Assembly (NCBI GenBank): GCA_016927565.1
Contig: JAFGMK010000024.1
Location: 6,105-70,104, forward strand
DNA: 64,000 bases
DNA from: Minisyncoccota bacterium
GTDB lineage: Bacteria > Patescibacteriota > Microgenomatia > PFEM01 > JAFGMK01
Direction: 5' to 3'
Shown piece by piece: positions 1 to 64,000 of this stretch; position 1 is the stretch's first letter; the number at the start of each line of letters is the position of its first letter. The notes below the pieces were generated by a model. That model worked only from the letters and a program-made list of their open reading frames with translations, did no database searches and was not told the DNA's origin. A program made the position numbers and the translations under genes.

Positions 1-292
1 AAAGCTAAACCAACATCCCAATCACCCTTCTTAGCTCCTCCGGCAAAAACCTGAAGATCTTTGGCTTTAACCTCGAAACCGGCTTTTTTCAAAGCTTCAA
101 AAAAAGGCTGTTCCTGCTCTATATCAGCCTGAATCACATAAGCAATCGCCCGCACCAAATCCCGACCGTTGACAACATCTTTTAAAACCTGGCCAAAATT
201 AACATAGGCTCCATAAAGATTTTTAGCCGAATGATAGAGGTTTGAAACATCAACAAAAACCCCTATCCGCTGTCTGAGATTTTGCTCTTTCA
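1..292 (-). CDS. NYN (LabA-like) domain protein, N-terminal part only; gene runs off the window start
   Basis: Minus-strand ATG at 290-292. My own translation of the reverse complement: MKEQNLRQRIGVFVDVSNLYHSAKNLYGAYVNFGQVLKDVVNGRDLVRAIAYVIQAD...FEVKAKDLQVF. This matches the NYN/LabA-like N-terminus (GVFVD.SNL...L...AYV). It is absent from the ORF track because it is truncated by the window edge. Confidence 0.55.
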
Positions 293-334
293 TGGGTCAA
301 TTATATCATTGTCAAGCTAAAAGAAGCAAAAAAT

Positions 335-1618
335 TCACTCTTCCCCTCCAGTTATTCTCTCTTGGGCCAGAGCTTCTTCAACAACCCCTCTTTTATCGGG
401 ATAATCAACCAGAACGCAAACCGGATAACAACCTTCATTGGCAATCGGTACCAAAACCTGCTCAGGCATCAATCCCCCATTTAAAAAACCTTCCTCTTTC
501 CAAATATAAGAAAGACCGAACACAAGACCCCTTTTAGGAATCAAAATAAGATTCAAGTTCAGACTTTTTTCAGGTTGATGTTTGCTAAACTTTGCTAACA
601 ACAGTTCATCATGGCCCGGACCCAGGGAAAAAAGCACTTCCCAAAGGGCTAATCGCGGCTGATCGACTGACGGATAAGTCGTTCTCAATGAATCCAAAAC
701 CGTTAAGCCCGAATCATCTCCGGCCACCAGCCCCAATTGAGGAAAACCCGGCTCAGTCAAAGCTTTGCCTTTTAGCAGCTTAGGAAAACTTAAATCTACC
801 CGATGTTTAACTACCGAATTGTCCGCTCCCGGCCCCGGCCAGTTTAGTAAAAAAGGCCGGGACAAAGAAACCGGCCGGGAAGATTGGACAGCGGCAGTTT
901 TTGGACCGTCCATCGGCCGGCTCGCTTCGCCGGCTATCAAACACCGATCTGGAAGTGTCAACTGGCTAACAAGAGAATAATAATCGGGGAAATTTATTTC
1001 ATCATCAGGCCCCTCAGCCCAATGGGTCAAAATCGCCCGGCCCAGATTCCTCCAGTCTTGCCAAAACCGGGAAAGGGAATAAAAACCTTTTTCCCTCCCC
1101 TCGCCTCTCTGCCAAAGCTGAGAAAGAGAAAAAAACCCTCCTGGCATTTCCCGGCCTTCCTGTAAAAATTGACAGGCAGCCTTCAAAAGACGATCGGTCC
1201 AGCGAGTTAAAACCGAAAATTGCTCTCCCTTCCATTGAGCCTTAAAGGACCAGGGTTCGGTAGTAAAATTAAAATCCGGCGGAGAAAAATATCTGTCAAA
1301 AACACTTTTTTCTGAAAAAGAATGAGTGAGGTTTTCTTGCAGAATTTGAGCTATCTGTTCGCTCCCGCCTCCTGCTGCCGCCGCTCTCCACAAACGCCTG
1401 AATGTAAAAAATTCCGTTTCTGTCACATGAGTTATTGCCATTAATTCGGTCATTAACGCCGACTCAGCCAGAGGATCGCCTCGCCGTTCGTCAAACGAAT
1501 CAGCCACAAACGATGCCTCAGAAAGATTTTGCGCGGAAACCTCAATCGTTATTACTTTCCCATAAAAATCAGTCAACCGGGTCTTAACTGGTTCGATTTT
1601 TAATTCTTTTTCAGCCAT
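335..1618 (-). CDS. hypothetical protein (427 aa), no recognisable motif
   Basis: Long uninterrupted ORF in a gene-dense minus-strand run, located upstream of the NYN gene in the direction of transcription. No family could be assigned from the sequence. Confidence 0.5.
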   Translation of the reverse strand: MAEKELKIEPVKTRLTDFYGKVITIEVSAQNLSEASFVADSFDERRGDPLAESALMTELMAITHVTETEFFTFRRLWRAAAAGGGSEQIAQILQENLTHSFSEKSVFDRYFSPPDFNFTTEPWSFKAQWKGEQFSVLTRWTDRLLKAACQFLQEGREMPGGFFSLSQLWQRGEGREKGFYSLSRFWQDWRNLGRAILTHWAEGPDDEINFPDYYSLVSQLTLPDRCLIAGEASRPMDGPKTAAVQSSRPVSLSRPFLLNWPGPGADNSVVKHRVDLSFPKLLKGKALTEPGFPQLGLVAGDDSGLTVLDSLRTTYPSVDQPRLALWEVLFSLGPGHDELLLAKFSKHQPEKSLNLNLILIPKRGLVFGLSYIWKEEGFLNGGLMPEQVLVPIANEGCYPVCVLVDYPDKRGVVEEALAQERITGGEE

Positions 1619-1680
1619 AGCGGCAAATGGAAAATCAAAAACGAAGGCAATAAAAAGCCAAAAACTAATTAATAAATTAG

Positions 1681-2484
1681 CTAACTTTTCTCAAGTTCAC
1701 TATCGATAATTGATTTAAAGCTTTGATAGGGTTGAGCGCCAACCAGCATCTGGCCATTGATAAAAAAGGTTGGCGTTCCGCTAACCCCCATCTCCCGGCC
1801 CAGCGATGCCTCTTCGCTTTCTTTGGCGCTGAAATCCTTCTCAAGACAACGATCGAACTCAGACCGGTTCAAATCCACCCCTTGACTTAAGACCTGAAGC
1901 GCGGCTTTATTTCCCACTTCATCCTGATTGGCATAAACCACTTTTTTCATCTCCCAACCCTTGCCCTGTTCGGCCGCACACCAGATTATCTTCATTGCCT
2001 CCATACCGGCACCATGACCGGGAAAATAATGAAAAACCAGCCTCACTAAACCCTTTTCAAGATATTCCTTTTCAATCTGAGGCAAGGGCGCTTCCCAACC
2101 GGGAATTCTTGATTTAAGGCTTTCAATTACTTGCTGATTTCCCCCTGCCGCTGCAGCACAGTAAGGACAAGAAGGATCAGAGAATTCAACAATAACCACT
2201 CCCGCCTCGGCACTGCCTTTAACTATTGCCGACTCCTCGATCTTAATTCGAGACTGGACCCCTAAACTGTCTTCTTCTCCCTGCTCCGGCTGACTTGACC
2301 CCGGGGTCGAGGTCGGTCTGGCCGCGAGATCAACTGCCGGTTCTTGATTTTGACCGGTTTCGGAATTCCTGAACTTGGTATATAAAGAGCCGCCCCAAAA
2401 AGCGGCCAGCAGCAAAAGGAAAATCAAAACCGGCGTCGCCAGCTTTGATATATTTCCGGATTCTTCTTTATTTTCCTTAAGCAT
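1681..2484 (-). CDS. DsbA-like thiol:disulfide oxidoreductase (membrane-anchored)
   Basis: N-terminal TM helix and a Pro/Ser-rich linker, then a thioredoxin fold with CPYC (FSDPSCPYCAAAAGG) and a C-terminal GTPTFFINGQ motif typical of the DsbA family. Confidence 0.8.
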   Translation of the reverse strand: MLKENKEESGNISKLATPVLIFLLLLAAFWGGSLYTKFRNSETGQNQEPAVDLAARPTSTPGSSQPEQGEEDSLGVQSRIKIEESAIVKGSAEAGVVIVEFSDPSCPYCAAAAGGNQQVIESLKSRIPGWEAPLPQIEKEYLEKGLVRLVFHYFPGHGAGMEAMKIIWCAAEQGKGWEMKKVVYANQDEVGNKAALQVLSQGVDLNRSEFDRCLEKDFSAKESEEASLGREMGVSGTPTFFINGQMLVGAQPYQSFKSIIDSELEKS

Positions 2485-2589
2485 TAATTTTTCCGCCTTT
2501 AAACCAATTAATAAAACGTTTTTTTGATTGCTTAATCAAGGGAACACTTGGCCTTATTTTCTATTGAATCCGTATTTCTCCGGTGGTTA

Positions 2590-2781
2590 TTACTTTTCTT
2601 CCCAACTGATCGCCTTCACCGGACAAGAATCAATCGCACTCTGAATAACAGCCTGGTCATCTCCTGCCGGATCAATCGGCTTTGATTTGCCTTTTTCATC
2701 CATTTCAAAGCTCTCGGGAGCCAAAGCAACACAAGCTCCGCAACCGATACAGGTTTTTTTGTCAACCTTAACTTTTTTCAT
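2590..2781 (-). CDS. 4Fe-4S ferredoxin (small, single-domain)
   Basis: 63 aa. CIGCGAC motif plus a distal CP (DSCPVKAI), as in Thermotoga/Pyrococcus-type ferredoxins. Confidence 0.8.
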   Translation of the reverse strand: MKKVKVDKKTCIGCGACVALAPESFEMDEKGKSKPIDPAGDDQAVIQSAIDSCPVKAISWEEK

Positions 2782-2821
2782 ATGCGGGTATCATACTAAA
2801 ACCAACGGGATTAATCAAGTT

Positions 2822-4114
2822 TCAACTTCCCCGTATTTTCATTGCCCCAACCACTCTTTCCAGCGCTAGAGCGTAAGCCGCCATCCGGGGAGTAACCTTA
2901 AGAGTTTGATAATTCTGCCAAAAATCAAGAAAGGCCCTGACCATGATCTTTTTTAATTTAGCTAAAACCTCTGCCTTCTCCCAATAATATCCCTGTAAAT
3001 TCTGCACCCATTCAAAATAAGAAACCGTCACCCCGCCGCAATTGGCCAAAACATCAGGAATCACCAGAATCTTTCTTTGGTGTAAAACCTCATCCGCCTC
3101 AGGCGTCGTCGGGCCATTGGCCATTTCAAGCACTACTTTGGCTTTTATTCTGGCAGCGTTATTTTTAGTGATCACATTCTCCAAAGCCGCCGGCACCAAA
3201 ACATAACAATCAGTTTTCAATAACTGATCATTGGTAATTGTTTTTGTTCCCGGGAAACCAACTACCGACCCTGTCTTCTTCTTCCACCTCATCACCCTCT
3301 CCACCTCTAAATATCTCCCTCTTCCGTTTTCCGGCTTCTGTTTTCCGATTATTCCTCCTCTTGAGTCTGAAAGTGATACAATCTTAAAACCTGCTTTTTG
3401 AGCCAATCTGGCAAAATGATAGCCAACATTCCCAAAGCCCTGCACGGCAATTTTTAATTTTTCTTTTCTGATTTTTAATTTTTGGGCCAGTGAAGCAAGA
3501 ATATACACCCCGCCCAAACCGGTCGCCTCTTCTCTTCCCTGGCTTCCTCCCAAAACCAAAGGCTTTCCGGTAAATGACGCTAAAGGATTTGCTCCCAAAT
3601 TTCCCCATCTCCGCATCTTGCGTTTGGCGTTTTGCCTTTTTATATACTCATCGGCCATCCAGGCCATAATTTGACTGTTAGTATTCACATCCGGTGCCGG
3701 AATATCTGTCCAGGGTCCGATAAATGGCGACAATTTTCTCACGTAAGCTCTTGATAAACGTTCCAACTCTCCCGGACTTAGCTTTTTCGGATCGCAAATT
3801 ATCCCTCCCTTAGCCCCTCCGTAAGGAATACCGGCTATCGCACATTTCCAAGTCATCCACATTGAAAGTGCTTTCACTTCTGATTCGTTAACTTGAGGAT
3901 GAAATCTTATCCCGCCCTTATATGGTCCACGGGCACTGTTATGCTGACTCCGGAAAGCCCTAAAAACTTTAATTTTACCATTATCTAATTTTAATTTTAT
4001 ATCAAACTTATGAAGTGTTTCTGGTAACTTTAGTTGTTCAATTATTTCTTTATTCAAATCTAATAATTCAGCTATCTGATTTAACTGGAAAACAGCATTT
4101 TTATAAGGATTCAT
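2822..4114 (-). CDS. gdhA: glutamate dehydrogenase (Glu/Leu/Phe/Val dehydrogenase family)
   Basis: GGAKGGI substrate-binding motif, KGGIRFHP, and a Rossmann GFGNVG motif; 430 aa. Confidence 0.9.
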   Translation of the reverse strand: MNPYKNAVFQLNQIAELLDLNKEIIEQLKLPETLHKFDIKLKLDNGKIKVFRAFRSQHNSARGPYKGGIRFHPQVNESEVKALSMWMTWKCAIAGIPYGGAKGGIICDPKKLSPGELERLSRAYVRKLSPFIGPWTDIPAPDVNTNSQIMAWMADEYIKRQNAKRKMRRWGNLGANPLASFTGKPLVLGGSQGREEATGLGGVYILASLAQKLKIRKEKLKIAVQGFGNVGYHFARLAQKAGFKIVSLSDSRGGIIGKQKPENGRGRYLEVERVMRWKKKTGSVVGFPGTKTITNDQLLKTDCYVLVPAALENVITKNNAARIKAKVVLEMANGPTTPEADEVLHQRKILVIPDVLANCGGVTVSYFEWVQNLQGYYWEKAEVLAKLKKIMVRAFLDFWQNYQTLKVTPRMAAYALALERVVGAMKIRGS

Positions 4115-4121
4115 TTAAAAA

Positions 4122-5087
4122 TCAAGCTCCTCTTTGCAAAGGAGCCTGCTCTTTTCTCAAATATTGATAAGCCGAGGCCGCCGCCACCGCACCCATTGCC
4201 TGAACGGTAACTACTTGCTGAAAAGTCGGCCGAAAATCTGTTAAATCGCCAGCGGCAAAAATACCGGCGACATTTGTTCTCATTTGCTGATCGACTTTGA
4301 CAAAGCCGGCCTCATTCAAAGCCACCTTAATTATTTTGGCCAGACTGGTTCCCGGAATTCCTCCAATCTCAATAAAAACTCCATCCAGGGTTAACTCACG
4401 ACTATCCTCGTGGGGACGATCAAGCATTACTTTTCTGACCACCTTATCACCTTCAATTTTCAGAACATTGGTATTATAGATCGTTTTTATCCTGGGATTA
4501 GCGATCGCCTGCTCGACCCAAATCGGCTCCGCCCTCAACTTGTCTTTCCGATAAATCAAATAAACTTTTCGGGCAAACTCAGCTGTATGAACCGCTCCGG
4601 AAACCGCTCCGTCTGACCCCCCCACCAAGGCAACCGTCTTGCCTTTAAAAAAAGGGGCATCGCAAGTGGTACAGTAGCTTACTCCCCGTCCCAAAAATTC
4701 CTCTTCTCCGGGAATTCCAAGTTTCCGGCGCGTGGTTCCGGTTGCCAAGATTAATGTTTTGCCCAAATAGCTTTTCCCCAAATCGGTCGTGACTTGGAAA
4801 AAACCCTCGGCTGTCTTTTTGATATCCTCAGCCGGATCATAAAAAACTTCGGCTCCTAACCTTTCAACCTGAACCTCCATCTTCTGCATTAATTCCAATC
4901 CGGAAATGGAAACAAAACCCGGATAATTTTCGACTTTATGAGCCAATCCAATAGTTCCTCCGGCCTGCTTACCTAAAACCAGGTTTCTCATTTTGTAACG
5001 ACTGGCATAAATCGAAGCGGTCAATCCTGCCGGGCCAGAACCGATAATAATCAGATCATAAACAAATTTAGAAGTGCTTTTTTTCAT
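4122..5087 (-). CDS. trxB: thioredoxin-disulfide reductase-like flavoprotein
   Basis: FAD motif IIGSGPAGLTA, redox-active CTTCD pair, second dinucleotide motif ALVGGSDGAV, and a C-terminal GIFAAGD motif. Confidence 0.8.
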   Translation of the reverse strand: MKKSTSKFVYDLIIIGSGPAGLTASIYASRYKMRNLVLGKQAGGTIGLAHKVENYPGFVSISGLELMQKMEVQVERLGAEVFYDPAEDIKKTAEGFFQVTTDLGKSYLGKTLILATGTTRRKLGIPGEEEFLGRGVSYCTTCDAPFFKGKTVALVGGSDGAVSGAVHTAEFARKVYLIYRKDKLRAEPIWVEQAIANPRIKTIYNTNVLKIEGDKVVRKVMLDRPHEDSRELTLDGVFIEIGGIPGTSLAKIIKVALNEAGFVKVDQQMRTNVAGIFAAGDLTDFRPTFQQVVTVQAMGAVAAASAYQYLRKEQAPLQRGA

Positions 5088-5404
5088 TAAATCGCTTCTT
5101 CTATCAACTTCCTATACCCTTCTTTTCCGGGAAAACCCACCGATCGCTTTATCTCCTCACCTTGTTTAAAAATCAGCACTGTCGGAATACTCATCACCTG
5201 ATGCTTCTTGGCTATCTCCGGATTCTGATCAATATCCAGCTTTCCTACTTTGAGTTTACCTTCGTATTCTTTGGCCAGCTCCTCAATTACCGGCCCAGCC
5301 ATTTGGCAGGGGCCGCACCAAACCGCAAAAAAATCAACCAGAACCGGCAAATCAGCCTCTTCAACTTCTTTATTAAAATTTTCGTCATTTAAAATTAACA
5401 TCAC
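5087..5404 (-). CDS. trxA: thioredoxin
   Basis: WCGPCQ active site; 105 aa. Its stop overlaps the trxB start by 1 nt (TAATG), consistent with translational coupling. Confidence 0.9.
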   Translation of the reverse strand: MMLILNDENFNKEVEEADLPVLVDFFAVWCGPCQMAGPVIEELAKEYEGKLKVGKLDIDQNPEIAKKHQVMSIPTVLIFKQGEEIKRSVGFPGKEGYRKLIEEAI

Positions 5405-5538
5405 AAACCTCCTTTCACGACTATCTTAGTTTTTACCATCTTCTTTGGCTGTAATCAAGCCTACAAATGTTTATCCCCTAAAGTGAAAATCAAAAAAACG
5501 AAGATACCGGCTTCAGCTTTTAGCCTTTGGCCTTCTAA

Positions 5539-6078
5539 TCAAATTAACATCCAGGAAAAAAGAAGGAAAAAAAGAACCATTCCCAAATAGTAAAAGGCTT
5601 CTATTTTGGAAGAGCGTTTAATCCGCACCTGCCAAAACCAATTAGCCAGACTACTTCCATTGGCCAAAAGCATTCCTTGATTAATCAAAGAGTATAAAAG
5701 CATCGCCATCACCAACCCTTTGCCAAAAAGGGAATTAGTTGAGGAAACGGCAAAAAAAGATACCGCCAGCAGAGTGGCCTGAAAAACAACTGAATGGCCA
5801 ACCAATCTTTTCCTTTCACCGCAAGTATCAGTTAATAAGGCAAATGCTTCTTTAAAACGACGCTGTGTAGTTAACTGCCTGAATCTAACAGCCGTTTCTC
5901 CTTCAGGATTTTGCCAAAGAAGATAGGTTACATGATCAAGATTGTATATTAACAATCCCAAAAAACCACCCAGCCATAAAAATACTAATTGCCAATGAAA
6001 CTGCCAGCGAAGCAGAGTAATCAGGCAAAGATAACCAATCAGAAAAGCAGAATAAACCGGCGCATTCTTTTTAAACAT
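5539..6078 (-). CDS. hypothetical integral membrane protein
   Basis: Multiple hydrophobic helices. No conserved motif recognised. Confidence 0.5.
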   Translation of the reverse strand: MFKKNAPVYSAFLIGYLCLITLLRWQFHWQLVFLWLGGFLGLLIYNLDHVTYLLWQNPEGETAVRFRQLTTQRRFKEAFALLTDTCGERKRLVGHSVVFQATLLAVSFFAVSSTNSLFGKGLVMAMLLYSLINQGMLLANGSSLANWFWQVRIKRSSKIEAFYYLGMVLFFLLFSWMLI

Positions 6079-6302
6079 TTTTCTTTCGTTCTCTTTTTTT
6101 ATTTTTACAACATTTATTGCCTTCTGTCCAGCCCCTTAACACCTCCGGAGTATCTGTCTATTCCACTCCCGGGGTAAAGATTTTATTCTTTGATCGGGGA
6201 TTTTTTTAATCTCCGTTGCCCGCGGGTATAAGCAGCCTTGTGTAACCCCTCTGGCTTGACGCTTATACCGAGGCTGATTTTACAAAACTTTAACGCCGTC
6301 CG

Positions 6303-6365
6303 CTTGAGTCTAACCTTACTGAAAACTAGTCAATCAGGCACAAAGAAACTGAGTTTTCTGAGTGG
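6303..6365. repeat. 63-bp conserved intergenic element, copy 1
   Basis: cttgagtctaaccttactgaaaactagtcaatcaggcacaaagaaactgagttttctgagtgg. About 87% identical to copy 2, with the last 27 nt identical. Confidence 0.8.
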
Positions 6366-6408
6366 ATAAAAACAAATCAACGCTTCAAACTTAAAGAAGT
6401 CAAATTAA

Positions 6409-7383
6409 TCAAACAGCCGACAATTTGTCAAGCAAAGATCGTCCCCGGTCATGTTCCAGAATAAAACAGTGCCCGGTGATCGCCTCCGGCGGAATAAAGC
6501 CCAAAACCATCCGCCCGTCTTCAAGAAGACCTTCGTCAGGCGCTTTTATTAATTCTCTGACCGGTAAATGAATCTTAAAAAGACAGTTGCCAAAAAATCT
6601 TCCCCTCCTCCTTTTAAGATAATCCGGGGTGGTCATTCCCATTCCCAAGTCAAAAGGACTGGACTGCCTAAATTCCCCTGAAGTATACCTGGAACACAAA
6701 AGACCGATCGGCGAAACCGGCGCCTGCCTTATTAGCCATGCCAAGCCAACTTCCGGCTCAAATCTCCTTGCCAGACAGCCTCCGACTTTCCAGTGGAAAT
6801 CAATCGTTCGATAAGCCAAATTCTCAATCTTAAGATATTTTTCTAAACCGCCGGGTATTAAACCATATTTTCTGATGAGTTCTGCTTTTTCGTCAGTTTG
6901 CTCCAGCCACTCACCCCGATAAACCGTCTCCGACCCGTCACCCGAACTGATTCCCGCCAATGCTTTTTCCCAGGCATCCTGTCTTTCGGAAAACCGGCCA
7001 AAAATATGCTTCACTCCCCGCCAATCCCCGGCATGAATTGTTAATAATTCCGGATATTGAAGCTGGATTCTTCTTTGATCTTTTTCATCTATCTTGGCCT
7101 CCGCCAACCATCTGTCTAAAAATATCTGCGCCCGAACTGCCACTCCAATTTGTTGCACCGTCATCGGAAAACTCAAAATGAGCCGCGCCGCCTCGGCTGC
7201 CAAATCCCTTATCTGTCCCTCATCTTCTCCGAGATACATCTTCTCAACAATCTGCCGGACCATTCTCCATCTATCGGCTAGGGAAATTGTTTCTTCTTTA
7301 CCCCATCGTTTCAGCCGCTGTGCTTCAGTTGCGGCCAGTTTATAATTTGTCTCCCAAACTTCCGGTCCGTCTTTTATCTTCAT
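6409..7383 (-). CDS. hypothetical protein (324 aa)
   Basis: Uninterrupted ORF bracketed by the two 63-bp repeats. No motif recognised. Confidence 0.5.
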   Translation of the reverse strand: MKIKDGPEVWETNYKLAATEAQRLKRWGKEETISLADRWRMVRQIVEKMYLGEDEGQIRDLAAEAARLILSFPMTVQQIGVAVRAQIFLDRWLAEAKIDEKDQRRIQLQYPELLTIHAGDWRGVKHIFGRFSERQDAWEKALAGISSGDGSETVYRGEWLEQTDEKAELIRKYGLIPGGLEKYLKIENLAYRTIDFHWKVGGCLARRFEPEVGLAWLIRQAPVSPIGLLCSRYTSGEFRQSSPFDLGMGMTTPDYLKRRRGRFFGNCLFKIHLPVRELIKAPDEGLLEDGRMVLGFIPPEAITGHCFILEHDRGRSLLDKLSAV

Positions 7384-7526
7384 GTTCCCCAGCTTCCTTT
7401 TAAAAAAAACATATCAAGCGGCTTTCCGCTCTCCTGCCCCCACAAGACCGCCCTTTGTAACTTTTCGTTCGAAATTTAAGTCAAACTGACTGCGGGTATT
7501 ATTTTAAAGAAACGGAGTTCTCTCTG

Positions 7527-7589
7527 CTTGAGATTAACCTTACGAAAAACTAGTCATTTAGGCACAAAGAAACTGAGTTTTCTGAGCAG
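7527..7589. repeat. 63-bp conserved intergenic element, copy 2
   Basis: cttgagattaaccttacgaaaaactagtcatttaggcacaaagaaactgagttttctgagcag. Same orientation as copy 1. Confidence 0.8.
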
Positions 7590-7621
7590 ATTTCTTGAAG
7601 TGGAGAAAAAGAAAGCTCAAA

Positions 7622-9520
7622 CTAACCCCAAAGTTCCCTCGTCAATTCAACATTTCTCGGATGAGTCAGAGTCGCCAGAGTTTCATCATCAAGATCATGA
7701 AGCCTTTGCCTAATAAAGGAGCTGTGAACATCCGACAAGGAGCCCATTAAAAAAACAGCCTGAACGCCATTATCAAAAACCCGGCCCATAACCGGAATCG
7801 CTTGATAAGCAGTTCCCAGCTCGCCCATTTGCAAATTTAAAACTGTCCGGATTCCATTTAGAAATTCGTGCCCTTGCGGTTCTGTTTCTTCGGTATAAAT
7901 GCCCCTAGCCCGATCAAGAGCATCAGTTCCCGTCAACCGACCCAAAGAAACAGTCAGACCCCGATCTTTAAATGCCTGACAATGAGCCAACAGCTTATCA
8001 GCTGTTGGCCTGCCGGCATCCCTGGCAGAATACAAAAAAATTCCCGCCTGACCCCTTGTCGCCTGGTGAACCATCTCCCGCCTGATTGCCGCCTTCCGCT
8101 CCAGATGCCTTTTTTCCGGATTGCCCCGATTAACACTAATCCCTACATAAACCGCGCCACCTCCAAACAGACTAGGAAACTGTCGCCCTGCTACCTCCCT
8201 TGCCGCTTCTTCATGGCCAACATGAATCGGCCCAAATTGTCCATGAAAATCAAGCACAGAAACCCCATTTCTGACTGTCCCTACACTGCGGGGTCGTTTA
8301 GTCCTTATCTCATGATCGTCAATCTGACGATTGTGTTTTCTCCAAACCGAATTATCCATCCCTAAAAACCGATAATAAGCCTCACTCCATTCAAAGGTGT
8401 GTAAACCTCGTAAGCGCATCTCTAAAATAAATTGGCCAATTAAAGAATGAGTAAACCCGGATAATTCCCCATCAACACCGCGGACATGAGAATTAAGTTT
8501 TTTAAAACCCCAACCTGCAAATGATTCCACTCCTCTCCCGGGAGAAAACTTAGGAACCAATAATTCCGACGGGGTAAAAGAAGCGCATAAACCCAAAAGA
8601 CTTTCCCTAGACAAAGCCAAAAGACGACGCCTAACCAAAGAACACATTTCTTGAGCCAACATCGCCCGATCAGTCACTGCCAGATTATTTTCCCCTCCCC
8701 TGTCAAGCCTCTCTCCCAAAGCTAAGGCTATTAACGGGATAATATCAGCCACCGAGGTTGATCTCAACGCCCCAACCTCCGAAGAACTTTCAAGAAAAAT
8801 GCCAAAAGTTTCGCTTGCTTTTGCTGCCGCCTGAGCAATCAAAACAAAATCTTGTTTTCGAGAGCCTTCCTCTCTTCCCAACTCTTGAGCACAAGCAGTC
8901 GAAAAATGTTCCAATTGAGCCACGCCATTCCAAGGACTATGCCAAGAAACATCTCTGCCAATCTGTTCCAAAGCCTCAATCCTTCTAAACTCTTCACTTC
9001 CCCAAACTTCACCCCGATCACTTAAATCATGATAAGCTGAATCCGCTAACGAAGAAGGTCCCGATCGAAATCCCTCCAGAGGCTTTATCTCTCCTCCTCT
9101 TAAAAACAAACCGGGGACAAGAACTGGATCAAGAAAGGCTAATCCAGCCAAAGACTGGAACCAACCGGCGATCGTCTCCGCTCTGACTCCCTGATCTAGC
9201 CAAACCCTAACATGCTCCCTGAAAGTCCTTGGTCCAACCGGATCCTTTCGGTTATAACCCATCGAAAAATGGGCAGCCGAACGATGAAGCCTCTCAAAAA
9301 CATTTACATCCGCACGAGAACTAAAAGCCAATGATCTAGTCAATAAACCAAAACCATCGGCCAGTTGAACCGTCAATGTCTGCTCCGGTGATTGTTCAAC
9401 TGCGATTACATACTCAGCAATCCGGCCTAGCCAAGTAGGACTTCTTAAAGCTTCAGGAGAAGCATTCAGGTCGCGAGCGTATCTTGCCAAAAGCAGGTTA
9501 TAACTTTCCGGCCTAGCCAT
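7622..9520 (-). CDS. hypothetical protein (632 aa)
   Basis: Long ORF. The C-terminal region has His-rich segments (LDFHGQFGPIHVGHEE). A sugar-active hydrolase or deacetylase fold is only a weak guess. Confidence 0.5.
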   Translation of the reverse strand: MARPESYNLLLARYARDLNASPEALRSPTWLGRIAEYVIAVEQSPEQTLTVQLADGFGLLTRSLAFSSRADVNVFERLHRSAAHFSMGYNRKDPVGPRTFREHVRVWLDQGVRAETIAGWFQSLAGLAFLDPVLVPGLFLRGGEIKPLEGFRSGPSSLADSAYHDLSDRGEVWGSEEFRRIEALEQIGRDVSWHSPWNGVAQLEHFSTACAQELGREEGSRKQDFVLIAQAAAKASETFGIFLESSSEVGALRSTSVADIIPLIALALGERLDRGGENNLAVTDRAMLAQEMCSLVRRRLLALSRESLLGLCASFTPSELLVPKFSPGRGVESFAGWGFKKLNSHVRGVDGELSGFTHSLIGQFILEMRLRGLHTFEWSEAYYRFLGMDNSVWRKHNRQIDDHEIRTKRPRSVGTVRNGVSVLDFHGQFGPIHVGHEEAAREVAGRQFPSLFGGGAVYVGISVNRGNPEKRHLERKAAIRREMVHQATRGQAGIFLYSARDAGRPTADKLLAHCQAFKDRGLTVSLGRLTGTDALDRARGIYTEETEPQGHEFLNGIRTVLNLQMGELGTAYQAIPVMGRVFDNGVQAVFLMGSLSDVHSSFIRQRLHDLDDETLATLTHPRNVELTRELWG

Positions 9521-9570
9521 AAAAACAAAAAGGGAGCAGTTTTTAATTCCCTTTGGCGAAGTAAACCAAG

Positions 9571-10941
9571 CTAAGAATTGGCAGCGATAAATTTATAGCC
9601 TCTTCCCCTCAAAGTCACAATTCTACTCGCCGAGCCAACCTTAATCAGTCTCTTTCTTAGCTTACTAATTAACTGATCAATCGCCCAATCAGAATATTTA
9701 TCATACGAATCCTCTCCCCAAAGCACCTCGCCTAAGTTATCTCTTGTTTTTAAAACGCCCGGAGCTTTTAGAAAGAACATTAAAACATTGTATTCCTGAG
9801 TAGTGAATTTCTCTTCAACCGGCTGGCCCCGAAAAAGAATAGCCCCTCGCTCGGGACTGTAAGTTAAGTCCTGCGACGAGCCGGCTGTCATCACCACCTC
9901 TTTCTTACCTAGACAGACTTGCTCAAAAACCTCTCCATAGAGCCGCCATCGGCCATCCTCGGCTTTATAAATCAAACCAAGCTTACTTAAGAGATGATTC
10001 TCCAGGGAGGTTTCTTCTTCAACCCTATCCCCAGCAGCAATCCTTCTCAAAAGCGATCTTGCCTCATCAGAAAGCACTTCTAGAACACCCCCAGAAACCG
10101 CATTCAGCTCATAATGAGCCAAAATTTGTTTTTTAAGTTTGTCCAAGCCTACCTTTTTTCCATTAAACAGGGCAATTGTCCGAGCCGCCACCACAATCGA
10201 ATAAGGATGAGGCCCGCAACTCGCCTTGATCAAATTCTTTTCTTTGTCAGAAAACTTTCTCTTAAAACGAGAGGTAATCCTATCGATTAAATAATCAATC
10301 TCTTTTCTAAAAATCGGGATGTATAAAACATTCTGCAATAAAAGCTCATTAAGATCCTTATACCGGGCAATTTTATCCAAGTCGACAATCTCCTCCCGAT
10401 TTAAAAAAACAAAGTGAACTAACGGGGCAAATTTAAGCCATAGAAATTTTAAATTGTTATAAAAAACTCCATCAGCAAAGTCTAATTCATCAAACTCCCC
10501 CAGAAAAAAAACAATCTCTAAACCGCAATCAGCCACTTTTTTTACCAGTTCATTTACTTTTGACAGAAGCCGAGCGTAACTTAACTTATCTCCTTCAAAA
10601 ACTTTTAGATCCTTCTCAGAAATTACCCCACGGCACTCTTCTCTCGTCAGACAGGCATCAACCAAGCTTTTTCCAACTAACCTAAAATATCCCCGAGCCG
10701 ACTCTTCAATTAATTCTAACGGCTCAATATAAACCAATAAATAATCATTAAAATTAGAAATAATTTTAGGAAAAAGATTAATATTTTCGATAACAAATTT
10801 TGTCACAACTCTCCGGCCTGCCATTGGCACCCAAATCATTGTTACGCTTTCGCCTCTTTTAATCGGTTCGAAAACTAACTTGACTAAATCCTCAATCGTT
10901 TCTTTGCCCAGCGGGTAAAAAAACTTAGACTGCTGAACCAT
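9571..10941 (-). CDS. putative regulator: N-terminal ATPase-like domain fused to a C-terminal OmpR/PhoB-type winged-helix DNA-binding domain
   Basis: The C-terminus (TTQEYNVLMFFLKAPGVLKTRDNLGEVLWG...IDQLISKLRKRL...IVTLRGRGYKF) matches the OmpR trans_reg_C pattern (W-x-G ... TVRG.GY). The N-terminal part has a Walker-B-like IVFFLGEFDELD but no clean P-loop. Confidence 0.55.
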   Translation of the reverse strand: MVQQSKFFYPLGKETIEDLVKLVFEPIKRGESVTMIWVPMAGRRVVTKFVIENINLFPKIISNFNDYLLVYIEPLELIEESARGYFRLVGKSLVDACLTREECRGVISEKDLKVFEGDKLSYARLLSKVNELVKKVADCGLEIVFFLGEFDELDFADGVFYNNLKFLWLKFAPLVHFVFLNREEIVDLDKIARYKDLNELLLQNVLYIPIFRKEIDYLIDRITSRFKRKFSDKEKNLIKASCGPHPYSIVVAARTIALFNGKKVGLDKLKKQILAHYELNAVSGGVLEVLSDEARSLLRRIAAGDRVEEETSLENHLLSKLGLIYKAEDGRWRLYGEVFEQVCLGKKEVVMTAGSSQDLTYSPERGAILFRGQPVEEKFTTQEYNVLMFFLKAPGVLKTRDNLGEVLWGEDSYDKYSDWAIDQLISKLRKRLIKVGSASRIVTLRGRGYKFIAANS

Positions 10942-11644
10942 GCTCTATCTCTCCAGTCAGATAAAAATCAGAATTCACTCAGATAATATCAAACATTTTT
11001 TTAAAATGCAATGAGAAAAAAATAGTCTTATAACAATAATTTTGAGGATCCTTAAGTAAGCCATTTTTTTTGATTTAAACCAAGTGTAAAACTGGGTTTC
11101 CTAAAAAAGCCCAAAAGATGAACCGGCTTATAACCATAAAACCCGCTTATTCTTATCTGAGTTTTAACCTTTAACTTTTTAGTTCGCCTTTGACAATCTC
11201 GGCACAGAAAGAGAACTTTTAGATCACAGAAAAAACTGTACTTTCGATATACCGGAATAACCTTAAAAGACTCTCGGAAATTAGTGAGTCGGCCTGCTGC
11301 CGTTATTCTACAAATCGCCCCCCAGGCAATCTTTTGCCAAAAGGCTACTGGCCAGTCTTAAATCACCTTCCCCCTTTTTTTCTCTCTCCTCAGCTCCTTC
11401 AAATTCCACAAAAACAATCAATGACAGAATTTAGCTAAAGCTTCTGCCGAGCCCAAGTCTACTCCAGAACCTTCCGGAACAGGATCACTTTTAATCCCTC
11501 AATATAAATGAAGCGCTTTTGGTTATCAGTCACCAAAAAGGACTCCCCTGGTCAAGGCCACCCTTTCACCCAACTCCGGCAATCTCTCTAGCTTCTTTAA
11601 TCGATAACGTCGTGTAATTCATACTTAAATAGTATTTAGAAAGT

Positions 11645-11938
11645 TCAAACTTTGTTAAAGTTAACGTTTTTTTTCAACTCCTTCAGCTTCCACATAAAGA
11701 GCCGGCCCCGGGATTTAACCTTATCCGCCCCTTTAACAAAATTTAAAGCCTCCTCAAGCAAACCGCGGGGAGTTTCCTTAGCCAATTTAATATAAAGCGC
11801 TTTATGTTTAAGATCATTCAAGGCCTCAGCTAAACGATAACCATAATCCTGAAATTCCTTAGAAATGTACTTTTTTTTATCCCAATCAAAATCCTTTAAG
11901 ATATCATTCAGAGAAAACATGCCTTTTTTAGAGCTCAT
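11645..11938 (-). CDS. hypothetical small basic protein (97 aa)
   Basis: ORF only. Lys-rich. No motif recognised. Confidence 0.35.
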   Translation of the reverse strand: MSSKKGMFSLNDILKDFDWDKKKYISKEFQDYGYRLAEALNDLKHKALYIKLAKETPRGLLEEALNFVKGADKVKSRGRLFMWKLKELKKNVNFNKV

Positions 11939-11995
11939 ACGTAACTCTCAATTGATCTAATTAACTTGAATTAAATCAAGTCAATCCTTAAAGTT

Positions 11996-13225
11996 TTACC
12001 TTCCCAAAATTCTCCTTTTAACCTTCTGCCACCAGGGTTCTTCCTCCTGAGATATAATCAAGCCCCGCATTAAAACCCCGACAACTCCAAGCGCAAAAAT
12101 CCAGAACCAAGCCACTTCAAAAAGAAAGAGCAAGCTTAAAAGCAGACAAGCCAGCATTCCGAAAAAATGAATTATAAACTCTCTTTCCACCATAAACTCC
12201 AACCGCCGCATTTCCCGGGCTTTCTCATAAAAAGCGCTATCAAACGGCGTCGTCACCAAACCGGCAGTAAAATCATAAACCGAATCAACCAGGAATAAAC
12301 CAAAAGGATTAGACAGAAAAGCTCTTAGCAAGATATTAAAACTATTAATCAGCGTTCCTAAATAAAGAATTGACTTACCCTTTTTGTCAATCCATCGGCC
12401 CACAAACCAAAACAGAGCCACCGAAACCAGGGCGGCCAATGATTTGATCAATCCTAAAGTTTCATAGCTCTCAACCAGTAAAAAAATAAATAAGGGCCAA
12501 GCCAAACCCAAAACCGCCGTTTCCAGTTCTCCCCCCGCAAACGAAAGCCAAAACCGACTCCGGTCCTTCCTGAATAAATGACCTTTTATTTTTTTGAAAG
12601 ACAACCTCATTCCTTTGGCATTAATCGTGTCAAAAAAAAGCGGCAAACCGGAAATGGCTATCAAAACTAAAGCAAGGGCGAAAAGAGGCCGGAAACCCAG
12701 AGAAGCAATGATTACTCCTCCGGCCAAAGGACCGGCCAGACCAGTGATTTTGTTAACAATCTGCAACTGAGAAACCTCCCGCCCGTATTTACCGTCCATA
12801 TTTTCAGCAATGGTAAAGGCATAATGAAAAGGCAGCCAGGTTGCCGTCACCGTCAAGCCCCAAAGAAAAGTTGCCGGCCACAAAAAAACAGGCTGAGCTT
12901 CAGCTTGAAGGAAAAGGAAAATAAAACCGGCGCGTGCCAGGCTACCCAAAAAACTCAACCAGTCAATCCCCCATTTTCTCACCAGCCAGGCAACCGGATA
13001 ATCGGAAACAATCACCCAAAAATGATAAAGGGCAAAAAAAAGAAAAACATAAACAATATGGCCGGTCAATTTTAAAATATAGAGAGGAATAAAAAGACCG
13101 ATCAGACTCATTCCCAGAGAGCGGAAAGCGCTGCTCAAATAAAGACCGGCATATCCGCTCAGACAAGGCCTACTCCTAAAAAAATCCAAACTGAAACCGT
13201 TGATTTTTTCGGGATAATAAGACAT
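11996..13225 (-). CDS. multi-pass membrane transporter, MFS-like
   Basis: About 12 predicted hydrophobic helices with a central cytoplasmic loop rich in basic residues. Assigned from topology, not from a signature motif. Confidence 0.5.
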   Translation of the reverse strand: MSYYPEKINGFSLDFFRSRPCLSGYAGLYLSSAFRSLGMSLIGLFIPLYILKLTGHIVYVFLFFALYHFWVIVSDYPVAWLVRKWGIDWLSFLGSLARAGFIFLFLQAEAQPVFLWPATFLWGLTVTATWLPFHYAFTIAENMDGKYGREVSQLQIVNKITGLAGPLAGGVIIASLGFRPLFALALVLIAISGLPLFFDTINAKGMRLSFKKIKGHLFRKDRSRFWLSFAGGELETAVLGLAWPLFIFLLVESYETLGLIKSLAALVSVALFWFVGRWIDKKGKSILYLGTLINSFNILLRAFLSNPFGLFLVDSVYDFTAGLVTTPFDSAFYEKAREMRRLEFMVEREFIIHFFGMLACLLLSLLFLFEVAWFWIFALGVVGVLMRGLIISQEEEPWWQKVKRRILGR

Positions 13226-13304
13226 AGAAAAAATTCAAAACGTCAAGAATAAAACGCAAATCCGAAAGTGGAATCCAGCTGTTATCCGGCTTTGAATATC
13301 AAGC

Positions 13305-13904
13305 TTAATTAAATTGATTCATGGCTGATTCAACCCCCCCCTCCAAAGCCAATTGAACCGCCCCCGCTGCCGTTTTGATCAGCCGTCTTAACTCGTCCTG
13401 CTCTGTGATTAAAAAATCGCTCAAGACAAAAGCGGTCATTTCGTCATGGGAATCATATTTGATAGCCGTCTTTCCCCCTCCTTTGACGGAACCGGCACGG
13501 TAACGGCCAATTCCCAAACGGAAACGGACAAAATCAATCGTTTTCAAGTGATCAATCACTGATAAAACGCCTTTATGACCAGCCGAACCGCGGCTTCTGA
13601 CAATCCTGATTCTCCCCAAGGGCAAATCGACATCATCGTGTAAAAGATAAAAATCTTCAGCTTTAACCCGGTAAAACTCGGCCAGCTTTTTCACCGCCAA
13701 ACCTGACTCATTCATGAAGACTGCCGGCTTAACCAGGATTGCTTCCTGATCAGGCAAAAAAGAAACAGAACACGAAAACTTTTTTTTAATTCTGAAAGAA
13801 ACCCGTTTTTGCCGAGCCAATCGGTCAAGCACCATAAAACCCAAGTTGTGGCGGGACCGCTCATATTTTCTGCCCGGGTTGCCGAGACCGACAATAAGTT
13901 TCAT
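13305..13904 (-). CDS. pth: peptidyl-tRNA hydrolase
   Basis: MKLIVGLGNPGRKYERSRHNLGFMVLDRLA is the canonical Pth N-terminus; 199 aa. Confidence 0.9.
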   Translation of the reverse strand: MKLIVGLGNPGRKYERSRHNLGFMVLDRLARQKRVSFRIKKKFSCSVSFLPDQEAILVKPAVFMNESGLAVKKLAEFYRVKAEDFYLLHDDVDLPLGRIRIVRSRGSAGHKGVLSVIDHLKTIDFVRFRLGIGRYRAGSVKGGGKTAIKYDSHDEMTAFVLSDFLITEQDELRRLIKTAAGAVQLALEGGVESAMNQFN

Positions 13905-14101
13905 AATTCGACTGACAATAAATAATTGTAAATTTTATACTGCAATTTTGGAATTTGCCTTTTAGATTTTAATTTTACAAAATCCTCCGGCAACAACTAT
14001 TAATAATCAGTTTAAAAGGACCTCTCCGACCGATACCGATCTCAAGCAGTTTCCCTCTTAACCGATTCTGCTTTGTCGCCCTCGGGATTTTTATTTGGCG
14101 C

Positions 14102-14467
14102 CTATTTTATTTTCCCCAACTGCTTCTCGGCAAAATCGCCAATTACCGGCAATTTGAATTTCTCTCCCTGATAGGCCTTATAAATTAAAACCAGCCAAAG
14201 GACAAAGCTAACAATGCCCAGAATTGGCGTCAGCAACCATCCCAGAAAGGGAAATATTGCAATAATTGTCAGAGCTCCAAAAACCAAAATCGATTGCATC
14301 GCATGGAAACGAACATAGGCATCTTTTTCCAGGATTAAAAACAAAATACCCGTTGCCCAGCCAAGGGCGTAGGAAAGAGCGGCTGTCGTATTCTTAGGCA
14401 AGCCGGTCCCTTTTTTCAATTTTTGTTTTTCTTCTTCAGCCATAATCTCACCTCCCCTCATTATCAA
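14102..14467 (-). CDS. small membrane protein, DUF4870-like
   Basis: LSYALGWATGILFL, then two more TM helices; 121 aa. A Met 8 codons inside the ORF (MAEEEK) could be the true start. Confidence 0.45.
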   Translation of the reverse strand: MIMRGGEIMAEEEKQKLKKGTGLPKNTTAALSYALGWATGILFLILEKDAYVRFHAMQSILVFGALTIIAIFPFLGWLLTPILGIVSFVLWLVLIYKAYQGEKFKLPVIGDFAEKQLGKIK

Positions 14468-14517
14468 TCTTTAAGAAAATAAGTCCTGACTAAAATTAAC
14501 ATTAGCAGGCAAAAGAA

Positions 14518-15876
14518 TCAACCGGAGAAAAGGCTCATTTGTTTTCTCCCCAAAGCTGTTTTTTTTGCCTCACTCCAAATTTTGACCTTGCCGAATTCGC
14601 CGTCAAAACCGGGATCAATAAAAACCTCTCCTTCGCGCACTTTTTTAATACCCATCGCTATTTTTTCCCCGCTTGTTCCGGCAATTTCTTTCACCGGTAT
14701 TTTTAAAAGAACATCCAGCTCATTGTCAAAATCAGCGATTAAACGCTCGTACTCTCTTTGGACAACCTGGCTGGCAATGCCGCTCTCCAAAACCTCCGCC
14801 AGAATCTCCGGCAAGGGAACCATCATTACATAGGGCGGGCGGCTGCCCCCCCTGATCCAATTCAGTCCGGTTTTGCCTATCGCTTTCCGATCCATATCCA
14901 TCTGATCCTGGTCAGCTAATTGCCGAACCCGATCCATCACCCCTACCGTTAACTTCCGGCCGCAAACCGGACAGATCACGCCCCGCCTTTTTGTTTCCTC
15001 GGGTGGTTGTTTAATACCACAATGTCGATGGCCAGTCCAATGGTATTTACCTTCCTGGGGGTAAAATTCAACCGTATAACCAATCTCAAATCGTCCCGCC
15101 GGATTATTTCTAATTGCCCCGGCAATATCAGAATATGTGAGCCGGGAAAGAGGAAATGATCCCTGCTTGCCGTCGTGCGCATTGATTATTGCAGATCGCG
15201 TTTTAAAAACCGTTACCTCTCTGCCCAATTTAGTCAAACTATGAGCATCAGAAAAAGAAAGTATGGCCCGATTCTTTAATTCTCCTACCGGCCAGTTCAT
15301 TGCCGGATCAGATGACAAGCCTGTTTCGATGCCGTAAATATATTGAGCCGAACTGCCAAAACACTCCCGGATCGAATCAAAACCAGACCTGGAACCATAA
15401 AGAGAGAACCAGGGCGTCCAGATATGACAGGGAATCACCAGGCAGCTCTTATCAATCGCCAAGACCAAATCAACTAAGTTCTGGGCCGACAAGCCGACAA
15501 TTGGCCGACCGTCACTTGATAAGTTCGCCCCCTGCTTCTTCAAAACTTTAATAATTTTTTCAGCAGTTTGAAAACCGGGAACCAAAACCAGATTATGAAT
15601 TCGCCGGGTTCTGCCTCCCTGAGAATAAATACTGGCAATTTCAGTAGCTAAAAGAAAAAGAATCTCAGGCTCTTGATCAAAGCTAAAAAGACCTCCCTCT
15701 GCAGGTTTCAAATTCTCTTTAAGTTCTTTCAACCACGAAGGATGAGTCCAGTCAGCCGTTCCCACCAGATCAATTCCTTTTCTTTTTGCCCAAAAAGCAA
15801 TTTCCGGAACTATCATTTTCGGCGATACCGCGCGGGAATAACGACTATGTAGGTGCAAATCAGCTACTAACTCCAT
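14518..15876 (-). CDS. endonuclease Q-like PHP-domain nuclease with zinc ribbon
   Basis: DLHLHSRYSRAVS, PCHIWTPWFSLY, SDAHS, CPVCGRKLTVGVMDRV and RPPYVMMVPLPEILA align block-for-block with Pyrococcus EndoQ (DLHIHSHYSKAVS / PAHAFTPWTSLY / SDAHS / CPKCGG..GVRDRI / RPPYVRLAPLAEIIA). Confidence 0.8.
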   Translation of the reverse strand: MELVADLHLHSRYSRAVSPKMIVPEIAFWAKRKGIDLVGTADWTHPSWLKELKENLKPAEGGLFSFDQEPEILFLLATEIASIYSQGGRTRRIHNLVLVPGFQTAEKIIKVLKKQGANLSSDGRPIVGLSAQNLVDLVLAIDKSCLVIPCHIWTPWFSLYGSRSGFDSIRECFGSSAQYIYGIETGLSSDPAMNWPVGELKNRAILSFSDAHSLTKLGREVTVFKTRSAIINAHDGKQGSFPLSRLTYSDIAGAIRNNPAGRFEIGYTVEFYPQEGKYHWTGHRHCGIKQPPEETKRRGVICPVCGRKLTVGVMDRVRQLADQDQMDMDRKAIGKTGLNWIRGGSRPPYVMMVPLPEILAEVLESGIASQVVQREYERLIADFDNELDVLLKIPVKEIAGTSGEKIAMGIKKVREGEVFIDPGFDGEFGKVKIWSEAKKTALGRKQMSLFSG

Positions 15877-15884
15877 CTTCTTAC

Positions 15885-16868
15885 TTACGGATGAGCCAGT
15901 TCAAACAAAACTATCGCCAGATAGAAACCAATCAAAAAAGCCCCCTCCCACCGCTCCAATTTCCTTTTAGTCCTGACAAAAAAGTAAAAAAGGCCAAAAA
16001 CCACCACATAAGCCATTGTCGCCAAAAGATAGTCCCCGAAAGCCCGAACCCGAAAAGGAGCAATTAACGCCGTCGTCCCAATCACCAAAGTTCCATTGGC
16101 AACTATTGAACCCAGAAGATCGCCCAATGCCATTTGCGGCTTCTGAGCCTTAATCGCTTTAATTTCAAAAACCAGCTCCGGCAAAGAAGTCCCCACCGCC
16201 ACAATAATCAAACCAATCAAAAGAACCGGCAAATTAAGCTCAAGCGCCAAAGTCTTAGCTGTTTTAACCAACATATCAGCTGAAAAAAGCAAAAGAGCCG
16301 CCCCAAAAAAGATCCAGGCAATTTCTTTCACCTGCCGGGTTGAAGGACCAACTTTTAACCGCCGAAGAATCTTTCTCACCCAACCCTGCTTCTTCCCTCT
16401 TCCTTCTGCTACCTGACTGACCCTTTCTGACAAAACAGAAAAATTATAAAAGCCATAAAGAATCAGCAGAATTATCCCGTCAATTCGGGAAAGCTTCCGG
16501 TCAAATAGCAAAAGCATCGGCGCCGACCCGGCCAAAAAAGCGTAAAAAACATCCCTTTTTAAAAAAAGCCCCTCGATTGACAAGCCTCCTCCTAACACCG
16601 CCGCCCCTCCGATAACCAGAGAAAGATCAGCGATATTAGAACCAATCACATTCCCTAAAGAAAGCGCCGGCGTCCCTTCTAAAGCACTGCTGATCCCAAT
16701 AAAAAGTTCAGGCAAGCTTGTTGCCAAAGCCAGAATGAAAGCAGTAATAAAGAATTCACCTAACCAGGTCGATTCAGCCAGCTTCTTTAAATTAATAATC
16801 AAAATATCCGTCGCTTTGATTAAAAAGAAGCAAAAAACAAAGATTAAAAAAACATTAAGCAAGATCAT
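15885..16868 (-). CDS. Ca2+/Na+ antiporter (CaCA family, YrbG-like)
   Basis: Two alpha-repeat motifs, GNVIGSNIADLSLVIG and GDLLGSIVANGTLVIG; 10 TM topology. Confidence 0.8.
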   Translation of the reverse strand: MILLNVFLIFVFCFFLIKATDILIINLKKLAESTWLGEFFITAFILALATSLPELFIGISSALEGTPALSLGNVIGSNIADLSLVIGGAAVLGGGLSIEGLFLKRDVFYAFLAGSAPMLLLFDRKLSRIDGIILLILYGFYNFSVLSERVSQVAEGRGKKQGWVRKILRRLKVGPSTRQVKEIAWIFFGAALLLFSADMLVKTAKTLALELNLPVLLIGLIIVAVGTSLPELVFEIKAIKAQKPQMALGDLLGSIVANGTLVIGTTALIAPFRVRAFGDYLLATMAYVVVFGLFYFFVRTKRKLERWEGAFLIGFYLAIVLFELAHP

Positions 16869-16877
16869 TAAAGTCCA

Positions 16878-19424
16878 TTATATTTTTTTATTCCGACTAA
16901 TAAAGACCCATTTAACCAGCTCTATCCCCGCCGTATTAACTAAACCCAAAGCCAAAACAATCAGCCAAAAAAACCAGCCCATTTCCTGAGTTTTCAAAAT
17001 CGTCGCCAAAAACGGATGATAAATACCAGCCAAAAGAAGGATAAATCCAATCAGGACCGAAACAATCAGAAAAGAGTTTGAAAAAAGGTTTTCCTGCCAA
17101 AGATTCTGTCTCAGAGTTTTACAGGAAAAGACATAAAAGAGCGAGTTAATTGCTAAGCCGGCAAAAATCACCGTTCTTATCAAATCCATCTCTAAACCCG
17201 TCTTCAAAAGAAGCAGATAAACTCCGAAAAGTAAAAGATCGGTCACCAGACCGATAATAAAAACAATCGTTTTAATTTCCTGATCGAGAATCGGCGCTTT
17301 TTTTAACCGCGGCGGATCTCTCATCAGTTCCGGATCGTTCGGCTCAAAAGCCAAAGCCAGACCCGGCAAGCCATCTTCAACCAGGTTAACCCACAAAATC
17401 TGCGCCGGTAAAAGCGGAGTCGGCAGACCCAAAAGAAGGCTTCCGCCGATTAATATCACTTCGGTAAAACTATCCGCCAGGAGATATAAAACTACTTTTT
17501 TTATGTTTTCAAAAATCCCCCGGCCTTCTTCCACCGCCGCCACAATTGTTTTAAAATTCGAATCCAGCAAAACCATATCTGCCGTTTCCTTAGCCACTTC
17601 CGAAGCCTCGCCGACAACCACTCCGATATCAGCTTTCTTTAAAGCCAGCGCATCGTTCACACCATCTCCCATCATTGCTACTGAATGGCCCTGATCCTGA
17701 AGAACCTCAACAATTTTAATTTTTTGTTCCGGAGTAGTTCGGGCAAAAAGAACCGTTTCTTCCACTCTTTTATTCAGTTCCTCGGCGGAAATCCCTTCCA
17801 GTTCCCAACCTTCCATAATTTGACCGGTCTTAAGGCGGCTACCGGAAACTTTAAGTTTATCAAGAACCGCCACCGCTGTATGACGATAATCGCCGGTAAT
17901 TACCTTCACCCTAATCCCCGCCTGCCGGCAAAGCCTCAAACTTTCCTCCACTTCCGCCCGCACCGGATCCTCAAATAATAAAAAACCCAGCCATTTTAAA
18001 TTCAGTTTCTGCCAATTGCCATTAAGCCGGCCGTCATATTTCCCGAAGCCATGTTTTAATCGGGAAAAGCCGGTTTTTAACTTGTTTAAACCGCCTGCCG
18101 TCCAGGCAAAGGCAACCACCCGCAGGCCTTTTTTGGTCACTTTATCCAACCTGCTCCGCCAGATTTTTTTTTGTTCCGAGGTCAAAGTTGACAATTCCAT
18201 TACCATCTCCGGCGCCCCTGAGAGAAAAAATTCTCCCCCCTTTTGGTCGGCTGAACCGACTAAAACCGCAATAAATTTTTTTTGCGAAGAGAAAGGCATT
18301 TCTGCCAGACGGGGGTGGCGACGAATCAGACCCTCCACTTCGGCAAGTTCATTTCTTGCCCAAGCCATCATTGCCAACTCCAAAGGATTAGTCATATTAT
18401 TAGCCAAAACTGCCGCTTTTAAAATTTTCTCTCTGGTTTCCTTATTTCCGTCATCATCAGTTTGACAACCGATAACCTTCATCTTCCCTTCAGTCAAAGT
18501 ACCAGTTTTATCCGCGGCGATGACATCAACCGAACCCAGAGTTTCAGCCGCCAGCAATTTTCTGACTAATCCTTTTCTTTTTAAAATGCGTCCCATTCCC
18601 AGAGTTAGAATTACAGTCAGAGAAACCGCCAAGCCTTCAGGAATCGCCGCCACCGCTACCGCTACTGAAAGGGTAAACATCTCGATAAAACCTCTTCCCG
18701 TCCAAATTCCTTCTAAAAAAATAATCAAACAAATCAGGGAAAAAATAATCGCCAAAACCTTTGAAAGCTGGCTTATTTGTTTTTTAAGGGGCGTTTCTTC
18801 AGCTACCGTTTGGCTCAGCTTAGTTGCAATCCGGCCCACTCTGGTTTCCGCCCCTGTTTTAACTGCCAGCATTTTCCCCCGGCCCGAAGCTACCACTGTC
18901 CCCATAAAAACATCGGCCTTGTTCTTCTTTAAAACCGGCTTGCTTTCGCCGGTTAAAATCGCCTCATTGCTATGAAAGTCAACCGCCTCAATCAGCCGGC
19001 CGTCGGCCGGAATCTTGTCACCCGTCAAAAGAACAACTAAATCACCGGGAACGATTCTCTCAACCTCGATTTGAACTTCTTTGCCCTCCCTGATTACCCG
19101 CGCTTGCGGAACTAAAATTTCTTTCAAAGCCAGGAGCGATTTTTCCGCTTTGTACTCCTGAATAAAACCAAGCACCGTATTAATCCCTACGGCTAAAAAA
19201 ATAACGATTGAATCGGTCCACTCTTTCAAAAAGAGAGTAACCAGTCCTGCCAGAAACAGAATGTAGATTAGGGGTGATTTAAACTGGGCCAAAAACAGCT
19301 TTGGCCAAAAAAGCTCTTCTTTTCGATTGATTTCATTGGGTCCAAACTTCAAAAGTCTTTTTTCCGATTCCGAAGAGGTTAAACCGAACTCGGGATTCCG
19401 ATCTGTCTTTTTAGTCTTAACCAT
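16878..19424 (-). CDS. P-type cation-transporting ATPase (type IIA, Ca2+-ATPase-like)
   Basis: DKTGTLT phosphorylation motif, TGES, MMGDGVNDALALKKADIGVVVG hinge, and TM segments at both ends; 848 aa. Confidence 0.9.
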   Translation of the reverse strand: MVKTKKTDRNPEFGLTSSESEKRLLKFGPNEINRKEELFWPKLFLAQFKSPLIYILFLAGLVTLFLKEWTDSIVIFLAVGINTVLGFIQEYKAEKSLLALKEILVPQARVIREGKEVQIEVERIVPGDLVVLLTGDKIPADGRLIEAVDFHSNEAILTGESKPVLKKNKADVFMGTVVASGRGKMLAVKTGAETRVGRIATKLSQTVAEETPLKKQISQLSKVLAIIFSLICLIIFLEGIWTGRGFIEMFTLSVAVAVAAIPEGLAVSLTVILTLGMGRILKRKGLVRKLLAAETLGSVDVIAADKTGTLTEGKMKVIGCQTDDDGNKETREKILKAAVLANNMTNPLELAMMAWARNELAEVEGLIRRHPRLAEMPFSSQKKFIAVLVGSADQKGGEFFLSGAPEMVMELSTLTSEQKKIWRSRLDKVTKKGLRVVAFAWTAGGLNKLKTGFSRLKHGFGKYDGRLNGNWQKLNLKWLGFLLFEDPVRAEVEESLRLCRQAGIRVKVITGDYRHTAVAVLDKLKVSGSRLKTGQIMEGWELEGISAEELNKRVEETVLFARTTPEQKIKIVEVLQDQGHSVAMMGDGVNDALALKKADIGVVVGEASEVAKETADMVLLDSNFKTIVAAVEEGRGIFENIKKVVLYLLADSFTEVILIGGSLLLGLPTPLLPAQILWVNLVEDGLPGLALAFEPNDPELMRDPPRLKKAPILDQEIKTIVFIIGLVTDLLLFGVYLLLLKTGLEMDLIRTVIFAGLAINSLFYVFSCKTLRQNLWQENLFSNSFLIVSVLIGFILLLAGIYHPFLATILKTQEMGWFFWLIVLALGLVNTAGIELVKWVFISRNKKI

Positions 19425-19580
19425 TCGGGTGAAATTAAAAAATAACTATTTTCAGTATACCCAATCAGCCTCAAGAAAAACAGCCCAAACCCAAATCAGT
19501 ATTTATCTAAACCAGCCAAAATTATCCACTGAAACTCCACAACTGTTTGGATTTAACGGACAAACTTTATCCCAAAAAAA

Positions 19581-21368
19581 CTACTTCTGAAGCCGATAAA
19601 GTTTTTTAATCTCTGCCAGAGTAGTGACCTGAGAGACTGATTTGTCATCCCGGAAGCGAAGCCATCTGGGAAAACGGAGAGCATAACCGCTGGTATGAAT
19701 TGGTGACTTGGTAATGTTATCTGCCTCGATTTCCACCAAAATTTCAGGCGCGCACCAAACATCAGGCCAAAGATTTTTATCAACTTGATAATTGATCGGC
19801 TTTTCTTTCACCGCCGCCTTTTCGCCCCGACGCCTCATTTCCTGCCATTGCTCATCCGAAGGACCGGTTCCTACTTTAGTCAGGCTGGTAATCAATCCGC
19901 TCGAGATCTTTTGGCAAATACCGACCAAGATCATTCCGATTCCAAAATCAGCCCGTTTACCCCGGCCCCGATAAAAACCCATCACCACTCCGTCAATCGT
20001 ATCCGCCAAACCGCCTCCTTTTTTCCCTTTTTCTTGCTTAAACTTCACCCAGGTATAACCCCGTCGGCCCGGATCATAAGCTGCTTGCCACTTCTTAACT
20101 ACTGCCCCCTCCAAACCGGCTTTAAGCTGCTGCTGGTGAAAACTTTTCAAATCAACCGGGTCATTGGTTATTATTTGCGGCGCCAAAAGAAAAGTTCGAT
20201 TTTTCCCCTCCACAATTGACTCTAAAATCTTTCTTCTCTGAGCAAAAGGAGCCTTTAAAAGATTCTGACCATCTTTATAAAGGACATCAAAGCAAAAATA
20301 ACGCATGGGAATCTTCCTGATTGTCTGTTTAATAGCGTGCTTGCGCTTTCTTTTAATCGTTTCCTGAAAAGGTAAAAGTTTACCGCTACCCGGATCATAA
20401 CCGATGGCTTCCCCATCCAAAATCACCTCTTGGGCTTTTAATTCTTCAAAACTGGCCAAAGCAAGATCAGGAAACATCCCCGCCACATTTTCCAGGTTGC
20501 GAGTAAAAATCCGGACAAATCCTTTTGTTTCCTCAGAGAACAAACCTTGATCACGAACTGATTTCTCTTGTTTTTGACGGCTAAAATGAATTTCCAATCG
20601 CGTTCCGTCCCATTTGGGCTCGACCGCAACCCGATCCTTTGACCCGGGCCGGCACATATGTTTAATCATTTCCCCTGCATCCGGCAATCGCTGGCAAAGC
20701 GCTAGAACCACCGGCGTTCCTAAGGAAATCCCGACCTCGCCCAAGCCGGCCAAACCATCAAGCTTAGCTACCTGAGCAATGAAGCCGACATCAGCCCGAA
20801 CATTATAAGCCGCTTCAATTTTTGGTTTAAGGTTTTTATTTCCGGCTAAGAACCAGCTTAAAGAATCTAAAATCGTCTGGTCTGAAAAACCCAGGCGCAA
20901 CTTACCCAAGGTAATTCGGACAATATACTTAGCACTCTGCCCATCCAGCTTTTTTAAAACAGCAACCAGGCCGCTTACCTTCCTTTCCACCGATCCCTGA
21001 CCGTGATCTTGAGCAATTCTTAACAATGAATTAAACACTTGATCAACCGTCAGCGACTGGCCAGCCGCTTTTTTATCCAACTCAAAAGCAATGCTGCCCA
21101 AGTCGCCTAATCGGCCATAAACTTTTCCCACCTGACTTTCTTTCTGATGATAGGCCCGGCCTAAAATCCTAATCATCAGTTTTTCAGCCAAATTAAACTC
21201 AATTCCCAGATGGCGGGGACCCAGCCTTCCCAAGGCCAGATAGCAGATTTTATCAATTTCATCAGGCCGGGCTTCTTTAAAAAGCCGGGCCAAAATAACC
21301 GTTTTTTCGTTCCTGGAAGCAGTATTTTCCAATTTCGAAAAATAGTCAGCTAAGCGGGAGAAATTCAT
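19581..21368 (-). CDS. ATP-dependent DNA ligase
   Basis: KWDGTRLEIH (KxDG adenylation motif) plus downstream ligase motifs. The ORF track extends to 21449, but the likely start is MNFSRL (ATG 21366-21368), overlapping the upstream ORF stop as TAATG. Confidence 0.8.
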   Translation of the reverse strand: MNFSRLADYFSKLENTASRNEKTVILARLFKEARPDEIDKICYLALGRLGPRHLGIEFNLAEKLMIRILGRAYHQKESQVGKVYGRLGDLGSIAFELDKKAAGQSLTVDQVFNSLLRIAQDHGQGSVERKVSGLVAVLKKLDGQSAKYIVRITLGKLRLGFSDQTILDSLSWFLAGNKNLKPKIEAAYNVRADVGFIAQVAKLDGLAGLGEVGISLGTPVVLALCQRLPDAGEMIKHMCRPGSKDRVAVEPKWDGTRLEIHFSRQKQEKSVRDQGLFSEETKGFVRIFTRNLENVAGMFPDLALASFEELKAQEVILDGEAIGYDPGSGKLLPFQETIKRKRKHAIKQTIRKIPMRYFCFDVLYKDGQNLLKAPFAQRRKILESIVEGKNRTFLLAPQIITNDPVDLKSFHQQQLKAGLEGAVVKKWQAAYDPGRRGYTWVKFKQEKGKKGGGLADTIDGVVMGFYRGRGKRADFGIGMILVGICQKISSGLITSLTKVGTGPSDEQWQEMRRRGEKAAVKEKPINYQVDKNLWPDVWCAPEILVEIEADNITKSPIHTSGYALRFPRWLRFRDDKSVSQVTTLAEIKKLYRLQK

Positions 21369-21562
21369 TAAAAAATATTCTGGGAGAAAAAAAGAAAAGT
21401 AAAAACAACCACTCCGATGAACAGGAACCCAAAAACAATCGAAAGCCAACCCATTCTTTCACTTTTTAAAATTTTATTCAGACCTTCGCCAATTAAAGTT
21501 AAACCAAAAAGCGTCGGCAAGATTAGAAACATATAAAGAAACTGAGGGTCCTTGGTATTCAT
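21368..21562 (-). CDS. small 2-TM membrane protein (64 aa), possibly translationally coupled to the ligase
   Basis: Two hydrophobic helices. Its stop shares 1 nt with the ligase start. No homology recognisable. Confidence 0.35.
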   Translation of the reverse strand: MNTKDPQFLYMFLILPTLFGLTLIGEGLNKILKSERMGWLSIVFGFLFIGVVVFTFLFFSQNIF

Positions 21563-21569
21563 TGATCCC

Positions 21570-22679
21570 CTATTGTTTCATAATATAAACAGCCCCTTTA
21601 GTTTTGCCCCTCTTCTTCACAATACCCTTTTTGACAAAATAGTTCAAATCTCTCAAAAGAGTGTCCTCGCTGTATTCGGGAATCAGTTTTTTGGCCTGAC
21701 TGGTTTTTAGACGTTGATTTTCTTCCAAGTACTCCATCAAACGGATTTGGCGTTCATTTAAAGGAATCTGGCGGCCCAAACGGCTTTTTACCTTGGCATC
21801 CAGAGAAAGCCTTCTTACTCTTTCCTTAACCTGAGTCAGTTCAATCGCCATTACCTCACAAAAGTATTCGAGCCAGGGGGTCAAATCGCGTTTTTCCAGC
21901 TCTTCACTCTGAGCCGAAACTTTAAAAAGAGCCTGATAATAGCTGGCCGCGTCCCGGTCAAAGTATTCCTCCAAAGCAAAAAAACGCTTGATATCATATC
22001 TTTCCGCGAAAAGAACCAGCGTGGCAAAAGCTCGGGCTGTTCGACCGTTTCCCTCGACAAAGGGGTGAATTGCCGCCAAAACATAATGGGCCACTCCGGC
22101 TCGCAGAACCGGATGAATCTCGCAGGCAGTTTTTAAATTGATCCAATGGACAAAATCTTCAACCAGGTAAGGCACCTCGACAGCCGGCGGCGGCCGAAAG
22201 AAAACCTCACCGGTACTGGTCTCTCTCAAAATTACCTGAGTAATCCGATATTGTCCTTGCTGCTCAAGAGAAATAATCCGCTCGCAAACCAAAGCGTGGA
22301 TTTTTTTAATCATTTTTTGGGTATAACGCCATCGGATTTTTCTCTCTTTTTCCGCTGGCTTATTCCTAGAGGTTTTTTCCTTGAATTTAGCCAGCTCATC
22401 AATAAAGTGGATAACCCGCCGATAATTAATCACTTCCTGGACATCCCGCTCCCGCGCCACCACCTGCTCCCCCTCTAAAACCTTAATTGCCTGATTAAGG
22501 TTTAAAGCATTGCCTTCGAGATGAGTTCCGTAATGGACTGTCCGATTAAGAGCTTCTTTTCTAAACTTCATCAGATAGGCCGGAATTAAAGGAGCGTTTA
22601 GAATTACTTCCCGCGCAGCCTCAATTAGACCGATATTTTTTAAAATCTTGTTTGTAATCGTAAATTGCGGCTGATACAC
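21570..22679 (-). CDS. Fic family protein (AMPylation-type Fic motif) with a C-terminal winged-helix-like extension
   Basis: HPFVEGNGRTARAF matches the Fic motif HxFx(D/E)GNGRxxR. An N-terminal THLEGN segment resembles, but does not exactly fit, the (S/T)xxxE(G/N) inhibitory motif. Confidence 0.85.
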   Translation of the reverse strand: MYQPQFTITNKILKNIGLIEAAREVILNAPLIPAYLMKFRKEALNRTVHYGTHLEGNALNLNQAIKVLEGEQVVARERDVQEVINYRRVIHFIDELAKFKEKTSRNKPAEKERKIRWRYTQKMIKKIHALVCERIISLEQQGQYRITQVILRETSTGEVFFRPPPAVEVPYLVEDFVHWINLKTACEIHPVLRAGVAHYVLAAIHPFVEGNGRTARAFATLVLFAERYDIKRFFALEEYFDRDAASYYQALFKVSAQSEELEKRDLTPWLEYFCEVMAIELTQVKERVRRLSLDAKVKSRLGRQIPLNERQIRLMEYLEENQRLKTSQAKKLIPEYSEDTLLRDLNYFVKKGIVKKRGKTKGAVYIMKQ

Positions 22680-22773
22680 GAAAAATTAAAAATTCAAAAT
22701 TAAAATTTTTAAATCCTTAGGCTTAAACCTAACTAATTATTGCATAATTTCCGCAAGAGAACAAGAGAAAAAT

Positions 22774-22974
22774 TCATTTCCTGGCTAATAGCCTTGGTTT
22801 AGATAAATCCCAAATCTCATCCACCGTCACCAAAGCCGCTCCCTTATGAGCTAAACCCTCATTCTCCTGATCTTCATCCACCCTTTTCTTCGAGCTAATT
22901 TTTAGACCAGCCACCTGAACCGCCTCGTTCAAATTAATTTTAGAATAAGAAAATCTATTATTAATCCAATCCAA
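22774..22974 (-). CDS. small ORF downstream of recF (66 aa)
   Basis: Overlaps the recF 3' end by 14 nt. The position is reminiscent of DUF721/DciA-like genes, but no motif support. Confidence 0.25.
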   Translation of the reverse strand: MDWINNRFSYSKINLNEAVQVAGLKISSKKRVDEDQENEGLAHKGAALVTVDEIWDLSKPRLLARK

Positions 22975-24025
22975 TAATTTCGATCCCTTTCAAAAACTCT
23001 GGATTAACTAAACTTGCTTCTGTCATCGTCATGATTGTCTGCTGTTTAGGAATTACCTCCAAAAGATGCCGGCGGTTTTTTTGATCCAGTTCCGAAAAAA
23101 TGTCATCCAGCAGTAAAACTGGCCGCTGGCCGGTAATTTTAGCAACAAACTCAAGCTCTGCTAATTTTAGGCTGAAAACTGCCAATCGCTGCTCTCCCCT
23201 GGATCCGTAAATCGATAAGTCCCGGCTTTTAAATTTGTCATTTTTAATTTCTAATTTAGAATTTATTTTAAAATCATCCCGATGAGGACCAACTAAAGTT
23301 TTGGCCGCAAAAACTTCCTCAGTCGCATACCTTGTCAGTCTCTCCGGAGAAATCAGACTCTGATCATATTCAATCTCCAAATCACCAAAATAATCCGGCT
23401 GAGCATTAACAAACCTGATAAACTCGGCTCTTTCCGCATTCAACAACTGACCATTCTCAATCAACAAGCGATCCCAGAAAAAAAGGGCTGACCGATTAGC
23501 TCTGCCCTCCCTAATTTGCTCCAACACCCGATTTCTTTGCCTAAGGCCTTTTTGATAAGAAAGAGAGGCTCGACGGTATTCCCGATTTACCAACTCCAAA
23601 ACCGAGTCTAAATAATCCCGCCTAACAGCAGGACTGCCAATCACAATCTCCAAATCTTCCGGCCGGAAAAGGACAGTTTTCAAAATTCCGGCAAAATCCA
23701 TTGCCCTTTTTTTCACCCCGTTAACCAGGTATTGCTTGCGCGGCGCTCTGATTCCGCCCACCTCTCCCCGAGTAAGAACAATTTCTAATTTTTCTTCGTC
23801 TGACAATCGACAGCTATTCACTGACAATTCCTCCTGATAACTGATCATCTCCTCGTCCCTTCCGCCTCGAAATGAGCGTCCCCGGGAAAGAATCCAAATT
23901 GCCTCCATCAAGTTAGTTTTTCCAGTAGCGTTTCGCCCCACTACTAAACTCATCCGCGAGCCGAATTTCAGCTCCTTCAGGGTAAAATTGCGAAAATTCT
24001 TTAAATTCAGAGTTTTTAAAAGCAT
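22961..24025 (-). CDS. recF: DNA replication and repair protein RecF
   Basis: Walker A GRNATGKTNLMEAI near the N-terminus, an SMC-like signature region, and Walker B LLLDDIFSELD; 354 aa. Confidence 0.85.
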   Translation of the reverse strand: MLLKTLNLKNFRNFTLKELKFGSRMSLVVGRNATGKTNLMEAIWILSRGRSFRGGRDEEMISYQEELSVNSCRLSDEEKLEIVLTRGEVGGIRAPRKQYLVNGVKKRAMDFAGILKTVLFRPEDLEIVIGSPAVRRDYLDSVLELVNREYRRASLSYQKGLRQRNRVLEQIREGRANRSALFFWDRLLIENGQLLNAERAEFIRFVNAQPDYFGDLEIEYDQSLISPERLTRYATEEVFAAKTLVGPHRDDFKINSKLEIKNDKFKSRDLSIYGSRGEQRLAVFSLKLAELEFVAKITGQRPVLLLDDIFSELDQKNRRHLLEVIPKQQTIMTMTEASLVNPEFLKGIEIIGLD

Positions 24026-24028
24026 CTG

Positions 24029-24988
24029 CTAATTTTTAGAAATCGACATCTGAGGAGGAATGTTTATAAGCGAATGAGCATGGAAACTCTTTTCAAACGA
24101 GTAGGTCGGTTGTGTTGGAGAAGTCCATGTCCCGGCAGTAGCAAAATAACCAGAAAGCCCCCATTCATCATCAGGCCGGTAATAAAGAATCGGCGCAAAC
24201 AATACCGCTCCCGTAGCCTGAGTATAACCGACCGTTTTAACCACCACCTCCCGGCCATCATCCCGTTTAAAAGGAAGATTAAGCCTTAGATACACCACCG
24301 TATGAACCGGATCCGGGTTTCTTCGAACAGAATAAAGTAAAACATCTCTTTCCATTAAAAGGGCATACTTCTTGACCGGGCTCAATCGGCCGACATCTTG
24401 CCAACCACAACTCCTACCATTATTAGAAAGCCAATCACTAACCCCAACAGCATTCAGCTCTCTTCCGCCAGACTGAACTGGTTGGCCCCTGTCATCCAAC
24501 CGACGGGTAATAAACCGGGTTCCCAAGGCCGTCTGAACAAAGTCAACTCCGTAAATAGCGCAAAGATTAAAGCCCTGCTTCTCATCATCATACCTATCGT
24601 TCCCTGGAGGGTTTAAAAGAGTTAGACTCTTTCTTAAAATCGCCTGAGGCGAAAACAAACGAGTTAAGCCATGTTTTTGCCTGAGAGCCTCAATTGGAAG
24701 GCTGAGACGAGCGGAAACCTGTGATATCTCTTCAGGCGATTCAGTTTTAGCAATTCCGAACGGCCCCCTTCTTTTAAGATCAGCCTCAAGCCTTTTTCGC
24801 TCCGGATCATCAAGATCAAAGGGGGTCAAAACCGGCTTCCTCTCTCCCACCGACTCCTGCCAACCCAGATTTTCTATTCCCTTCCGAACCTTACCCTTCC
24901 CCAAGGTATGATCAGTTCCTAAATTAAACAATCCGTCTAAAAACTGCCGGCGGGTTAATTGATTCGCGATACCTTCAGGCATAATCAA
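24029..24988 (-). CDS. hypothetical protein (319 aa)
   Basis: N-terminal TRRQFL. Internal GFNLCAIYG. No confident family. Confidence 0.5.
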   Translation of the reverse strand: MIMPEGIANQLTRRQFLDGLFNLGTDHTLGKGKVRKGIENLGWQESVGERKPVLTPFDLDDPERKRLEADLKRRGPFGIAKTESPEEISQVSARLSLPIEALRQKHGLTRLFSPQAILRKSLTLLNPPGNDRYDDEKQGFNLCAIYGVDFVQTALGTRFITRRLDDRGQPVQSGGRELNAVGVSDWLSNNGRSCGWQDVGRLSPVKKYALLMERDVLLYSVRRNPDPVHTVVYLRLNLPFKRDDGREVVVKTVGYTQATGAVLFAPILYYRPDDEWGLSGYFATAGTWTSPTQPTYSFEKSFHAHSLINIPPQMSISKN

Positions 24989-25028
24989 AGCCCTTTCTTT
25001 TAGTCATTTATCTAATTATAATACAACC

Positions 25029-25808
25029 ATGCTTGAAAAAAGAGGTAAATACCTTCAGGTTGCTCTTAACAGCACTCTTGACGAAGCCAGAAAAATTATC
25101 AACCAGCTCCCTCTCAGCGACCGAATTCTGATCGAAGCCGGCACTCCCCTGCTTAAAACCTATGGCCAACAAGGCCTCCTAAAAATTAAAGGCTGGTGGC
25201 AAGAAAAGCTTTTCGGCTATCCATCCCTTACTCCCGGCACTTTCCCTAAAAATCCGTTCGAGATCGGCCAACTGATTAAAACCGCCAGCCAAAACCCTAA
25301 ACTGACTCCCTTTCAAAAGGCCAAGACCACCTTCGTCCCCTATCTTATTGCCGATTACAAAGCTATGGATCGGGGTGCTACCGAAGTTTCTATTGCCAGC
25401 CGGGCCGGCGCTAATGCCATTACTGTCTTAGGCCAAGCCCCGACAGAAACAATCGACGCTCTGCTTAAATCTTGCGAAAGATGCGGTTTGGATCCGATTA
25501 TCGACATGATGAACGTCCAAAGACCCTATCAAGTTTTAAGAAAACTCAAAAAACTTCCGCCAATCGTCATGCTTCACCGCGGCGTTGACGAAACTGAGAC
25601 AGGCCAAACCCGTTTCCCGATTCATTTAATCAACCAGATTAAAGGAGCTTTTGATGTAATGATTGCTATCGGCGGTGGCGACACCCTCCGCGAGGTCCAG
25701 TCAGCTATTTTCAATGGTGCTGACATTGTCATGGTTTGGAAGGAGTTTTATCAAATTCAAGACAATACTACCGAACTGGCCGCCGGCTTCTTAAAAGAGA
25801 TTAAATAA
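25029..25808 (+). CDS. 3-hexulose-6-phosphate synthase-like (OMP decarboxylase/KGPDC superfamily)
   Basis: LQVALN...IEAGTPLLK...IADYKAMDRG...GANAITVL...IGGGD parallels HxlA (LQLALD / VEIGTPVIK / ADMKTMDAA / GADIVTIL / AGGI). Confidence 0.7.
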   Translation: MLEKRGKYLQVALNSTLDEARKIINQLPLSDRILIEAGTPLLKTYGQQGLLKIKGWWQEKLFGYPSLTPGTFPKNPFEIGQLIKTASQNPKLTPFQKAKTTFVPYLIADYKAMDRGATEVSIASRAGANAITVLGQAPTETIDALLKSCERCGLDPIIDMMNVQRPYQVLRKLKKLPPIVMLHRGVDETETGQTRFPIHLINQIKGAFDVMIAIGGGDTLREVQSAIFNGADIVMVWKEFYQIQDNTTELAAGFLKEIK

Positions 25809-26561
25809 TTATTTTCCAATCAACCTCTTAAAACCTTCAAGAACTTCCACCGGCAAGGCAAAAACGACCGTGTTGGCCGGATTAGCCGTTGTTCCTTCAA
25901 TCGTCTGCAGGGTCCGCAAGGAGATTGCTCCGGATTTAGCCAGGTTATCAGCCGCCGACTGTAAATTCTTTGAGGCTTCAAGTTCACCATTGGCTCGGAT
26001 AATTGCTGCCCGCCTTTCCCGTTCGGCTTCAGCTTGTTTGGCCATTGCCCGCTTCATATCCGCCGGCAACTCAATATCCTGGATTTTAATCGAGGTCACA
26101 TTGATTCCCCAAGCGTTAGTTTCCTCGTCAACCAGTTTCTTAATCTCCTCGGAAATTTTCAGTCTTTCTGCCAGCAAGCTGTCCAGCTCAACCCCGCCGA
26201 TTACATCCCGCAATGCCGCTTGAGCATACTGAGAAACAGCATAGGAATAATTTTGAATTTTTAAAACTGCATCCTCTACCCGTTCGACATGGAAATAAAC
26301 CACCGCATTGATTCCAACCGGAACATTATCTTGAGTAATTACTTCCTGCTGAGGAATATCCACTGTCGTAATCCGAATATCAACCTTAATCAACCGCTGC
26401 AGCACCGGAATGATGAAGTTCAAACCCGGATCCAGAGTATTAGAATATTTTCCCAAAGTTAGAACGATTCCCCGCTCATACTGGTCAACCACCCTGACAA
26501 AGCGGATTGCCGCAATTCCAATTAAAACCAAAAAAACAAAAAAAACACTGCCAAAAAACAT
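25809..26561 (-). CDS. SPFH/band-7 (stomatin/HflC-like) membrane protein
   Basis: N-terminal TM, then a band-7 core (TQDNVPVGINAVVYFHV) and a coiled-coil/Ala-rich C-terminal region. Confidence 0.8.
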   Translation of the reverse strand: MFFGSVFFVFLVLIGIAAIRFVRVVDQYERGIVLTLGKYSNTLDPGLNFIIPVLQRLIKVDIRITTVDIPQQEVITQDNVPVGINAVVYFHVERVEDAVLKIQNYSYAVSQYAQAALRDVIGGVELDSLLAERLKISEEIKKLVDEETNAWGINVTSIKIQDIELPADMKRAMAKQAEAERERRAAIIRANGELEASKNLQSAADNLAKSGAISLRTLQTIEGTTANPANTVVFALPVEVLEGFKRLIGK

Positions 26562-26617
26562 CTTTCACCTCCTTTTGCTAAAGGATAACAAAATCCAAAC
26601 CAACTAACAAGAACCCC

Positions 26618-26655
26618 ACGATCCGGGATCGTTTTCCTACCTACGATCCGGTAAA
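26618..26655. repeat. GATCCGGGATC palindromic element (degenerate copy E)
   Basis: cacgatccgggatcgttttcctacctacgatccgg, in the SPFH-fpg intergenic region. Confidence 0.45.
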
Positions 26656-26712
26656 ACTATCTTTTCCCATCCTGATTCTCCGTCGTTCCTCTATCAGAAG
26701 GGATAACCAGAA

Positions 26713-27669
26713 TCAATTTTGGCACCGCGGGCAATAAAAAGTTCCCCGGCCGCCGATTTTGATTCTTCTGATTTTCCCGGAGCAGGAAAAACACTTTTTC
26801 CCGTCACGCTTATAGACTAAAAAATGCTTCTGATAAGCCCCTTTTTGACCTAAAGCATCAAGGTAATGTTGATCTGATGCTCCTCTATATTTGATTCCAG
26901 CCCGCAAAACCTTATGAATCGATTGATATACGCTTTTAACTTCTTTCTCCTTAAGACCGCAAGCTGGTCGTCGGGGATCAATTTTGGCTAAAAATAAACT
27001 GTCATTAGCATAAATATTGCCAATCCCGGAGATCTTTTTCTGATTTAAAAGAGCCAGCTTAACCGGCCGCCGGGTTGAGGCTAAATACCTTTTGAAATAG
27101 GAAAAGGTCAAATCATCCAGCGGTTCAGGTCCAAATTCAGCCATAATTTTCTCCAATTCTTCCCTGCCTTTAACCAGCTTAATCCACCCGAACTTTCGCA
27201 AATCACAAAAACGGAGCTCTAAATTATTCTCTTCCCCAGATTTCCACACCGGGAAAGTCAAACCGCCGCCGGCAATCTGTCTGCCACTCCTGAAGTATTT
27301 TTTTTCGAGCCCAATTACCACTCGTTGATATTCGTCCCCGGGATCACCTGGCTTTCTCACTAAAAGCCGGCCGGTCATTTTAAGATGAATCAGCAGGCAC
27401 GCCTGCCAAACACTTTTTTCCTTCTCAGAAAAGTTAAGTTGCCGTCGGCGCTCTTTTTGTTGTTCCCGAGGCGCTTTAAGAAAAACCTGCATTAATTTCG
27501 CCCGTCTCTTAATTTCGGCAATTTCTAAACCGATAACCTCTCCTTTAACCACTTTCAGCGACGGTAAAATTTGCTTGGGAGAATCCGCTAAAATATCAAC
27601 AATCCGATAACCTATCACTAATTTTTCCAGGCCTTTTTTTATTGTTTCCACCTCGGGCAATTCCGGCAT
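26713..27669 (-). CDS. mutM: formamidopyrimidine-DNA glycosylase (Fpg/Nei family)
   Basis: MPELPEVE N-terminus (catalytic Pro2/Glu3) and a C-terminal zinc finger (CFSC...CPRCQ). Longer than typical (318 aa), with internal inserts. Confidence 0.8.
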   Translation of the reverse strand: MPELPEVETIKKGLEKLVIGYRIVDILADSPKQILPSLKVVKGEVIGLEIAEIKRRAKLMQVFLKAPREQQKERRRQLNFSEKEKSVWQACLLIHLKMTGRLLVRKPGDPGDEYQRVVIGLEKKYFRSGRQIAGGGLTFPVWKSGEENNLELRFCDLRKFGWIKLVKGREELEKIMAEFGPEPLDDLTFSYFKRYLASTRRPVKLALLNQKKISGIGNIYANDSLFLAKIDPRRPACGLKEKEVKSVYQSIHKVLRAGIKYRGASDQHYLDALGQKGAYQKHFLVYKRDGKKCFSCSGKIRRIKIGGRGTFYCPRCQN

Positions 27670-27738
27670 AAGCCTCCTTTTTGACTCTTTCCATTATACC
27701 AATTATGATTTAGGAACAAGAAGCAATTTTAACTGACT

Positions 27739-28530
27739 ATGACCAATCTCGGTATTGTTTTATTTCTCTCTCTCTTGGGTAGCGTTTTCGCTTTAACCGG
27801 CGGGATTATTTTCCTATATGTAAAATCCTGGTCTCTGGTCTTAACCCGCTATTCGGTTTCCTTCGCCGCCGGCGTACTCCTGACTGTTGCTTTAATCGGC
27901 CTGCTTCCTGAAGCAGTGGAAATGATCGGCGAAAACGCTTTTTTAGTCGTTTTGTCAGCTTTCTTAAGCGCTTATTTGTTTGAAAACTTCGCCTGCAATC
28001 TTCATCACCACGACCACAACTGCGATCAGCCTGCCAATAAATCCTCAGGATCAACCGGTCTAATCATAATTGGCGACACCATTCATAATTTTATTGACGG
28101 CGTTGCCATCGCGGCCGCCTATCTTACCGATCCCGGTTTGGGTTGGATAACAACAATCTCAACTTTTTTACACGAAATCCCCCATGAAATCGGCGATTTC
28201 GGCATCTTATTAAAAAAAGGTTGGCCGCCGAAAAAAATTGTCATCGTTAATATCCTTTCCGCTTTATTTACTTTGATCGGCACTTTTTCGGTAGTATTCG
28301 TTTCTCAAAATGAAAACTTTATCGGGATTCTCCTCGCCTCCGCCGCAGGAATGTTTTTATATCTCGGAGCCAGCGATTTCCTTCCTCATGCCCACGAAGA
28401 CCTTTCCCGTAAGAAAGCGCTTTTGGCACTCCTGGCCGGAGTCGGCATCATGCTCGGCACTTTTAAAATCATTCCCCACTCCCACGAACATGACTCTCAT
28501 CACCATCAAGATCAGCCAGAAAAAAATTAA
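27739..28530 (+). CDS. zupT: ZIP family metal (zinc) transporter
   Basis: HEIPHEIGDF signature and a His-rich loop (HHHDHNCDQ); 8 TM. Confidence 0.8.
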   Translation: MTNLGIVLFLSLLGSVFALTGGIIFLYVKSWSLVLTRYSVSFAAGVLLTVALIGLLPEAVEMIGENAFLVVLSAFLSAYLFENFACNLHHHDHNCDQPANKSSGSTGLIIIGDTIHNFIDGVAIAAAYLTDPGLGWITTISTFLHEIPHEIGDFGILLKKGWPPKKIVIVNILSALFTLIGTFSVVFVSQNENFIGILLASAAGMFLYLGASDFLPHAHEDLSRKKALLALLAGVGIMLGTFKIIPHSHEHDSHHHQDQPEKN

Positions 28531-29705
28531 CTTTCCCCGATTGAAACTACTTCTGAAACAAATTCCAAAATTTCCCTTTTAAACCGTTCTTGGGAATATT
28601 TTTCTGCCTGTTGCCAGCAGTCTCTAAATTTAATTTTACGATATATCGAGATATCGAATTTTTTTAAAACCTTAATTAAACTATTGACAGTCAGTTCTTC
28701 AAAAAACAAGCCCGTCTTACCTTCAACTACTGTTTCCCTAACTCCACCGGAGCGGTAAGCAATCACCGGCCGGCCGGCCGCCATTGCCTCAACCGGAGTA
28801 ATCCCAAAATCCTCCTGATCAGCACAAAAAATATAAGCCCGGCAATTAGCATAAAGATCAGCCAATTCCCGATCGTTCACTTCGTCGACAAATTCGACTG
28901 TCGGCCCGGCCAGTTTTTTCAATTCTTCTCCATAACCGGCAAAGCTTGATCCAAAAACTTTCAAAGGCAAATTCAGTCGATTACATGCCCGCACTGCTAA
29001 ATCGATCCTTTTTGCCCGAGCCAACCGTCCTCCGGCTAAATAGTAAACCCCTTCCTTTTCGCCTCCCTGCTTCCTATTCTTAAATCTTTGAATATCCACC
29101 GGAGGATAAATCACTACCGAATCCCGGCGATAAAACTTTTTAATTCTCCCGGCCACTTCCCGGGAATTAGCTATAAAATGACTGACTTTTTGAGCTGATT
29201 CAAAGTCTGTCAATCTTAAAAAATGATTGATAAAATTCCCGGCCGATCTTCCCCACCAATGCTTCTGCCAATTACGGGCAGTCGGATATCCGTATAAATA
29301 CCGCGGCGGCGTATGGCAATAACAAAGATGAATTGCTTTTGAAGCGGTCTTAATGGTATTGGGAGTATAAGCTCCGGTTGCGGAAACGATTATCAGATCA
29401 AAACCGGATAAATTAAGCTTCCTCAAAGCCGTCGGCGCCAGCAATCGAAATGGACTAATCAGGAATTTTTTAAAAGGCACCTTTTGCAAAAAGGAAGTTC
29501 TGATTGGCCATTCTTTAACTTTTGTCTGATGAGGCCCGAAATTTCCGGGTAAAAAAAAACTGGTATAAATTGGTGCCCGGGGAAAGAGCTGGTGGAAGGC
29601 TTCTAAAACCCTTTCCGCCCCCCCATAACCAGCCAGATAATCATGCACCAGGGCAATTTTCAAACCGGAAAATTTTTTATTTTTTGGCTTTTGGTTTTTT
29701 TTCAT
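28527..29705 (-). CDS. glycosyltransferase family 4
   Basis: EDFGITPVEAMAAGRPVIA (EX7E region) and an N-terminal GGAERV-type motif. Confidence 0.8.
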   Translation of the reverse strand: MKKNQKPKNKKFSGLKIALVHDYLAGYGGAERVLEAFHQLFPRAPIYTSFFLPGNFGPHQTKVKEWPIRTSFLQKVPFKKFLISPFRLLAPTALRKLNLSGFDLIIVSATGAYTPNTIKTASKAIHLCYCHTPPRYLYGYPTARNWQKHWWGRSAGNFINHFLRLTDFESAQKVSHFIANSREVAGRIKKFYRRDSVVIYPPVDIQRFKNRKQGGEKEGVYYLAGGRLARAKRIDLAVRACNRLNLPLKVFGSSFAGYGEELKKLAGPTVEFVDEVNDRELADLYANCRAYIFCADQEDFGITPVEAMAAGRPVIAYRSGGVRETVVEGKTGLFFEELTVNSLIKVLKKFDISIYRKIKFRDCWQQAEKYSQERFKREILEFVSEVVSIGES

Positions 29706-30688
29706 ACCAGCTTCAACTGTCTTCGAATCTGTTCTTTTTCCCCCTCTCTTTCCGAATCCGGCAAGTCACCCGGCAGCTTGTTCATCAAACTCTTAAATCC
29801 CAGTTTCTTAAACAAAGTGAGGGCCTTTTCCCGGTCATAATCAGCCAAGCGGCATTTTTTTAAAATCAGTTTCACCGGCGCCTTAATCGTAATCCGAGCC
29901 AGCTTTTGCGAAAGCAGGGCTGACTCCTTCCCCTCCTTTAGTTTCCGCGCTACCGAAACTGGCAATTTATCCAAATTAAGGTATATATTTTCCAGCGACC
30001 CGAACGACTCAAGCAATCGAACGGCTGTTTTTGGGCCAATCCCGGGAACACCCGGATAATTATCTGAAGAATCACCCATCAAAGCTTTATAATCTACAAT
30101 CTGATCCGGCCAAACCCCAAGTGATTCTTTTACTCCTTCAGCATCAAATAACCGCGCCTCAGAAAACCCCTTGATTGGCGCGTAAACAAGGGTTGAATCG
30201 TTTATTAGTTGAAAAATGTCCCGATCGGCCGTCACAATAATCGTTTCTATTCTGGATTTCGCTCCAGAAGAGGACCTACGCCCACTTCCGGATTGTTTTG
30301 TCGTTTTGCGCTTAAGAACCCTGGCCTGAAAAGCCAAAGTTCCAATTATATCGTCAGCCTCGAACCCGTTTTTTTCAAAAACAGGAAGCGCCAAGGCCGA
30401 CAAAACCTCTCTGATTATTTCAATTTGGTCTTTTAAAGCCTCATCCATTTTCGGCCGCTGGATCTGGTAACCAATAAACTCCCGGTGCCTGAAAGTCGGC
30501 TCCGGCCGATCAAAAGTAACTGCTAAATAAAACGGACCAAGATCCTCAATTACCCGAAGAAGCATCCGGGTAAAACCATAGACAGCATTAACCAGCTGTC
30601 CATGGCGATTAGTAAGACTTTTCGGAAGCGCGTGATAAGCCCGATGAAGAATGGCATGGCCATCAATCAAAACCAGTCTTTTTTTCAT
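29702..30688 (-). CDS. 5'-3' exonuclease (FEN/Pol I N-terminal domain only)
   Basis: MKKRLVLIDGHAILHRAYHAL start, acidic metal-binding clusters, and a helix-hairpin-helix (GVPGIGPKTA). No polymerase domain follows. Confidence 0.85.
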   Translation of the reverse strand: MKKRLVLIDGHAILHRAYHALPKSLTNRHGQLVNAVYGFTRMLLRVIEDLGPFYLAVTFDRPEPTFRHREFIGYQIQRPKMDEALKDQIEIIREVLSALALPVFEKNGFEADDIIGTLAFQARVLKRKTTKQSGSGRRSSSGAKSRIETIIVTADRDIFQLINDSTLVYAPIKGFSEARLFDAEGVKESLGVWPDQIVDYKALMGDSSDNYPGVPGIGPKTAVRLLESFGSLENIYLNLDKLPVSVARKLKEGKESALLSQKLARITIKAPVKLILKKCRLADYDREKALTLFKKLGFKSLMNKLPGDLPDSEREGEKEQIRRQLKLV

Positions 30689-30707
30689 ATCTTCATTCTA
30701 ACACGCC

Positions 30708-31448
30708 TCAATCGTCTCCGGAACCTGAAGCGACCACTGTCTCGGCTCTTAAAAAGGCCTGCCAAAACTGAAAAGATTCTTGAGATGATAGCGACCGATG
30801 ATCAGTTATCCTTCTTAATCTTATCTCTGCAGCCAGCTTCTTTCTTTCTGACAAGGAAGCACCCCGAGTTTCTTCCTGCATCTTTCTTATCTCTGCGGAA
30901 GCTTCAGGAGGAGTAATCAGCCGATCCTTAGAATAAAACAGGCCTAACTGGCCATCACGAGTAAAATGAGCAGTAACAACTCCCCCGTCACCAAGATATC
31001 TTTCTACCACCAATTCTCCGTTGACATACACCGTTTTTTTCCCTTTTTCTTCTGAAAAAGGCGCCAGAACTGCCGCCAATAACGGATTACTGTTCCTTCT
31101 TTTTGACTCTCTTCTCAACTGACCCAATCTTTCAGGACTTTCAAAAACTTTAATCTGCCATTTTTCTCCCGCCAATTTTAAATTCACTTCCGATCTTAAA
31201 CAGCTCCGTCCCCGGCAACCGATTTTCGGATCAGCCGACAGGGCCGTTTCTATTTTTTTCCCCACCTCATCTGAAGGAAAGACAAATTCCGGGGCTAAAG
31301 CCAATCTCTCCCCAAAAACAATTGCCGGTTCAGAGAAGATTACTAAATAAATACCCCGATCTCTTGCCGCCACTTCTCCAATAAGCTGATCAGGACTTTC
31401 AGTCATTTTATTCCTCAATCGGATTTCTGCCCAATATAACAGACCCAA
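30708..31448 (-). CDS. hypothetical protein (246 aa)
   Basis: ORF only. A single HFTR (HxTx-like) motif. No confident family. Confidence 0.45.
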   Translation of the reverse strand: MGLLYWAEIRLRNKMTESPDQLIGEVAARDRGIYLVIFSEPAIVFGERLALAPEFVFPSDEVGKKIETALSADPKIGCRGRSCLRSEVNLKLAGEKWQIKVFESPERLGQLRRESKRRNSNPLLAAVLAPFSEEKGKKTVYVNGELVVERYLGDGGVVTAHFTRDGQLGLFYSKDRLITPPEASAEIRKMQEETRGASLSERKKLAAEIRLRRITDHRSLSSQESFQFWQAFLRAETVVASGSGDD

Positions 31449-31505
31449 AGAATGGAACCGTCATTAAAGTTTCACAAATACGACAAGTCTGTTTTACGAA
31501 CATTG

Positions 31506-32123
31506 TTACTTACTCTGGCCAATTACTACCCGAAGTCTCGAAGCCGGTATCTCTTCGGTATGATAATGCGACGGATTCGGCTGCCAGGTATTCCCCGTAA
31601 AATGCGGGAACCTGGGGTCAGTTTTATCAGGCTGGCGCCGGTAATCAACTCTTTTAGCGGCAATCGTCCGACTATAAGGACAAAGAATGAGTTTTACTAC
31701 CGGATCAGCTTCCTTCCCGATCTTTGAAACTTCAACCACCCTCTCCCTTCTTAAAGTATCTGGTTGGTCCAATTCCCCCAGGACTACCTCAACCTCTGTC
31801 GCCATCGCCTGAGCCGTCGGCTTGGCTGGTTTACCAAGACACCCCACCAATGCCATCTCAATCCGCCGATGATCCGAATCAACTGCATTTTTTAAATCTT
31901 CCGGCTGGCCCACCCTTATTACTCGTTCAACCTGATCTAACAAATAACCAGCCATCCCTTCCTCAACCGGTTCGGCCCGCATTCTATCTGCCAGCTCCTT
32001 ATCTTCAGGCCCGATCCGCCGCAAAAGTCTTTCATATTCGCGGCTAGATCTTTTTACTTGCATCCAGGGAAAAAAAACTCCAGTTCCTTTCAATCTATGA
32101 AAAGCTTCCCCGATTGCTTCCAT
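31506..32123 (-). CDS. hypothetical protein (205 aa)
   Basis: ORF only. Preferred over the overlapping 91-aa plus-strand ORF because of strand context and length. Confidence 0.45.
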   Translation of the reverse strand: MEAIGEAFHRLKGTGVFFPWMQVKRSSREYERLLRRIGPEDKELADRMRAEPVEEGMAGYLLDQVERVIRVGQPEDLKNAVDSDHRRIEMALVGCLGKPAKPTAQAMATEVEVVLGELDQPDTLRRERVVEVSKIGKEADPVVKLILCPYSRTIAAKRVDYRRQPDKTDPRFPHFTGNTWQPNPSHYHTEEIPASRLRVVIGQSK

Positions 32124-32133
32124 ATTGTCGAAA

Positions 32134-34080
32134 TTAGTTACTCTTCTTAATTTTAGCCTTTTCCGGCTTCATTATTTTCTCAAATTCTTCTTCCTCAAGC
32201 GTTTCTTTTTTCAGAAGCGCCTCAGCCACTTTATCCAGCTTTTCCCGATTCTGTTTAACAATCTCCAGAGCTTTTTGATAACAATCGCTGATAATTTTCC
32301 TGATCTCCTTATCAACCCCCGCCTGCATCTCAGACGAAAGATGAACCGGTTCAATCCAAGAACGGCCCCACTCGCTGATGTCAATCTGCGGTCCCAAATA
32401 AATCGGTCCCAGCGCGCTCATTCCCAAATTAACCACCATTTGCCGAGCTATGCTGGTAGCTTTATCAATATCCGAGGCCCCTCCGGCTGTAAATTCTTTA
32501 AAAACCACTTCCTCTGCCGCCCGGCCACCCAACAAAGAAGCCACTGTTTCTAAAAGATGAGACTGGGTTTCGTTGTAGCGATCTTTTTTCGGCGGAATCA
32601 TCGTAAAACCCATTGCAATTCCCCGCGAAACGATACTGATCCGATGAACCGGGTCCATATGCGGCAAATTGTAAGTCACCACTGCGTGACCACCCTCATG
32701 ATAAGCCGTCATCTTCCGATCATCCTCCGATTGCAATCTTTTTTTCTCCGGTCCTAACTTGACCTTCAATGCCGCCTCTTCGATATCCTTCATCTCAATC
32801 GCCTTGCGGGCTTCTCTGGCAGCGGAAATAGCCGCTTCATTAAGCATGTTCTCCAAATCAGCCCCGGAAAAACCGACTGTCCTTTTAGCCACTCTTTCCC
32901 AATCCAATCCCTGGACAAAAGGTTTGCCCCGGGCATGAATTCCCAAAATCGCCTGCCGATCTTCAATATCCGGCATATCTAAAACCACCCGGCGGTCAAA
33001 TCGCCCCGGCCGCAAGAGAGCCGGATCAAGCAAATCGCCCCGATTAGTCGCCGCCAAGACAATCACATTGTCATTCGGATTAAAACCGTCCATCTCTACC
33101 AGAATCTGATTTAGGGTTTGTTCCCGCTCATCATGGCCGCCGGCAAAACCGGTTCCCCGTTGGCGACCAATAGCGTCAATTTCATCAATGAAAATAATTG
33201 CAGGAGAAGCCTTTTTTGCATTATTGAACAAATCTCTTACTCGGCTAGCTCCCACCCCAACCAACATCTCCATAAATTCCGAACCTGCCATGGAGAAAAA
33301 AGGCACTCCGGCTTCCCCTGCCACTGCTTTTGCCAATAAAGTCTTACCAGTCCCGCTTGGGCCGACCAAAATTACCCCTTTGGGGGTTCTGGCTCCCAAA
33401 GCTCGATATTTACCCGGCCGCTTCAAAAAATCAACAACTTCTTCAAGTTCTTTTTTAGCTTCTTCGACTCCGGCCACATCTTTAAAAGAAACCGATTGCT
33501 TGCCTTTGGCAAAAAGTTTGGCTTTAGAACGGCCAAAGGAAAAGATGCCCTCCTGGGCTCCCCGAGCTTGTCTGAAAAGCCAGAGAAAAAAAACTGCCAT
33601 CAAGGCCAAAGGCAAAAAGGTACCCAGAATTTCAAGCCAAATCTTGGAAAGTGAAGTATCTTTAATTACCACTCCGACCGCATCAGGATCGATGCCAGCA
33701 TCACGGAATAATTCAGTCAAAGATTGACCCGGTTCTTTCCGGGAAAAAGCAATTTTTTTCTCCCCGTAATCCACTAATAAACGGTCATCCTCAACCGCCA
33801 CCTCTTTTACTTTCTCTGATTTAATATCCGTAATTAACTGCGAAAGGGAAATCTCATCTTCAACCGGCACTGAGGCAAAAGAAAAGAGAAAAGAGGCTCC
33901 GGTGAAAATGATAAAAAGCCAAAGGAAAATCTTTTTCAGGTTTAGCCGGATCTTTACTTCCAGCTGCTTCGGTTTTTTCCTGTTAGCTAAGTTTTTTTTT
34001 GGTTGTTTCACTTTTGGTGCCTCTTTCAACTGGGGTAAAAAAAGCGTTTTTTGATTTTTCATATGGGAGAATTCTAGCAC
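32134..34080 (-). CDS. ftsH: ATP-dependent zinc metalloprotease FtsH
   Basis: N-terminal TM pair, AAA Walker A GPSGTGKT, Walker [13 protein letters not shown] region, and the M41 HEGGHA zinc site. Confidence 0.95.
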
Positions 34081-34103
34081 AGATATTAGCTAAACTAAAG
34101 CAG

Positions 34104-35132
34104 TTAAGCCAATCCCATTGCTTTTTTAACCTCTTTTAAGGTTTTCTGTGCCTCGGCCTGAGCAGTTTGGCTGCCTTTTTTAATAATTTCCTCGATTGCC
34201 TCCGGTTGAGATTCGTATTTCCTTCTTCTGGCCCGAATAGGGTCTAAGAACAAGTTCAAGGCCTTGACTAATTTTTCCTTTACCTCAACATCGCCGACCT
34301 GACCTTTCTGATACCTCTGTTTAAGCCTTTCAACTTCTTCCTGATTGTTGTTAAAGGCCTCGTGATAAACAAAAACCGGATTTCCCTCAACGTGGCCCGG
34401 ATCAGTTGGATGAACACGAGTCGGATCAGTGTACATTGCCATTACTTTCCGCCTGACCTCATTAGCATTATCGGAAAGATAAATGCAGTTTCCTACTGAT
34501 TTGCTCATTTTGGTTTGACCGTCAGTCCCCGGTAAAGTCGGCACCTCTCCAATCAAGGCTTCAGGAAAGGGAAAAATTTCACCGTAAAGCAAATTAAAAC
34601 GCTTGGCAATTACCCGCGTAAGTTCAATGTGACTTTCCTGATCTTTGCCCACAGGAACCAAATTTCCCTTAACCATTAAAATATCAGCTGCTTGCAAAAC
34701 CGGATAAGTTAAGAGGCCGAGGGACGGACTCTGAATCTTTAGATCATGCATTACCTCTTTTAAAGTCGGCACCCGCTGACAGCGAGGTACTGAAACCAGC
34801 ATCGAAAATAAAAGTGCCAGATAAGCTACTTCCGGTACGAGTGACTGCTGGTAAATAACCGCCTTTCCGGGATCAATGCCGACCGAAAGATAATCTAAAA
34901 CCAAATCGTGAATATTTTGCTTAACCTTGGCGATTTTCTCCTTCTCAATTCGAGTTGTAAGAACATGAAGATCGGCAATAATAAAAAAGCATTCATATCG
35001 ATCTTGAAGCCTAACCCGATTAGCCAGAGTGCCGACATAATGGCCCAAATGAAGTTTCCCGGTTGGCCGGTCGCCGGTAAGAATTCTTTTTTTAGCTTTC
35101 ATCTTTTCTCCTTTTCTTTTCAATTCTAACAT
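34104..35132 (-). CDS. trpS: tryptophanyl-tRNA synthetase
   Basis: TGDRPTGKLHLGHYVG (HIGH-type motif) and KMSKS. The start is probably the internal Met (MKAKKRIL) near 35102. Confidence 0.9.
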   Translation of the reverse strand: MLELKRKGEKMKAKKRILTGDRPTGKLHLGHYVGTLANRVRLQDRYECFFIIADLHVLTTRIEKEKIAKVKQNIHDLVLDYLSVGIDPGKAVIYQQSLVPEVAYLALLFSMLVSVPRCQRVPTLKEVMHDLKIQSPSLGLLTYPVLQAADILMVKGNLVPVGKDQESHIELTRVIAKRFNLLYGEIFPFPEALIGEVPTLPGTDGQTKMSKSVGNCIYLSDNANEVRRKVMAMYTDPTRVHPTDPGHVEGNPVFVYHEAFNNNQEEVERLKQRYQKGQVGDVEVKEKLVKALNLFLDPIRARRRKYESQPEAIEEIIKKGSQTAQAEAQKTLKEVKKAMGLA

Positions 35133-35147
35133 GTTTATTCGCTGATT

Positions 35148-36053
35148 TTAGCCGCCAATCCTGACTCCCAGGCATTGTTCGCATCCGACTCTGAATTGGT
35201 CATAAATCATTCCCAAACCAGACAGAGAAAGGATTTCCTGTTGACGAGCAGTTAATTGGGGCCGCCTCATCTCAGACACATAACCGCGCCCCTTCTTCAC
35301 TCCCTGAATGAATCGATCCGGCGGATTATCAAAAAAAACAACATTTGATCCCGATTCCCCAAAAACAGGCCCCTGACTCCAATCAGTCAAACCAGGATGA
35401 TAAACCAGTTCTTCGCTCCCAATTGCAGCAAACAAACGGGCTATTACCTCTCCAGGATCATTATACCTGATTGTTTCTGGAACATAGGGAATTACCGGAA
35501 TGCCTTTCTGATCCGCCCGCCTTTTAATCGCCACTGTTTGATAATAAGCCTGAATTAATCTTTCTTCCGAAACGGAGCCCCACAAACGCTGCCAAGAATC
35601 AAGCGTTTCCTCCGGCCGCCGCAAAATTGTCACCACTTGCAGCTTGTCTTTTGGATACCCCCGCCTTAATAAAAGATCAACCGGATCAAAATATTCAATG
35701 TCAGTTTCAACTCCCAAAGTCTCCTTAGAAAAAGCCAGTGAATTTTCTTTAATGACCCACTTTACCCGGCCGCCCTCCAGAGACGCCCGGCCCATTGACT
35801 TAAATGGCTGCATATAGGAAAAATGGCCCGTCAGCGCCAAAACATTACTCAGGGCTGTTGTTCCACTTCGGCAAGGGCCCACCACCACCACCAGCAAAGG
35901 CACCTCTCCATCAGGAAGAAAAACATTTTCTAAAAGAGGTTCGTAATTTGTTAAATAGTCATTCGAACAACAACCCTTCAGAATTGAAGCCAGACCAAAC
36001 TTCACTCTGATCCCCGTTTGGTTCAGAGCCTCCAACAACTTCCGATCTTTCAA
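35148..36053 (-). CDS. sulfotransferase-family-like protein
   Basis: LLVVVVGPCRSGTTAL resembles the 5'-PSB P-loop (PKSGTTW) of PAPS sulfotransferases. The rest is unassigned. Confidence 0.45.
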   Translation of the reverse strand: MKDRKLLEALNQTGIRVKFGLASILKGCCSNDYLTNYEPLLENVFLPDGEVPLLVVVVGPCRSGTTALSNVLALTGHFSYMQPFKSMGRASLEGGRVKWVIKENSLAFSKETLGVETDIEYFDPVDLLLRRGYPKDKLQVVTILRRPEETLDSWQRLWGSVSEERLIQAYYQTVAIKRRADQKGIPVIPYVPETIRYNDPGEVIARLFAAIGSEELVYHPGLTDWSQGPVFGESGSNVVFFDNPPDRFIQGVKKGRGYVSEMRRPQLTARQQEILSLSGLGMIYDQFRVGCEQCLGVRIGG

Positions 36054-36095
36054 CTTCTCGTCTTTCTCTTCCGGTCATATTTTCTTCCTTCTTTT

Positions 36096-36121
36096 ATTTC
36101 GATATATCAATATATCGAAAT
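36096..36121. promoter_or_regulatory. perfect 26-bp palindrome (12-bp arms, 2-bp spacer): candidate operator in a divergent promoter region
   Basis: ATTTCGATATAT-CA-ATATATCGAAAT. It lies between the sulfotransferase-like gene (start 36053, minus) and the nitroreductase gene (start 36411, plus). Confidence 0.5.
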
Positions 36122-36211
36122 CCTAGTGGAAACTATTCACTCACGCACACATTGCGATTCCCCCGCGGGTCCAGCGATATCTGATCTTTCTCCGGCGCCG
36201 TCAGCTTGAAA

Positions 36212-36268
36212 AAAGCCCGCTGCCACTAAAAAACCCGCTGTCAGCGGGTTTCTAGTTTCTTTTTATTC
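36212..36268 (+). terminator. GC-rich hairpin followed by a T-tract (intrinsic-terminator-like) with an alternative upstream pairing partner
   Basis: AACCCGCTG-T-CAGCGGGTT followed by TCTAGTTTCTTTTTATT. An upstream AGCCCGCTGCC could pair with the same 3' arm instead. Confidence 0.45.
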
Positions 36269-36410
36269 AAATTTTATCCATGACCAAACCGCCGACAGCT
36301 TATCTGGTATCGGCGGACCACCAAGCAGAATCTTGCTTAAAGTGAGTCATAATGAACTTATCTTAGCAAATTCTTTGAAAAAGTCAATCCTATTGGCTAT
36401 GATATGATTA

Positions 36411-37139
36411 ATGAAGAAGCTAATTTTAATCTTTCTTGTCATGGGCTTAGCTTCAATTTTGATTAGTTTTTTAAGCTTGCTGCCATTTCCCCGGAAGAGA
36501 ACCATGGTTCCGATTCGCCAAAATCCTAAAGGGCAAACAATTAGCCTCCCTCTCCCCCAACTTGATAGCAGCGTCAGTTTAGAAGAAGCAATCTCTAAAA
36601 GAAGGTCAAAAAGAAACTTCAAAAACGACCGCCTGACTCTTCAACAAGTTAGCCAAATTCTCTGGGCAGCCCAGGGAATAACGGACCAGAAAAATAACCT
36701 TCGCACCGCTCCCTCAGCCGGCGCCCTCTATCCTCTTGATCTTTACCTTGTTGTCGGTGAAGAAAAAGTCACCGGACTAACCGCCGGTGTTTACCACTAT
36801 CTCTCTCAAATACACGAGCTAGAAAGAATCCTTGAAAAAGATCTCCGGGATTCACTCATGAAGGCTTCTTTATTTCAAGTTTATGTTAAAAAAGCCCCGA
36901 TCATTCTAATAATCACCGTTGAATACGAAAGAACCACTCAAAAATACGGCAAACGCGGGGTTCAATATGCCCATATGGAAGCCGGCCACGTCGGCCAAAA
37001 TGTCGCTCTCCAGGTCACCAGTTTAGACCTGGGAACGGTGACGGTCGGCGCTTTCGAGCCGGAAAAAATCAAAAAAATTCTCAACCTACCGACCAACTAC
37101 CAACCTCTCTATGTCATGCCCATCGGCCAAACAGAATAG
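36411..37139 (+). CDS. nitroreductase-family (SagB-type) oxidoreductase with N-terminal signal/TM
   Basis: RRSKRNFKNDRLTLQQVSQILWAAQG and a later YAHMEAGHVGQN motif are typical of the nitroreductase/SagB fold. Confidence 0.7.
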   Translation: MKKLILIFLVMGLASILISFLSLLPFPRKRTMVPIRQNPKGQTISLPLPQLDSSVSLEEAISKRRSKRNFKNDRLTLQQVSQILWAAQGITDQKNNLRTAPSAGALYPLDLYLVVGEEKVTGLTAGVYHYLSQIHELERILEKDLRDSLMKASLFQVYVKKAPIILIITVEYERTTQKYGKRGVQYAHMEAGHVGQNVALQVTSLDLGTVTVGAFEPEKIKKILNLPTNYQPLYVMPIGQTE

Positions 37140-37165
37140 AAAAGCCTCCTAAAAAGATTGTTACG

Positions 37166-37232
37166 AAAACAAAGATAACGATCGCGGCGGCGGAATCGGG
37201 GAAACTCCGGAATGTCAAAGAAATTGGGTAAA
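37166..37232. repeat. GATCCCGGATC-family element, internally deleted copy D
   Basis: aaaacaaagataacgatcgcggcggcggaatcggggaaactccggaatgtcaaagaaa. It shares both flanks (aaaacaaagataacgatc / ctccgga.tgt.aaagaaa) with copy A. Confidence 0.6.
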
Positions 37233-37289
37233 TTACCATGAAACTCATAATTGATTAAGCTCAAAATGTTTGCTAGAATAACCTTAACT

Positions 37290-37362
37290 TGCGGGGTAGT
37301 GTACGGCGGCACGTGAGGCTCATAATCTCACAGACCGGGTTCAACTCCCGGCCCCGCAACCA
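37290..37362 (+). tRNA. tRNA with anticodon CAT (Met or Ile-lysidine type); CCA encoded
   Basis: Hand-folded. Acceptor stem TGCGGGG/CCCCGCA, U8, D-stem GTGT/GCAC, anticodon stem TGAGG/TCTCA with loop CTCATAA, T-stem CCGGG/CCCGG with loop TTCAACT, discriminator A, then CCA. It lacks the three G-C pairs of an initiator. Confidence 0.65.
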
Positions 37363-37405
37363 AACAAAGAGAGCCTCTCCGGCTCTTTTTTGTTTGGTTT
37401 GTGTG
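37363..37405 (+). terminator. intrinsic terminator after the tRNA
   Basis: AACCAAACAAAGAGAGCC-TCTCC-GGCTCTTTTTTGTTTGGTTTG: a long hairpin followed by a T-run. Confidence 0.6.
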
Positions 37406-37430
37406 ATCTTGTGAACCGGCAAAACAAAGA

Positions 37431-37509
37431 TAACGATCCCGGATCATCTGCAGATTTCTTTTCCGGGATCGGGAAAGCTCCGGATTGTTAAAGAAAGTAA
37501 ATCGTTGCC
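37431..37509. repeat. GATCCCGGATC-family hairpin element, full copy A
   Basis: aaagataaCGATCCCGGAtcatctgcagatttcttTCCGGGATCGggaaagctccggattgttaaagaaag. A 10-bp perfect stem, a 17-nt loop, and a trailing CCGGATT. Confidence 0.7.
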
Positions 37510-37563
37510 AATAGCAGTTTTTTCTTGTTCAAACCACTTTTGCCTGATATAATTTCTTCACCG

Positions 37564-37635
37564 GCTAGGGTAGCTCAGGGGTAGAGCAATCGTTTCATAA
37601 GCGATGGGTCGCCGGTTCAAATCCGGCCCCTAGCA
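37564..37635 (+). tRNA. tRNA with anticodon CAT (Met/Ile2 type); no encoded CCA
   Basis: GCTAGGG-TA-GCTC-AGGGGTA-GAGC-A-ATCGT-TTCATAA-GCGAT-GGGTC-GCCGG-TTCAAAT-CCGGC-CCCTAGC-A. A canonical 72-nt cloverleaf. G1-C72 paired and no GGG/CCC in the anticodon stem, so an elongator type. Confidence 0.8.
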
Positions 37636-37647
37636 CAATAATTACTT

Positions 37648-38046
37648 TTACCAGCCAAAAACCTCCAGCCACTTTTGCCAATTTGGAGTTGGCAACAAGG
37701 CTTCTTCTTCTTGAGTTTGGCCTAGGTCGGGCGGCAAGACAACCACAACCTCACCCTCTTTAGCCATATTAAGTTTGTCTCTCGCCTGTTTTTCAATAAA
37801 AGCCTCAGACTCGACATGTTCTCTTTTCTGAAGCAACTCTTCCTGTTCTGCCTGCAGCCTGGCAAGCTCTTCCTGAGCCCGGCCTACTTCCTTTTCCGCC
37901 CGAAAGAGACGAAAAATATTCCGCAGCAAACCTGAGATCATTAACAAGCCCAAAAATGAAGCCAGAATTAAGCCTAATCTTTTTTTTAAAAAAGACCTTT
38001 TTTGAGGCATAATCACTCCCCCTAAGCATCCTAGCCCGCCGGCCAT
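37648..38046 (-). CDS. FtsB/DivIC-like septum-formation initiator
   Basis: N-terminal TM, a coiled-coil segment (RAEKEVGRAQEELARLQAEQEELLQKRE), then ARDKLNMAKEGEVVVV, which is typical of the FtsB/DivIC C-terminus. Confidence 0.55.
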   Translation of the reverse strand: MAGGLGCLGGVIMPQKRSFLKKRLGLILASFLGLLMISGLLRNIFRLFRAEKEVGRAQEELARLQAEQEELLQKREHVESEAFIEKQARDKLNMAKEGEVVVVLPPDLGQTQEEEALLPTPNWQKWLEVFGW

Positions 38047-38201
38047 ACCGAAGTCAATCCGACTTAACTGTTCAGACCCTGGGAAAGCTTTGCTTGTCTA
38101 CGCCGAACCACACACTTTAAGGTAAAATAAAAGACACTTCGCAGGAGTGATTTCACTTTTTTTCTCTCCCAAGTCTGAACTCTTATAACCCAACCCCACT
38201 C

Positions 38202-38230
38202 TTGACAATAGGATCTCTGACTGCTATTAT
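38202..38230 (+). promoter_or_regulatory. sigma70-like promoter for the recombinase gene, followed by tandem TTATAGGATA boxes
   Basis: TTGACA (38202-38207), a 17-nt spacer, TATTAT (38225-38230). Then ttTTATAGGATAtctTTATAGGATAcc and a GAGGAAA RBS 7 nt before the ATG at 38284. Confidence 0.5.
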
Positions 38231-38283
38231 AGGGCAGTTTTATAGGATATCTTTATAGGATACCTTCCCGAGGAAATTTTCAA

Positions 38284-39150
38284 ATGAATAGCAATCTTGA
38301 CTCGCTTGAGACTGCCCACAAAAGGCTGGTTAACCATCTAAAAAACAAGGGCCGCGCTCAGGCAACTATCCTTGCCTACCGGAAGGATATTGAACAGTTA
38401 GTCGCTTTTCTAAAAGACAAAGGCATTAGTCAGACAACTTCAGTTACTTCCGACCACATTGAAGAATTCAAAAAAAGTCTGATGGAAAAAAAATACACTG
38501 CCAAGTCGGTTTCAAGAAAGCTCAATGCCATTAAAACTTTCTTTAAATTCCTGGAAGAAGAAGGCGTCCTGCTCTTAAACCCGGCCACAGCCGTTGCCCA
38601 CCCGAAATACAAAATTAAGGCACCGCGGATTCTTTCCCAGATGGAATACCGGGCCATCCGAGACGCCGCCAGGGAAGACACTCGTATTTCCACAATAATT
38701 GAACTTTTACTTCAAACCGGAATGAGAATCGGCGAATTAGCCCGGCTGGAAACCGGCGATGCTAATGAAAAAACCTTAACCATCCGAGGCTATGAATCTC
38801 ATAAACAAAGAGACATTCCGCTGAACCGATCGGCCCGAAAAGCCCTGGAAGCCTACCTTGAAACCAGACCCAAAGTCCGCACCCGATCGTTATTTGTCAC
38901 CAAAAACGGCCGGCCGTTTTTAGTCAGAAACATCAGAAGCGCAATTGAACGCTATTTCCGTATCGCCGGTTTAGAAAATGCCAAAGTTAACGATCTCAGA
39001 CATACCTTTATTGCCCACCAATTAGGTGCCGGCAACTCCGTTGTCCTGATTCAAAAATTAGTTGGACACAAAAGACTTTCCACTACTGAAAGATATTTGG
39101 AATTCGTCGAAAGCACCTCTTCTGAAGAAGTTAAGATCAAAGAATTGTAG
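38284..39150 (+). CDS. tyrosine recombinase, XerC/XerD family
   Basis: An N-terminal SAM-like core-binding domain. The catalytic region shows R...HTFIAHQLGAGNSVVLIQKLVGHKRLSTTERY (R-H-R-Y tetrad with the terminal Tyr). Confidence 0.85.
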   Translation: MNSNLDSLETAHKRLVNHLKNKGRAQATILAYRKDIEQLVAFLKDKGISQTTSVTSDHIEEFKKSLMEKKYTAKSVSRKLNAIKTFFKFLEEEGVLLLNPATAVAHPKYKIKAPRILSQMEYRAIRDAAREDTRISTIIELLLQTGMRIGELARLETGDANEKTLTIRGYESHKQRDIPLNRSARKALEAYLETRPKVRTRSLFVTKNGRPFLVRNIRSAIERYFRIAGLENAKVNDLRHTFIAHQLGAGNSVVLIQKLVGHKRLSTTERYLEFVESTSSEEVKIKEL

Positions 39151-39194
39151 CTAAATCAAAATCTCCGAAGCCTAACCTTATCCAAAATACCCTG

Positions 39195-39266
39195 TGCGCC
39201 TGCTTGGATTCGAACCAAGAACCCTCGACTTATAAGATCGATGCTCTACCGTTGAGCTACAGGCGC
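39195..39266 (-). tRNA. tRNA-Ile with anticodon UAU (reads AUA)
   Basis: Minus-strand fold: GCGCCTG-TA-GCTC-AACGGTA-GAGC-A-TCGAT-CTTATAA-GTCGA-GGGTT-CTTGG-TTCGAAT-CCAAG-CAGGCGC-A. Anticodon loop C-T-[TAT]-A-A. No encoded CCA. Confidence 0.8.
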
Positions 39267-39295
39267 AAAGCAATTAGCGATTTCGGAACAATCAA

Positions 39296-41629
39296 TTATA
39301 ACTTGGCCCGCTGGGCAATTTCTGATTCCACTAACTGCCTGTCCTGACCGTATTTCAACCGGGAAAGATTCCTTACCATTTCCCCTACCCTGGGATCTTT
39401 CATCTTTTCCAAAGCAGCCATGTCCCGATAAAGATCAACTGAAAAAGGCGGCACCGGCTCATTCCTGACAATCGTTTTCATATAAATGTGGTAGCGCTCG
39501 ATATTCAGAAGATCGTCTTCAGCAAAAGTGGGCTGGAATTCATGAGTTAAATAAGAAGCATCATTCACTCCCACCCGAAAAGACATAATCGTTCCCACAT
39601 TTCCGAAAATGGCATTTTTAACCTCCTCATCCATCTGCCCGATAAATTGATTGGCAACGGTTAAATTCAGCCGGTATTTCCGGGCTTCTGAGAGAATCTG
39701 GGCAAAATCCGGAGTGGCAAAGTTTTGAAATTCATCAACATAAAGATAAAAATCGCGCCGCTGGTCCTCAGGAATATCCGCCCGGCTCATCGCCGCCATT
39801 AACAATTTCGGCACAAAAACCAAACCCAAAAAAGAACTGTTCTCTTCGCCGATCTTCCCTTTAGCCAAATTAATTATCAAAATCTTCCCTTCGTCCATTG
39901 CCCGCCGGAAATCAAAAGAAGACTTTGATTGGCCGATAATATTCCGCATTGTTTTATTGGTAACAAAGCGGCCGAATTTAGATACGATGTAGTCAAGCAC
40001 TTCGCTTTTATGAAAGTCTGAAGTCTGGGCAATCTGGTCGGTCCAGTAACGTTTAACCATCGGGTCTTTAACCTTAGGCAAAAGCTCCTGAACATATTTA
40101 GCATCAGTCAGGCAACGGACAATTTCGACGAAGCTGCTTCCCTCCTCACACATGACTGTCAACATGGCATTCCTGATCGCATGCTCAAACCGGGGACCGA
40201 TAATGCCGGTTTTATAAGGGTCATAAAGTTTGTACATTAAATTTATAATCGCCCCGGTAACAAAATGCTTTTGCTCTTCATTCTGAACTTCAAGCAAGTT
40301 AAAACCCATCGGCCTTTCGGTATCCGAGGGGTCAAAGTAAATTACATCCTCGGCTCTTTCCGGCGGAATAAATTCAAGCAGACTTTCCGCCAGATCATGA
40401 GGATCAATTAAGCAAATTCCTTTCCCGGCCCGAATGTCTTGAAGAATCATATCTTTTAAAAGCTCGGTTTTGCCGACCCCGGTTTTACCAATCACATAAA
40501 CATGGCGGCGGCGGTCCTTATCGCTCAGATAGACCGGCCGGCTCATTCCCCGGTAAGTCGATTTGCCGACATAAAGACCGCTCTTGGGAATCTGAACCGG
40601 CGCCGGTGCTGTTTTGGCATAAAGCCAGTGAATGTGAGGCGTTTCGACTGTTTTATTGGGAAAGTGAAAAATGGTTGCCAGCTCTTCTGAAGAAAGAATT
40701 GAGTGGCCCATTCCCATATAGACCAGCGGCATATAGCGATAAATAAAATCAATCATAAATAATTTTTTAAACCAGATCTTACTGGTTTTAAGCCCGTTCA
40801 GATTAGAGGAAAACTGCTCAAAAGAAGACTTGATGTTTTCCAGATGAGCTTCAGCCTGTTCCTCGGTGGTTGAAGAAACCACAATCCGAATCAAAGTCTC
40901 AAAACCGGGCTTACTGGTTTTACTTTCGATTGCTTCCAAAGTTTTAGCATCGACTTTAAAAGAAGCTTTTTCAACATCTGCCTCTTCCTTTTTTGTTTTG
41001 GAGATAAATGACTTGCCCGCACTCTGCCAACTGCTTCCGGCCGGAACTACATTAATTTGAATTACCGCCCCTTCTCCTTCACTCATCTTCGCCAGTGAAG
41101 TAGTAATCAGGGAAAGCGGGTCAGTTGCTAATTCTCGGTAAGACTTAAGAGGATAATAAGAATCTTTACTCAACTGAAGCTGGGCAAAGGCAACCTTCCC
41201 TTCCTGAGAAAAAATATTGTATTCAGAAACTTTCTTAAGTTCGGCAGACGGATAAGCCCCGTAAATTTGCTTTTCAATAAAATCCTGAAGATCCTTAGGA
41301 ACCGAAATGTAAAAGCGGATATCTTCGGGCCGGGCAACAATTTCAAAACAAAGGTGATTGGGAGGCTTAAGGTTTAAAAAATCGCTGCTTGTTTTAATTG
41401 AATTCAAAGACGCAAAAAACTGTTCGGCAGTATCGATTTTAGTTTCATTATTAAAAGGAACTGCCACCTGCAAAAGAACCGACTGAAGAGATCTTTCTTC
41501 CCGCTTCTGATTTCTTTTCGTCAGCAGGAAAAAATAAAGCCCAATCACCAATCCCAAAAATAAAAAGACCAGAACACCGATGACGGCAAGGAAAAGACCC
41601 AGATTGCCCGTAAGGGCTTCCATATTCAT
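39296..41629 (-). CDS. membrane-anchored P-loop NTPase of the FtsK/HerA/VirB4-TraG type (conjugation/type-IV-secretion-like ATPase)
   Basis: A single N-terminal TM helix, then about 340 aa of unknown domain, then Walker A YVIGKTGVGKT followed by ICLIDPHDL (like the HerA/TraD -DPKGE- segment) and Walker B LYVDEFQNF; 777 aa. Confidence 0.55.
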   Translation of the reverse strand: MNMEALTGNLGLFLAVIGVLVFLFLGLVIGLYFFLLTKRNQKREERSLQSVLLQVAVPFNNETKIDTAEQFFASLNSIKTSSDFLNLKPPNHLCFEIVARPEDIRFYISVPKDLQDFIEKQIYGAYPSAELKKVSEYNIFSQEGKVAFAQLQLSKDSYYPLKSYRELATDPLSLITTSLAKMSEGEGAVIQINVVPAGSSWQSAGKSFISKTKKEEADVEKASFKVDAKTLEAIESKTSKPGFETLIRIVVSSTTEEQAEAHLENIKSSFEQFSSNLNGLKTSKIWFKKLFMIDFIYRYMPLVYMGMGHSILSSEELATIFHFPNKTVETPHIHWLYAKTAPAPVQIPKSGLYVGKSTYRGMSRPVYLSDKDRRRHVYVIGKTGVGKTELLKDMILQDIRAGKGICLIDPHDLAESLLEFIPPERAEDVIYFDPSDTERPMGFNLLEVQNEEQKHFVTGAIINLMYKLYDPYKTGIIGPRFEHAIRNAMLTVMCEEGSSFVEIVRCLTDAKYVQELLPKVKDPMVKRYWTDQIAQTSDFHKSEVLDYIVSKFGRFVTNKTMRNIIGQSKSSFDFRRAMDEGKILIINLAKGKIGEENSSFLGLVFVPKLLMAAMSRADIPEDQRRDFYLYVDEFQNFATPDFAQILSEARKYRLNLTVANQFIGQMDEEVKNAIFGNVGTIMSFRVGVNDASYLTHEFQPTFAEDDLLNIERYHIYMKTIVRNEPVPPFSVDLYRDMAALEKMKDPRVGEMVRNLSRLKYGQDRQLVESEIAQRAKL

Positions 41630-41640
41630 AATAACTTATC

Positions 41641-42186
41641 TCAATTCTCGTAATCTTCTGCCGAGGAGTTCGTTGCCATCCCCGGCTTATTTTTGTAAAC
41701 TTGATTTTGATCGGCCCGGACCGCTTGGACTCGAGGTTGATTTTTAGTCTTTTTTTGTTTCGGGGGTTTTCTGTTAAAAACACCCCCCATCAACCTAATC
41801 AGACGGATACACCATTCCGCCAGCCAGCGGATAGAATCAACCATTTTATGAGTCGTTCCTTCTCTGATTTCCTCTTCGGTCAAAGGCAAAACAATTCCTG
41901 TCGCGTCATCACCGGAATTGCTGACTAAAACCTGGCCCGTTTGATCATCCGTCACCGACTGAGTAAGCCGGGTCGCCGCCCCGGGAACCGGCTGGGCCAT
42001 CTCAATTTCTCTGGGAATTTCCGGAATATCAAGCCTCTCAACTACCGGAAATTGATTCAGCCCCTTGCCGAAAACTCCTTCCACAACCTTTTGCCTCTCT
42101 TCAAGTGAAACTGGTTTTGTTTCTTTTTCTTTGTCTGTCAACGTCACAGTAAAATGAAGAACCTGATCCTGATTGTTCTTCTCCAA
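41641..42186 (-). CDS. hypothetical protein (181 aa), with an acidic N-terminus and a basic KKTKNQ tail
   Basis: ORF only. Transcribed first in the same minus-strand run, with its stop 12 nt from the ATPase start. Confidence 0.45.
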   Translation of the reverse strand: MEKNNQDQVLHFTVTLTDKEKETKPVSLEERQKVVEGVFGKGLNQFPVVERLDIPEIPREIEMAQPVPGAATRLTQSVTDDQTGQVLVSNSGDDATGIVLPLTEEEIREGTTHKMVDSIRWLAEWCIRLIRLMGGVFNRKPPKQKKTKNQPRVQAVRADQNQVYKNKPGMATNSSAEDYEN

Positions 42187-42424
42187 TTTCCCATTATATT
42201 AAACGGATAGAAGAATCACAATGAGGAACAATAAAAAAAATCAGTTTTGGTCTTGCAATTTTTCCAGAAGTTTTTTGGCGGAGGTAAATTTGCGAAACCG
42301 ATGGCGTCCTGAAACTGAACGACTCGGCTCTTTTTTTTCCCACCAAAAGGAAGTTCCGTTTTTAACCCCGTTTTTACCAGCCATACAAATAATTCTTAAT
42401 AGACTATTAAACGATAGTCAAGTA

Positions 42425-43216
42425 TCAAATAAAATCCCCGCCCACTCCCCGCAATTTAGTTTTTGGGATCATTTCTGAAATCATTTTTTTAAAAGCTTTC
42501 AACTGGGAAACAGCAAAAGGCTCTATTTCATTGAATCCAGGGTCAAGGCAGTTTTTGGGTTGAAAAGACTGAAGAACCCAGGAGAAATCTCTAATTTTCC
42601 GACCGCAACCGGCAAACAGGTTTTTTAAATCCCGAGCCATTGTCAGCAAAACCTTTTCATCATGGATGGTCGGTACTATGGTTGTCCGGAATTCAAACGG
42701 CAAGCCAGAGTCTATTATCAACCGCATAGATTCCTTAATTCCAGCGGCTAACGATCCCGGATCGTCTGCAGATTTCGATCCTGGATCGGATTGCCCCCCG
42801 GATTTAATTCCAACTACATTTTCATAATCCGAAAATGTAGTCTTATAATCCATCGCCCAAAAATCTACCAGTTTTGCCTCAAGCAATTTTTTGATGACCT
42901 CAGGCCGACTACCGTTAGTTTCTATCATTATCTTAAAACCCAAAGCTTTAACCTTAGTTGAAAACCCCAAAAGGTCTGGCTGGAGAGTCGGTTCACCACC
43001 GGTAACCGCCACACCATCAATCCATTTGCTCCGCCGCTTCAAATCCGTCAAAACAATCTTCTCGCTGTGATGTTTCAGCTTTTTACTATTGATTTTCACC
43101 AGGTCGCGATTGTGGCAAAACGGACAGGCAAAATTGCAGCCCGGGACAAAGATCACTGAAGCAATCTTGGTCGGCCACTCGATCAGAGAGGTTTTTAAAT
43201 AACCGGCAATTTTCAT
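42425..43216 (-). CDS. nrdG: anaerobic ribonucleotide reductase activating protein (radical SAM, NrdG/PflA family) carrying a 20-codon in-frame insertion
   Basis: CNFACPFCHN radical-SAM cluster motif near the N-terminus. An internal GIK-SGGQSDPGSKSADDPGSLAAG-IKESM segment is encoded by a copy of the GATCCCGGATC repeat element. Confidence 0.8.
   Translation of the reverse strand: MKIAGYLKTSLIEWPTKIASVIFVPGCNFACPFCHNRDLVKINSKKLKHHSEKIVLTDLKRRSKWIDGVAVTGGEPTLQPDLLGFSTKVKALGFKIMIETNGSRPEVIKKLLEAKLVDFWAMDYKTTFSDYENVVGIKSGGQSDPGSKSADDPGSLAAGIKESMRLIIDSGLPFEFRTTIVPTIHDEKVLLTMARDLKNLFAGCGRKIRDFSWVLQSFQPKNCLDPGFNEIEPFAVSQLKAFKKMISEMIPKTKLRGVGGDFI
42748..42808. repeat. GATCCCGGATC-family element, copy B, inside the nrdG coding sequence and flanked by an 8-bp direct repeat TTAATTCC
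   Basis: ctaaCGATCCCGGATCGtctgcagatttCGATCCTGGATCGgattgccccccggattt. TTAATTCC occurs at 42736-42743 and 42804-42811. Confidence 0.7.
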
Positions 43217-43223
43217 AAAAACT

Positions 43224-43275
43224 AATCGATCCCGGATCCTCAGGTATTTCTAATCCGGGATCTTAAATCCCCAGA
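43224..43275. repeat. GATCCCGGATC-family element, copy C
   Basis: ctaatcGATCCCGGATcctcaggtatttctaATCCGGGATCttaaatcccc, in the nrdG-nrdH intergenic region. Confidence 0.65.
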
Positions 43276-43301
43276 TTAATTTTGGACTCTATGCCTTAAT
43301 T

Positions 43302-43562
43302 TTAAAGCTTATCAAGAATCGCCGACTCTTTCGGCACTTTTCCTCGCCATTCGGCCGCTATCTTGCCTTTATCATCAACCAGAATCATCGTCGGTGTCGC
43401 CATTACCTGATAAAAAGCCCCCTCGGCCATTCCCTCAATTTTATCAACATCAAACCATTCAATTTGAATCCTGACCTGGCTTTTATTTTCCAAATCCCTG
43501 CCCAATTTTTTAGCCGGAGGACATTTAGGACAATTATTTCTGGTAAAAATTTTTAAGATCAT
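43302..43562 (-). CDS. nrdH: NrdH/glutaredoxin-like small redoxin
   Basis: 86 aa. A thioredoxin fold with CPKCP redox motif. Located between nrdD and nrdG. Confidence 0.65.
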   Translation of the reverse strand: MILKIFTRNNCPKCPPAKKLGRDLENKSQVRIQIEWFDVDKIEGMAEGAFYQVMATPTMILVDDKGKIAAEWRGKVPKESAILDKL

Positions 43563-43579
43563 AAAAAATCCTTTTTTTC

Positions 43580-45733
43580 TTAAAACCGACCCTCATTTTT
43601 GTGACGATCGTTAAGCTCTCCTATCTTACCCTTATTCCAGCGGCTGATACGGGAATAAAAACCGGTCACTCGCGTCACCCCGTCAACTTCTTCCGAGCCG
43701 CACTTAGGACAAGCATCATGAAGGCCCCGTGTTGTCGCCAGACAACAATCACAAATTGTAAATTCCGGCGAAAAGGCAATCAGACCGTTCTGGGTTTGTT
43801 CAAAGGTTTTTTTGACAAAACTCGCAATCGAAACCGGATCCGGGTTCTGTTCCCCCAACCAGAGATGACTAATGGCTCCGGCATCAATTAAAGGATGAAA
43901 AAGGCCTTCTTTGGTCACTCTTTCAATCGGATCAATATTTTCGGAAATATTCAATTGGGTCGAGTTGGTATAGTAAATATAATCATCTTCCCATCGTCCC
44001 TTAATCACTTTCCGTGATTGATCAGGATAAAAACGCTTATCCAGTTTGGCAAAGCGATAAGTCAGTCCTTCAGCCGGAGTCTGTTCCAAAACATAATCCA
44101 TCTTATCCCGCCGGCTCATTTCTTTGGCCTTCTTATTGATGGCCGCCACAATCTTCAAACCCAATTTTAAAGCCTCGTTACTTTCATGCAGCTGTTGTCC
44201 CAGACAATACTCAACTGTTTCATTCACGCCGAAAATACCTACCAGAAACTTGGCTTTTTTAAAGCGGTAATACATTTCAGGATCATCCTTTTGCCGGGTT
44301 GTCAGCGAGCCGAGAGGACCCTGAAGCCCCATCTCAAGAAGTCGTTTAATAAACCGTCTTTTCTGTTGATGGGCTTTGGCTAAAAGTTCCATTCCCTTGT
44401 CAATTTCTTTAAACAGTTTTTCCGATTTACCCTTAGCTTTGTAAGCCATCCGAGGCAGATTCAAGGAAACGTTTTGCATTGCTGAATGGCGCATCTGCCA
44501 GGGTTTTTTGGCTTCCTCGAGATCTTTTTTATTCAGATTGAAAGAAAGCCGGCAGCACTCGGAAATCCGGGCTGTTTTTCCCCGATCCAAAACAAAATAA
44601 GTGTTGCCTCTTTCAGCTGCCACCCGCGAAGCCAGCCGGAGAAACTCCTTATGACCCGGAGTGGCCCAAAATTTTTCCGTAATGTGCAAATTCGGCTTCG
44701 GCCAGAAAAAGGGCCGGCCGGCCCCGTCTCCCTCCAGGTAAATTTCAAAAATGGCTCTTAAGAAATCCTGTGATTCTTTCTCGTAGTCCTGATAATTTTT
44801 GCCGGTATAAACTCCTCCGGGGCCAATGGCCGGAGTTTTGGCAAAATGATCCGGTACTTCCCAGTAAAGGTTAATATCTGAAAAAATTGCTTGCCCCCCC
44901 CGAGCTACATTCTGCATATTAAACTCAAATAAAAGCATTTGAGCCAGCTGCCTTATCTCGGCAAAGGGCATTCCCACCAAATAAGGCGCCATAAAAAGAT
45001 TGACCGCATCAAAACCAATTGCCCCGGCAAAATGAACCTGGAGCATCGCTGCCAGCTTAATAATCTGCAGTATTAAAACCTGAGCATGCTTTGCCGGTTT
45101 GGCCACTGCCAATGACGAGGCAATGTCTAAACCATACTTCTTAACATATTCAATCGATTGACCACAGCAATAAGGCCGATCAATGAAATCGAGATCATGA
45201 AGATGTAAATCCCCCCGAGCATGAGCCTCAGCCACTTCTTGAGAAAAAACTCGACGGAGAGCGTATTCTTTTTTGATATTTCGAGCCAAAGAGAGATTGG
45301 TAGCTTCGGTATTATGAGGAACATTGGCATTAATCCGATTTTGTTCCGTCAACATTTTATGGACATCATAAATCGGGACTCCTAAACGAACGTGCTTATA
45401 GTAATATTTTTCCAAGCCTCGAGATAATAATTCAGCATTAGTCATCTCCCGAATTAAATTGGTAGAAACATGTTTAACTTTGGAGTCAACGATTTGTTTT
45501 TCCACTTCCCGGGCAATCCTCATTGCCAGATATTCATCCATCCCGGTTTCAATAATCAGCCTTTTGGCAATTTGGGTCACATCCCATTTTTTTAAAGCCT
45601 CATCAGAAGTAGAAACAAAAAACATCACATCAGTGGCCTGATGTTTTTGGGCATTAGCCAGGTATTTAGCCTGCTTTCTGGTTAAGCCGCTGCCGTTTTT
45701 GCCATTTTGATATTTATCTATTTCGCTAGGCAT
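43580..45733 (-). CDS. nrdD: anaerobic ribonucleoside-triphosphate reductase (class III large subunit), with an N-terminal ATP-cone-like region
   Basis: HLHDLDF motif, a C-terminal zinc ribbon (CDCC...CPKC), and the glycyl-radical motif TRVTGFY; 717 aa. Confidence 0.85.
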   Translation of the reverse strand: MPSEIDKYQNGKNGSGLTRKQAKYLANAQKHQATDVMFFVSTSDEALKKWDVTQIAKRLIIETGMDEYLAMRIAREVEKQIVDSKVKHVSTNLIREMTNAELLSRGLEKYYYKHVRLGVPIYDVHKMLTEQNRINANVPHNTEATNLSLARNIKKEYALRRVFSQEVAEAHARGDLHLHDLDFIDRPYCCGQSIEYVKKYGLDIASSLAVAKPAKHAQVLILQIIKLAAMLQVHFAGAIGFDAVNLFMAPYLVGMPFAEIRQLAQMLLFEFNMQNVARGGQAIFSDINLYWEVPDHFAKTPAIGPGGVYTGKNYQDYEKESQDFLRAIFEIYLEGDGAGRPFFWPKPNLHITEKFWATPGHKEFLRLASRVAAERGNTYFVLDRGKTARISECCRLSFNLNKKDLEEAKKPWQMRHSAMQNVSLNLPRMAYKAKGKSEKLFKEIDKGMELLAKAHQQKRRFIKRLLEMGLQGPLGSLTTRQKDDPEMYYRFKKAKFLVGIFGVNETVEYCLGQQLHESNEALKLGLKIVAAINKKAKEMSRRDKMDYVLEQTPAEGLTYRFAKLDKRFYPDQSRKVIKGRWEDDYIYYTNSTQLNISENIDPIERVTKEGLFHPLIDAGAISHLWLGEQNPDPVSIASFVKKTFEQTQNGLIAFSPEFTICDCCLATTRGLHDACPKCGSEEVDGVTRVTGFYSRISRWNKGKIGELNDRHKNEGRF

Positions 45734-45774
45734 ATTTTGGTTTGGACAGGGTCTGAGCCCTCATCATTTCCCAA

Positions 45775-47745
45775 TCAAATATTTTTATTTCGATGCCGGT
45801 CCCTGAGTTCCGCCTTCTTGCCCCGCCCCCATGAACTGGTAAAGGTATAATAGCCGGTAATCCTCGTAATTCCATCTACCTTTCTGGAATGACAATAAGG
45901 ACAACTCCCCAATAATCCCCGAGCTAAACGCCGGCACTTTAAGCACAAGGTAAATTCGGGTGAAAGGGCAACTTGGGTATTTTGGGTCCGGTTAAAAGTC
46001 TTTTTAATTAACCGGCCGACAGAAGCAGGACTCGGCTCGCGCTCCCCTAACCAAAGATGGGTAATATTACCGCCTTCAATTAGAGGATGGAAAAGGCCTT
46101 CCTTTTCAATTCTGTCTAAGGGATCAATCTCGGCATCAACATCTAAATGAGTTGAGTTGGTATAATAAACTGAACCGGATTCAGGATCACCGTGAACAAT
46201 CTTAAGGGCTTGTTTGGGAAACCGGCTCAAATCAAGCCGGGCAAAACGATAGCAGGTTGACTCAGCCGGATCCTGTTCAAGAATGATTTTTAACCGGCTT
46301 TTTTTGCTTTCCTGATCGCAAAGATATTTCATGAAAGCCACTATTTTCAGACCAAATTTCAGCGCCTGATCGCTCTCATGCATCTTCTGGCCCAAATGCG
46401 CCCGAACACAGTCGCCCACCCCCAAGACACCGACCAAATAGGCCATTTTGGTAAAACGCAAATATGATTCTTTTTCACCCTCCTGTTTAACCGTCAACAA
46501 TCCCAAAGGGCCGGTTTCTCGCCGATCCAAGAGTTTTTTTAAGAAGGCTCCTTTTTGTTTATGAGCCTCGAAAACCAGTTGCATCCTTTTTCTGATCAAT
46601 TCAAAAAGCTTTTTTTCATTTCCTTTGGCCTGATAAGCAATCCTAGGCAAATTAAGAGAAATATAAGGAGCTGCGGAAAAACGCATCCGCCAAGGTTTTT
46701 TAGTGTCTTTTAAATCCTCACTGGAAAGAGTGAAAGAGACCCGGCAGCATTCAGAAATCTTGGCAGTTTTTCCCCGATCCAGCATAAAGTAAGGATTACC
46801 TGTTTTGGTCGCCACTTCGCAAACATGATTCAAAAACCGACTATGCCCCGGAGTGGCCCAAAACTTGTCGGTAATATGGAGATTGGGCTTGGGCCAAAAA
46901 AAAGGCGAACCCTGGCTGTCGCCTTTTTTATAAACGGAAAAGATTTGCCAAACAAAGCTCTGAGCTTCTTTTTCATAATCACCATAAACCTTGCCGGTAT
47001 ATTGACCCCGGGGACCAATAGCCGGAACCTTTTCAAAATGAGCCGGCACCTCCCAATAAAGATTGAGATCAGAAAAAATCGGCTGACCGCCATGAGGTCC
47101 GATAGTTTGATTAAATTGATGAATCAACTTTTGCGCCGCCTGATAGATTTCACTATCGGAGAGGCCTGTCAAATAAGGCGCCAAAAATAAATTAACCGCG
47201 TCCCAGCCGATCGCCCCGCCAAAATTAGCCCTGAGAGCCAAAGAAAACCGGTAAAGATGATCCAAAGCTGAGTCAATGTGAGCGGCCGGCCTGGTCGCCG
47301 CAAAACTGGCATAACGGTTAAGACCGTATTTTTTAACATACTCAACGCTCTGGCCGGAACAATAAGGCCGGTCAATAAAACCTAATTTATGAAGATGCAA
47401 ATCTCCCCGCCGGTGAGCCCGAGCCACTGATTTAGAATAAACCTTATTTAGGGCATACTCTTTTTTAACAAACTCGGACAGAGTAAAACTTGTTCCCTCA
47501 GGAGTGTTGGGCATATTGGCATCGCTCCGGCTACCTTCTTTCGCGATGACAGTCTCAATCTCCTCTAAAGAAAGAGAGACTCTTCCGTCTTCACCTGTAT
47601 CCTCAAAATGGAAAAGGCCATTCCCGTTACTGTTTTGGGAATGATTGTCTTTTTTCTGAACTTTAGGACCGGGTAATATCCGGGCCAATTGCCGGGAAAT
47701 TCCCAAAGAAAAATCGGTCACATCAAGTCGTTTTTTTTGAACCAT
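45775..47745 (-). CDS. nrdD: second class III ribonucleotide reductase paralog (no ATP-cone)
   Basis: HLHKLGF, a zinc ribbon (CLKC...CPYC), and the Gly-radical motif TRITGYY; 656 aa. Collinear with the upstream copy across most of its length. Confidence 0.8.
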   Translation of the reverse strand: MVQKKRLDVTDFSLGISRQLARILPGPKVQKKDNHSQNSNGNGLFHFEDTGEDGRVSLSLEEIETVIAKEGSRSDANMPNTPEGTSFTLSEFVKKEYALNKVYSKSVARAHRRGDLHLHKLGFIDRPYCSGQSVEYVKKYGLNRYASFAATRPAAHIDSALDHLYRFSLALRANFGGAIGWDAVNLFLAPYLTGLSDSEIYQAAQKLIHQFNQTIGPHGGQPIFSDLNLYWEVPAHFEKVPAIGPRGQYTGKVYGDYEKEAQSFVWQIFSVYKKGDSQGSPFFWPKPNLHITDKFWATPGHSRFLNHVCEVATKTGNPYFMLDRGKTAKISECCRVSFTLSSEDLKDTKKPWRMRFSAAPYISLNLPRIAYQAKGNEKKLFELIRKRMQLVFEAHKQKGAFLKKLLDRRETGPLGLLTVKQEGEKESYLRFTKMAYLVGVLGVGDCVRAHLGQKMHESDQALKFGLKIVAFMKYLCDQESKKSRLKIILEQDPAESTCYRFARLDLSRFPKQALKIVHGDPESGSVYYTNSTHLDVDAEIDPLDRIEKEGLFHPLIEGGNITHLWLGEREPSPASVGRLIKKTFNRTQNTQVALSPEFTLCLKCRRLARGLLGSCPYCHSRKVDGITRITGYYTFTSSWGRGKKAELRDRHRNKNI

Positions 47746-48013
47746 AATCTCTTCCTATAGAACCGAACCAACAAATTTCAAACAAAAAGTCTCAGGTTTT
47801 TTTAGAAAGTGGTTTTGCCCGCCTTTTCCGAAAGTTAAAAACCTCTAAACCGGATTTTGTTTATAGATTACCCAGTTTAGTTTATGAGCTGAGTTATCAT
47901 ATCAATTGTTAAAGAAAGCCTGTCAAGCAGAAATAAATGAATCAGAAGATATCAGAAACCGGAAATTAAAAATGAAAAACGGGTTTCAAAAAAGGGGCAA
48001 ATCTAAACAAAGG

Positions 48014-48685
48014 CTATCTGTTTTTTCTTTCCCTGATTTGTTTTAAACCCTCACGGGAACAGGTCAGGATTTGATCAATGATAGCTTCTTGCCCTTCGGC
48101 TTTTGTCTTGATGGCAGACAAAACTTCCTCATGTTTCAAACAGGCTATCTCCAGCCTTTCCAAAAAAGCTAGGGTTTCAATTCCATCCTCGCTTGCTTCT
48201 TTCTCCTGAGCAATCGCTTGCTCTAAATACTTTTCTGCCTTAGTCGCGGTAGTTATCCCCAATTCAGGCTTGCCTCCCTCCACTAAAACTTCCGCCGCTC
48301 CAATTCTTTTATCAGCATAATGAAGTAATCTCTCTGCCTTTTTTAACCGGTTAGTCGTTAAAAAAAGCTGGATCCGATCACGAATCATCTTCAAAAGATA
48401 GAGAGGATGATCAGGCAGAATTCCCGGATAGGGCAGATAATAATCAACCGCATTCTCTGCTTCAACCAATCGAACTGCCCCAGTCGCCTCATCATCAACA
48501 ACGTCAAGGAGAATCGGCAAAGGATCCTCGAAATTTGATTCTGAAGAACCAGAAGCAACATTCCCTGACTGGGCCAGCGTCTTAGAAGAAGTTTTAAAAA
48601 GAGAAACTGATAAAATCGCCAAGCCGAAAAATAGAGTCAAACTGATAAGCAAGAATCTTTTCATAAGCAGCTTGCATTTTATCAC
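48014..48685 (-). CDS. hypothetical secreted protein (signal peptide plus coiled-coil-rich body)
   Basis: N-terminal hydrophobic signal-like segment. No motif recognised. Confidence 0.45.
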   Translation of the reverse strand: MIKCKLLMKRFLLISLTLFFGLAILSVSLFKTSSKTLAQSGNVASGSSESNFEDPLPILLDVVDDEATGAVRLVEAENAVDYYLPYPGILPDHPLYLLKMIRDRIQLFLTTNRLKKAERLLHYADKRIGAAEVLVEGGKPELGITTATKAEKYLEQAIAQEKEASEDGIETLAFLERLEIACLKHEEVLSAIKTKAEGQEAIIDQILTCSREGLKQIRERKNR

Positions 48686-48707
48686 TCTTCGTCAACCAAA
48701 GACAAGT

Positions 48708-49433
48708 TTAGCGAAATAATATTATCGGCCAACTCCAGAAAACATGGAGAAGAATCGGCCCTATCACGCTTTCGGTCCGGCTGAAAACAAAACCCGCTCC
48801 TAAACTGTAAACAAAAACGATTATCCCATAAGATAGAATCTGCCAAGGATCATACCGGAGTACAAAGATCGTGATTGGCAAGTGAATCAGTACAAAAAGA
48901 AATGACACGACAAAATTAGTCCGCCACTCGTTTTTCCAAAACTGATTGAGACGATTAAAAATAAAACTCCTAAAAACCAATTCTTCGCAAAGGGCAGTAA
49001 TTCCCGAAGTCAAAAGAACAAAACCCAATCCCCAACCCTGATAAGGCAATTCTGGCAAATCCAGCCCCTGGTATTTAACGATGTTGGTTAAAATTCCCTC
49101 GAGGGCAAAAACAAATCCCAAACCGATTCCCCAGTAAAGATTCTTAAAAAGTTTTTCTGTTGATAAGGCTAAAGAAGAAAGCGGTTTTTTTTCAAGCTTT
49201 TTAACCACCCAAAAAAGCGATCCCAGCCAAACCAAAGGTTTTAAAAAGAGTTCATCAATCGCTTCCGGCAGGATTATCAAGTAACGATACAAGCCCCAAA
49301 CAAGCAACAAAAAGATAAAATAGCTGAAAACCAACCGCAAAGCCTTAATTCTCTTTAAGCTAACTGCCTCAAAAGAATCTCCGTCCTTTAAGATAGTAAT
49401 GCCAAAAAGTTTGTTAAAAAGAGATTCTCTCAT
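48708..49433 (-). CDS. CPBP (CAAX/Abi) family intramembrane metalloprotease
   Basis: CEELVFRSF (EExxxR motif 1) and a later FxxxH/HL motif within a multi-TM body. Confidence 0.7.
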   Translation of the reverse strand: MRESLFNKLFGITILKDGDSFEAVSLKRIKALRLVFSYFIFLLLVWGLYRYLIILPEAIDELFLKPLVWLGSLFWVVKKLEKKPLSSLALSTEKLFKNLYWGIGLGFVFALEGILTNIVKYQGLDLPELPYQGWGLGFVLLTSGITALCEELVFRSFIFNRLNQFWKNEWRTNFVVSFLFVLIHLPITIFVLRYDPWQILSYGIIVFVYSLGAGFVFSRTESVIGPILLHVFWSWPIILFR

Positions 49434-49490
49434 TGTTCACATAATAACAAATTAGCCGGCGGTTTTAAACCCTTCTTTGTTATAATACTT

Positions 49491-51749
49491 TTGATGAAAA
49501 CTGAAAAGAAGGCCAGACCGGCTGAAAAAAGCACCCTCCGGTCCAAGAAAAAACGTAAAACTCGCCAATTTCCAAAAACCAAAAAGAAGCGCTTAATAAA
49601 AAAAGGGAGATTTTATATTATTCTTCTTCTCCTGCTTTCGATTTTCAGCTTTTGGCTTTTCATTTTAAAAGACCTTCCCTCCCCAACCAAACTTGAAAAT
49701 TACGACTTTCCCGTCTCAACCCAAATCTTTGACTCAAAAAAAAGGCTTCTTTATGAAATCTATGCCGAAAAAAAAAGGACCCCAATCAAAATTGAAAACA
49801 TTCCTGATCATCTCAAATGGGCCACCATTGCTTCCGAAGATAAAGATTTTTATCATCACCGGGGCTTTGCCTTCCGGGGAATTATTAGGGGTTTTTATAA
49901 TACCATTTTCAAAAAGAGCCTCCAAGGCGGCTCTACTATTACTCAGCAATTAATCAAAAATGCCCTCCTGACTCAAGAACGGACCATTCAAAGAAAGATT
50001 CGGGAGGCAATCCTGGCCTGGCTCACAGAAATTATCTATTCTAAAGACCAAATTTTAGAGATGTATTTCAACCAGGTTCCTTACGGCGGAACTGCCTGGG
50101 GGATCGAAACTGCCGCTCAAACCTACTTCAATAAAAGTACCCCCGATTTAACTCTGGCTGAGTCAGCTCTTTTAGCCGGACTACCAGCCTCTCCGACCCG
50201 TTTTTCTCCTTTTGGCGCTCACCCCGACTTAGCCATAAACCGCCAGAAAAGAGTTCTTCAAAGAATGGTTGAGGACGGCCACATTTCTTTGGAGGATGCC
50301 CAAGAGGCAGAAAAAGAAGCTCTGAACTTTGCTCCCATGGAAATTAGCATCAAAGCTCCTCATTTCGTTCTCTGGATCAAAGAAAAACTAGTCGAGCAAT
50401 ACGGCGAAAGACTGGTTGAGCAAGGCGGTTTAAGAATTACTACCACCCTTGATCTTGACCTGCAAGAAAAAGCCCAGCAAATCATCCATGCCGAGATTGA
50501 TAAACTTGAAAATCTCAAAGTGGCTAACGGCGCCGGCCTGATAACTGCTCCAGAAACCGGAGCAATTTTGGCGCTTATAGGCTCTCACGATTATTTTGAT
50601 CTTAAAAATGACGGCAATGTCAACGTTGTCCTCCGGCCAAGGCAGCCCGGTTCAGCCATCAAACCTTTAAACTACGCTTTAGCTTTTGAAAACAAAACTC
50701 TTACTCCGGCCTCAGTGATTAACGATATTCCGACTTGTTTCAAAGTTGCCGGCCAAAAGTCCTACTGTCCGGTCAATTATGACGGCCAGTTTCACGGCCC
50801 GGTTCAAACCAGATTTGCCCTCGGCAATTCTTATAACATTCCCGCGGTTAAAACGCTGGTTTTAAACGGACTTGAAGAATTCATCAACTTTGCCAAGAAA
50901 ATGGGGATCACCAGCTTTACCGAGCCGAAAAACTACGGCCTTTCCCTTACTCTGGGCGGCGGCGAGGTTACAATGTATGATTTGACAACTGCTTTTTCTG
51001 CCTTCGCCAATAACGGGATCAGACAAAACCTCTATGCCATTGAAAAAGTCGAAAACTGGCAGGGGAAAGTCCTATATCAACATCAGGAGTCACCCGGAGC
51101 CAGAGTTATCTCGCCGGAGACAGCTTACCTGATCAGCCATATCCTTTCAGATAACAACGCCCGCACCGCCGCCTTTGGCAGCCATTCACAATTGCTTATC
51201 AAAGATCATCCTGAAGTAGCAGTCAAAACCGGAACCACTAATGAAAAAAAGGATAATTGGGCAATCGGCTTCACTCCGGACTTTTCGGTCAGCGTTTGGG
51301 TAGGTAACAACGACAACACTCCCATGAGCCAGATCGCCTCGGGCACCACAGGCGCCTCATCAATTTGGAATCAGATCATGAGTCTCGTACTTAAAGATAA
51401 AAAGTCGCATTGGCCGCCAAAACCGGAAGGAATAGTTGGAATTCAGATTTGTGCTGTTTCCGGTCTTAAACCGGCTTCGAATGACAGCTGTCCGGTCCGA
51501 TTCGAATACTTCGATAAAGACACTCTGCCTGAAGAAATCGAAAATTTAGAAAGAGGCATTGCCGTTGACAAAACCAGCGGCCAACTGGCAAATAGCGACA
51601 CCTTGCCGGAAAATATCGAAATCCAGAATCATCGGGTAGTTTGGGACAAGCTGGGCACCCCCTATTGTTTGGACTGCTCTTTTCCCACCCAAGCCCAAAT
51701 TCTGGACTCCAGCCGGGTCCTCAGAAATTTTCCCCAACCAACACCCTGA
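49491..51749 (+). CDS. class A penicillin-binding protein (glycosyltransferase GT51 plus transpeptidase)
   Basis: GT51 motifs (EDKDFYHHRGF, GGSTITQQLIKN, RKIREA), transpeptidase SxxK (GSAIKP), SYN and KTGT. Confidence 0.9.
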   Translation: MMKTEKKARPAEKSTLRSKKKRKTRQFPKTKKKRLIKKGRFYIILLLLLSIFSFWLFILKDLPSPTKLENYDFPVSTQIFDSKKRLLYEIYAEKKRTPIKIENIPDHLKWATIASEDKDFYHHRGFAFRGIIRGFYNTIFKKSLQGGSTITQQLIKNALLTQERTIQRKIREAILAWLTEIIYSKDQILEMYFNQVPYGGTAWGIETAAQTYFNKSTPDLTLAESALLAGLPASPTRFSPFGAHPDLAINRQKRVLQRMVEDGHISLEDAQEAEKEALNFAPMEISIKAPHFVLWIKEKLVEQYGERLVEQGGLRITTTLDLDLQEKAQQIIHAEIDKLENLKVANGAGLITAPETGAILALIGSHDYFDLKNDGNVNVVLRPRQPGSAIKPLNYALAFENKTLTPASVINDIPTCFKVAGQKSYCPVNYDGQFHGPVQTRFALGNSYNIPAVKTLVLNGLEEFINFAKKMGITSFTEPKNYGLSLTLGGGEVTMYDLTTAFSAFANNGIRQNLYAIEKVENWQGKVLYQHQESPGARVISPETAYLISHILSDNNARTAAFGSHSQLLIKDHPEVAVKTGTTNEKKDNWAIGFTPDFSVSVWVGNNDNTPMSQIASGTTGASSIWNQIMSLVLKDKKSHWPPKPEGIVGIQICAVSGLKPASNDSCPVRFEYFDKDTLPEEIENLERGIAVDKTSGQLANSDTLPENIEIQNHRVVWDKLGTPYCLDCSFPTQAQILDSSRVLRNFPQPTP

Positions 51750-51852
51750 TTCAATTTATCTTTGGTCAAAATTACTGGCAAATCACCTTAACTAGTTTTT
51801 TCTATTTTCCCCTCTTTAATAAAGCTCGATGATCAGCTAAAATCCAAAAATA

Positions 51853-54258
51853 ATGGCGACTAAAAGGACAGGGTTCGGCGCTTTTACTGAACTCGCCAAA
51901 ACTACTGAAAAATTCCGCCGCGGAATCGGTCTTTTTCTGGAATCCATCGGCCGGCCAATCCTTTGGCTTCTTTTGAAATTGTTTTTTGTTCTCAGCCGGT
52001 TTTTAAAATTATTCCTTGAATTTAAGAAGTTTCTCTTCCGATCCCCTTTAAAAAGGACAGTTAAAAAACGAAAAAACAAACAATCGACTCTGAAAACAAC
52101 CGGGAAACAACTTTTCAGAAGCGGCCGATGGTTAAGCCTGCTTTTGAACTTATTTTTCGGTCTGGCTGTCATTACTTATCTAACTGTCCTCAAAGACCTC
52201 CCTCATCCGGATCGTCTCATTACCCGACCTCAGGCTGTTTCCACTAAAATCTATGACCGCCGCGGCCAATTGCTTTACAAAATCTATCGCAATCAAAATC
52301 GGACTCTGATCAAAATTGAAGACATCCCTCCTTTCTTAATCCAGGCAACTGTCGCCATCGAAGACGCCGAGTTTTACCATCATTACGGCTTCTCTTTAAA
52401 AGGCATCTCCCGCTCCTTAATAAAAAATTTCTCTCAGGGCAAGCTTCAAGGCGGCTCAACCATTACCCAACAACTGGTTAAAAACGCTCTTTTGAGTCCG
52501 GAAAAAACTATCCTTAGAAAATTCAGAGAACTTTTTCTTTCAATTCAAACTGAACTCCGCTTCAACAAAAAAGAGATTCTTCAAATGTATTTTAATGAAG
52601 TTGCTTACGGCGGAGCGGCTTACGGGATTGAAGAAGCCGCCTGGAAGTATTTTAACAAATCAGCTCTTAACCTCAACCTGCCGGAAGCGGCTCTTTTAGC
52701 CGGCCTTCCCGCTTCACCGACCCTTTATTCCCCTTTTGGAGCTTATCCGGATTTGGCCAAAAAAAGGCAGAGCCTGGTTTTGGAAAGAATGGCTTCCGAA
52801 AAATTTATCACCCCTGAAGAGGCTGAAAAAGCCAAGATCGCTCCGCTCTCTTTTGCTCCTCAGGAAACCAACATCAAAGCTCCCCATTTCGTAATGTTTG
52901 CTAAAGATCTTCTGGCCAAAAAATTCGGTGGCCAAATTGTCGAAGAAGGCGGATTGGAAGTAATCACCAGTCTGGATCTTGCTGTTCAAAATCTGGCTCA
53001 AAACATTGTTCAGGAAGAGCTAAAAAACTTAGAAAAATTAAATGTCCAGAACGGGGCAGTGCTAGTCACCAAACCCAAAACGGGCGAAATCCTGGCCATG
53101 GTCGGCTCCCGGAATTATTTTGCCACCGACCAAGACGGCAATGTCAACGTTACTCTTTGCGCCCGCCAACCGGGCTCAGCAATCAAACCGATTAACTATG
53201 CAGTAGCGCTTAAAATGGGCTACACTCCGGCTACCATTCTCTCAGATACCCCAATCACCTACAAAATTCCCGGGCAGCCTCCCTATTCGCCAAAGAATTA
53301 CGACAATCGTTTCCACGGGCAAGTTCCACTCAGAACCGCTCTGGCGTCTTCATATAATGTTCCTGCCGTCAAGATACTCTCTTCCTATGGAGTTGAAAAA
53401 ATGATTTCTCTGGGCCAAGATCTGGGCATTTCCACTTGGAATAACCCGAATCGTTTTGGCCTGGCATTAACCTTAGGAGGCGGCGAAGTAAGAATGATTG
53501 ACCTGGCCGTTGTTTACGCTACCTTTGCCAACCTGGGCCAAAGAGTTGATCTTCAGCCTTTTTTGTCAATCGAAAATTACCAAGGTAAAATATACCACGA
53601 TTTCGATTGCGGCCGCCATTCAAACGAATTCCCTAAAGGAACCGCCGCCGAAGCTTTTTCAAGCTCCGGTTGTTCGTCAAAAACTGCTCTTGATCCGGAG
53701 GTTGCCTACCTCTTAAACCATATCTTAAGCGATAATGAGGCCCGCACCCCTGCTTTCGGCCCTCACTCTCAATTGGTAATTCCGGAAAAAACAGTCGCGG
53801 TTAAAACCGGCACCACTAACGAATTAAGAGATAATTGGACAATCGGCTATACTCCCGACTTCCTGGTTGCCGTTTGGGTCGGCAACAACGACAATTCTCC
53901 GATGCACCGAATTGCTTCGGGTCTGACCGGCGCCTCTTCAATTTGGCATAAAATTATGATCAATCTTCTTAATGATCTTCCCGATCAGCCCTTTCCCCGA
54001 CCGGAAGGGATTATTCAAAAGGAAATTTGCTCCCTGACCGGCACTCTTCCCTGCCAAGACTGCCCAACCAAAGAAGAAATCTTTATCAGCGGAACCGAGC
54101 CCAAGAATCACTGCTCGTCCCGGGAAGAAAAAAGAAGTGAAAAGGAACGCGAAAAGATCCTGGGCACGGAAGATAACTTTCAAGAAATCAAGCCTGCCAC
54201 TACTTCTTATAGGATAGAAAAAAACGGCAAAGTTATCTGGGAGAAAATCAGGAAATAG
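51853..54258 (+). CDS. second class A penicillin-binding protein (paralog)
   Basis: The same motif set: EDAEFYHHYGF, GGSTITQQLVKN, GSAIKP, SYN, KTGT; 801 aa with a Lys/Glu-rich C-terminal tail. Confidence 0.9.
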   Translation: MATKRTGFGAFTELAKTTEKFRRGIGLFLESIGRPILWLLLKLFFVLSRFLKLFLEFKKFLFRSPLKRTVKKRKNKQSTLKTTGKQLFRSGRWLSLLLNLFFGLAVITYLTVLKDLPHPDRLITRPQAVSTKIYDRRGQLLYKIYRNQNRTLIKIEDIPPFLIQATVAIEDAEFYHHYGFSLKGISRSLIKNFSQGKLQGGSTITQQLVKNALLSPEKTILRKFRELFLSIQTELRFNKKEILQMYFNEVAYGGAAYGIEEAAWKYFNKSALNLNLPEAALLAGLPASPTLYSPFGAYPDLAKKRQSLVLERMASEKFITPEEAEKAKIAPLSFAPQETNIKAPHFVMFAKDLLAKKFGGQIVEEGGLEVITSLDLAVQNLAQNIVQEELKNLEKLNVQNGAVLVTKPKTGEILAMVGSRNYFATDQDGNVNVTLCARQPGSAIKPINYAVALKMGYTPATILSDTPITYKIPGQPPYSPKNYDNRFHGQVPLRTALASSYNVPAVKILSSYGVEKMISLGQDLGISTWNNPNRFGLALTLGGGEVRMIDLAVVYATFANLGQRVDLQPFLSIENYQGKIYHDFDCGRHSNEFPKGTAAEAFSSSGCSSKTALDPEVAYLLNHILSDNEARTPAFGPHSQLVIPEKTVAVKTGTTNELRDNWTIGYTPDFLVAVWVGNNDNSPMHRIASGLTGASSIWHKIMINLLNDLPDQPFPRPEGIIQKEICSLTGTLPCQDCPTKEEIFISGTEPKNHCSSREEKRSEKEREKILGTEDNFQEIKPATTSYRIEKNGKVIWEKIRK

Positions 54259-54487
54259 GCGGTCGGGAAATTATCACTTCAGAACCAAAAACCTGTTCTA
54301 ACCAAACAGGCAATTCTGTCTGCAAGTAAAAAAATAAACTGGCGATCACTGTTGCCAGAAAAAGAATCACTATTAACCAACGGCCGTCAAAGCGATCTCT
54401 AACCCTCTCTTTTATTCTTTCTTCTTCTTTTTTAGAAGGCTTCTTAAGCATTCTGAGAGACTTAATCTGACCAGCAGGAATAACCAT
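54248..54487 (-). CDS. small single-TM protein (79 aa)
   Basis: ORF only. Overlaps the PBP stop by 11 nt. Confidence 0.3.
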   Translation of the reverse strand: MVIPAGQIKSLRMLKKPSKKEEERIKERVRDRFDGRWLIVILFLATVIASLFFYLQTELPVWLEQVFGSEVIISRPPIS

Positions 54488-54548
54488 TTTTAAAAAAGAA
54501 AATCATGAGGCTAAAAAGTGTTCAAAAAATTTATTTTAAATCATAAAA

Positions 54549-55520
54549 CTAGCTTTTCCCGATTGGCCTTTTTATCCATTTCTGAGCTTCTCTTAGGGTA
54601 AGAAGTCCGGTTTTCGCACCCATTTTTGTTACCACCGATGCCCCGTTGGCTACCCCCAGTTTTAAGGCCTTTGAAAGCGGCCAGCCCATCATCAAACCAG
54701 CGACAAAACCGACCCCGAAGCCGTCACCGGCGCCGGTGGTATCTTTAGCTTTGATTTTAAAAGCCGGAGTGGTTAGCCATTGATCGTCCCGGGTAAAAAG
54801 CTGAGCCCCTTTTTGGGCCTGAGTCACTACCCCGACCTCTTTAACCAAAGCACAGGTTTTTGGCAACAGCCGCTTATCGGTCATTTCCAAACCCGTTAAT
54901 CGAGCCGCCTCTTCTTGATTGATAATTACCACCTCAGCCCGGTTAAGAAGAGGGATCAGCTCTTTTCTTTGAGCCAGTTCTTTCCGGCCGGGATTAATCG
55001 CCGTTTGAATTCCGTATCGGCCGGCATGGTCAAGAACCTTCTTTAAAAAAGCCAGATTTCCCTCGAGCGAAGAGATATAAAACCAGCTTGCCTTCAGTTT
55101 AGAAAAGTCGATTAAATCAATTTCCAATCTTGTTCCGCCGCGATAAACCAGGATGCTTCGACCGCCATCCGGTCCTTGCAAGATAGTTGAATAATCGGTT
55201 TCATCCCCTTTTACCTGAATCAAAAGATTCCGGCTAACTCCTTCTTGGCGTAACTGAGTCCGGACAATTTGACCGGCCAAATCCCGGCCGCAACGAGCCA
55301 AAACACCGGCTCTTAACCCCAACCGCGAGAAACCGACCGCGGTATTAGTCCCTCCCCCGCCCGATTGAATTAAAAGCCGGGAAACTTCAGACTTCGCCCC
55401 ATAGGGAGCTATCAGTGCCCGACCGGTAAAAACCTTCGGAGTCTTTAAAAGCTTCAGTTCCTTTGACTCTAAAAAAACATCTAAAGTGGCTGAACCAATT
55501 GAGATAACATCAAACCTCAT
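54549..55520 (-). CDS. PfkB-family carbohydrate kinase (ribokinase-like)
   Basis: N-terminal GG di-glycine motif and C-terminal DTTGAGDGF. Confidence 0.8.
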   Translation of the reverse strand: MRFDVISIGSATLDVFLESKELKLLKTPKVFTGRALIAPYGAKSEVSRLLIQSGGGGTNTAVGFSRLGLRAGVLARCGRDLAGQIVRTQLRQEGVSRNLLIQVKGDETDYSTILQGPDGGRSILVYRGGTRLEIDLIDFSKLKASWFYISSLEGNLAFLKKVLDHAGRYGIQTAINPGRKELAQRKELIPLLNRAEVVIINQEEAARLTGLEMTDKRLLPKTCALVKEVGVVTQAQKGAQLFTRDDQWLTTPAFKIKAKDTTGAGDGFGVGFVAGLMMGWPLSKALKLGVANGASVVTKMGAKTGLLTLREAQKWIKRPIGKS

Positions 55521-55525
55521 TTTTT

Positions 55526-56404
55526 TTAGAGCCTTTCAATCTCGACCGCCTTTCCTTCTGAACCAAAAAGTTTAATTTTTTCCTCAACCACCTTTTGGAT
55601 GGAGGCAATCACCGGCGGCATTAACTGATAAACCTTAACGGCATCCGAACCCTTCAAAACATTTTCCAAAGTTTGCCGATAAGCTATCCGCAAATCGGTA
55701 TTAACATTAATTTTTACGATTCCTAAGCCGATCGCTTCTTTCAGTTGTTCCTGATTGATTCCTGATCCTCCGTGTAAACTCATCAGGCAAGGGAGTAATT
55801 CAGCCAATCGTCTGAGCCGCAAAAGATCAATTTCTTCGGCAGTTCGGTAAACTCCGTGAAGATTCCCGATTGAAACTGCCAGAATGTCAGCCTTAACCTG
55901 AGTTAATAAACCGGCTGCCTTATCTGGATCGGTTAGCTCTCCTTTAGCCAGAACTTCCTCTGCTGTTTCCTCCTGCTTCTCGGAAACGCCTTGAATTTTT
56001 TCAAACTCAACTTCAATCAAAACTCCTTTCTGATGGGCCAATTCAACCATCTGAAGCGAGGCACGAAGGTTTTCCTCAAAACCCAGATCCGAGCCGTCAA
56101 AATGAACCATATCAAAGCCGAGTTCAATCGCTTTTTTAACATTCTCGATTTCTTTGCCGTGATCAAGATTAGTAAAAATCGGCAAGCCGGTCTCAGATGA
56201 CAAATTCTTAACCACACTCAGGAAATTTCTAAAACCAAAATATTCAATCTCCCCTTGAGAAGCCTCTATAATCAACGGACTCTGAGTTATCTGAGCCGCC
56301 GCCACGATCCCCTTAACCATCTCCAGATTAACGGCATTGAAGGCACCAATCGCAAAGCCCTCTCGTGATGCCTTAGTCAACCAGCCTTTCAAGGAAGAAT
56401 CCAT
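55526..56404 (-). CDS. fba: class II fructose/tagatose-bisphosphate aldolase
   Basis: LDHG...HFDGS, LHGGSGI, and an overall TIM-barrel class II aldolase pattern. Confidence 0.85.
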   Translation of the reverse strand: MDSSLKGWLTKASREGFAIGAFNAVNLEMVKGIVAAAQITQSPLIIEASQGEIEYFGFRNFLSVVKNLSSETGLPIFTNLDHGKEIENVKKAIELGFDMVHFDGSDLGFEENLRASLQMVELAHQKGVLIEVEFEKIQGVSEKQEETAEEVLAKGELTDPDKAAGLLTQVKADILAVSIGNLHGVYRTAEEIDLLRLRRLAELLPCLMSLHGGSGINQEQLKEAIGLGIVKINVNTDLRIAYRQTLENVLKGSDAVKVYQLMPPVIASIQKVVEEKIKLFGSEGKAVEIERL

Positions 56405-56409
56405 GTTTT

Positions 56410-57114
56410 TTATTCGCCCCGCTTAATCACCGATTCCTTCCGTTTTGCCTCAGACAAACCGTCAAGAATCTCCACTGCCTTTGAAGTTCCAATTTGCCGG
56501 GCCCCAGCCTCAATAAAAGCAATCGCCTCCCGGCAAGTTCCGATTCCGCCGGCAACTTTGATTTTAGCCTGATCCCCGATTGCGCTCCTGATTAAAACTA
56601 CATCCCTAAGACGGGCACCCCGAGGTCCCATCCCTGAACAGGTTTTAACAAAATCAGCTCCCGATCTTACCACTAATTCCGCCGCCTTTTTAATCTCTGC
56701 TTCATTTAAAAAACCGGTTTCAATAATAAACTTAATGATTGTTTTTTCCCTGATATTCCTCACGGCTTCAACTATCGCTCTCATTTCTGCCAGAACCAGC
56801 TTATCCCAACCGGCTTTAAACCAGCCGACATTCATGGAAACATCCAGCTCGTCAGCTCTCTTCTTGGCCGCTTCAACCGAAGCAAAAACCTTAACGGCTT
56901 GAATTTCCTGTCCCAAGGGAAAACCGATCACCGTCCCCACGACCCCCTCCTCTCCCAATAATTCTTTTGCCAGGGGAACATAACAAGGATTAACAAAAGC
57001 GCTATGGAAGCCATAAGCCTTAACCTGCTGACAAAGGAATCTAATCGACTTCTCAGTCGCATCGGCCCGATGATTGGCAAAATCTAAATAACCGGCAAGT
57101 TTTTGCTTATCCAT
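56410..57114 (-). CDS. deoC: deoxyribose-phosphate aldolase
   Basis: KFIIETG and FVKTCSGMG (Schiff-base Lys region) are typical of DeoC. Confidence 0.8.
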   Translation of the reverse strand: MDKQKLAGYLDFANHRADATEKSIRFLCQQVKAYGFHSAFVNPCYVPLAKELLGEEGVVGTVIGFPLGQEIQAVKVFASVEAAKKRADELDVSMNVGWFKAGWDKLVLAEMRAIVEAVRNIREKTIIKFIIETGFLNEAEIKKAAELVVRSGADFVKTCSGMGPRGARLRDVVLIRSAIGDQAKIKVAGGIGTCREAIAFIEAGARQIGTSKAVEILDGLSEAKRKESVIKRGE

Positions 57115-57130
57115 TTTTAATTAAAAATTA

Positions 57131-58144
57131 CTAAACCGCATGCTGGCCAATCAAAATTGCCCCTTCAATCAAACGGCAACAGTAGCCCCATTCATTATCA
57201 TACCAAGCGCCAATCTGAACCAGATCCTGGCTGATAACTTGAGTCATCAAACCATCAACGATTGCCGAATGAGAATCGCCAATAATGTCTGAAGAAACCA
57301 GCGGCTCACCCGAAAACCTGACAATGCCGGCCATTTTACCTAGCGAGGCTTCCCGTAAAACCCGATTTACCGCCCGGGAATTAGTTGGTTTGACAAATTT
57401 AAAAGTGATATCCGAATAAGACCCTCCCAGCACCGGAACGCGGATGGCCGTAGCGGTAAACTTAGTTCTCAGACCGGGCAGAACTCTCACAACCGCCTCA
57501 GCCGCACCGCTGGAAGTAGGAACAATATTAACCAGAGCTGAGCGGCTTCGCCGCAGATCCTGATGAGAACCGTCAACCAGTTGCTGATCAGCCGTAACGG
57601 CATGAACCGTAGTCATCCGGCCATCTTCCACTTTAAAATTTTTAATAATTACCCGGGCAATTGGCGCCGCACAATTAGTTGTACAGGAACCACAGCTGAT
57701 CACCTTTTCCTGCCGATATTTATCTAAATTGACTCCCTTAATAAAAATCGGAATTTTTCTATCTTTTGGATTAGCTGAAACGATTACTCGCTTAGCCCCG
57801 CTGTTCAGATGTTTGCTCGCGTTTTCTAAATCACGAAAAACTCCGGTTGATTCGATCACGACATCAACTCCGAAACGATTCCAGGGAATTTTCGCCGGAT
57901 CGCGCTGAAACAGCACCGGAATTCGATTTCCCTCAACAATCAGATCAGTTTCATCCCAGGTAATCTCGCCTCCAAAAGAACCATAAACTGAGTCATGCTT
58001 TAAAAGATGACCCCAACTAGCTACCGGCATTGAGCCCGAAGTGTTGACGGCTACTAACTTTATTTGATCGGCAAAGTACTTTTGAACTACCCGAAAGGCC
58101 ACCCGCCCGATCCGACCGAAGCCATTAATCGCCAATCTGACCAT
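57131..58144 (-). CDS. gap: glyceraldehyde-3-phosphate dehydrogenase
   Basis: INGFGRIGR NAD motif and the SCTTNC catalytic Cys motif. Confidence 0.95.
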   Translation of the reverse strand: MVRLAINGFGRIGRVAFRVVQKYFADQIKLVAVNTSGSMPVASWGHLLKHDSVYGSFGGEITWDETDLIVEGNRIPVLFQRDPAKIPWNRFGVDVVIESTGVFRDLENASKHLNSGAKRVIVSANPKDRKIPIFIKGVNLDKYRQEKVISCGSCTTNCAAPIARVIIKNFKVEDGRMTTVHAVTADQQLVDGSHQDLRRSRSALVNIVPTSSGAAEAVVRVLPGLRTKFTATAIRVPVLGGSYSDITFKFVKPTNSRAVNRVLREASLGKMAGIVRFSGEPLVSSDIIGDSHSAIVDGLMTQVISQDLVQIGAWYDNEWGYCCRLIEGAILIGQHAV

Positions 58145-58212
58145 AAAATCCTCCTCAGTTAAAAGCTTATAAAGTTAAAAAGGTGCCTGAAATTATAATC
58201 TTCTCCGACTTC

Positions 58213-59289
58213 CTAAATTTCAGCATTTCTATTTTTCCTGCCTCTTATTGCTTCAATTCCGGGCAAAGTGCCACGCTGAGCCAAAAAATCAAGCATTGCC
58301 CCTCCGCCTGAACAAACATAATCTACTTTATCAACCAGACCCAGCTTGGTCAAGGCCGCCTCAGTATCACCACCGCCGATAATCGAAAAGGCCCGGGAAT
58401 CAACAATTGCCCGGGCTACTACTGCCGTTCCCTTCCGGTAACAGGGCGTTTCATAAGCTCCCATTGGCCCGCTCCAGATTACCGTTCCGGCCCCTTTTAT
58501 AATTTGGGCAAACTCTTGAGCAGAATCCGGAGTGATATCTTCGCCATTTTTAGTTAAATTGGCTTTAACTTTGTGATGAGTGGCTAATTCCACAATTCCG
58601 TTTAATTCAACTAGTTCTCCCCCGACTAAAATGGCGTCAGCCCAGCCCAAGAGAATCTGGCCGGCAACTGCTTTGCTTTTTTTCCGACCGCCCAAAACAA
58701 CCACCACCGGCCGCCGGGGATTTTTAAAAGTTTGGCCTAAAATCCGGGCTTCTTTCAAAAAATTGAAGCCCAGAGCCGCCGGCAGAAACTGAGGCACCCC
58801 CACGATTGAGCTGTGTTCCCGATGAGAAACCGCGAAAGCCTCATTAACAAAAACATCGGCCAGGCCGGCCAAACTGCCGGCAAACGAGCGGGTATTTTTT
58901 TCTTCTTCCGGGTAAAACCGCAAGTTTTCCAAAATCAAAATCTCGCCCGGTTTCAAACCGGCCGCCTTTTTTTCGGCCTTTTTTCCCAAAACAAAGGGGG
59001 AAAAGCTCCATTTGATCTTTGCCGGCAAAAGCTTTGAAAAAGCTCGCGCCACCGGTCTGAGACTAAGAGCGGCAACTCTTTTTCCTCCCGGCCGGCCCAG
59101 GTGAGCCATAATAATCAACTTGCTTTTCTTTTTTATAAGCCAGTTAACTGTTTTTAAAACCTGCCTCAGACGAGTGTCGTCAGCCACCAAAACCTGCTCC
59201 TCTTTGACAATCAGGGGAACATCAAAATCAGCCCGAAGCAAAACTCTTTTATCGGTTATTTTTAAATCGGCAATTGAAGGCAATTCCAT
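58213..59289 (-). CDS. pgk: phosphoglycerate kinase
   Basis: RADFDVPL N-terminus, MAHLGRPGG, and GGGDT-like C-terminal motifs. Confidence 0.85.
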   Translation of the reverse strand: MELPSIADLKITDKRVLLRADFDVPLIVKEEQVLVADDTRLRQVLKTVNWLIKKKSKLIIMAHLGRPGGKRVAALSLRPVARAFSKLLPAKIKWSFSPFVLGKKAEKKAAGLKPGEILILENLRFYPEEEKNTRSFAGSLAGLADVFVNEAFAVSHREHSSIVGVPQFLPAALGFNFLKEARILGQTFKNPRRPVVVVLGGRKKSKAVAGQILLGWADAILVGGELVELNGIVELATHHKVKANLTKNGEDITPDSAQEFAQIIKGAGTVIWSGPMGAYETPCYRKGTAVVARAIVDSRAFSIIGGGDTEAALTKLGLVDKVDYVCSGGGAMLDFLAQRGTLPGIEAIRGRKNRNAEI

Positions 59290-59310
59290 AGTCAGCTAAA
59301 ACCTGCCGGG

Positions 59311-59880
59311 CTATTCATACTCAGTAAAAATCTCTTTTTTTTCTTTCTTTTCTTTTCGAATTCGTCTCACGATTTCTTTGACCATTTTAACCGGATCGGT
59401 TTCAAAAAAAACTTTCCCTTTCCCTTTTTTGGCTACCTCAAGAATATGACTTATCTCGTCTGCTATTCCGCCCGATCCTTCTAAAACACCGGCAATTTCG
59501 TTTTCTTCAAAAGCACAGGTAAATTCGTTCAAAGTGCCAATCCGGCCGGAAATCACAATGGTCGCATCGCAGCTTCTCACCATTAACAGATTGCGGCCGG
59601 TATAACCCGATTTAGTGTAAACTACATAATCGAAGTGTTTGCTTTCCGGCAGCCGGAAACGACCGACATGTTCTTGTTCTGATCCGGCCGGTGAAAAACC
59701 AACTACGATTCCTCCGGCTTTTTTAGCTGCCTTGGCAGCTTCAAAAGAAACACCCACCGTTGCTCCGGTTACTAAAACATGGCCTAATTTCGCCACCTCC
59801 CGGCCAATTACCTGAGCCAAATCCTTAGCCTTTTGGCTATGACCGGCGGCAGCTCCGGAAATACAGATTTTATAGCTCAT
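59311..59880 (-). CDS. LOG/TIGR00725-family Rossmann-fold protein
   Basis: GATVGV...SGRIGTLNEF pattern (PGGxGTxxE). Inserted between pgk and tpi. Confidence 0.55.
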   Translation of the reverse strand: MSYKICISGAAAGHSQKAKDLAQVIGREVAKLGHVLVTGATVGVSFEAAKAAKKAGGIVVGFSPAGSEQEHVGRFRLPESKHFDYVVYTKSGYTGRNLLMVRSCDATIVISGRIGTLNEFTCAFEENEIAGVLEGSGGIADEISHILEVAKKGKGKVFFETDPVKMVKEIVRRIRKEKKEKKEIFTEYE

Positions 59881-59900
59881 AATAAAATTAAAAAATAAAA

Positions 59901-60551
59901 CTATCCAAATGCTTGCGCCAGCTCTGCTAATTCTTTTTGCGGGTTTCGGGCTAAAACTACATCAGTGGCGACTAAAATCCCCTTCGCTCCCAGCCTGAGA
60001 CTTAATTTAACATCTTCCGGGGAGTGAATTCCAGCCCCAACCACAACCGGTAGCCGGGAAAATTTTAAAACAAAGTTTCTGATTGTCTCCGGTTTGGCAC
60101 TGGCCACCGAAACCTCACAACTGCCGATTAATTCTGCCGGCTCGTAAGCCAGAAAGTCGGGTTGAAACTTGACCAATTTCTGTCCCTCATCAATTGACTG
60201 ACAGCAAAGCAAACTTTTCAAGTTCAGATCCTTAAGCCGCCTGACAATCTTACCCACCGCTTCCGGAGATCGTCTTTTTTCCGAATGATTAAGAATGGCT
60301 CCTTTTGCCCCGGAATCTTTAATCGCTTCCGGCAAAATCCAACCGGTATGAGAACCATAGTTTATCTCATCCACATCTTGAGCCCAAACCGGCAAAGAAA
60401 CAGCCCGACTAAGCCTAAAAATGTCACTTGCCTGAGCCACTAGAATAACCGTCTCTCCTGTTTTTTTTGAAACCTTCTCGCAAATTTCAGCCAACTTTGA
60501 AGCTTTGGCTCCGGTTCCCTGTTGATAGGTCTTAAAATTAACAAAAATCAT
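59901..60551 (-). CDS. tpiA: triosephosphate isomerase, archaeal type
   Basis: MIFVNFKTY, GSHTGWILPEA, LNHSEKR and EPAELIG align with Pyrococcus TIM (INFKTY / GSHTGHVLPEA / LNHSENR / EPPELIG). The likely start is the internal Met; the ORF track extends to 60614. Confidence 0.8.
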   Translation of the reverse strand: MIFVNFKTYQQGTGAKASKLAEICEKVSKKTGETVILVAQASDIFRLSRAVSLPVWAQDVDEINYGSHTGWILPEAIKDSGAKGAILNHSEKRRSPEAVGKIVRRLKDLNLKSLLCCQSIDEGQKLVKFQPDFLAYEPAELIGSCEVSVASAKPETIRNFVLKFSRLPVVVGAGIHSPEDVKLSLRLGAKGILVATDVVLARNPQKELAELAQAFG

Positions 60552-60765
60552 CTCTACTCCTCGAGCCGGGCGTAGAGACCGAAAATCGCCAAAACCGCCG
60601 CCACTAATAACCACTGAGTCGAAGCCAAAATCAGATCAGCGAAAATAAACCCCCAAGTCGCGGCAAAGACACTAAAAGCTGAAGCGAGCATTAAAAACAA
60701 AGAAATCTGATGCCATTGTTGTTTTTCAAAATTCATCTCTTTCACCCCCCTCATAATGCAAGAAG

Positions 60766-61257
60766 CTAAAATGTTCCTTCCAAAACTTTTTTTTCCGGCC
60801 GATCATCGTCTTCCGCCTCCAGAGTAATCAGAACTTTAAGCGAAGCAGCCTCAACTGTTTTCCCGGAAAAATCTAAAAGCCAACCGCCTTTTTTCTGCGC
60901 TAACTGCCCCAGTAAGACCATTTCTCCTTCCCGATTCAGCCAGGCTTGGTAAAAATGCCCCGGTTCAAGATCGGGCAAATCAGCCAAAATGGAATATTCT
61001 GTCCCGCTTTCCCGGCTCTGCCAGGTAACCAGTCCTTTCACCTTCCCGCTTTCAGGCTCAAAAAGGCCGAAATTATTTCCTTCTTCGGGAATCTCAATCC
61101 CTAACTGAGATTCGAGCTGTCGTTCTTCTTCCGGCAGAAGCGGGAGGCTGCCGTCCGGAGCCGCCGGCGCTTCGGTCTGATAGCGACGGAGAAAAAAGAA
61201 ACCCGCCACTGTCAAAGCAACCAGCCCAAAAATAACCAGTAATCCCCTACTCCTCAT
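60766..61257 (-). CDS. hypothetical exported protein (163 aa)
   Basis: N-terminal TM/signal segment. No motif. Confidence 0.4.
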   Translation of the reverse strand: MRSRGLLVIFGLVALTVAGFFFLRRYQTEAPAAPDGSLPLLPEEERQLESQLGIEIPEEGNNFGLFEPESGKVKGLVTWQSRESGTEYSILADLPDLEPGHFYQAWLNREGEMVLLGQLAQKKGGWLLDFSGKTVEAASLKVLITLEAEDDDRPEKKVLEGTF

Positions 61258-61303
61258 CGTGAACCTTTATATTCATGCAAACAGCGCGCCAACTCAGACA
61301 ATT

Positions 61304-62149
61304 TTAATAAAACTCTCCGGTTAACTTATCCCAATCAAAATTTCTTAATGATTGCCTGACAAGCGGCTTTTTCCGGATTTGGTCAAGCCGACTCTCAAAA
61401 CTGGGTTTCTTCTGTTGATAAAAAATCCCAATCGGAATCCGGCCGTTTTTAGCCAGACAAGCTCTTATTGCCCCGCCTCTTTTTAAATAGGGCCGGGCCA
61501 ATTTTTTAATCCGCTGGCGATAATAATCAAACGTCTGATCTTTGTTAAAAACAACACAGGGCTGTAAAACTTCAACCACTGCCAATCCCCGATGTTTAAT
61601 TGCCGCTTTTAAAATCTCCTGCAAGTGAGGAACATCTCCGCTGAAACCCCGGGAAACAAAGGTGGCCCCCGAAGCCAAAGCCAGCAATGCCGGGTCCAGC
61701 GCTTCAACTTTTTTACCCTCCGGAGTCGATTTTGACTGATAACCTAAAGAAGAGGTAGGCGATGCCTGACCGGTTGTTAAAGAATAAGAACTGTTATTGT
61801 GGATTAAAACCACCAAATCATGATTCCGCCGACAAGCATGGACAAAATGATTGCCCCCCTCACCCAAACAATCACCATCACCAGTGGAAACAATTACCTG
61901 AAGCCGGTGATTAGCCAGTTTAATCCCGACTGCAATCGGAATCGGACGGCCATGTAACCCTTCAAAAGAGGAAATTTTAGTAAAATTATTCATGTGGCCA
62001 TGACAGCCGATTCCGGCTACGAGAACCGTTTCCCCCGGATCGGCCCTTAAATCAACCAGGGTTTGTTTTAAAGCCTGCCACAAACCAAAATTGCCGCACC
62101 CGGGACACCAATTGGGAGTAACTTTTGTTTCGTAATCTTTAACAGTCAT
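61304..62149 (-). CDS. porB: 2-oxoacid (pyruvate):ferredoxin oxidoreductase, beta (TPP-binding) subunit
   Basis: NWCPGCGNFG and a GDG...N TPP-binding motif. Confidence 0.9.
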   Translation of the reverse strand: MTVKDYETKVTPNWCPGCGNFGLWQALKQTLVDLRADPGETVLVAGIGCHGHMNNFTKISSFEGLHGRPIPIAVGIKLANHRLQVIVSTGDGDCLGEGGNHFVHACRRNHDLVVLIHNNSSYSLTTGQASPTSSLGYQSKSTPEGKKVEALDPALLALASGATFVSRGFSGDVPHLQEILKAAIKHRGLAVVEVLQPCVVFNKDQTFDYYRQRIKKLARPYLKRGGAIRACLAKNGRIPIGIFYQQKKPSFESRLDQIRKKPLVRQSLRNFDWDKLTGEFY

Positions 62150-62165
62150 CTGTATTCTTGGTTTT

Positions 62166-63884
62166 TCAGATTATACTTCTAATTTTTTTGACGATCTCCT
62201 CCGGATAAAACTGCCGACCGTCATATTTTAACAATTTATTCTTAATTTCAATTCCGGTTTGCATCTTAAGCCACTGGCCTAACTGACCCTGGTAGTTATT
62301 TTCAATCAGCAGAGTTTTTTTAGCTTTGGCCAAAATCCGGCTGACCGACTGAGCCGGAAAAGGCCGCAACCAATTCAGGTACAGAAAGTTGGCCTTTAAT
62401 TCTTTGATTGCCTCAAGAATCGGCCCTTTAGTTGAGCCCCAGCCAACTAAGGTCACTTCCGCCTGAGCCGGCCCGTAAAGACTGGGGGCGGGAATTAATT
62501 GAGAAAGACCGGCTGTTTTTTTCATTCTTTTTTCCAGCTGATCATTCCGGTTTTTAATTGATTCTTCAGATAAACCAAACTCGTTATGTTCGTCGGAGTT
62601 AACCTTAACGATCCGGCCTTCCCGGGGAAAACCCCGGCGAGAAATACCATCGTCGGCCAAACGATAACGCGGGAAGATCTCCCTTTCTGATTTTTTATTT
62701 GCCGCCGGACTGAAACTTGAAAGGGCCATCTTCCCCCTTTTAATATCCACTCTGCCAAAAGCCAACCTGGGGATTGTTCGGTGAGCCTCGCAGATAAACT
62801 TGTCAACTAAAACCACCACCGGTGTTTGATAAGTCTCAGCCAGGTTAAAAGCTTCGGCAGTCAGATAAAAACACTCCTCGGCGTCGCCCGGTGCCAGGAG
62901 AATCCGCGGATATTCACCCTGAGCGGCCGTGAGAGCATATAAAAGATCCTCCTGAGCTGTCCACGTCGGTATTCCGGTTGCTGGTCCGGCTCTCTGCCCA
63001 AAAATAACTACTAGCGGAGTTTCCGTGATTCCCGCCAGCGATAAACTCTCGCTCATTAAAGCAAAACCCCCACCCGAGGTTGCCACCAGAGAACGGACTC
63101 CGGCAAAAGCAGCTCCGATAGCCGAAGAAATTCCGGCAATCTCATCCTCAGGCTGAAAATAAATTATCCCTGCTTCTTTCTCGAACCGGGCAAGAAAATG
63201 CAGAATCGACGAAATCGGTGTCATCGGATAAATCGAGGCCAATTTGACTCCGGCAGCAATACTTCCCAAAGCAATCGCCTCGTTTCCGCCAATCAGCATC
63301 CTGGGCAAACTCTTTTTGGCTCCTAAAAAATCTCCCAAAGGCAAAAATTTACTTTTAGCAAACTCATAGCCGAGCTCTGCCGCCCGATGATTGCCGGCGA
63401 TTATTTCCTTTTTTTTGCTGGCAAAGACATCTGTCAGAACCGATTTTAAAATCTTTAAATTTCCTCCGGTCAAATAGGCTACCGCTCCCAGGGCCACGGT
63501 GTTTGCCATCAGCCGATGACCGGCTGTTTGAGCCAATTTCAAAAGAGGCACCGGCCAAAACTTAACTCCTCGAATTGATTCCGGCTGAAAACTATCCGGA
63601 TCAAAAATAACCCCGGCTCCCGGATTAAGCTCGTCCCGATGAAGAGTAACCGTTTCCTGATTTAAGGCGATCAAGAGATCAACATGATTGCCGGTGCAAA
63701 AAACCTCTTCAGCGGAAACAGTCGCGTAAAAAGTGTTATGGCCGCCCCGGACTAAAGACGGATATTCAACAAAATCAAAAGTCCAATAACCGGACCGGGC
63801 CGCAAATTTCGTAAAGATTTGGCCTGAAGACATGATTCCCTCGCCTGCCTGACCGCCAATTTTGAAGTGAAAAGAATTCTTCAT
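62166..63884 (-). CDS. porA: 2-oxoacid:ferredoxin oxidoreductase, alpha subunit (fused gamma-alpha type)
   Basis: 572 aa with the KorA/PorA pattern (N-terminal gamma-like domain plus pyrimidine-binding alpha domain). Its start abuts porB. Confidence 0.85.
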   Translation of the reverse strand: MKNSFHFKIGGQAGEGIMSSGQIFTKFAARSGYWTFDFVEYPSLVRGGHNTFYATVSAEEVFCTGNHVDLLIALNQETVTLHRDELNPGAGVIFDPDSFQPESIRGVKFWPVPLLKLAQTAGHRLMANTVALGAVAYLTGGNLKILKSVLTDVFASKKKEIIAGNHRAAELGYEFAKSKFLPLGDFLGAKKSLPRMLIGGNEAIALGSIAAGVKLASIYPMTPISSILHFLARFEKEAGIIYFQPEDEIAGISSAIGAAFAGVRSLVATSGGGFALMSESLSLAGITETPLVVIFGQRAGPATGIPTWTAQEDLLYALTAAQGEYPRILLAPGDAEECFYLTAEAFNLAETYQTPVVVLVDKFICEAHRTIPRLAFGRVDIKRGKMALSSFSPAANKKSEREIFPRYRLADDGISRRGFPREGRIVKVNSDEHNEFGLSEESIKNRNDQLEKRMKKTAGLSQLIPAPSLYGPAQAEVTLVGWGSTKGPILEAIKELKANFLYLNWLRPFPAQSVSRILAKAKKTLLIENNYQGQLGQWLKMQTGIEIKNKLLKYDGRQFYPEEIVKKIRSII

Positions 63885-64000
63885 TAACTTTCTATATTAG
63901 AAAATTTTATCAAGAAAGAAAAGGGGCTAAAACACACCAAAAACATAGACAGGTCTCCTTCGGGGTAAATTTACTTCTCATTCCCCTGATAATTCCTGAT

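Follow-up and report, generated by a model that had tools for sequence, protein, structure and literature searches.

CPR bacteria (Patescibacteria) have some of the smallest and most streamlined genomes on record. In yeast mitochondria, whose genome is AT-rich and compact, the GC clusters or byp elements are GC-rich palindromic mobile clusters, some of them located within protein-coding genes, and byp elements interrupt the reading frame, the ribosome skipping over them. Among bacterial repeats, REPINs are defined as inverted doublets of short palindromic units that fold into a long hairpin (PMC3337134), and REPs within genes, often genes of replication and repair, have already been described (PMC3733652). 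The Rickettsia palindromic elements (RPEs) reside in-frame in unrelated housekeeping genes of a reduced genome, where they are translated and have been judged compatible with the protein fold (PMC10969869). Finally, bacterial MITEs (Correia, ERIC, RUP, and others) are small, non-autonomous elements with inverted repeats, occasionally found in-frame in genes (PMC10969869, PMC2759123).

The hairpin described here lies inside nrdG of a Candidatus Pacebacteria genome, within a 64-kb stretch of DNA (the window, i.e., everything that was analysed), and we read it, with a probability of about 75%, as a REP/REPIN-like palindrome tolerated as a surface loop of the protein, analogous to the RPEs. As in the REPs and REPINs of Pseudomonas and enterobacteria, palindromic singlets and inverted hairpin doublets both occur, the stems are kept by correlated changes, and a RAYT-like gene is flanked by the palindrome (in this family, a candidate in the related contig L134). 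The present element is, however, much smaller (13-nt arms and an 11-nt spacer in a 37-nt core), the part conserved across lineages is the spacer rather than the arm, and there is no consistent GTAG tag; its hosts are CPR bacteria, many of the recovered copies are inside essential genes, and its copy number in the window is low. With RPEs it has in common the stop-free, in-frame residence in ORFs (here nrdG and those of TopA, a UvrD-like helicase, and TsaD, with translation predicted). RPEs, in contrast, measure about 100–150 bp, use one frame, in which they encode a conserved peptide, and are found only in Rickettsia, whereas the element studied here spans 37–60 nt, uses at least three frames or orientations, inhabits CPR hosts, and has no sequence similarity to them; it behaves as RPEs do without being one of them. 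Unlike byp elements, the present hairpins leave the reading frame intact and would be translated. The literature searched contained no account of hairpin repeats residing in-frame in genes of CPR bacteria, which does not prove that none exists.

The host gene, its operon, and the parts of the insert are as follows.

42425–43216, minus strand: nrdG, anaerobic ribonucleotide reductase activase (radical SAM), 263 aa; the ORF that hosts the insertion
43302–43562, minus strand: thioredoxin-like gene of the nrd operon (Pfam Thioredoxin_3), directly upstream of nrdG on the same strand
43580–45733, minus strand: nrdD, anaerobic ribonucleotide reductase, the substrate of NrdG (PF13597, 1.7e-143; TIGR02487, 434 bits)
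42735–42743, unstranded: left copy of the direct repeat TTAATTCCA, 9 bp; the coding strand encodes the downstream ..A-G-I-K
42804–42812, unstranded: right copy of the direct repeat TTAATTCCA, 9 bp; the coding strand encodes the upstream V-G-I-K
42749–42804, plus strand: element copy A, TAAC...CCGGATT, the part common to intergenic copy B; encodes most of the extra loop
42752–42764, plus strand: hairpin arm 1, CGATCCCGGATCG, 13 nt, itself palindromic
42765–42775, plus strand: loop TCTGCAGATTT, 11 nt, conserved throughout the family; encodes K-S-A-D in nrdG
42776–42788, plus strand: hairpin arm 2, CGATCCTGGATCG, 13 nt, with one central mismatch relative to arm 1

Apart from the insert the protein is, as the first-pass annotation had stated, a normal NrdG: it scores 177.5 bits against the NrdG2 profile TIGR02495 (curated cutoff 131.15) and has the Pfam domains Radical_SAM and Fer4_12. 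The cysteines of the CX3CX2C motif (C27, C31, and C34, invariant columns among 82 homologues) are kept together with 13 other invariant columns, 16 of 16 overall. The AF2 model has a mean pLDDT of 92.8, and its closest PDB structure is PflA (3cb8_A, TM 0.71–0.76), which indicates a glycyl-radical activase fold. Gene order around nrdG is syntenic with contig L128, and a protein of a Candidatus Pacebacteria MAG at NCBI is 100% identical; outside this one, the nearest NrdG homologue is 56% identical. Database searches found no relatives above 56% identity for this NrdG or for that of P0003, and no empty-site allele of this nrdG. The gene is most likely intact and functional, its activity being a prediction.

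Within the protein the insert reads GIK-SGGQSDPGSKSADDPGSLAA-GIK, and the two copies of TTAATTCCA match exactly at a spacing of 69 nt (23 codons), so that 60 nt separate them. The direct repeat reported at first as a duplication is real, although its length is 9 bp and not 8, and the insert is in-frame as had been claimed, the ORF at 42425–43216 being open without a stop. Around a random 37-nt core, flanking exact direct repeats of at least 9 nt occur at 0.1–0.6% of window positions. The RAYT/Y1 family is not known to make a target-site duplication (TSD), and the flanking repeat of 9 bp (chance about 0.3%), which one would not expect a Y1 transposase to leave, counts against the REPIN reading. 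The hairpin arms are 92% complementary, with a stability of −30 kcal/mol, and the insert is the only hairpin in the 64 kb whose stem reaches 12 bp with no more than one mismatch. It is also the most stable 60-nt fold within nrdG, ranks fourth in stability among all 50-nt windows of the 64 kb (z −4.5), and has a GC content of 0.60 compared to 0.43 for the gene. Five of the six reading frames of the element are stop-free, and in NrdG it is read in antisense as ..DPGS-KSAD-DPGS...

That the insert is a copy of a dispersed hairpin element, as proposed in the first-pass annotation, is supported by the other copies found in the window:

37431–37486, plus strand: copy B, intergenic, about 80 nt upstream of a tRNA-Met (37564–37636); 5' flank, arm 1, loop, and CCGGATT tail as in A, arm 2 partly decayed
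37176–37213, plus strand: copy B', upstream of the other tRNA-Met (37290–37362); paralogous flank TAACGATC...CTCCGGAAT with a different short middle
43223–43277, plus strand: copy C, within the 85 nt that separate nrdG from the thioredoxin-like gene; arms CGATCCCGGATCC and ATCCGGGATC, loop diverged
26619–26651, unstranded: copy D, intergenic; a single palindrome CGATCCGGGATCG with a partial second arm CGATCCGG

Copies A (42749–42776) and B (37431–37458) are identical at 27 of 28 nt (E 1.5e-8 within the window) and have the same tail, and a covariance model of the family recovers A at 54 bits (E 1.7e-11) and B at 31.6 bits, with a best score of 26.7 bits in 328 kb of unrelated loci used as control. 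The motif GATCCCGGATC, allowing up to one mismatch, gives 12 strand-matches in the window versus 1.0 expected from dinucleotide shuffles, none of 100 shuffles reaching 12. In total, the window has four to five copies, one of them intragenic, with A, B, and C as doublets and D as a singlet; B, C, and D each lie just upstream of a gene (tRNA-Met, nrdG, and the ORF at 25809–26561, respectively). None of the other strong inverted repeats of the window could be linked to the hairpin family or shown to be an insertion.

On the sequences compared, the hairpin family has a wide distribution among CPR bacteria belonging to Microgenomates, with a conserved loop and arms that vary yet stay complementary. 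When metagenomes were scanned for the architecture pattern, 32 of the 34 matches were perfect hairpins with loop TCTGCAGATTT and differing arms. Compensatory changes were seen at 10 of the 13 stem pairs, with 99.1% of cells paired, a value attained by none of 500 shuffles in the covariation test. Such perfect stems and so conserved a loop could also mean selection for function, as opposed to selfish spread. A separate metagenome scan for the 25-mer of copies A and B, allowing no mismatch, gave no match, and a scan of genome contigs with CGATCCCGGATCN{8,20}CCNGGATC was discarded as too loose (120 chance matches in GC-rich genomes, no Pacebacteria). According to the covariance model, L153, L137, and L165 hold at least four copies each, about one per 2–3 kb, and doublets together with singlets were also found in L134, L137, L140, L153, L162, and L165. 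Hairpins appear in nrd operons elsewhere as well: L127 has them in trx (in-frame) and nrdG, L123 in the trx–nrdG spacer, and L130 in nrdG.

In-frame copies of the family were found in the genes of TopA, a UvrD-like helicase, TsaD, a 248-aa protein of unknown family and, in a metagenome, another NrdG. The in-gene copies fall into three frame or orientation classes that encode three different peptides. Sixteen TopA sequences from JGI, ENA, and NCBI assemblies carry the hairpin, which is present or absent at three sites among proteins about 80–85% identical to P0164; these TopA relatives bear the names Woesebacteria, Microgenomates, or Patescibacteria. Insertion has been recurrent, and copies of the family vary in presence between close relatives and degenerate to single arms. 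Such natural pairs of filled and empty sites could be used to study both RAYT-type spread and the protein loops that tolerate insertions. Essential CPR genes (nrdG, topA, the uvrD-like helicase gene, and tsaD) carry tiny REPIN-like hairpins, presumably read through as extra protein loops, which may explain in part the odd lineage-specific insertions in CPR proteins and would extend selfish DNA inside protein-coding genes, known in Rickettsia and in some REP families, to a very large bacterial radiation.

Alignment with NrdG orthologues, suggested at the outset as a check, was run: nearly all orthologues are without the extra segment, 120 NrdG homologues lacking it, and the insertion site is a loop of variable length that is short in a few of them (P0042, P0019, and P0048). 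The Gly/Ser/Asp-rich loop anticipated in the first reading is seen in the AF2 model as low-confidence coil at residues 135–155 (pLDDT about 55 at 141–150), a predicted disordered loop between helices 128–134 and 156–170, the latter starting at L156. A homologous segment at the same site in orthologues, the finding that was expected to speak against a lineage-specific insertion, was encountered in a single case: P0003 (63% identical) has a homologous hairpin in the same NrdG loop, and because its orientation is opposite and its arms are different it looks like a recurrent insertion rather than common descent. Unrelated GC-rich hairpins have also entered this NrdG loop in several further CPR lineages. 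In P0014, P0120, P0027, P0081, and P0003 the insert contains the stablest fold found anywhere in the gene, and P0111 carries clean in-frame GC-palindrome insertions of 21 and 141 nt that P0096 is without, the two being near-identical outside the insertions (87% of alignment columns identical when insertion gaps are counted). K-rich NrdG inserts such as that of P0002 had no hairpin, and the peptide repeats of the type "abcd....abcd" in P0129 and P0017, considered as hairpins, were rejected as 8-nt tandem repeats.

The candidate mobilising enzyme comes from contig L134, where the query-type palindrome flanks a RAYT-like Y1 transposase gene (ORF 875–1525), with a doublet TAA-CGATCCAGGATCG...TAA-CGATCCTGGATCG located 40 nt upstream. 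The RAYT-like assignment of this ORF is supported by Pfam, NCBIfam, and PDB searches: it matches NF047646 (REP_Tyr_transpos) with E 2e-13 but at 50.3, below the cutoff of 80, and Y1_Tnp at 22.8 bits, below the cutoff of 23, and it matches TnpArep (PDB 4er8) with the HUH and Y motifs aligned. No RAYT gene was found in the 64-kb window. The element is made of two 13-nt palindromic arms, the 11-nt loop TCTGCAGATTT, and short flanks (TAA..., ...GATTGC/CCGGATT); under the REPIN reading, singlets and doublets of the palindrome unit CGATCCNGGATCG would be expected genome-wide. Copies would spread as single-stranded DNA hairpins, most likely mobilised by a REP-associated tyrosine (HUH/Y1) transposase, and in-frame copies would persist in permissive surface loops of genes because most reading frames of the element lack stops. 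In this way, NrdG would have gained about 16–23 Gly/Ser/Asp/Pro-rich residues in the loop between its two helices; the insert is presumably translated, and NrdG presumably still active.

A different origin had been put forward in the first-pass annotation, namely a MITE-like element with a TSD. In its explicit form, a MITE mobilised by a DDE transposase would have inserted 60 nt and duplicated the 9-bp target TTAATTCCA, the ancestral protein reading VVGIKESMRL. We consider this doubtful. MITEs and the present element are both small repeats with inverted-repeat structure, sometimes in-frame; the hairpin is bracketed by an exact 9-bp direct repeat at the low chance rate given above, the short loop that this origin requires is present in P0042, P0019, and P0048, and the similarity between A and B (42749–42804) reaches past the 48-nt minimal insert. 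Nevertheless, a MITE shows a constant TSD and ends in inverted repeats that match those of a parent IS, while here the only terminal inverted repeats are the hairpin itself, the window revealed no parent IS, and the flanking repeat is found at the nrdG copy only. Copies B and C, that of L127, and the distinct metagenome copies (70-nt flanks) are without a comparable repeat, the flanks of about 15 family copies showing none or chance-level 6-mers, and the pairs of filled and empty sites display no clean duplication. It is therefore not established that TTAATTCCA is the TSD of a MITE, and the palindrome next to the RAYT-like Y1 gene of L134 weighs against the MITE label itself. The protein points in the same direction. 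A profile of 119 homologues scores the full length at 369.1 bits, prefers a 16-aa excision leaving VVGIKSLAAGIKESM (376.9) and penalises the 23-aa excision (362.2), which also lowers the TIGR02495 score from 177.5 to 168.4 bits. Both GIK copies are matched in orthologues (NIK/RIR and AVK/RVK/RIK), and SLAAGI, part of the "duplicated" peptide, looks ancestral, as it fits the family pattern xL[AVI]xx[IV] before K-x-S; the AF2 helix begins at L156. An empty-site sequence ..GGAATTAAATCCTTAGCCGCTGGAATTAAG.. would make both GIK copies older than the insertion.

Next in order, the hairpin could be a functional nucleic-acid signal under selection, either with a site for a dimeric protein in each arm or as an mRNA or ssDNA structure that modulates expression of the nrd operon or of tRNAs. 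The invariant loop, the stems that covary perfectly across lineages, the positions of B, C, and D directly upstream of genes, and the hairpins in the nrd operons of several genomes (L127, L123, and L130) are all consistent with it, yet many unrelated genes contain copies, which lie in either orientation and in three frames, differ in presence among close relatives, and erode to single arms, Rfam has no match to the region or the hairpins, and the RAYT association points to mobility, so that we find a signal improbable. Marginally less probable still is a maintained nucleic-acid device, that is, a domesticated RAYT–REPIN acting on ssDNA or RNA, or an excised or bypassed signal such that mature NrdG is without the insert; in that case, the GGA-AUU-AA sites flanking the nrdG copy would be take-off and landing sites. 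The grounds for a device are the conserved 11-nt loop, the perfectly covarying 13-bp stem, the essential genes, the streamlined CPR genomes, and the RAYT-like enzyme.

It is very improbable that there was no mobile insertion at all, but an old variable loop whose similarity to copy B, 5.3 kb away, arose by gene conversion or templated repair. The loop is indeed hypervariable in length across the NrdG family, and other variable sites contain simple tandem repeats and not hairpins; against this, the same architecture and loop recur in dozens of unrelated loci and genomes, the segment differs from its gene in GC, and templated copying from B would itself be a copy-paste insertion. The loss of the insert from the mature protein, by a ribosome hop from GGA-AUU-AA to the identical site 69 nt downstream or by excision of the RNA hairpin, has precedents for hopping in T4 gene 60 and the mitochondrial byp elements, and identical 9-nt take-off and landing sequences (GGA ATT AA on both sides) flank the stable hairpin. 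We find it hardly credible: the insert is open and in-frame, the 69-nt gap having no stop behind the take-off codon, other copies are without matched flanks, and no family copy in an ORF breaks the frame (a search spanning ORFs would miss such copies), which counts against bypass because an excised or bypassed element need not be in-frame. Under bypass, the insert-derived tryptic peptides SGGQSDPGSK and SADDPGSLAAGIK would be absent and the junction would read VVGIK-ESMR. Equally hard to credit is a hairpin segment spliced into nrdG by the assembler or by amplification, for although the protein is known from one assembly (one member, one contig) and palindromes can provoke chimeric reads, the longest exact words common with B are 15 and 12 nt, below assembly k-mers, the insert is in-frame and stop-free in a permissive loop, and the 16 analogous TopA sequences come from independent JGI, ENA, and NCBI assemblies.

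Readings as an integron attC site, a dif site, or a terminator were rejected on sequence (no R''/R' consensus, no T-run). In annotation, the 13/11/13 hairpin may be recognised by peptides of the type ..xxxx-KSAD-xxxx.., ..xxxx-SADF-xxxx.. or HPRGEICRH... As for the flanks, only three metagenome copies have GYAG 4–5 nt upstream. Arm 1 is followed by CGTC in copy A and both copies of L134, whereas B, C, and the CACC-type copies lack this tetranucleotide there. The L165 doublet agrees with the query in its arms, loop length, and 3' flank (GATTGC).

The nrdG product, which contains GIK-SGGQSDPGSKSADDPGSLAA-GIK, scores 177.5 bits against TIGR02495 (NrdG2; cutoff 131) and is 100% identical to a Candidatus Pacebacteria MAG protein at NCBI, on a 75.9-kb contig. 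Upstream of the gene are nrdD (43580-45733) and a thioredoxin-like gene (43302-43562).

42425-43216, minus strand: nrdG ORF, 263-aa radical-SAM protein
42752-42764, plus strand: hairpin arm 1, CGATCCCGGATCG, palindromic by itself
Between arms 1 and 2, plus strand: hairpin loop, TCTGCAGATTT
42776-42788, plus strand: hairpin arm 2, CGATCCTGGATCG, palindromic by itself

The insert (GC 0.60 vs 0.43 for nrdG) is the best fold within the gene (-30.3 kcal/mol on the mRNA strand, z -2.9), ranks fourth in stability among the 50-nt windows of the 64 kb, and is the sole window hairpin whose stem reaches 12 bp or more with no more than one mismatch. An exact direct repeat, TTAATTCCA, occupies 42735-42743 and 42804-42812 (plus strand, spacing 69 nt). 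The observation of the first-pass annotation is confirmed, and its reading as an in-frame insertion of a repeat copy is supported; the direct repeat around the insert is exact, with a length of 9 bp and not the 8 bp reported. Two full-length NrdD paralogues (43580-45733 and 45775-47745, minus strand; TIGR02487, 434 and 392 bits) stand in tandem upstream of trx-nrdG, as in the related contigs L123 and L128. Downstream of nrdG, a 777-aa TraG/VirD4-like coupling-protein homologue (DUF8128/DUF87) shows conserved synteny in three contigs of the ultra-small CPR bacteria (window 39296-41629, minus strand; L128 11509-13842; L129 5512-7558).

Allowing one mismatch, the 11-mer GATCCCGGATC has 12 strand-matches in the window against 1.0 expected from dinucleotide-preserving shuffles. 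The nrdG copy (A) and copy B are identical at 27 of 28 positions (42749-42776 vs 37431-37458) and have the CCGGATT end in common. Copy B precedes a tRNA-Met gene, and a paralogous flank, B', precedes a second one.

Copy C: trx-nrdG spacer
Copy D: spacer elsewhere in the window, one palindrome

The window's 4.4-fold CCGG excess over mononucleotide expectation, a general compositional trait, was ruled out as source of the motif because the shuffles, preserving dinucleotides, already account for it. CGGC and GCCG are 3.3-fold and 2.9-fold over the same expectation, and ACGT, GTAC, TACG and CTAG are 6-10-fold depleted. Each tRNA-Met(CAT) gene (37290-37362 and 37564-37636, within 37140-37647) is preceded by a duplicated block, AAAACAAAGATAACGATC...GGRAAASCTCCGGAWTGTYAAAGAAA, and only in the second block is the hairpin complete; 37356-37405 forms a terminator-like hairpin.

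The nrdG insert segment was found in none of 120 NrdG homologues, nor was an empty-site allele, because the nearest is only 56% identical. Across these homologues the insertion site is a loop of variable length, flanked by "VGI" and "K-E-S-M-R-L", with about 7 residues in most, none in a few and unrelated longer inserts in many. We retrieved gene DNA for seven homologues with long inserts, and in five (P0014, P0120, P0027, P0081 and P0003) it is exactly the GC-rich loop insert that contains the whole gene's most stable fold. Apart from two insertions, the nrdG genes of P0111 and P0096 are nearly identical (87% of alignment columns, counting insertion gaps): in the same loop as ours, P0111 carries a clean palindromic insertion of 21 nt and, elsewhere in the gene, a 141-nt in-frame insertion with the same core. 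These comparisons are direct evidence that GC-rich palindromes have recently inserted in-frame into CPR nrdG and that the loop after VGI accepts them repeatedly. A third insertion site is seen in L130 nrdG (6837-6874, aa ~43-55), where HLQGAHSATLEV is encoded by a hairpin with arms GCACCTCCAAGG and CCTTGGAGGTGG 14 nt apart; the core of these arms, CACCTCC/GGAGGTG, is identical to the anti-Shine-Dalgarno and Shine-Dalgarno sequences, and the same holds for the arms in the L127 copy. At other variable CPR NrdG/TopA sites the in-frame sequence contains short tandem repeats (GAGATGCA x4, CAAAGCTG x4, ATACTAC x3; L130 gene 6709-7455, aa 191-202; L131 gene 1016-1768, aa 190-201; L142 TopA site 3), which resemble hairpin-type peptide repeats at the protein level.

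In an AlphaFold2 model built with 82 homologues (mean pLDDT 92.8; best structural match PflA 3cb8), coil 135-155 (pLDDT ~55 at 141-150) separates helices 128-134 and 156-170, and the PflA alignment is gap-free to GIK138, opposite PflA VGVS145. The model therefore predicts the insert to be a disordered loop, placed between two helices on the outer side of the half-barrel. With all invariant residues retained, the model supports the proposal that NrdG tolerates the copy as a loop, and we infer that it is translated and harmless.

P0003, 63% identical to our NrdG outside the loop, carries the insert CACCTCCGAGGTG-TCTGCATATTT-CACCTCGGAGGTG, which has the same 13/11/13 geometry and 10 of 11 loop positions identical, with different arms and the opposite orientation relative to nrdG. 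On its 4.6-kb contig a second hairpin of the same architecture, differing in its 9-nt loop, sits in-frame in a thioredoxin-like gene. Scanning a metagenome collection by architecture alone (C....CCG....G-TCTGCANATTT-C....CNG....G) returned 34 loci, 32 of them perfect or near-perfect hairpins with exactly the loop TCTGCAGATTT and arms CACC(C/T)CCG(A/G)GGTG or CACTCCCGGAGTG, on contigs with a GC content of 39-49%; the remaining two, GC-rich and non-hairpin, are about the chance expectation. Nine distinct hairpins were compared: compensatory double changes occur at 10 of the 13 stem pairs, with pairing in 99.1% of cells (0 of 500 shuffles as high; slid controls 44-52%). A covariance model built from them scored copy A at 54 bits (E 1.7e-11) and copy B at 31.6 bits and found more copies in CPR-like loci; unrelated control loci (328 kb) gave no score higher than 26.7 bits. 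Loci L002, L030 and L091 of one low-GC genome (CAZGOA01, uncultured Gammaproteobacteria MAG, GC 0.35-0.39) match a loose CGATCCCGGATC...CCNGGATC pattern and may represent a repeat family that is unrelated but whose palindrome is similar.

Many family copies lie in-frame within long ORFs, in three frame/orientation classes: ..TPEV-KSAD-TSGV.., which includes our DPGS-KSAD-DPGS; ..TPEV-SADF-TSGV.., which includes P0003; and HPRGEICRHLGG. Direct reading of the 37-mer finds five of six frames open. The copies reside in DNA topoisomerase I (at up to 3 or 4 sites), a UvrD-like helicase, TsaD, a 248-aa protein of unknown family and the two NrdGs (ours and that of P0003). TopA proteins ~80-85% identical to P0164 differ in presence or absence at three sites, some copies having decayed to single arms; named relatives are Woesebacteria, Microgenomates or Patescibacteria. 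Assembly artefacts are made less likely by the recurrence of hairpin-bearing TopA, in 16 sequences drawn from JGI, ENA and NCBI assemblies.

A candidate mobilizing gene lies on contig L134.

L134 875-1525: RAYT-like ORF (REP-associated tyrosine transposase), 216 aa

Its product matches NCBIfam REP_Tyr_transpos (E 2e-13, 50.3 bits, below the cutoff of 80) and Pfam Y1_Tnp (22.8 bits, just under the cutoff of 23), and its HUH and catalytic-Tyr motifs align with those of its closest solved relative, E. coli TnpArep (4er8). The doublet TAA-CGATCCAGGATCG-...-TAA-CGATCCTGGATCG, 40 nt upstream, has the arm type and 5' flank of our element, and a CACC-type hairpin lies 760 nt downstream. The palindrome type of our element also occurs in L137, L140, L153, L162 and L165, the last with a doublet having our arms, an 11-nt loop and the identical 3' flank GATTGC. 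RAYTs are usually single-copy, so the absence of a RAYT gene from the 64-kb window is uninformative. The L134 arrangement resembles that of published REP/REPIN-RAYT systems (PMC3337134, PMC3733652). In L162 (2300-2460) three different kinds of palindrome are adjacent: a CGATNCNGGATCG doublet, a hairpin of CACC type whose loop is TCTGCAGATTT, and a GCCGGCAGGCAGG core as in P0111. The arrangement suggests that insertions have clustered or nested here, as they do in BIMEs.

The first-pass annotation read the element as MITE-like and the flanking repeat as behaving like a target-site duplication. Exact flanking repeats of at least 9 nt occur at only 0.1-0.6% of random positions, and copies A and B are similar over 56 nt, more than the minimal insert of 48 nt, but other family copies have no comparable repeat, filled/empty pairs show no duplication and Y1 transposases are not known to make target-site duplications. 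Moreover, a profile of 119 homologues prefers excision of 16 aa (376.9 bits) over 23 aa (362.2) or the full protein (369.1), leaving VVGIKSLAAGIKESM, which aligns gap-free to AVRIRNQGLIVKKSM of P0004, and SLAAGI matches the family pattern preceding K-x-S. A MITE with target-site duplication is therefore not established; we consider it unlikely, and it is doubtful that TTAATTCCA is such a duplication.

The element is best filed as a REP/REPIN-like repeat. No description of the family was found in the searchable literature. It works like Rickettsia palindromic elements (PMC10969869) and intragenic REPs (PMC3733652), but differs from described families in its very small core, a loop rather than an arm conserved across lineages, the absence of a consistent GTAG tag, and CPR hosts, in which it often resides in essential genes.

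Elsewhere in the window, stable GC-rich folds inside ORFs (7981-8030, 2281-2330, 61131-61180 and 9841-9890; z -4.3 to -5.8, 50-nt windows) may be further in-frame palindromic insertions of different families. ARAGORN places a tRNA-Ile (anticodon TAT) at 39194-39266 on the minus strand; a sub-threshold Rfam match to Plastid-ycf2 on the opposite strand is probably a mirror artefact.

What the first reader, a model, noticed from the sequence alone, without database searches (positions are those of the whole stretch)
43580..47745. Tandem class III ribonucleotide reductase paralogs, one with and one without an ATP-cone
Both have HLH(D/K)L(D/G)F, a C-terminal zinc ribbon and the glycyl-radical motif (TRVTGFY / TRITGYY), and are collinear over most of their length. 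The first has an N-terminal ATP-cone-like region. The second instead has a low-complexity N-terminus (QNSNGNGLFHFEDTGEDG). A single NrdG and NrdH follow. Duplicated NrdD with different allosteric architecture suggests subfunctionalisation, for example different regulation or substrate range, or one copy decaying.
Basis: partly seen in the sequence, partly recalled or inferred. Interest (0 to 1): 0.55.

Follow-up and report, generated by a model that had tools for sequence, protein, structure and literature searches.

The report
Conserved tandem anaerobic ribonucleotide reductase pair
This small-genome (Patescibacteria) bacterium and its relatives keep two intact, diverged copies of the anaerobic enzyme that makes DNA building blocks, next to each other in one operon. 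One copy has lost its regulatory domain and changed its substrate-reading loop, so the two probably divide the work or act as a mixed pair.

Summary
On the minus strand, two complete NrdD genes sit in tandem: B (45775-47745, 656 aa) then A (43580-45733, 717 aa). They are 53% identical. A small thioredoxin-fold gene and one NrdG activase follow.

Neither copy is decaying, and this is not an assembly artefact. The order B, A, Trx, NrdG recurs in all 11 relatives' loci inspected where sequence allowed, behind a conserved promoter. All catalytic Cys, Gly and Zn-Cys residues are invariant in 55 B-type and 32 A-type proteins. Synonymous sites are saturated while dN is only 0.10-0.39.

Outgroup-rooted trees place A and B as sisters (94/100), which points to one old duplication inside Patescibacteria.

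A keeps an ATP-cone fold but lacks the canonical basic nucleotide-binding residues. B keeps only the hairpin remnant of the cone. B also carries clade-fixed changes in the NxN flap (DAN), the triphosphate motif (HLHK), the loop-2 arginine (H or I) and a near-universal Gln (R172).

Best reading: two active subunits that have specialised in regulation and substrate recognition. Whether they work as two homodimers or as an A·B heterodimer is unresolved. I found no description in the searchable literature. I rate it a new variant of a known kind, of moderate interest.

The parts
47896..47926 (-). Promoter-like element upstream of B: TTGACA, 19 nt, TATGAT. It probably drives the whole operon.
   Evidence: The sequence was read. 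The same TTGACA(G)-N19-(TATGAT / GATAAT / TAATAT / TATAGT) arrangement lies upstream of B in L001, L002, L082, L084, L085 and L087. L086 has the TTGACAG box but no clear second hexamer. The generic scan did not list this element because it only allows spacers of 16-18 nt. Function is inferred.
45775..47745 (-). NrdD paralog B, 656 aa. A class III RNR catalytic subunit without the helical ATP-cone. First gene of the operon.
   Evidence: Pfam NRDD E = 1.3e-131. TIGR02487 392 bits against a cut-off of 326. The AF2 model has pTM 0.83 with a confident core. It belongs to a monophyletic clade of 55 clusters, nearly all labelled Patescibacteria.
47698..47724 (-). B residues 8-16, DVTDFSLGI. A conserved remnant of the first strand of the ancestral N-terminal domain, followed by an N/G-rich low-complexity linker.
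   Evidence: T10 is invariant and D8, D11 and F12 are at least 90% conserved across 35 B sequences. The segment aligns with the 'TDLALFVRTS' motif of full-length relatives. The predicted model is disordered over residues 1-52.
47515..47523 (-). B flap motif D75-A-N77, in place of the family's NxN flap.
   Evidence: D75 occurs in 55/55 B sequences. The same position is N in 159/159 single-copy relatives and in 18/25 distant outgroups. In P. copri NrdD the first Asn H-bonds the substrate gamma-phosphate (PMC11226230).
47386..47397 (-). B triphosphate motif H117-L-H119-K120, where the canonical form is HxHD.
   Evidence: K120 occurs in 55/55 B sequences against D in 159/159 single-copy relatives. 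H117 and H119 are relaxed within clade B (H37 K13; H38 Q17). In T. maritima NrdD the HYHD motif is defined as the triphosphate motif, and its Asp holds a water in the bend of the phosphates (PMC4493059).
47074..47106 (-). B specificity loop 2, T214-IGPHGGQPI-F224.
   Evidence: B has T214, P217, H/I218 and P222. A and the single-copy relatives have Q, A, R/K and A at these positions. The R-x-x-Q-x-x-aromatic spacing matches Tm R221/Q224/Y227, which read the substrate base (PMC4493059). That mapping is by pattern and is inferred. The model has low pLDDT over 216-219.
46741..46752 (-). B finger-loop motif E332-C333-C334-R335. It carries the thiyl-radical Cys and an adjacent third Cys.
   Evidence: All four residues are invariant in 55/55 B sequences.
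45853..45945 (-). B C-terminal glycyl-radical domain: Zn ribbon C601, C604, C615, C618 and radical Gly631 (TRITGYY).
   Evidence: All four Cys, R628 and G631 are invariant in 55/55 B sequences. Coordinates were checked.
43580..45733 (-). NrdD paralog A, 717 aa. A class III RNR catalytic subunit with an N-terminal ATP-cone-like domain and canonical NAN flap, HLHD motif and loop-2 Arg.
   Evidence: Pfam NRDD E = 1.7e-143. TIGR02487 434 bits against a cut-off of 326. It belongs to a monophyletic clade of 32 proteins that contains all 20 known partners of B genes. Motifs were checked.
45392..45637 (-). A residues 33-114, the ATP-cone-like domain. The fold is retained. By manual alignment, the canonical basic nucleotide-binding residues are replaced.
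   Evidence: Pfam ATP-cone scores 24.1 bits, E = 5.5e-5, on the isolated domain against a cut-off of 25.8. Of 26 family N-termini, 25 hit the model. In the AF2 model the helices at residues 52-114 are mostly above pLDDT 90 (block means 87-97), but the hairpin at 32-47 is below 50. The best Foldseek PDB hits are mostly ATP-cones (NrdR, NrdB 5olk, S. thermophilus and P. copri NrdD), with probability about 1, E = 0.09-2 and rmsd about 2 A over about 70 columns. I aligned the domain by hand to the NrdR cone of L090. That alignment gives K-K to T-S, R to A and K to Q, and is inferred.
43661..43753 (-). A Zn ribbon (C661, C664, C675, C678) and radical Gly691 (TRVTGFY).
   Evidence: These residues are invariant in 32/32 A-clade sequences. 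Coordinates were checked. The residue after the Gly is Phe in 32/32 A sequences. It is mostly Tyr in B (49/55) and in the single-copy relatives (132/159).
43302..43562 (-). An 86-aa thioredoxin-fold protein with a CPKC motif. Presumed disulfide reductant for the NrdDs.
   Evidence: Pfam Thioredoxin_3 E = 1.3e-7. Its NCBIfam hits are all below cut-off and none is an NrdH model. It is conserved after A in all loci long enough to reach it. Its role is inferred.
42425..43216 (-). NrdG, the radical-SAM activase. A single copy serves both NrdDs.
   Evidence: TIGR02495 NrdG2 scores 177.5 bits against a cut-off of 131. It also matches Pfam Radical_SAM and Fer4_12. One copy follows the pair in every locus long enough to reach it.

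Best explanation
The locus is a single operon: promoter, nrdD-B, nrdD-A, trx-like, nrdG. It encodes two catalytically competent class III (glycyl-radical) ribonucleotide reductase subunits. They arose from one old duplication inside the Patescibacteria (Microgenomates-type) lineage, and selection has kept both ever since.

Both subunits are presumably activated by the one NrdG. Because both carry the adjacent Cys-Cys finger-loop motif, both are presumably re-reduced by the co-encoded thioredoxin-fold protein rather than by formate.

A keeps the ancestral layout. It has an ATP-cone-like N-domain, an NAN flap, an HLHD triphosphate motif and the loop-2 Arg.

B is the specialised copy:
- It lost the helical cone, so it has no a-site.
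- Its substrate lid changed from NxN to DAN.
- Its triphosphate motif changed from HxHD to HxHK.
- It lost the loop-2 Arg that reads the substrate base.
- A near-universal Gln at the end of helix alphaA became Arg.

The pair therefore most likely divides the labour of dNTP supply. B would carry a different (or no) overall activity switch and a different effector-to-substrate rule or phosphate-binding mode than A.

Shown here: gene integrity, conservation, co-occurrence, common origin, and which sites differ. Inferred: enzymatic activity, the reductant, and what the substitutions do. Not resolved: whether the two act as separate homodimers or together.
For: Family membership of both copies above curated cut-offs.

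Catalytic residues:
- C129, E332-C333-C334-R335, four Zn-Cys and G631 are invariant in the B clade, and their equivalents are invariant in the A clade.

Purifying selection:
- pS is 0.71-0.86 (saturated) while dN is 0.10-0.39 for both genes in 28 orthologue pairs.

Co-occurrence:
- B then A then Trx then NrdG is seen in the window and in 11 further locus records (L001, L002, L003, L082/L083, L085, L086, L087, L088/L089, L090, L091), with synteny of the flanking genes.
- A further 18 B/A cluster pairs, plus the window's own pair, share the same longest-contig length.
- Three A-clade genes without a listed partner all turned out to have a B gene upstream.

Operon structure:
- A conserved promoter-like element lies upstream of B only.
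- The B-A gap ranges from 41 nt down to a 4-nt overlap.

Common origin:
- A+B are monophyletic in 94/100 bootstraps with 25 outgroups.
- F284W and F296W are shared derived states.

B-specific fixed or relaxed sites in elements of known function:
- Flap N to D, HxHD to HxHK, loop-2 R to H/I, and Q172R, which is Q in 23/25 outgroups.
- The roles of these elements come from PMC4493059 and PMC11226230.

ATP-cone:
- A has the ATP-cone fold.
- B keeps only the hairpin remnant.
Against: There is no biochemical evidence.

- Within the wider NrdD family the Asp position of HxHD is not universal. N, M, T, Q and K occur in distant representatives, and most CPR A-type partners (23 of 25 in subclade A-sub1) also have HxHK. 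The D-to-K change alone is therefore not diagnostic of a new function.
- Clade-B fixed deviations are not statistically concentrated in the alphaA/alphaB/loop-2 region (3 of 16, P = 0.48).
- The mapping of loop-2 and effector residues onto the T. maritima and P. copri structures is by motif spacing, not by a structure superposition.
- A's cone lacks the canonical basic residues by manual alignment. The contrast 'regulated versus unregulated' may therefore be smaller than it looks.
- NJ trees with long branches can join A and B artefactually.
Confidence: 0.6

Rival explanations
1. A and B form an A·B heterodimer. The half-of-sites asymmetry seen in homodimeric NrdD, with one active and one inactive monomer coupled through loop 2 and the flap, would then be fixed into two different polypeptides. 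The cone-bearing A and the cone-less B would play different roles within one enzyme.
For: - Co-occurrence is strict, the gene order is fixed, and stop/start overlaps of B and A occur in several genomes. This pattern is typical of subunits of one complex.
- One activase and one reductant serve both.
- Both copies are retained in very small genomes.
- In P. copri NrdD only one monomer is active at a time. Loop 2 of the active monomer forces the other loop 2 into a conformation that clashes with its NxN flap (PMC11226230). The flap and loop 2 are among B's fixed changes, together with loss of the cone.
- The s-site is built from both chains (PMC4493059).
- B keeps the conserved hairpin remnant of the cone 'roof', the part that mediates cone-cone contacts in P. 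copri NrdD.
- An independent tandem NrdD duplication in WOR-1/Saganbacteria changed one copy mostly in the helices and loop that line the dimer interface and s-site.
Against: - Both subunits keep every catalytic residue. Known paralog heterodimers of RNR (yeast Rnr2-Rnr4, cited from my own knowledge) have one inactive partner.
- No interface co-variation could be tested here, because no model coordinates or multimer prediction were available.
- Tight operon packing is common in these genomes regardless of complex formation.
Confidence: 0.25
2. B has changed its substrate class or phosphate recognition. For example, it might prefer nucleoside diphosphates or bind triphosphates without the usual water or cation, while A remains a standard NTP reductase.
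For: - The gamma-phosphate contacts described for class III RNRs (the first flap Asn, the first two positions of the motif, and the Asp, whose backbone amide makes the contact) are changed or relaxed in clade B. These are N75D (55/55), D120K (55/55), H117 (H37 K13) and H119 (H38 Q17).
Against: - The window's own B keeps both His residues.
- A Lys in place of Asp could simply neutralise the triphosphate directly.
- Other NrdDs vary at this position, and the A-type partners of most relatives also have HxHK.
- All class III RNRs characterised so far use NTPs (PMC9176816).
Confidence: 0.1
3. The two are redundant, or B is a decaying copy or pseudo-enzyme.
For: - B evolves somewhat faster than A (mean pairwise distance 0.45 against 0.38 over the same genome pairs).
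- B shows 22 relaxed sites against 5 in A.
- RNR paralogy through transfer and loss is common, and redundancy is the recommended null hypothesis (PMC3019208).
Against: - Catalytic residues are invariant across 55 B sequences.
- Synonymous sites are saturated with low dN.
- The gene is retained, in the same position, in every locus examined across a deep lineage with minimal genomes.
Confidence: 0.03
4. The duplication is an assembly or binning artefact.
For: The window comes from a metagenome-assembled genome.
Against: - The copies are only 53% identical at the protein level.
- The same arrangement and flanking synteny occur in NCBI, JGI, ENA and Logan assemblies of different samples.
Confidence: 0.01

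Closest known systems
Thioredoxin-dependent class III RNR (NrdD2 type, e.g. Neisseria bacilliformis and Thermotoga maritima NrdD)
   Same: - The NRDD fold.
- The glycyl-radical C-terminus with a Zn ribbon.
- The conserved Tyr-Cys on the bottom face.
- Two adjacent Cys in the xCCR finger-loop motif.
- A thioredoxin-fold gene and an NrdG in the operon (definitions from PMC4493059).
   Different: - Sequence identity to the solved structures is low. PDB hits reach only E = 1e-14 to 1e-29.
- The motif is ECCR rather than SCCR.
- The defining active-site Glu could not be mapped.
- There are two catalytic genes in tandem instead of one.
ATP-cone-containing NrdD of Prevotella copri (PDB 8p23) and Streptococcus thermophilus (9d3x)
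   Same: - Domain order: cone, linker, NxN flap, barrel, glycyl-radical domain.
- A has the NAN flap, the HxHD motif and the loop-2 R..Q.
- The predicted N-domain of A superposes on these cones.
   Different: - By manual alignment, A lacks the Lys/Arg residues that bind ATP or dATP (K7, R8, R11 in P. copri).
- B lacks the helical cone and has DAN, HxHK and no loop-2 Arg.
- The P. copri enzyme was assayed with formate and dithionite (PMC11226230). Here the CC motif and the Trx gene suggest a disulfide route.
Single-copy NrdD of Desulfobacterota, Syntrophorhabdus and related groups (the sister group in my trees)
   Same: - 53-58% identical to both A and B.
- The same operon tail: (Trx) then NrdG.
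- The same N-terminal 'TDLALFVRTS' cone variant.
   Different: - One gene only.
- All canonical motifs are strictly conserved (N75, D120, Q172, Q214, R218 in 157-159 of 159).
Tandem NrdD pair of candidate division WOR-1 / Saganbacteria (L035, L054)
   Same: - Two NrdD genes head to tail, followed by a Trx-like gene.
- One copy is conservative and the other diverges at Q172, Q213/Q214, the flap and helices alphaA/alphaB.
   Different: - This is an independent duplication inside the single-copy group.
- Both copies keep the full N-terminal domain, HLHD and NAN.
- The divergent copy is the downstream one.
Paralogous RNR subunit pairs in class I (e.g. yeast Rnr2-Rnr4 heterodimer; class Ia plus Ib in one genome)
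   Same: Duplicated RNR subunits are retained and specialised. Paralogy is frequent in RNRdb (PMC3019208).
   Different: - These are radical-generating subunits, or whole separate operons under different regulation.
- They are not two glycyl-radical catalytic subunits sharing one activase in one operon.
- In Rnr2-Rnr4 one partner is catalytically dead (from my own knowledge), whereas here both are intact.

Membership tests
Class III ribonucleotide reductase catalytic subunit (NrdD) | Match to the curated family models above their cut-offs | tested here: met
   TIGR02487: A scores 434.3 bits and B 392.4 bits against a cut-off of 326.35. Pfam PF13597: E = 1.7e-143 and 1.3e-131.
Class III ribonucleotide reductase catalytic subunit (NrdD) | C-terminal glycyl-radical motif (R-x-x-G-aromatic) preceded by a four-Cys Zn ribbon | tested here: met
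   A has C661, C664, C675, C678 and G691. B has C601, C604, C615, C618 and G631. These are invariant in 32 and 55 homologs respectively.
Class III ribonucleotide reductase catalytic subunit (NrdD) | Finger-loop Cys (thiyl radical) and the conserved bottom-face Cys | tested here: met
   ECCR and PYC are present in both copies. C129, C333 and C334 and their equivalents are invariant.
Class III ribonucleotide reductase catalytic subunit (NrdD) | Substrate-binding motifs: NxN flap and HxHD triphosphate motif | tested here: inconclusive
   A meets both (NAN, HLHD). B has DAN and HLHK, fixed across its clade. The consequences for substrate binding are unknown.
Class III ribonucleotide reductase catalytic subunit (NrdD) | Dedicated radical-SAM activase NrdG encoded nearby | tested here: met
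   ORF 42425-43216 scores 177.5 bits on TIGR02495 against a cut-off of 131.15.
Class III ribonucleotide reductase catalytic subunit (NrdD) | Glycyl-radical formation and NTP reduction in vitro | not testable with these tools
   This needs anaerobic biochemistry.
NrdD2 subtype (thioredoxin-dependent; Wei et al. 2014, as summarised in PMC4493059) | A third Cys in the active site, adjacent to the radical Cys | tested here: met
   C333-C334 in B and C393-C394 in A are invariant.
NrdD2 subtype (thioredoxin-dependent; Wei et al. 2014, as summarised in PMC4493059) | A conserved active-site Glu, which distinguishes NrdD2 from NrdD3 | tested here: inconclusive
   The primary paper was not available, so the position could not be mapped. 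Conserved Glu residues do exist (E332 before the CC, and E495 in PAE), but their equivalence to the defining Glu was not established.
NrdD2 subtype (thioredoxin-dependent; Wei et al. 2014, as summarised in PMC4493059) | Use of thioredoxin instead of formate as reductant | not testable with these tools
   The only evidence is indirect: a thioredoxin-fold CPKC protein sits in the operon.
ATP-cone domain (PF03477), tested on the N-terminus of A | Pfam model match at or above the gathering score | tested here: not met
   19.0 bits in the whole protein and 24.1 bits (E = 5.5e-5) for the isolated domain, against a cut-off of 25.8. It misses narrowly. Of 26 homologous N-termini, 25 hit the model at E <= 0.1, the best at 3e-8.
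ATP-cone domain (PF03477), tested on the N-terminus of A | Four-helix ATP-cone fold | tested here: met
   In the AF2 model the helices at 52-114 are mostly above pLDDT 90 (block means 87-97). The best Foldseek hits are mostly ATP-cones (NrdR, NrdB 5olk, NrdD 9dau and 8p23, NrdA 5im3), with probability 0.9-1.0 and rmsd 1.7-2.7 A. The E-values are weak (0.09-2). The beta-hairpin roof is not confidently modelled.
ATP-cone domain (PF03477), tested on the N-terminus of A | Basic residues that bind the ATP/dATP phosphates (K-R of the VxKRDG hairpin and later Lys/Arg; K7, R8, R11, R87, R91 in P. copri NrdD) | tested here: not met
   I aligned the segment by hand to the NrdR cone of L090, VVKKDGRIEDYSREKL. 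A reads FVSTSDEALKKWDVTQI, which gives K-K to T-S, R to A and K to Q. The single-copy relatives also have V-R-T-S. The alignment is manual, so this is an inference. Nucleotide binding is untested.
ATP-cone domain (PF03477), tested on the N-terminus of B | Presence of the domain | tested here: not met
   There is no Pfam hit. The N-terminal 52 residues are predicted disordered. Only the 'TDFxLGI' strand and an 'FHFxD' segment align with the ancestral hairpin.
NrdH redoxin, tested on the 86-aa protein | Match to NrdH or glutaredoxin-like family models | tested here: not met
   The best matches are Thioredoxin_3 and the MJ0307-family thioredoxin. The GrxA match has E = 1e-3. No NrdH model appears among the five NCBIfam matches.

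The most novel reading that the evidence does not exclude
The two gene products assemble into an obligate A·B heterodimeric class III ribonucleotide reductase. The active/inactive monomer asymmetry of NrdD dimers would be fixed genetically. One subunit (A) carries the cone-like regulatory domain and the canonical substrate site. The other (B) has a remodelled loop 2, flap and phosphate motif, and so a distinct catalytic or purely allosteric role. The independent tandem duplication in WOR-1/Saganbacteria would then be a second, younger instance of the same solution.
Probability: 0.2. Interest if true: 0.8.

Novelty: new variant of a known kind. Interest (0 to 1): 0.5.

Why it matters
Class III RNRs are described as homodimers of one catalytic subunit, regulated through an s-site and, in many, an ATP-cone. 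Here a whole lineage of bacteria with minimal genomes has kept two diverged catalytic subunits in one operon, with one activase and one reductant, for a very long time. That argues that a single NrdD is not sufficient for them.

The differences between the copies fall on elements that recent structures identify as the switchgear of the enzyme. These are the cone, the NxN flap, the triphosphate motif and loop 2.

The pair therefore offers two things:
- A natural experiment on how allosteric specificity and half-of-sites reactivity are encoded.
- Possibly the first heteromeric glycyl-radical RNR.

It also bears on how Patescibacteria, which depend on salvage and have few regulators, balance their dNTP pools.

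Tried and rejected
- A genome-collection scan with the single B protein found nothing. The repeat with an alignment returned mostly Desulfobacterota single-copy genes and only two B-type loci. I therefore traced co-occurrence mainly through exact-protein look-ups.
- A profile of the N-terminal domain against PDB sequences did not retrieve ATP-cones. It hit only designed helical repeats at E > 0.1. A fold comparison was needed instead.
- dN/dS as a ratio could not be computed, either between the paralogs or between orthologues, because synonymous sites are saturated. Only the qualitative conclusion of strong constraint stands.
- Clade-B fixed substitutions are not enriched in the alphaA/alphaB/loop-2 region (P = 0.48).
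- Clade B and the divergent WOR-1 copy share two changed sites, Q172 and Q214. By my own estimate from the counts, about 0.7 shared sites would be expected by chance, so I do not claim convergence. I did not test this formally.
- I could not place T. maritima Q161 and Q218 or P. copri N298 on these proteins with confidence. Gapless and gapped alignments differ by one or more residues. I therefore make no claim that Q172 is the effector-reading Gln.
- Rfam found no riboswitch or other RNA in or around the operon.
- No NrdR gene lies within the 64-kb window, although one relative has NrdR directly upstream of the pair.
- The apparently truncated A gene in L086 is a 100-N scaffold gap, not a biological truncation.
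- I considered a mosaic origin for the window's A, which is closer to the single-copy group in its first 180 residues. That pattern is equally explained by faster N-terminal change in the other A subclade, so I left it open.
- The generic promoter scan found no more sites than shuffled sequence gives, and it missed the conserved element because of that element's 19-nt spacer.

Full report
**What is there**

The minus strand of the window carries four consecutive genes:
- B: an NrdD of 656 aa at 45775-47745.
- A: a second NrdD of 717 aa at 43580-45733, starting 41 nt after B ends.
- An 86-aa thioredoxin-fold protein at 43302-43562.
- A radical-SAM activase of 263 aa at 42425-43216.

Both large proteins match Pfam NRDD (E = 1.3e-131 and 1.7e-143). 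Both exceed the curated cut-off of the NCBIfam NrdD equivalog (392 and 434 bits against 326). The activase exceeds the NrdG2 cut-off.

The small protein matches Thioredoxin_3 and MJ0307-type thioredoxin models, and no NrdH model appears among its matches. The two NrdDs are 53% identical over 600 residues with one gap.

The window is identical to a contig of a Candidatus Pacebacteria metagenome-assembled genome, a member of the Patescibacteria/CPR.

**Not an artefact and not decay**

At 53% identity the copies cannot come from a collapsed or duplicated assembly.

The same order, cone-less NrdD then about 700-aa NrdD then Trx-like then NrdG, appears in every relative's locus I could inspect. These are L001, L002, L003, L082/L083, L085, L086, L087, L088/L089, L090 and L091. 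They come from NCBI, JGI, ENA and Logan assemblies of different samples. The flanking synteny is usually the same: two PBPs, an Rce1-like gene and DUF5667 upstream, and a small ORF and a DUF8128/TraG-like ATPase downstream. L084 ends at the contig edge inside the second gene.

A further 18 B/A cluster pairs, and the window's own pair, share the same longest-contig length in the two homolog tables. Three A-type genes that had no listed partner all turned out to have a B-type gene directly upstream. The one apparently truncated A gene, in L086, is interrupted by 100 Ns of scaffolding.

In 35 to 55 B-type sequences the following residues are invariant: the bottom-face Cys (C129), the finger-loop E-C-C-R, the four Zn-ribbon Cys, R628 and the radical Gly631. 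The same holds for the 32 A-type sequences.

I made codon comparisons between eight genomes. Synonymous sites are at saturation (pS 0.71-0.86), while dN is 0.10-0.39 in both genes. Both genes are therefore under strong purifying selection, although no numerical ratio can be given.

**Operon signals**

A promoter-like element, TTGACA(G), 19 nt, then TATGAT or GATAAT, lies upstream of B in the window (47926-47896). It is found in six of the relatives' loci examined. I found no comparable conserved element between B and A.

The B-A spacing ranges from 41 nt in the window to a 4-nt stop/start overlap in L085, L088 and L090. Rfam finds no regulatory RNA here.

**Origin of the pair**

I built a neighbour-joining tree of 246 homologs. 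It resolves three groups:
- Clade B: 55 proteins, all cone-less, 620-685 aa.
- Clade A: 32 proteins, including all 20 known partners of B genes.
- A large group of single-copy NrdDs from Desulfobacterota, Syntrophorhabdus, Margulisbacteria/WOR-1 and others.

I then added 25 distant NrdD representatives as outgroups (29-42% identity). With these, A and B are sisters in 94 of 100 bootstraps, and each clade is monophyletic in 100 of 100.

Two shared derived residues support the same grouping independently of distances. These are F284W in the FFWPKP motif and F296W, where the outgroups have F or aliphatic residues. Long-branch attraction cannot be fully excluded with this method.

The simplest history is one duplication in an ancestor of these Patescibacteria, followed by vertical inheritance of the pair.

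A second, independent tandem NrdD duplication exists in candidate division WOR-1/Saganbacteria (L035, from a genome record whose title marks it as curated and complete, and L054). Both copies there fall inside the single-copy group.

**The N-termini**

Full-length relatives begin with '..TDLALFVRTSxEDIVxWDRxKI..', followed by four helices.

For A, this region scores 24.1 bits (E = 5.5e-5) against Pfam ATP-cone. That is just under the gathering score of 25.8. Of 26 homologous N-termini, 25 hit the model. An AF2 model of A residues 1-116 gives mostly confident helices at 52-114 (block means 87-97) but an unconfident hairpin at 32-47. The best Foldseek hits in the PDB are mostly ATP-cones from NrdR, NrdB, NrdA and NrdD. 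Probability is near 1 and rmsd about 2 Å, though E-values are weak because the domain is small. A therefore has an ATP-cone fold.

I aligned A by hand to a canonical cone from the same lineage, the NrdR of L090 (VVKKDGRIEDYSREKL). The basic residues that bind nucleotide phosphates in canonical cones are K7, R8 and R11 in P. copri NrdD (PMC11226230). In A these positions are Thr, Ser, Ala and Gln. Whether A still senses ATP or dATP is therefore doubtful and remains untested.

B retains only a conserved 'D-x-T-D-F-x-L-G-I' strand (T10 invariant), an N/G-rich linker and an 'FHFxDTGxDG' segment. These align with the two strands of the ancestral hairpin. About 75 residues of helices are gone. AF2 predicts B residues 1-52 as disordered, while the core is confident (pTM 0.83).

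**Differences in the catalytic core**

I compared residue frequencies in the three groups and in the outgroups. B carries clade-fixed changes in elements whose roles are known from structures:

1. The NxN flap over the substrate. In P. copri NrdD the first Asn of this flap H-bonds the gamma-phosphate. In B it is D-A-N (D75 in 55/55). The position is N in 159/159 single-copy relatives and in 18/25 outgroups.
2. The HxHD motif. The T. maritima structure paper defines it as the triphosphate-binding motif, and its Asp holds a water in the bend of the phosphates. In B it is HxHK (K120 in 55/55), and the two His residues are relaxed within the clade (H37 K13; H38 Q17).
3. Loop 2, which carries the specificity signal. 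In B it reads T-x-G/A-P-H/I-G-x-Q-P-x-F. In A and the relatives it reads Q-x-V-A-R/K-G-G-Q-A-x-F. The R-x-x-Q-x-x-aromatic spacing matches Tm R221/Q224/Y227, which contact the substrate base. B has therefore lost the loop-2 Arg in all members. This mapping is by pattern.
4. Q172 at the end of helix alphaA. It is Gln in 23/25 outgroups and in all A and single-copy sequences. It is Arg in all B sequences.
5. E210, invariant elsewhere, varies in B.

A is closer to the ancestral state, and in the window's subclade it keeps NAN, HLHD and R278. A-specific fixed changes are few: D182, R389, L651, Phe after the radical Gly, and usually C190.

One complication needs stating. The A clade has two subclades. 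The window's type (7 clusters) is canonical. The larger one (25 clusters) has an SSN flap, HxHK and QCCR. Flap and HxHD states thus co-vary across groups as N with D, S with K, and D with K. This suggests that the two positions act together around the gamma-phosphate. The Asp position also varies in distant NrdDs, so D-to-K alone is not unique.

**How it most likely works**

Shown:
- Two intact NrdD genes of common origin.
- Strict co-inheritance and likely co-transcription with one activase and one thioredoxin-fold protein.
- Fixed differences at the cone, flap, phosphate motif and loop 2.

Inferred:
- Both proteins are activated by NrdG to carry a glycyl radical and reduce ribonucleotides.
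- They use a Cys pair (the adjacent Cys-Cys of the NrdD2/NrdD3 types) that is re-reduced by the Trx-like protein.
- B, lacking an a-site and having a different loop 2, flap and phosphate site, follows different allosteric rules or has a different substrate preference from A.
- Together the two provide a balanced dNTP supply.

I give this general reading 0.6.

The main rival, at about 0.25, is an A·B heterodimer. NrdD dimers are intrinsically asymmetric. In P. copri NrdD only one monomer is active at a time. Loop 2 of the active monomer pushes the partner's loop 2 into a position that clashes with its NxN flap. The s-site is also built from both chains. B's changes sit in exactly these parts, and the genes are co-inherited and sometimes translationally coupled. 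Against the heterodimer, both subunits keep all catalytic residues, and I could not test the interface.

A narrower variant, at about 0.1, is that B has altered phosphate recognition, possibly a preference for NDPs. It rests on the change or relaxation of the described gamma-phosphate contacts.

**The WOR-1 pair as a comparison**

In L035 and L054 the downstream copy departs from otherwise at least 95% conserved columns at only 14-16 positions. By my reading of the position lists, 11-13 of these lie in helices alphaA and alphaB and in loop 2 (positions 151-172, 202-223), plus two in the flap. For substitutions identical in both genomes, 4 of 5 fall in that region (P = 0.0024).

Q172 and Q214 are changed there too. 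However, by my own estimate an overlap of two sites with clade B's 16 fixed changes is about what chance allows. Clade B's changes are not themselves enriched in that region (P = 0.48). I therefore note the parallel but do not claim convergence.

**Comparison with what is known**

The proteins are members of the class III RNR family by every sequence criterion tested. They resemble the thioredoxin-dependent NrdD2 type in the CC motif and operon content, but the defining active-site Glu could not be mapped because the primary paper was not available.

RNR paralogy is common, and redundancy is the recommended null hypothesis (PMC3019208). Here conservation argues against redundancy.

Full-text searches returned no paper combining NrdD with Patescibacteria, or 'candidate phyla radiation' with 'anaerobic ribonucleotide reductase'. 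Searches on NrdD paralogs and heterodimers listed nothing whose title or abstract describes such a pair, and I read only one of those papers. The library is incomplete, so this is absence of evidence only.

I classify the finding as a new variant of a known kind, with moderate interest (0.5). Interest would rise to about 0.8 if the heterodimer reading proved true.

Noticed in passing
L035:5707-9892 and L054:5686-9907: Candidate division WOR-1/Saganbacteria genomes carry an independent tandem duplication of NrdD. Both copies are full length with the cone-like domain, and a Trx-like gene follows. The downstream copy differs from the strongly conserved family consensus almost only in helices alphaA and alphaB, loop 2 and the flap. 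A related Saganbacteria genome (L028) has a single copy.
   Followed up: partly
L090:2667-3128: In one relative an NrdR gene (Zn-ribbon plus a canonical ATP-cone) sits directly upstream of the B-A-Trx-NrdG operon, behind its own TTGACA-N17-TATGAT element. No NrdR homolog lies within the 64-kb window (tblastn).
   Followed up: partly
window 47896-47926 and the equivalent positions in L001, L002, L082, L084, L085, L087: The conserved promoter-like element upstream of B has an unusually long and constant 19-nt spacer between TTGACA and the second hexamer. It is preceded by a conserved 'TTTTGAT(A/C)CA..TT' stretch. This may reflect promoter architecture in this lineage.
   Followed up: partly
window 47845-47880: An inverted repeat, CTAAACCGG-N18-CCAGTTTAG, lies in the roughly 140-nt leader between the promoter-like element and the B start codon. 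I did not notice it in the relatives' leaders, which I did not search specifically. Its function is unknown.
   Followed up: no
A-type partners in relatives (e.g. P0130, P0144, L082:7950-10067): Most A-type partners (25 of 32 clusters) differ from the window's A. They have an SSN flap, HLHK, QCCR and an N-terminus beginning 'VLDRxMNVRTS'. Across all groups the flap's first residue and the HxHD Asp position co-vary (N with D, S with K, D with K).
   Followed up: partly
proteins P0243-P0375: A large share of the diverse NrdD representatives are 1000-1700 aa long and match the query in two to four separate stretches. This is consistent with inteins inserted at conserved sites of NrdD.
   Followed up: no
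L085:8967-11609, L088:7091-7961, L091:8181-8759: In some relatives extra genes are embedded in or appended to the operon. They include a NUDIX hydrolase between A and Trx, a thymidylate-kinase-like gene and a CYTH-domain gene after NrdG, and DUF1653 and a cupin. This hints at a wider nucleotide-metabolism module.
   Followed up: no
window 39296-41629 and 41641-42186: A DUF8128/TraG-VirD4-like ATPase (777 aa), preceded by a small ORF, lies directly downstream of NrdG. The corresponding gene calls in L001, L082, L087 and L091 carry those Pfam families.
   Followed up: no
window 37290-37362, 37564-37636, 39194-39266: There are two tRNA-Met (CAT) genes about 200 nt apart, and a tRNA-Ile with anticodon TAT.
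   Followed up: no
window 1-64000: GC skew is negative in every 2-kb bin across the whole window (-0.08 to -0.30), and almost all long ORFs are on the minus strand. This is consistent with one replichore with strong strand bias.
   Followed up: no
window 42425-43216 (NrdG residues about 140-160): The activase carries a low-complexity insertion (GGQSDPGSKSADDPGS). That makes it 263 aa, against 220-255 aa in most relatives.
   Followed up: no
L003 (DATKWK010000039.1), P0189, P0138: Contigs that carry the Patescibacteria-type B-A pair, or close A-type relatives, are labelled Bathyarchaeia, Clostridia or Thermoplasmata in public records. The labels are probably binning errors.
   Followed up: no
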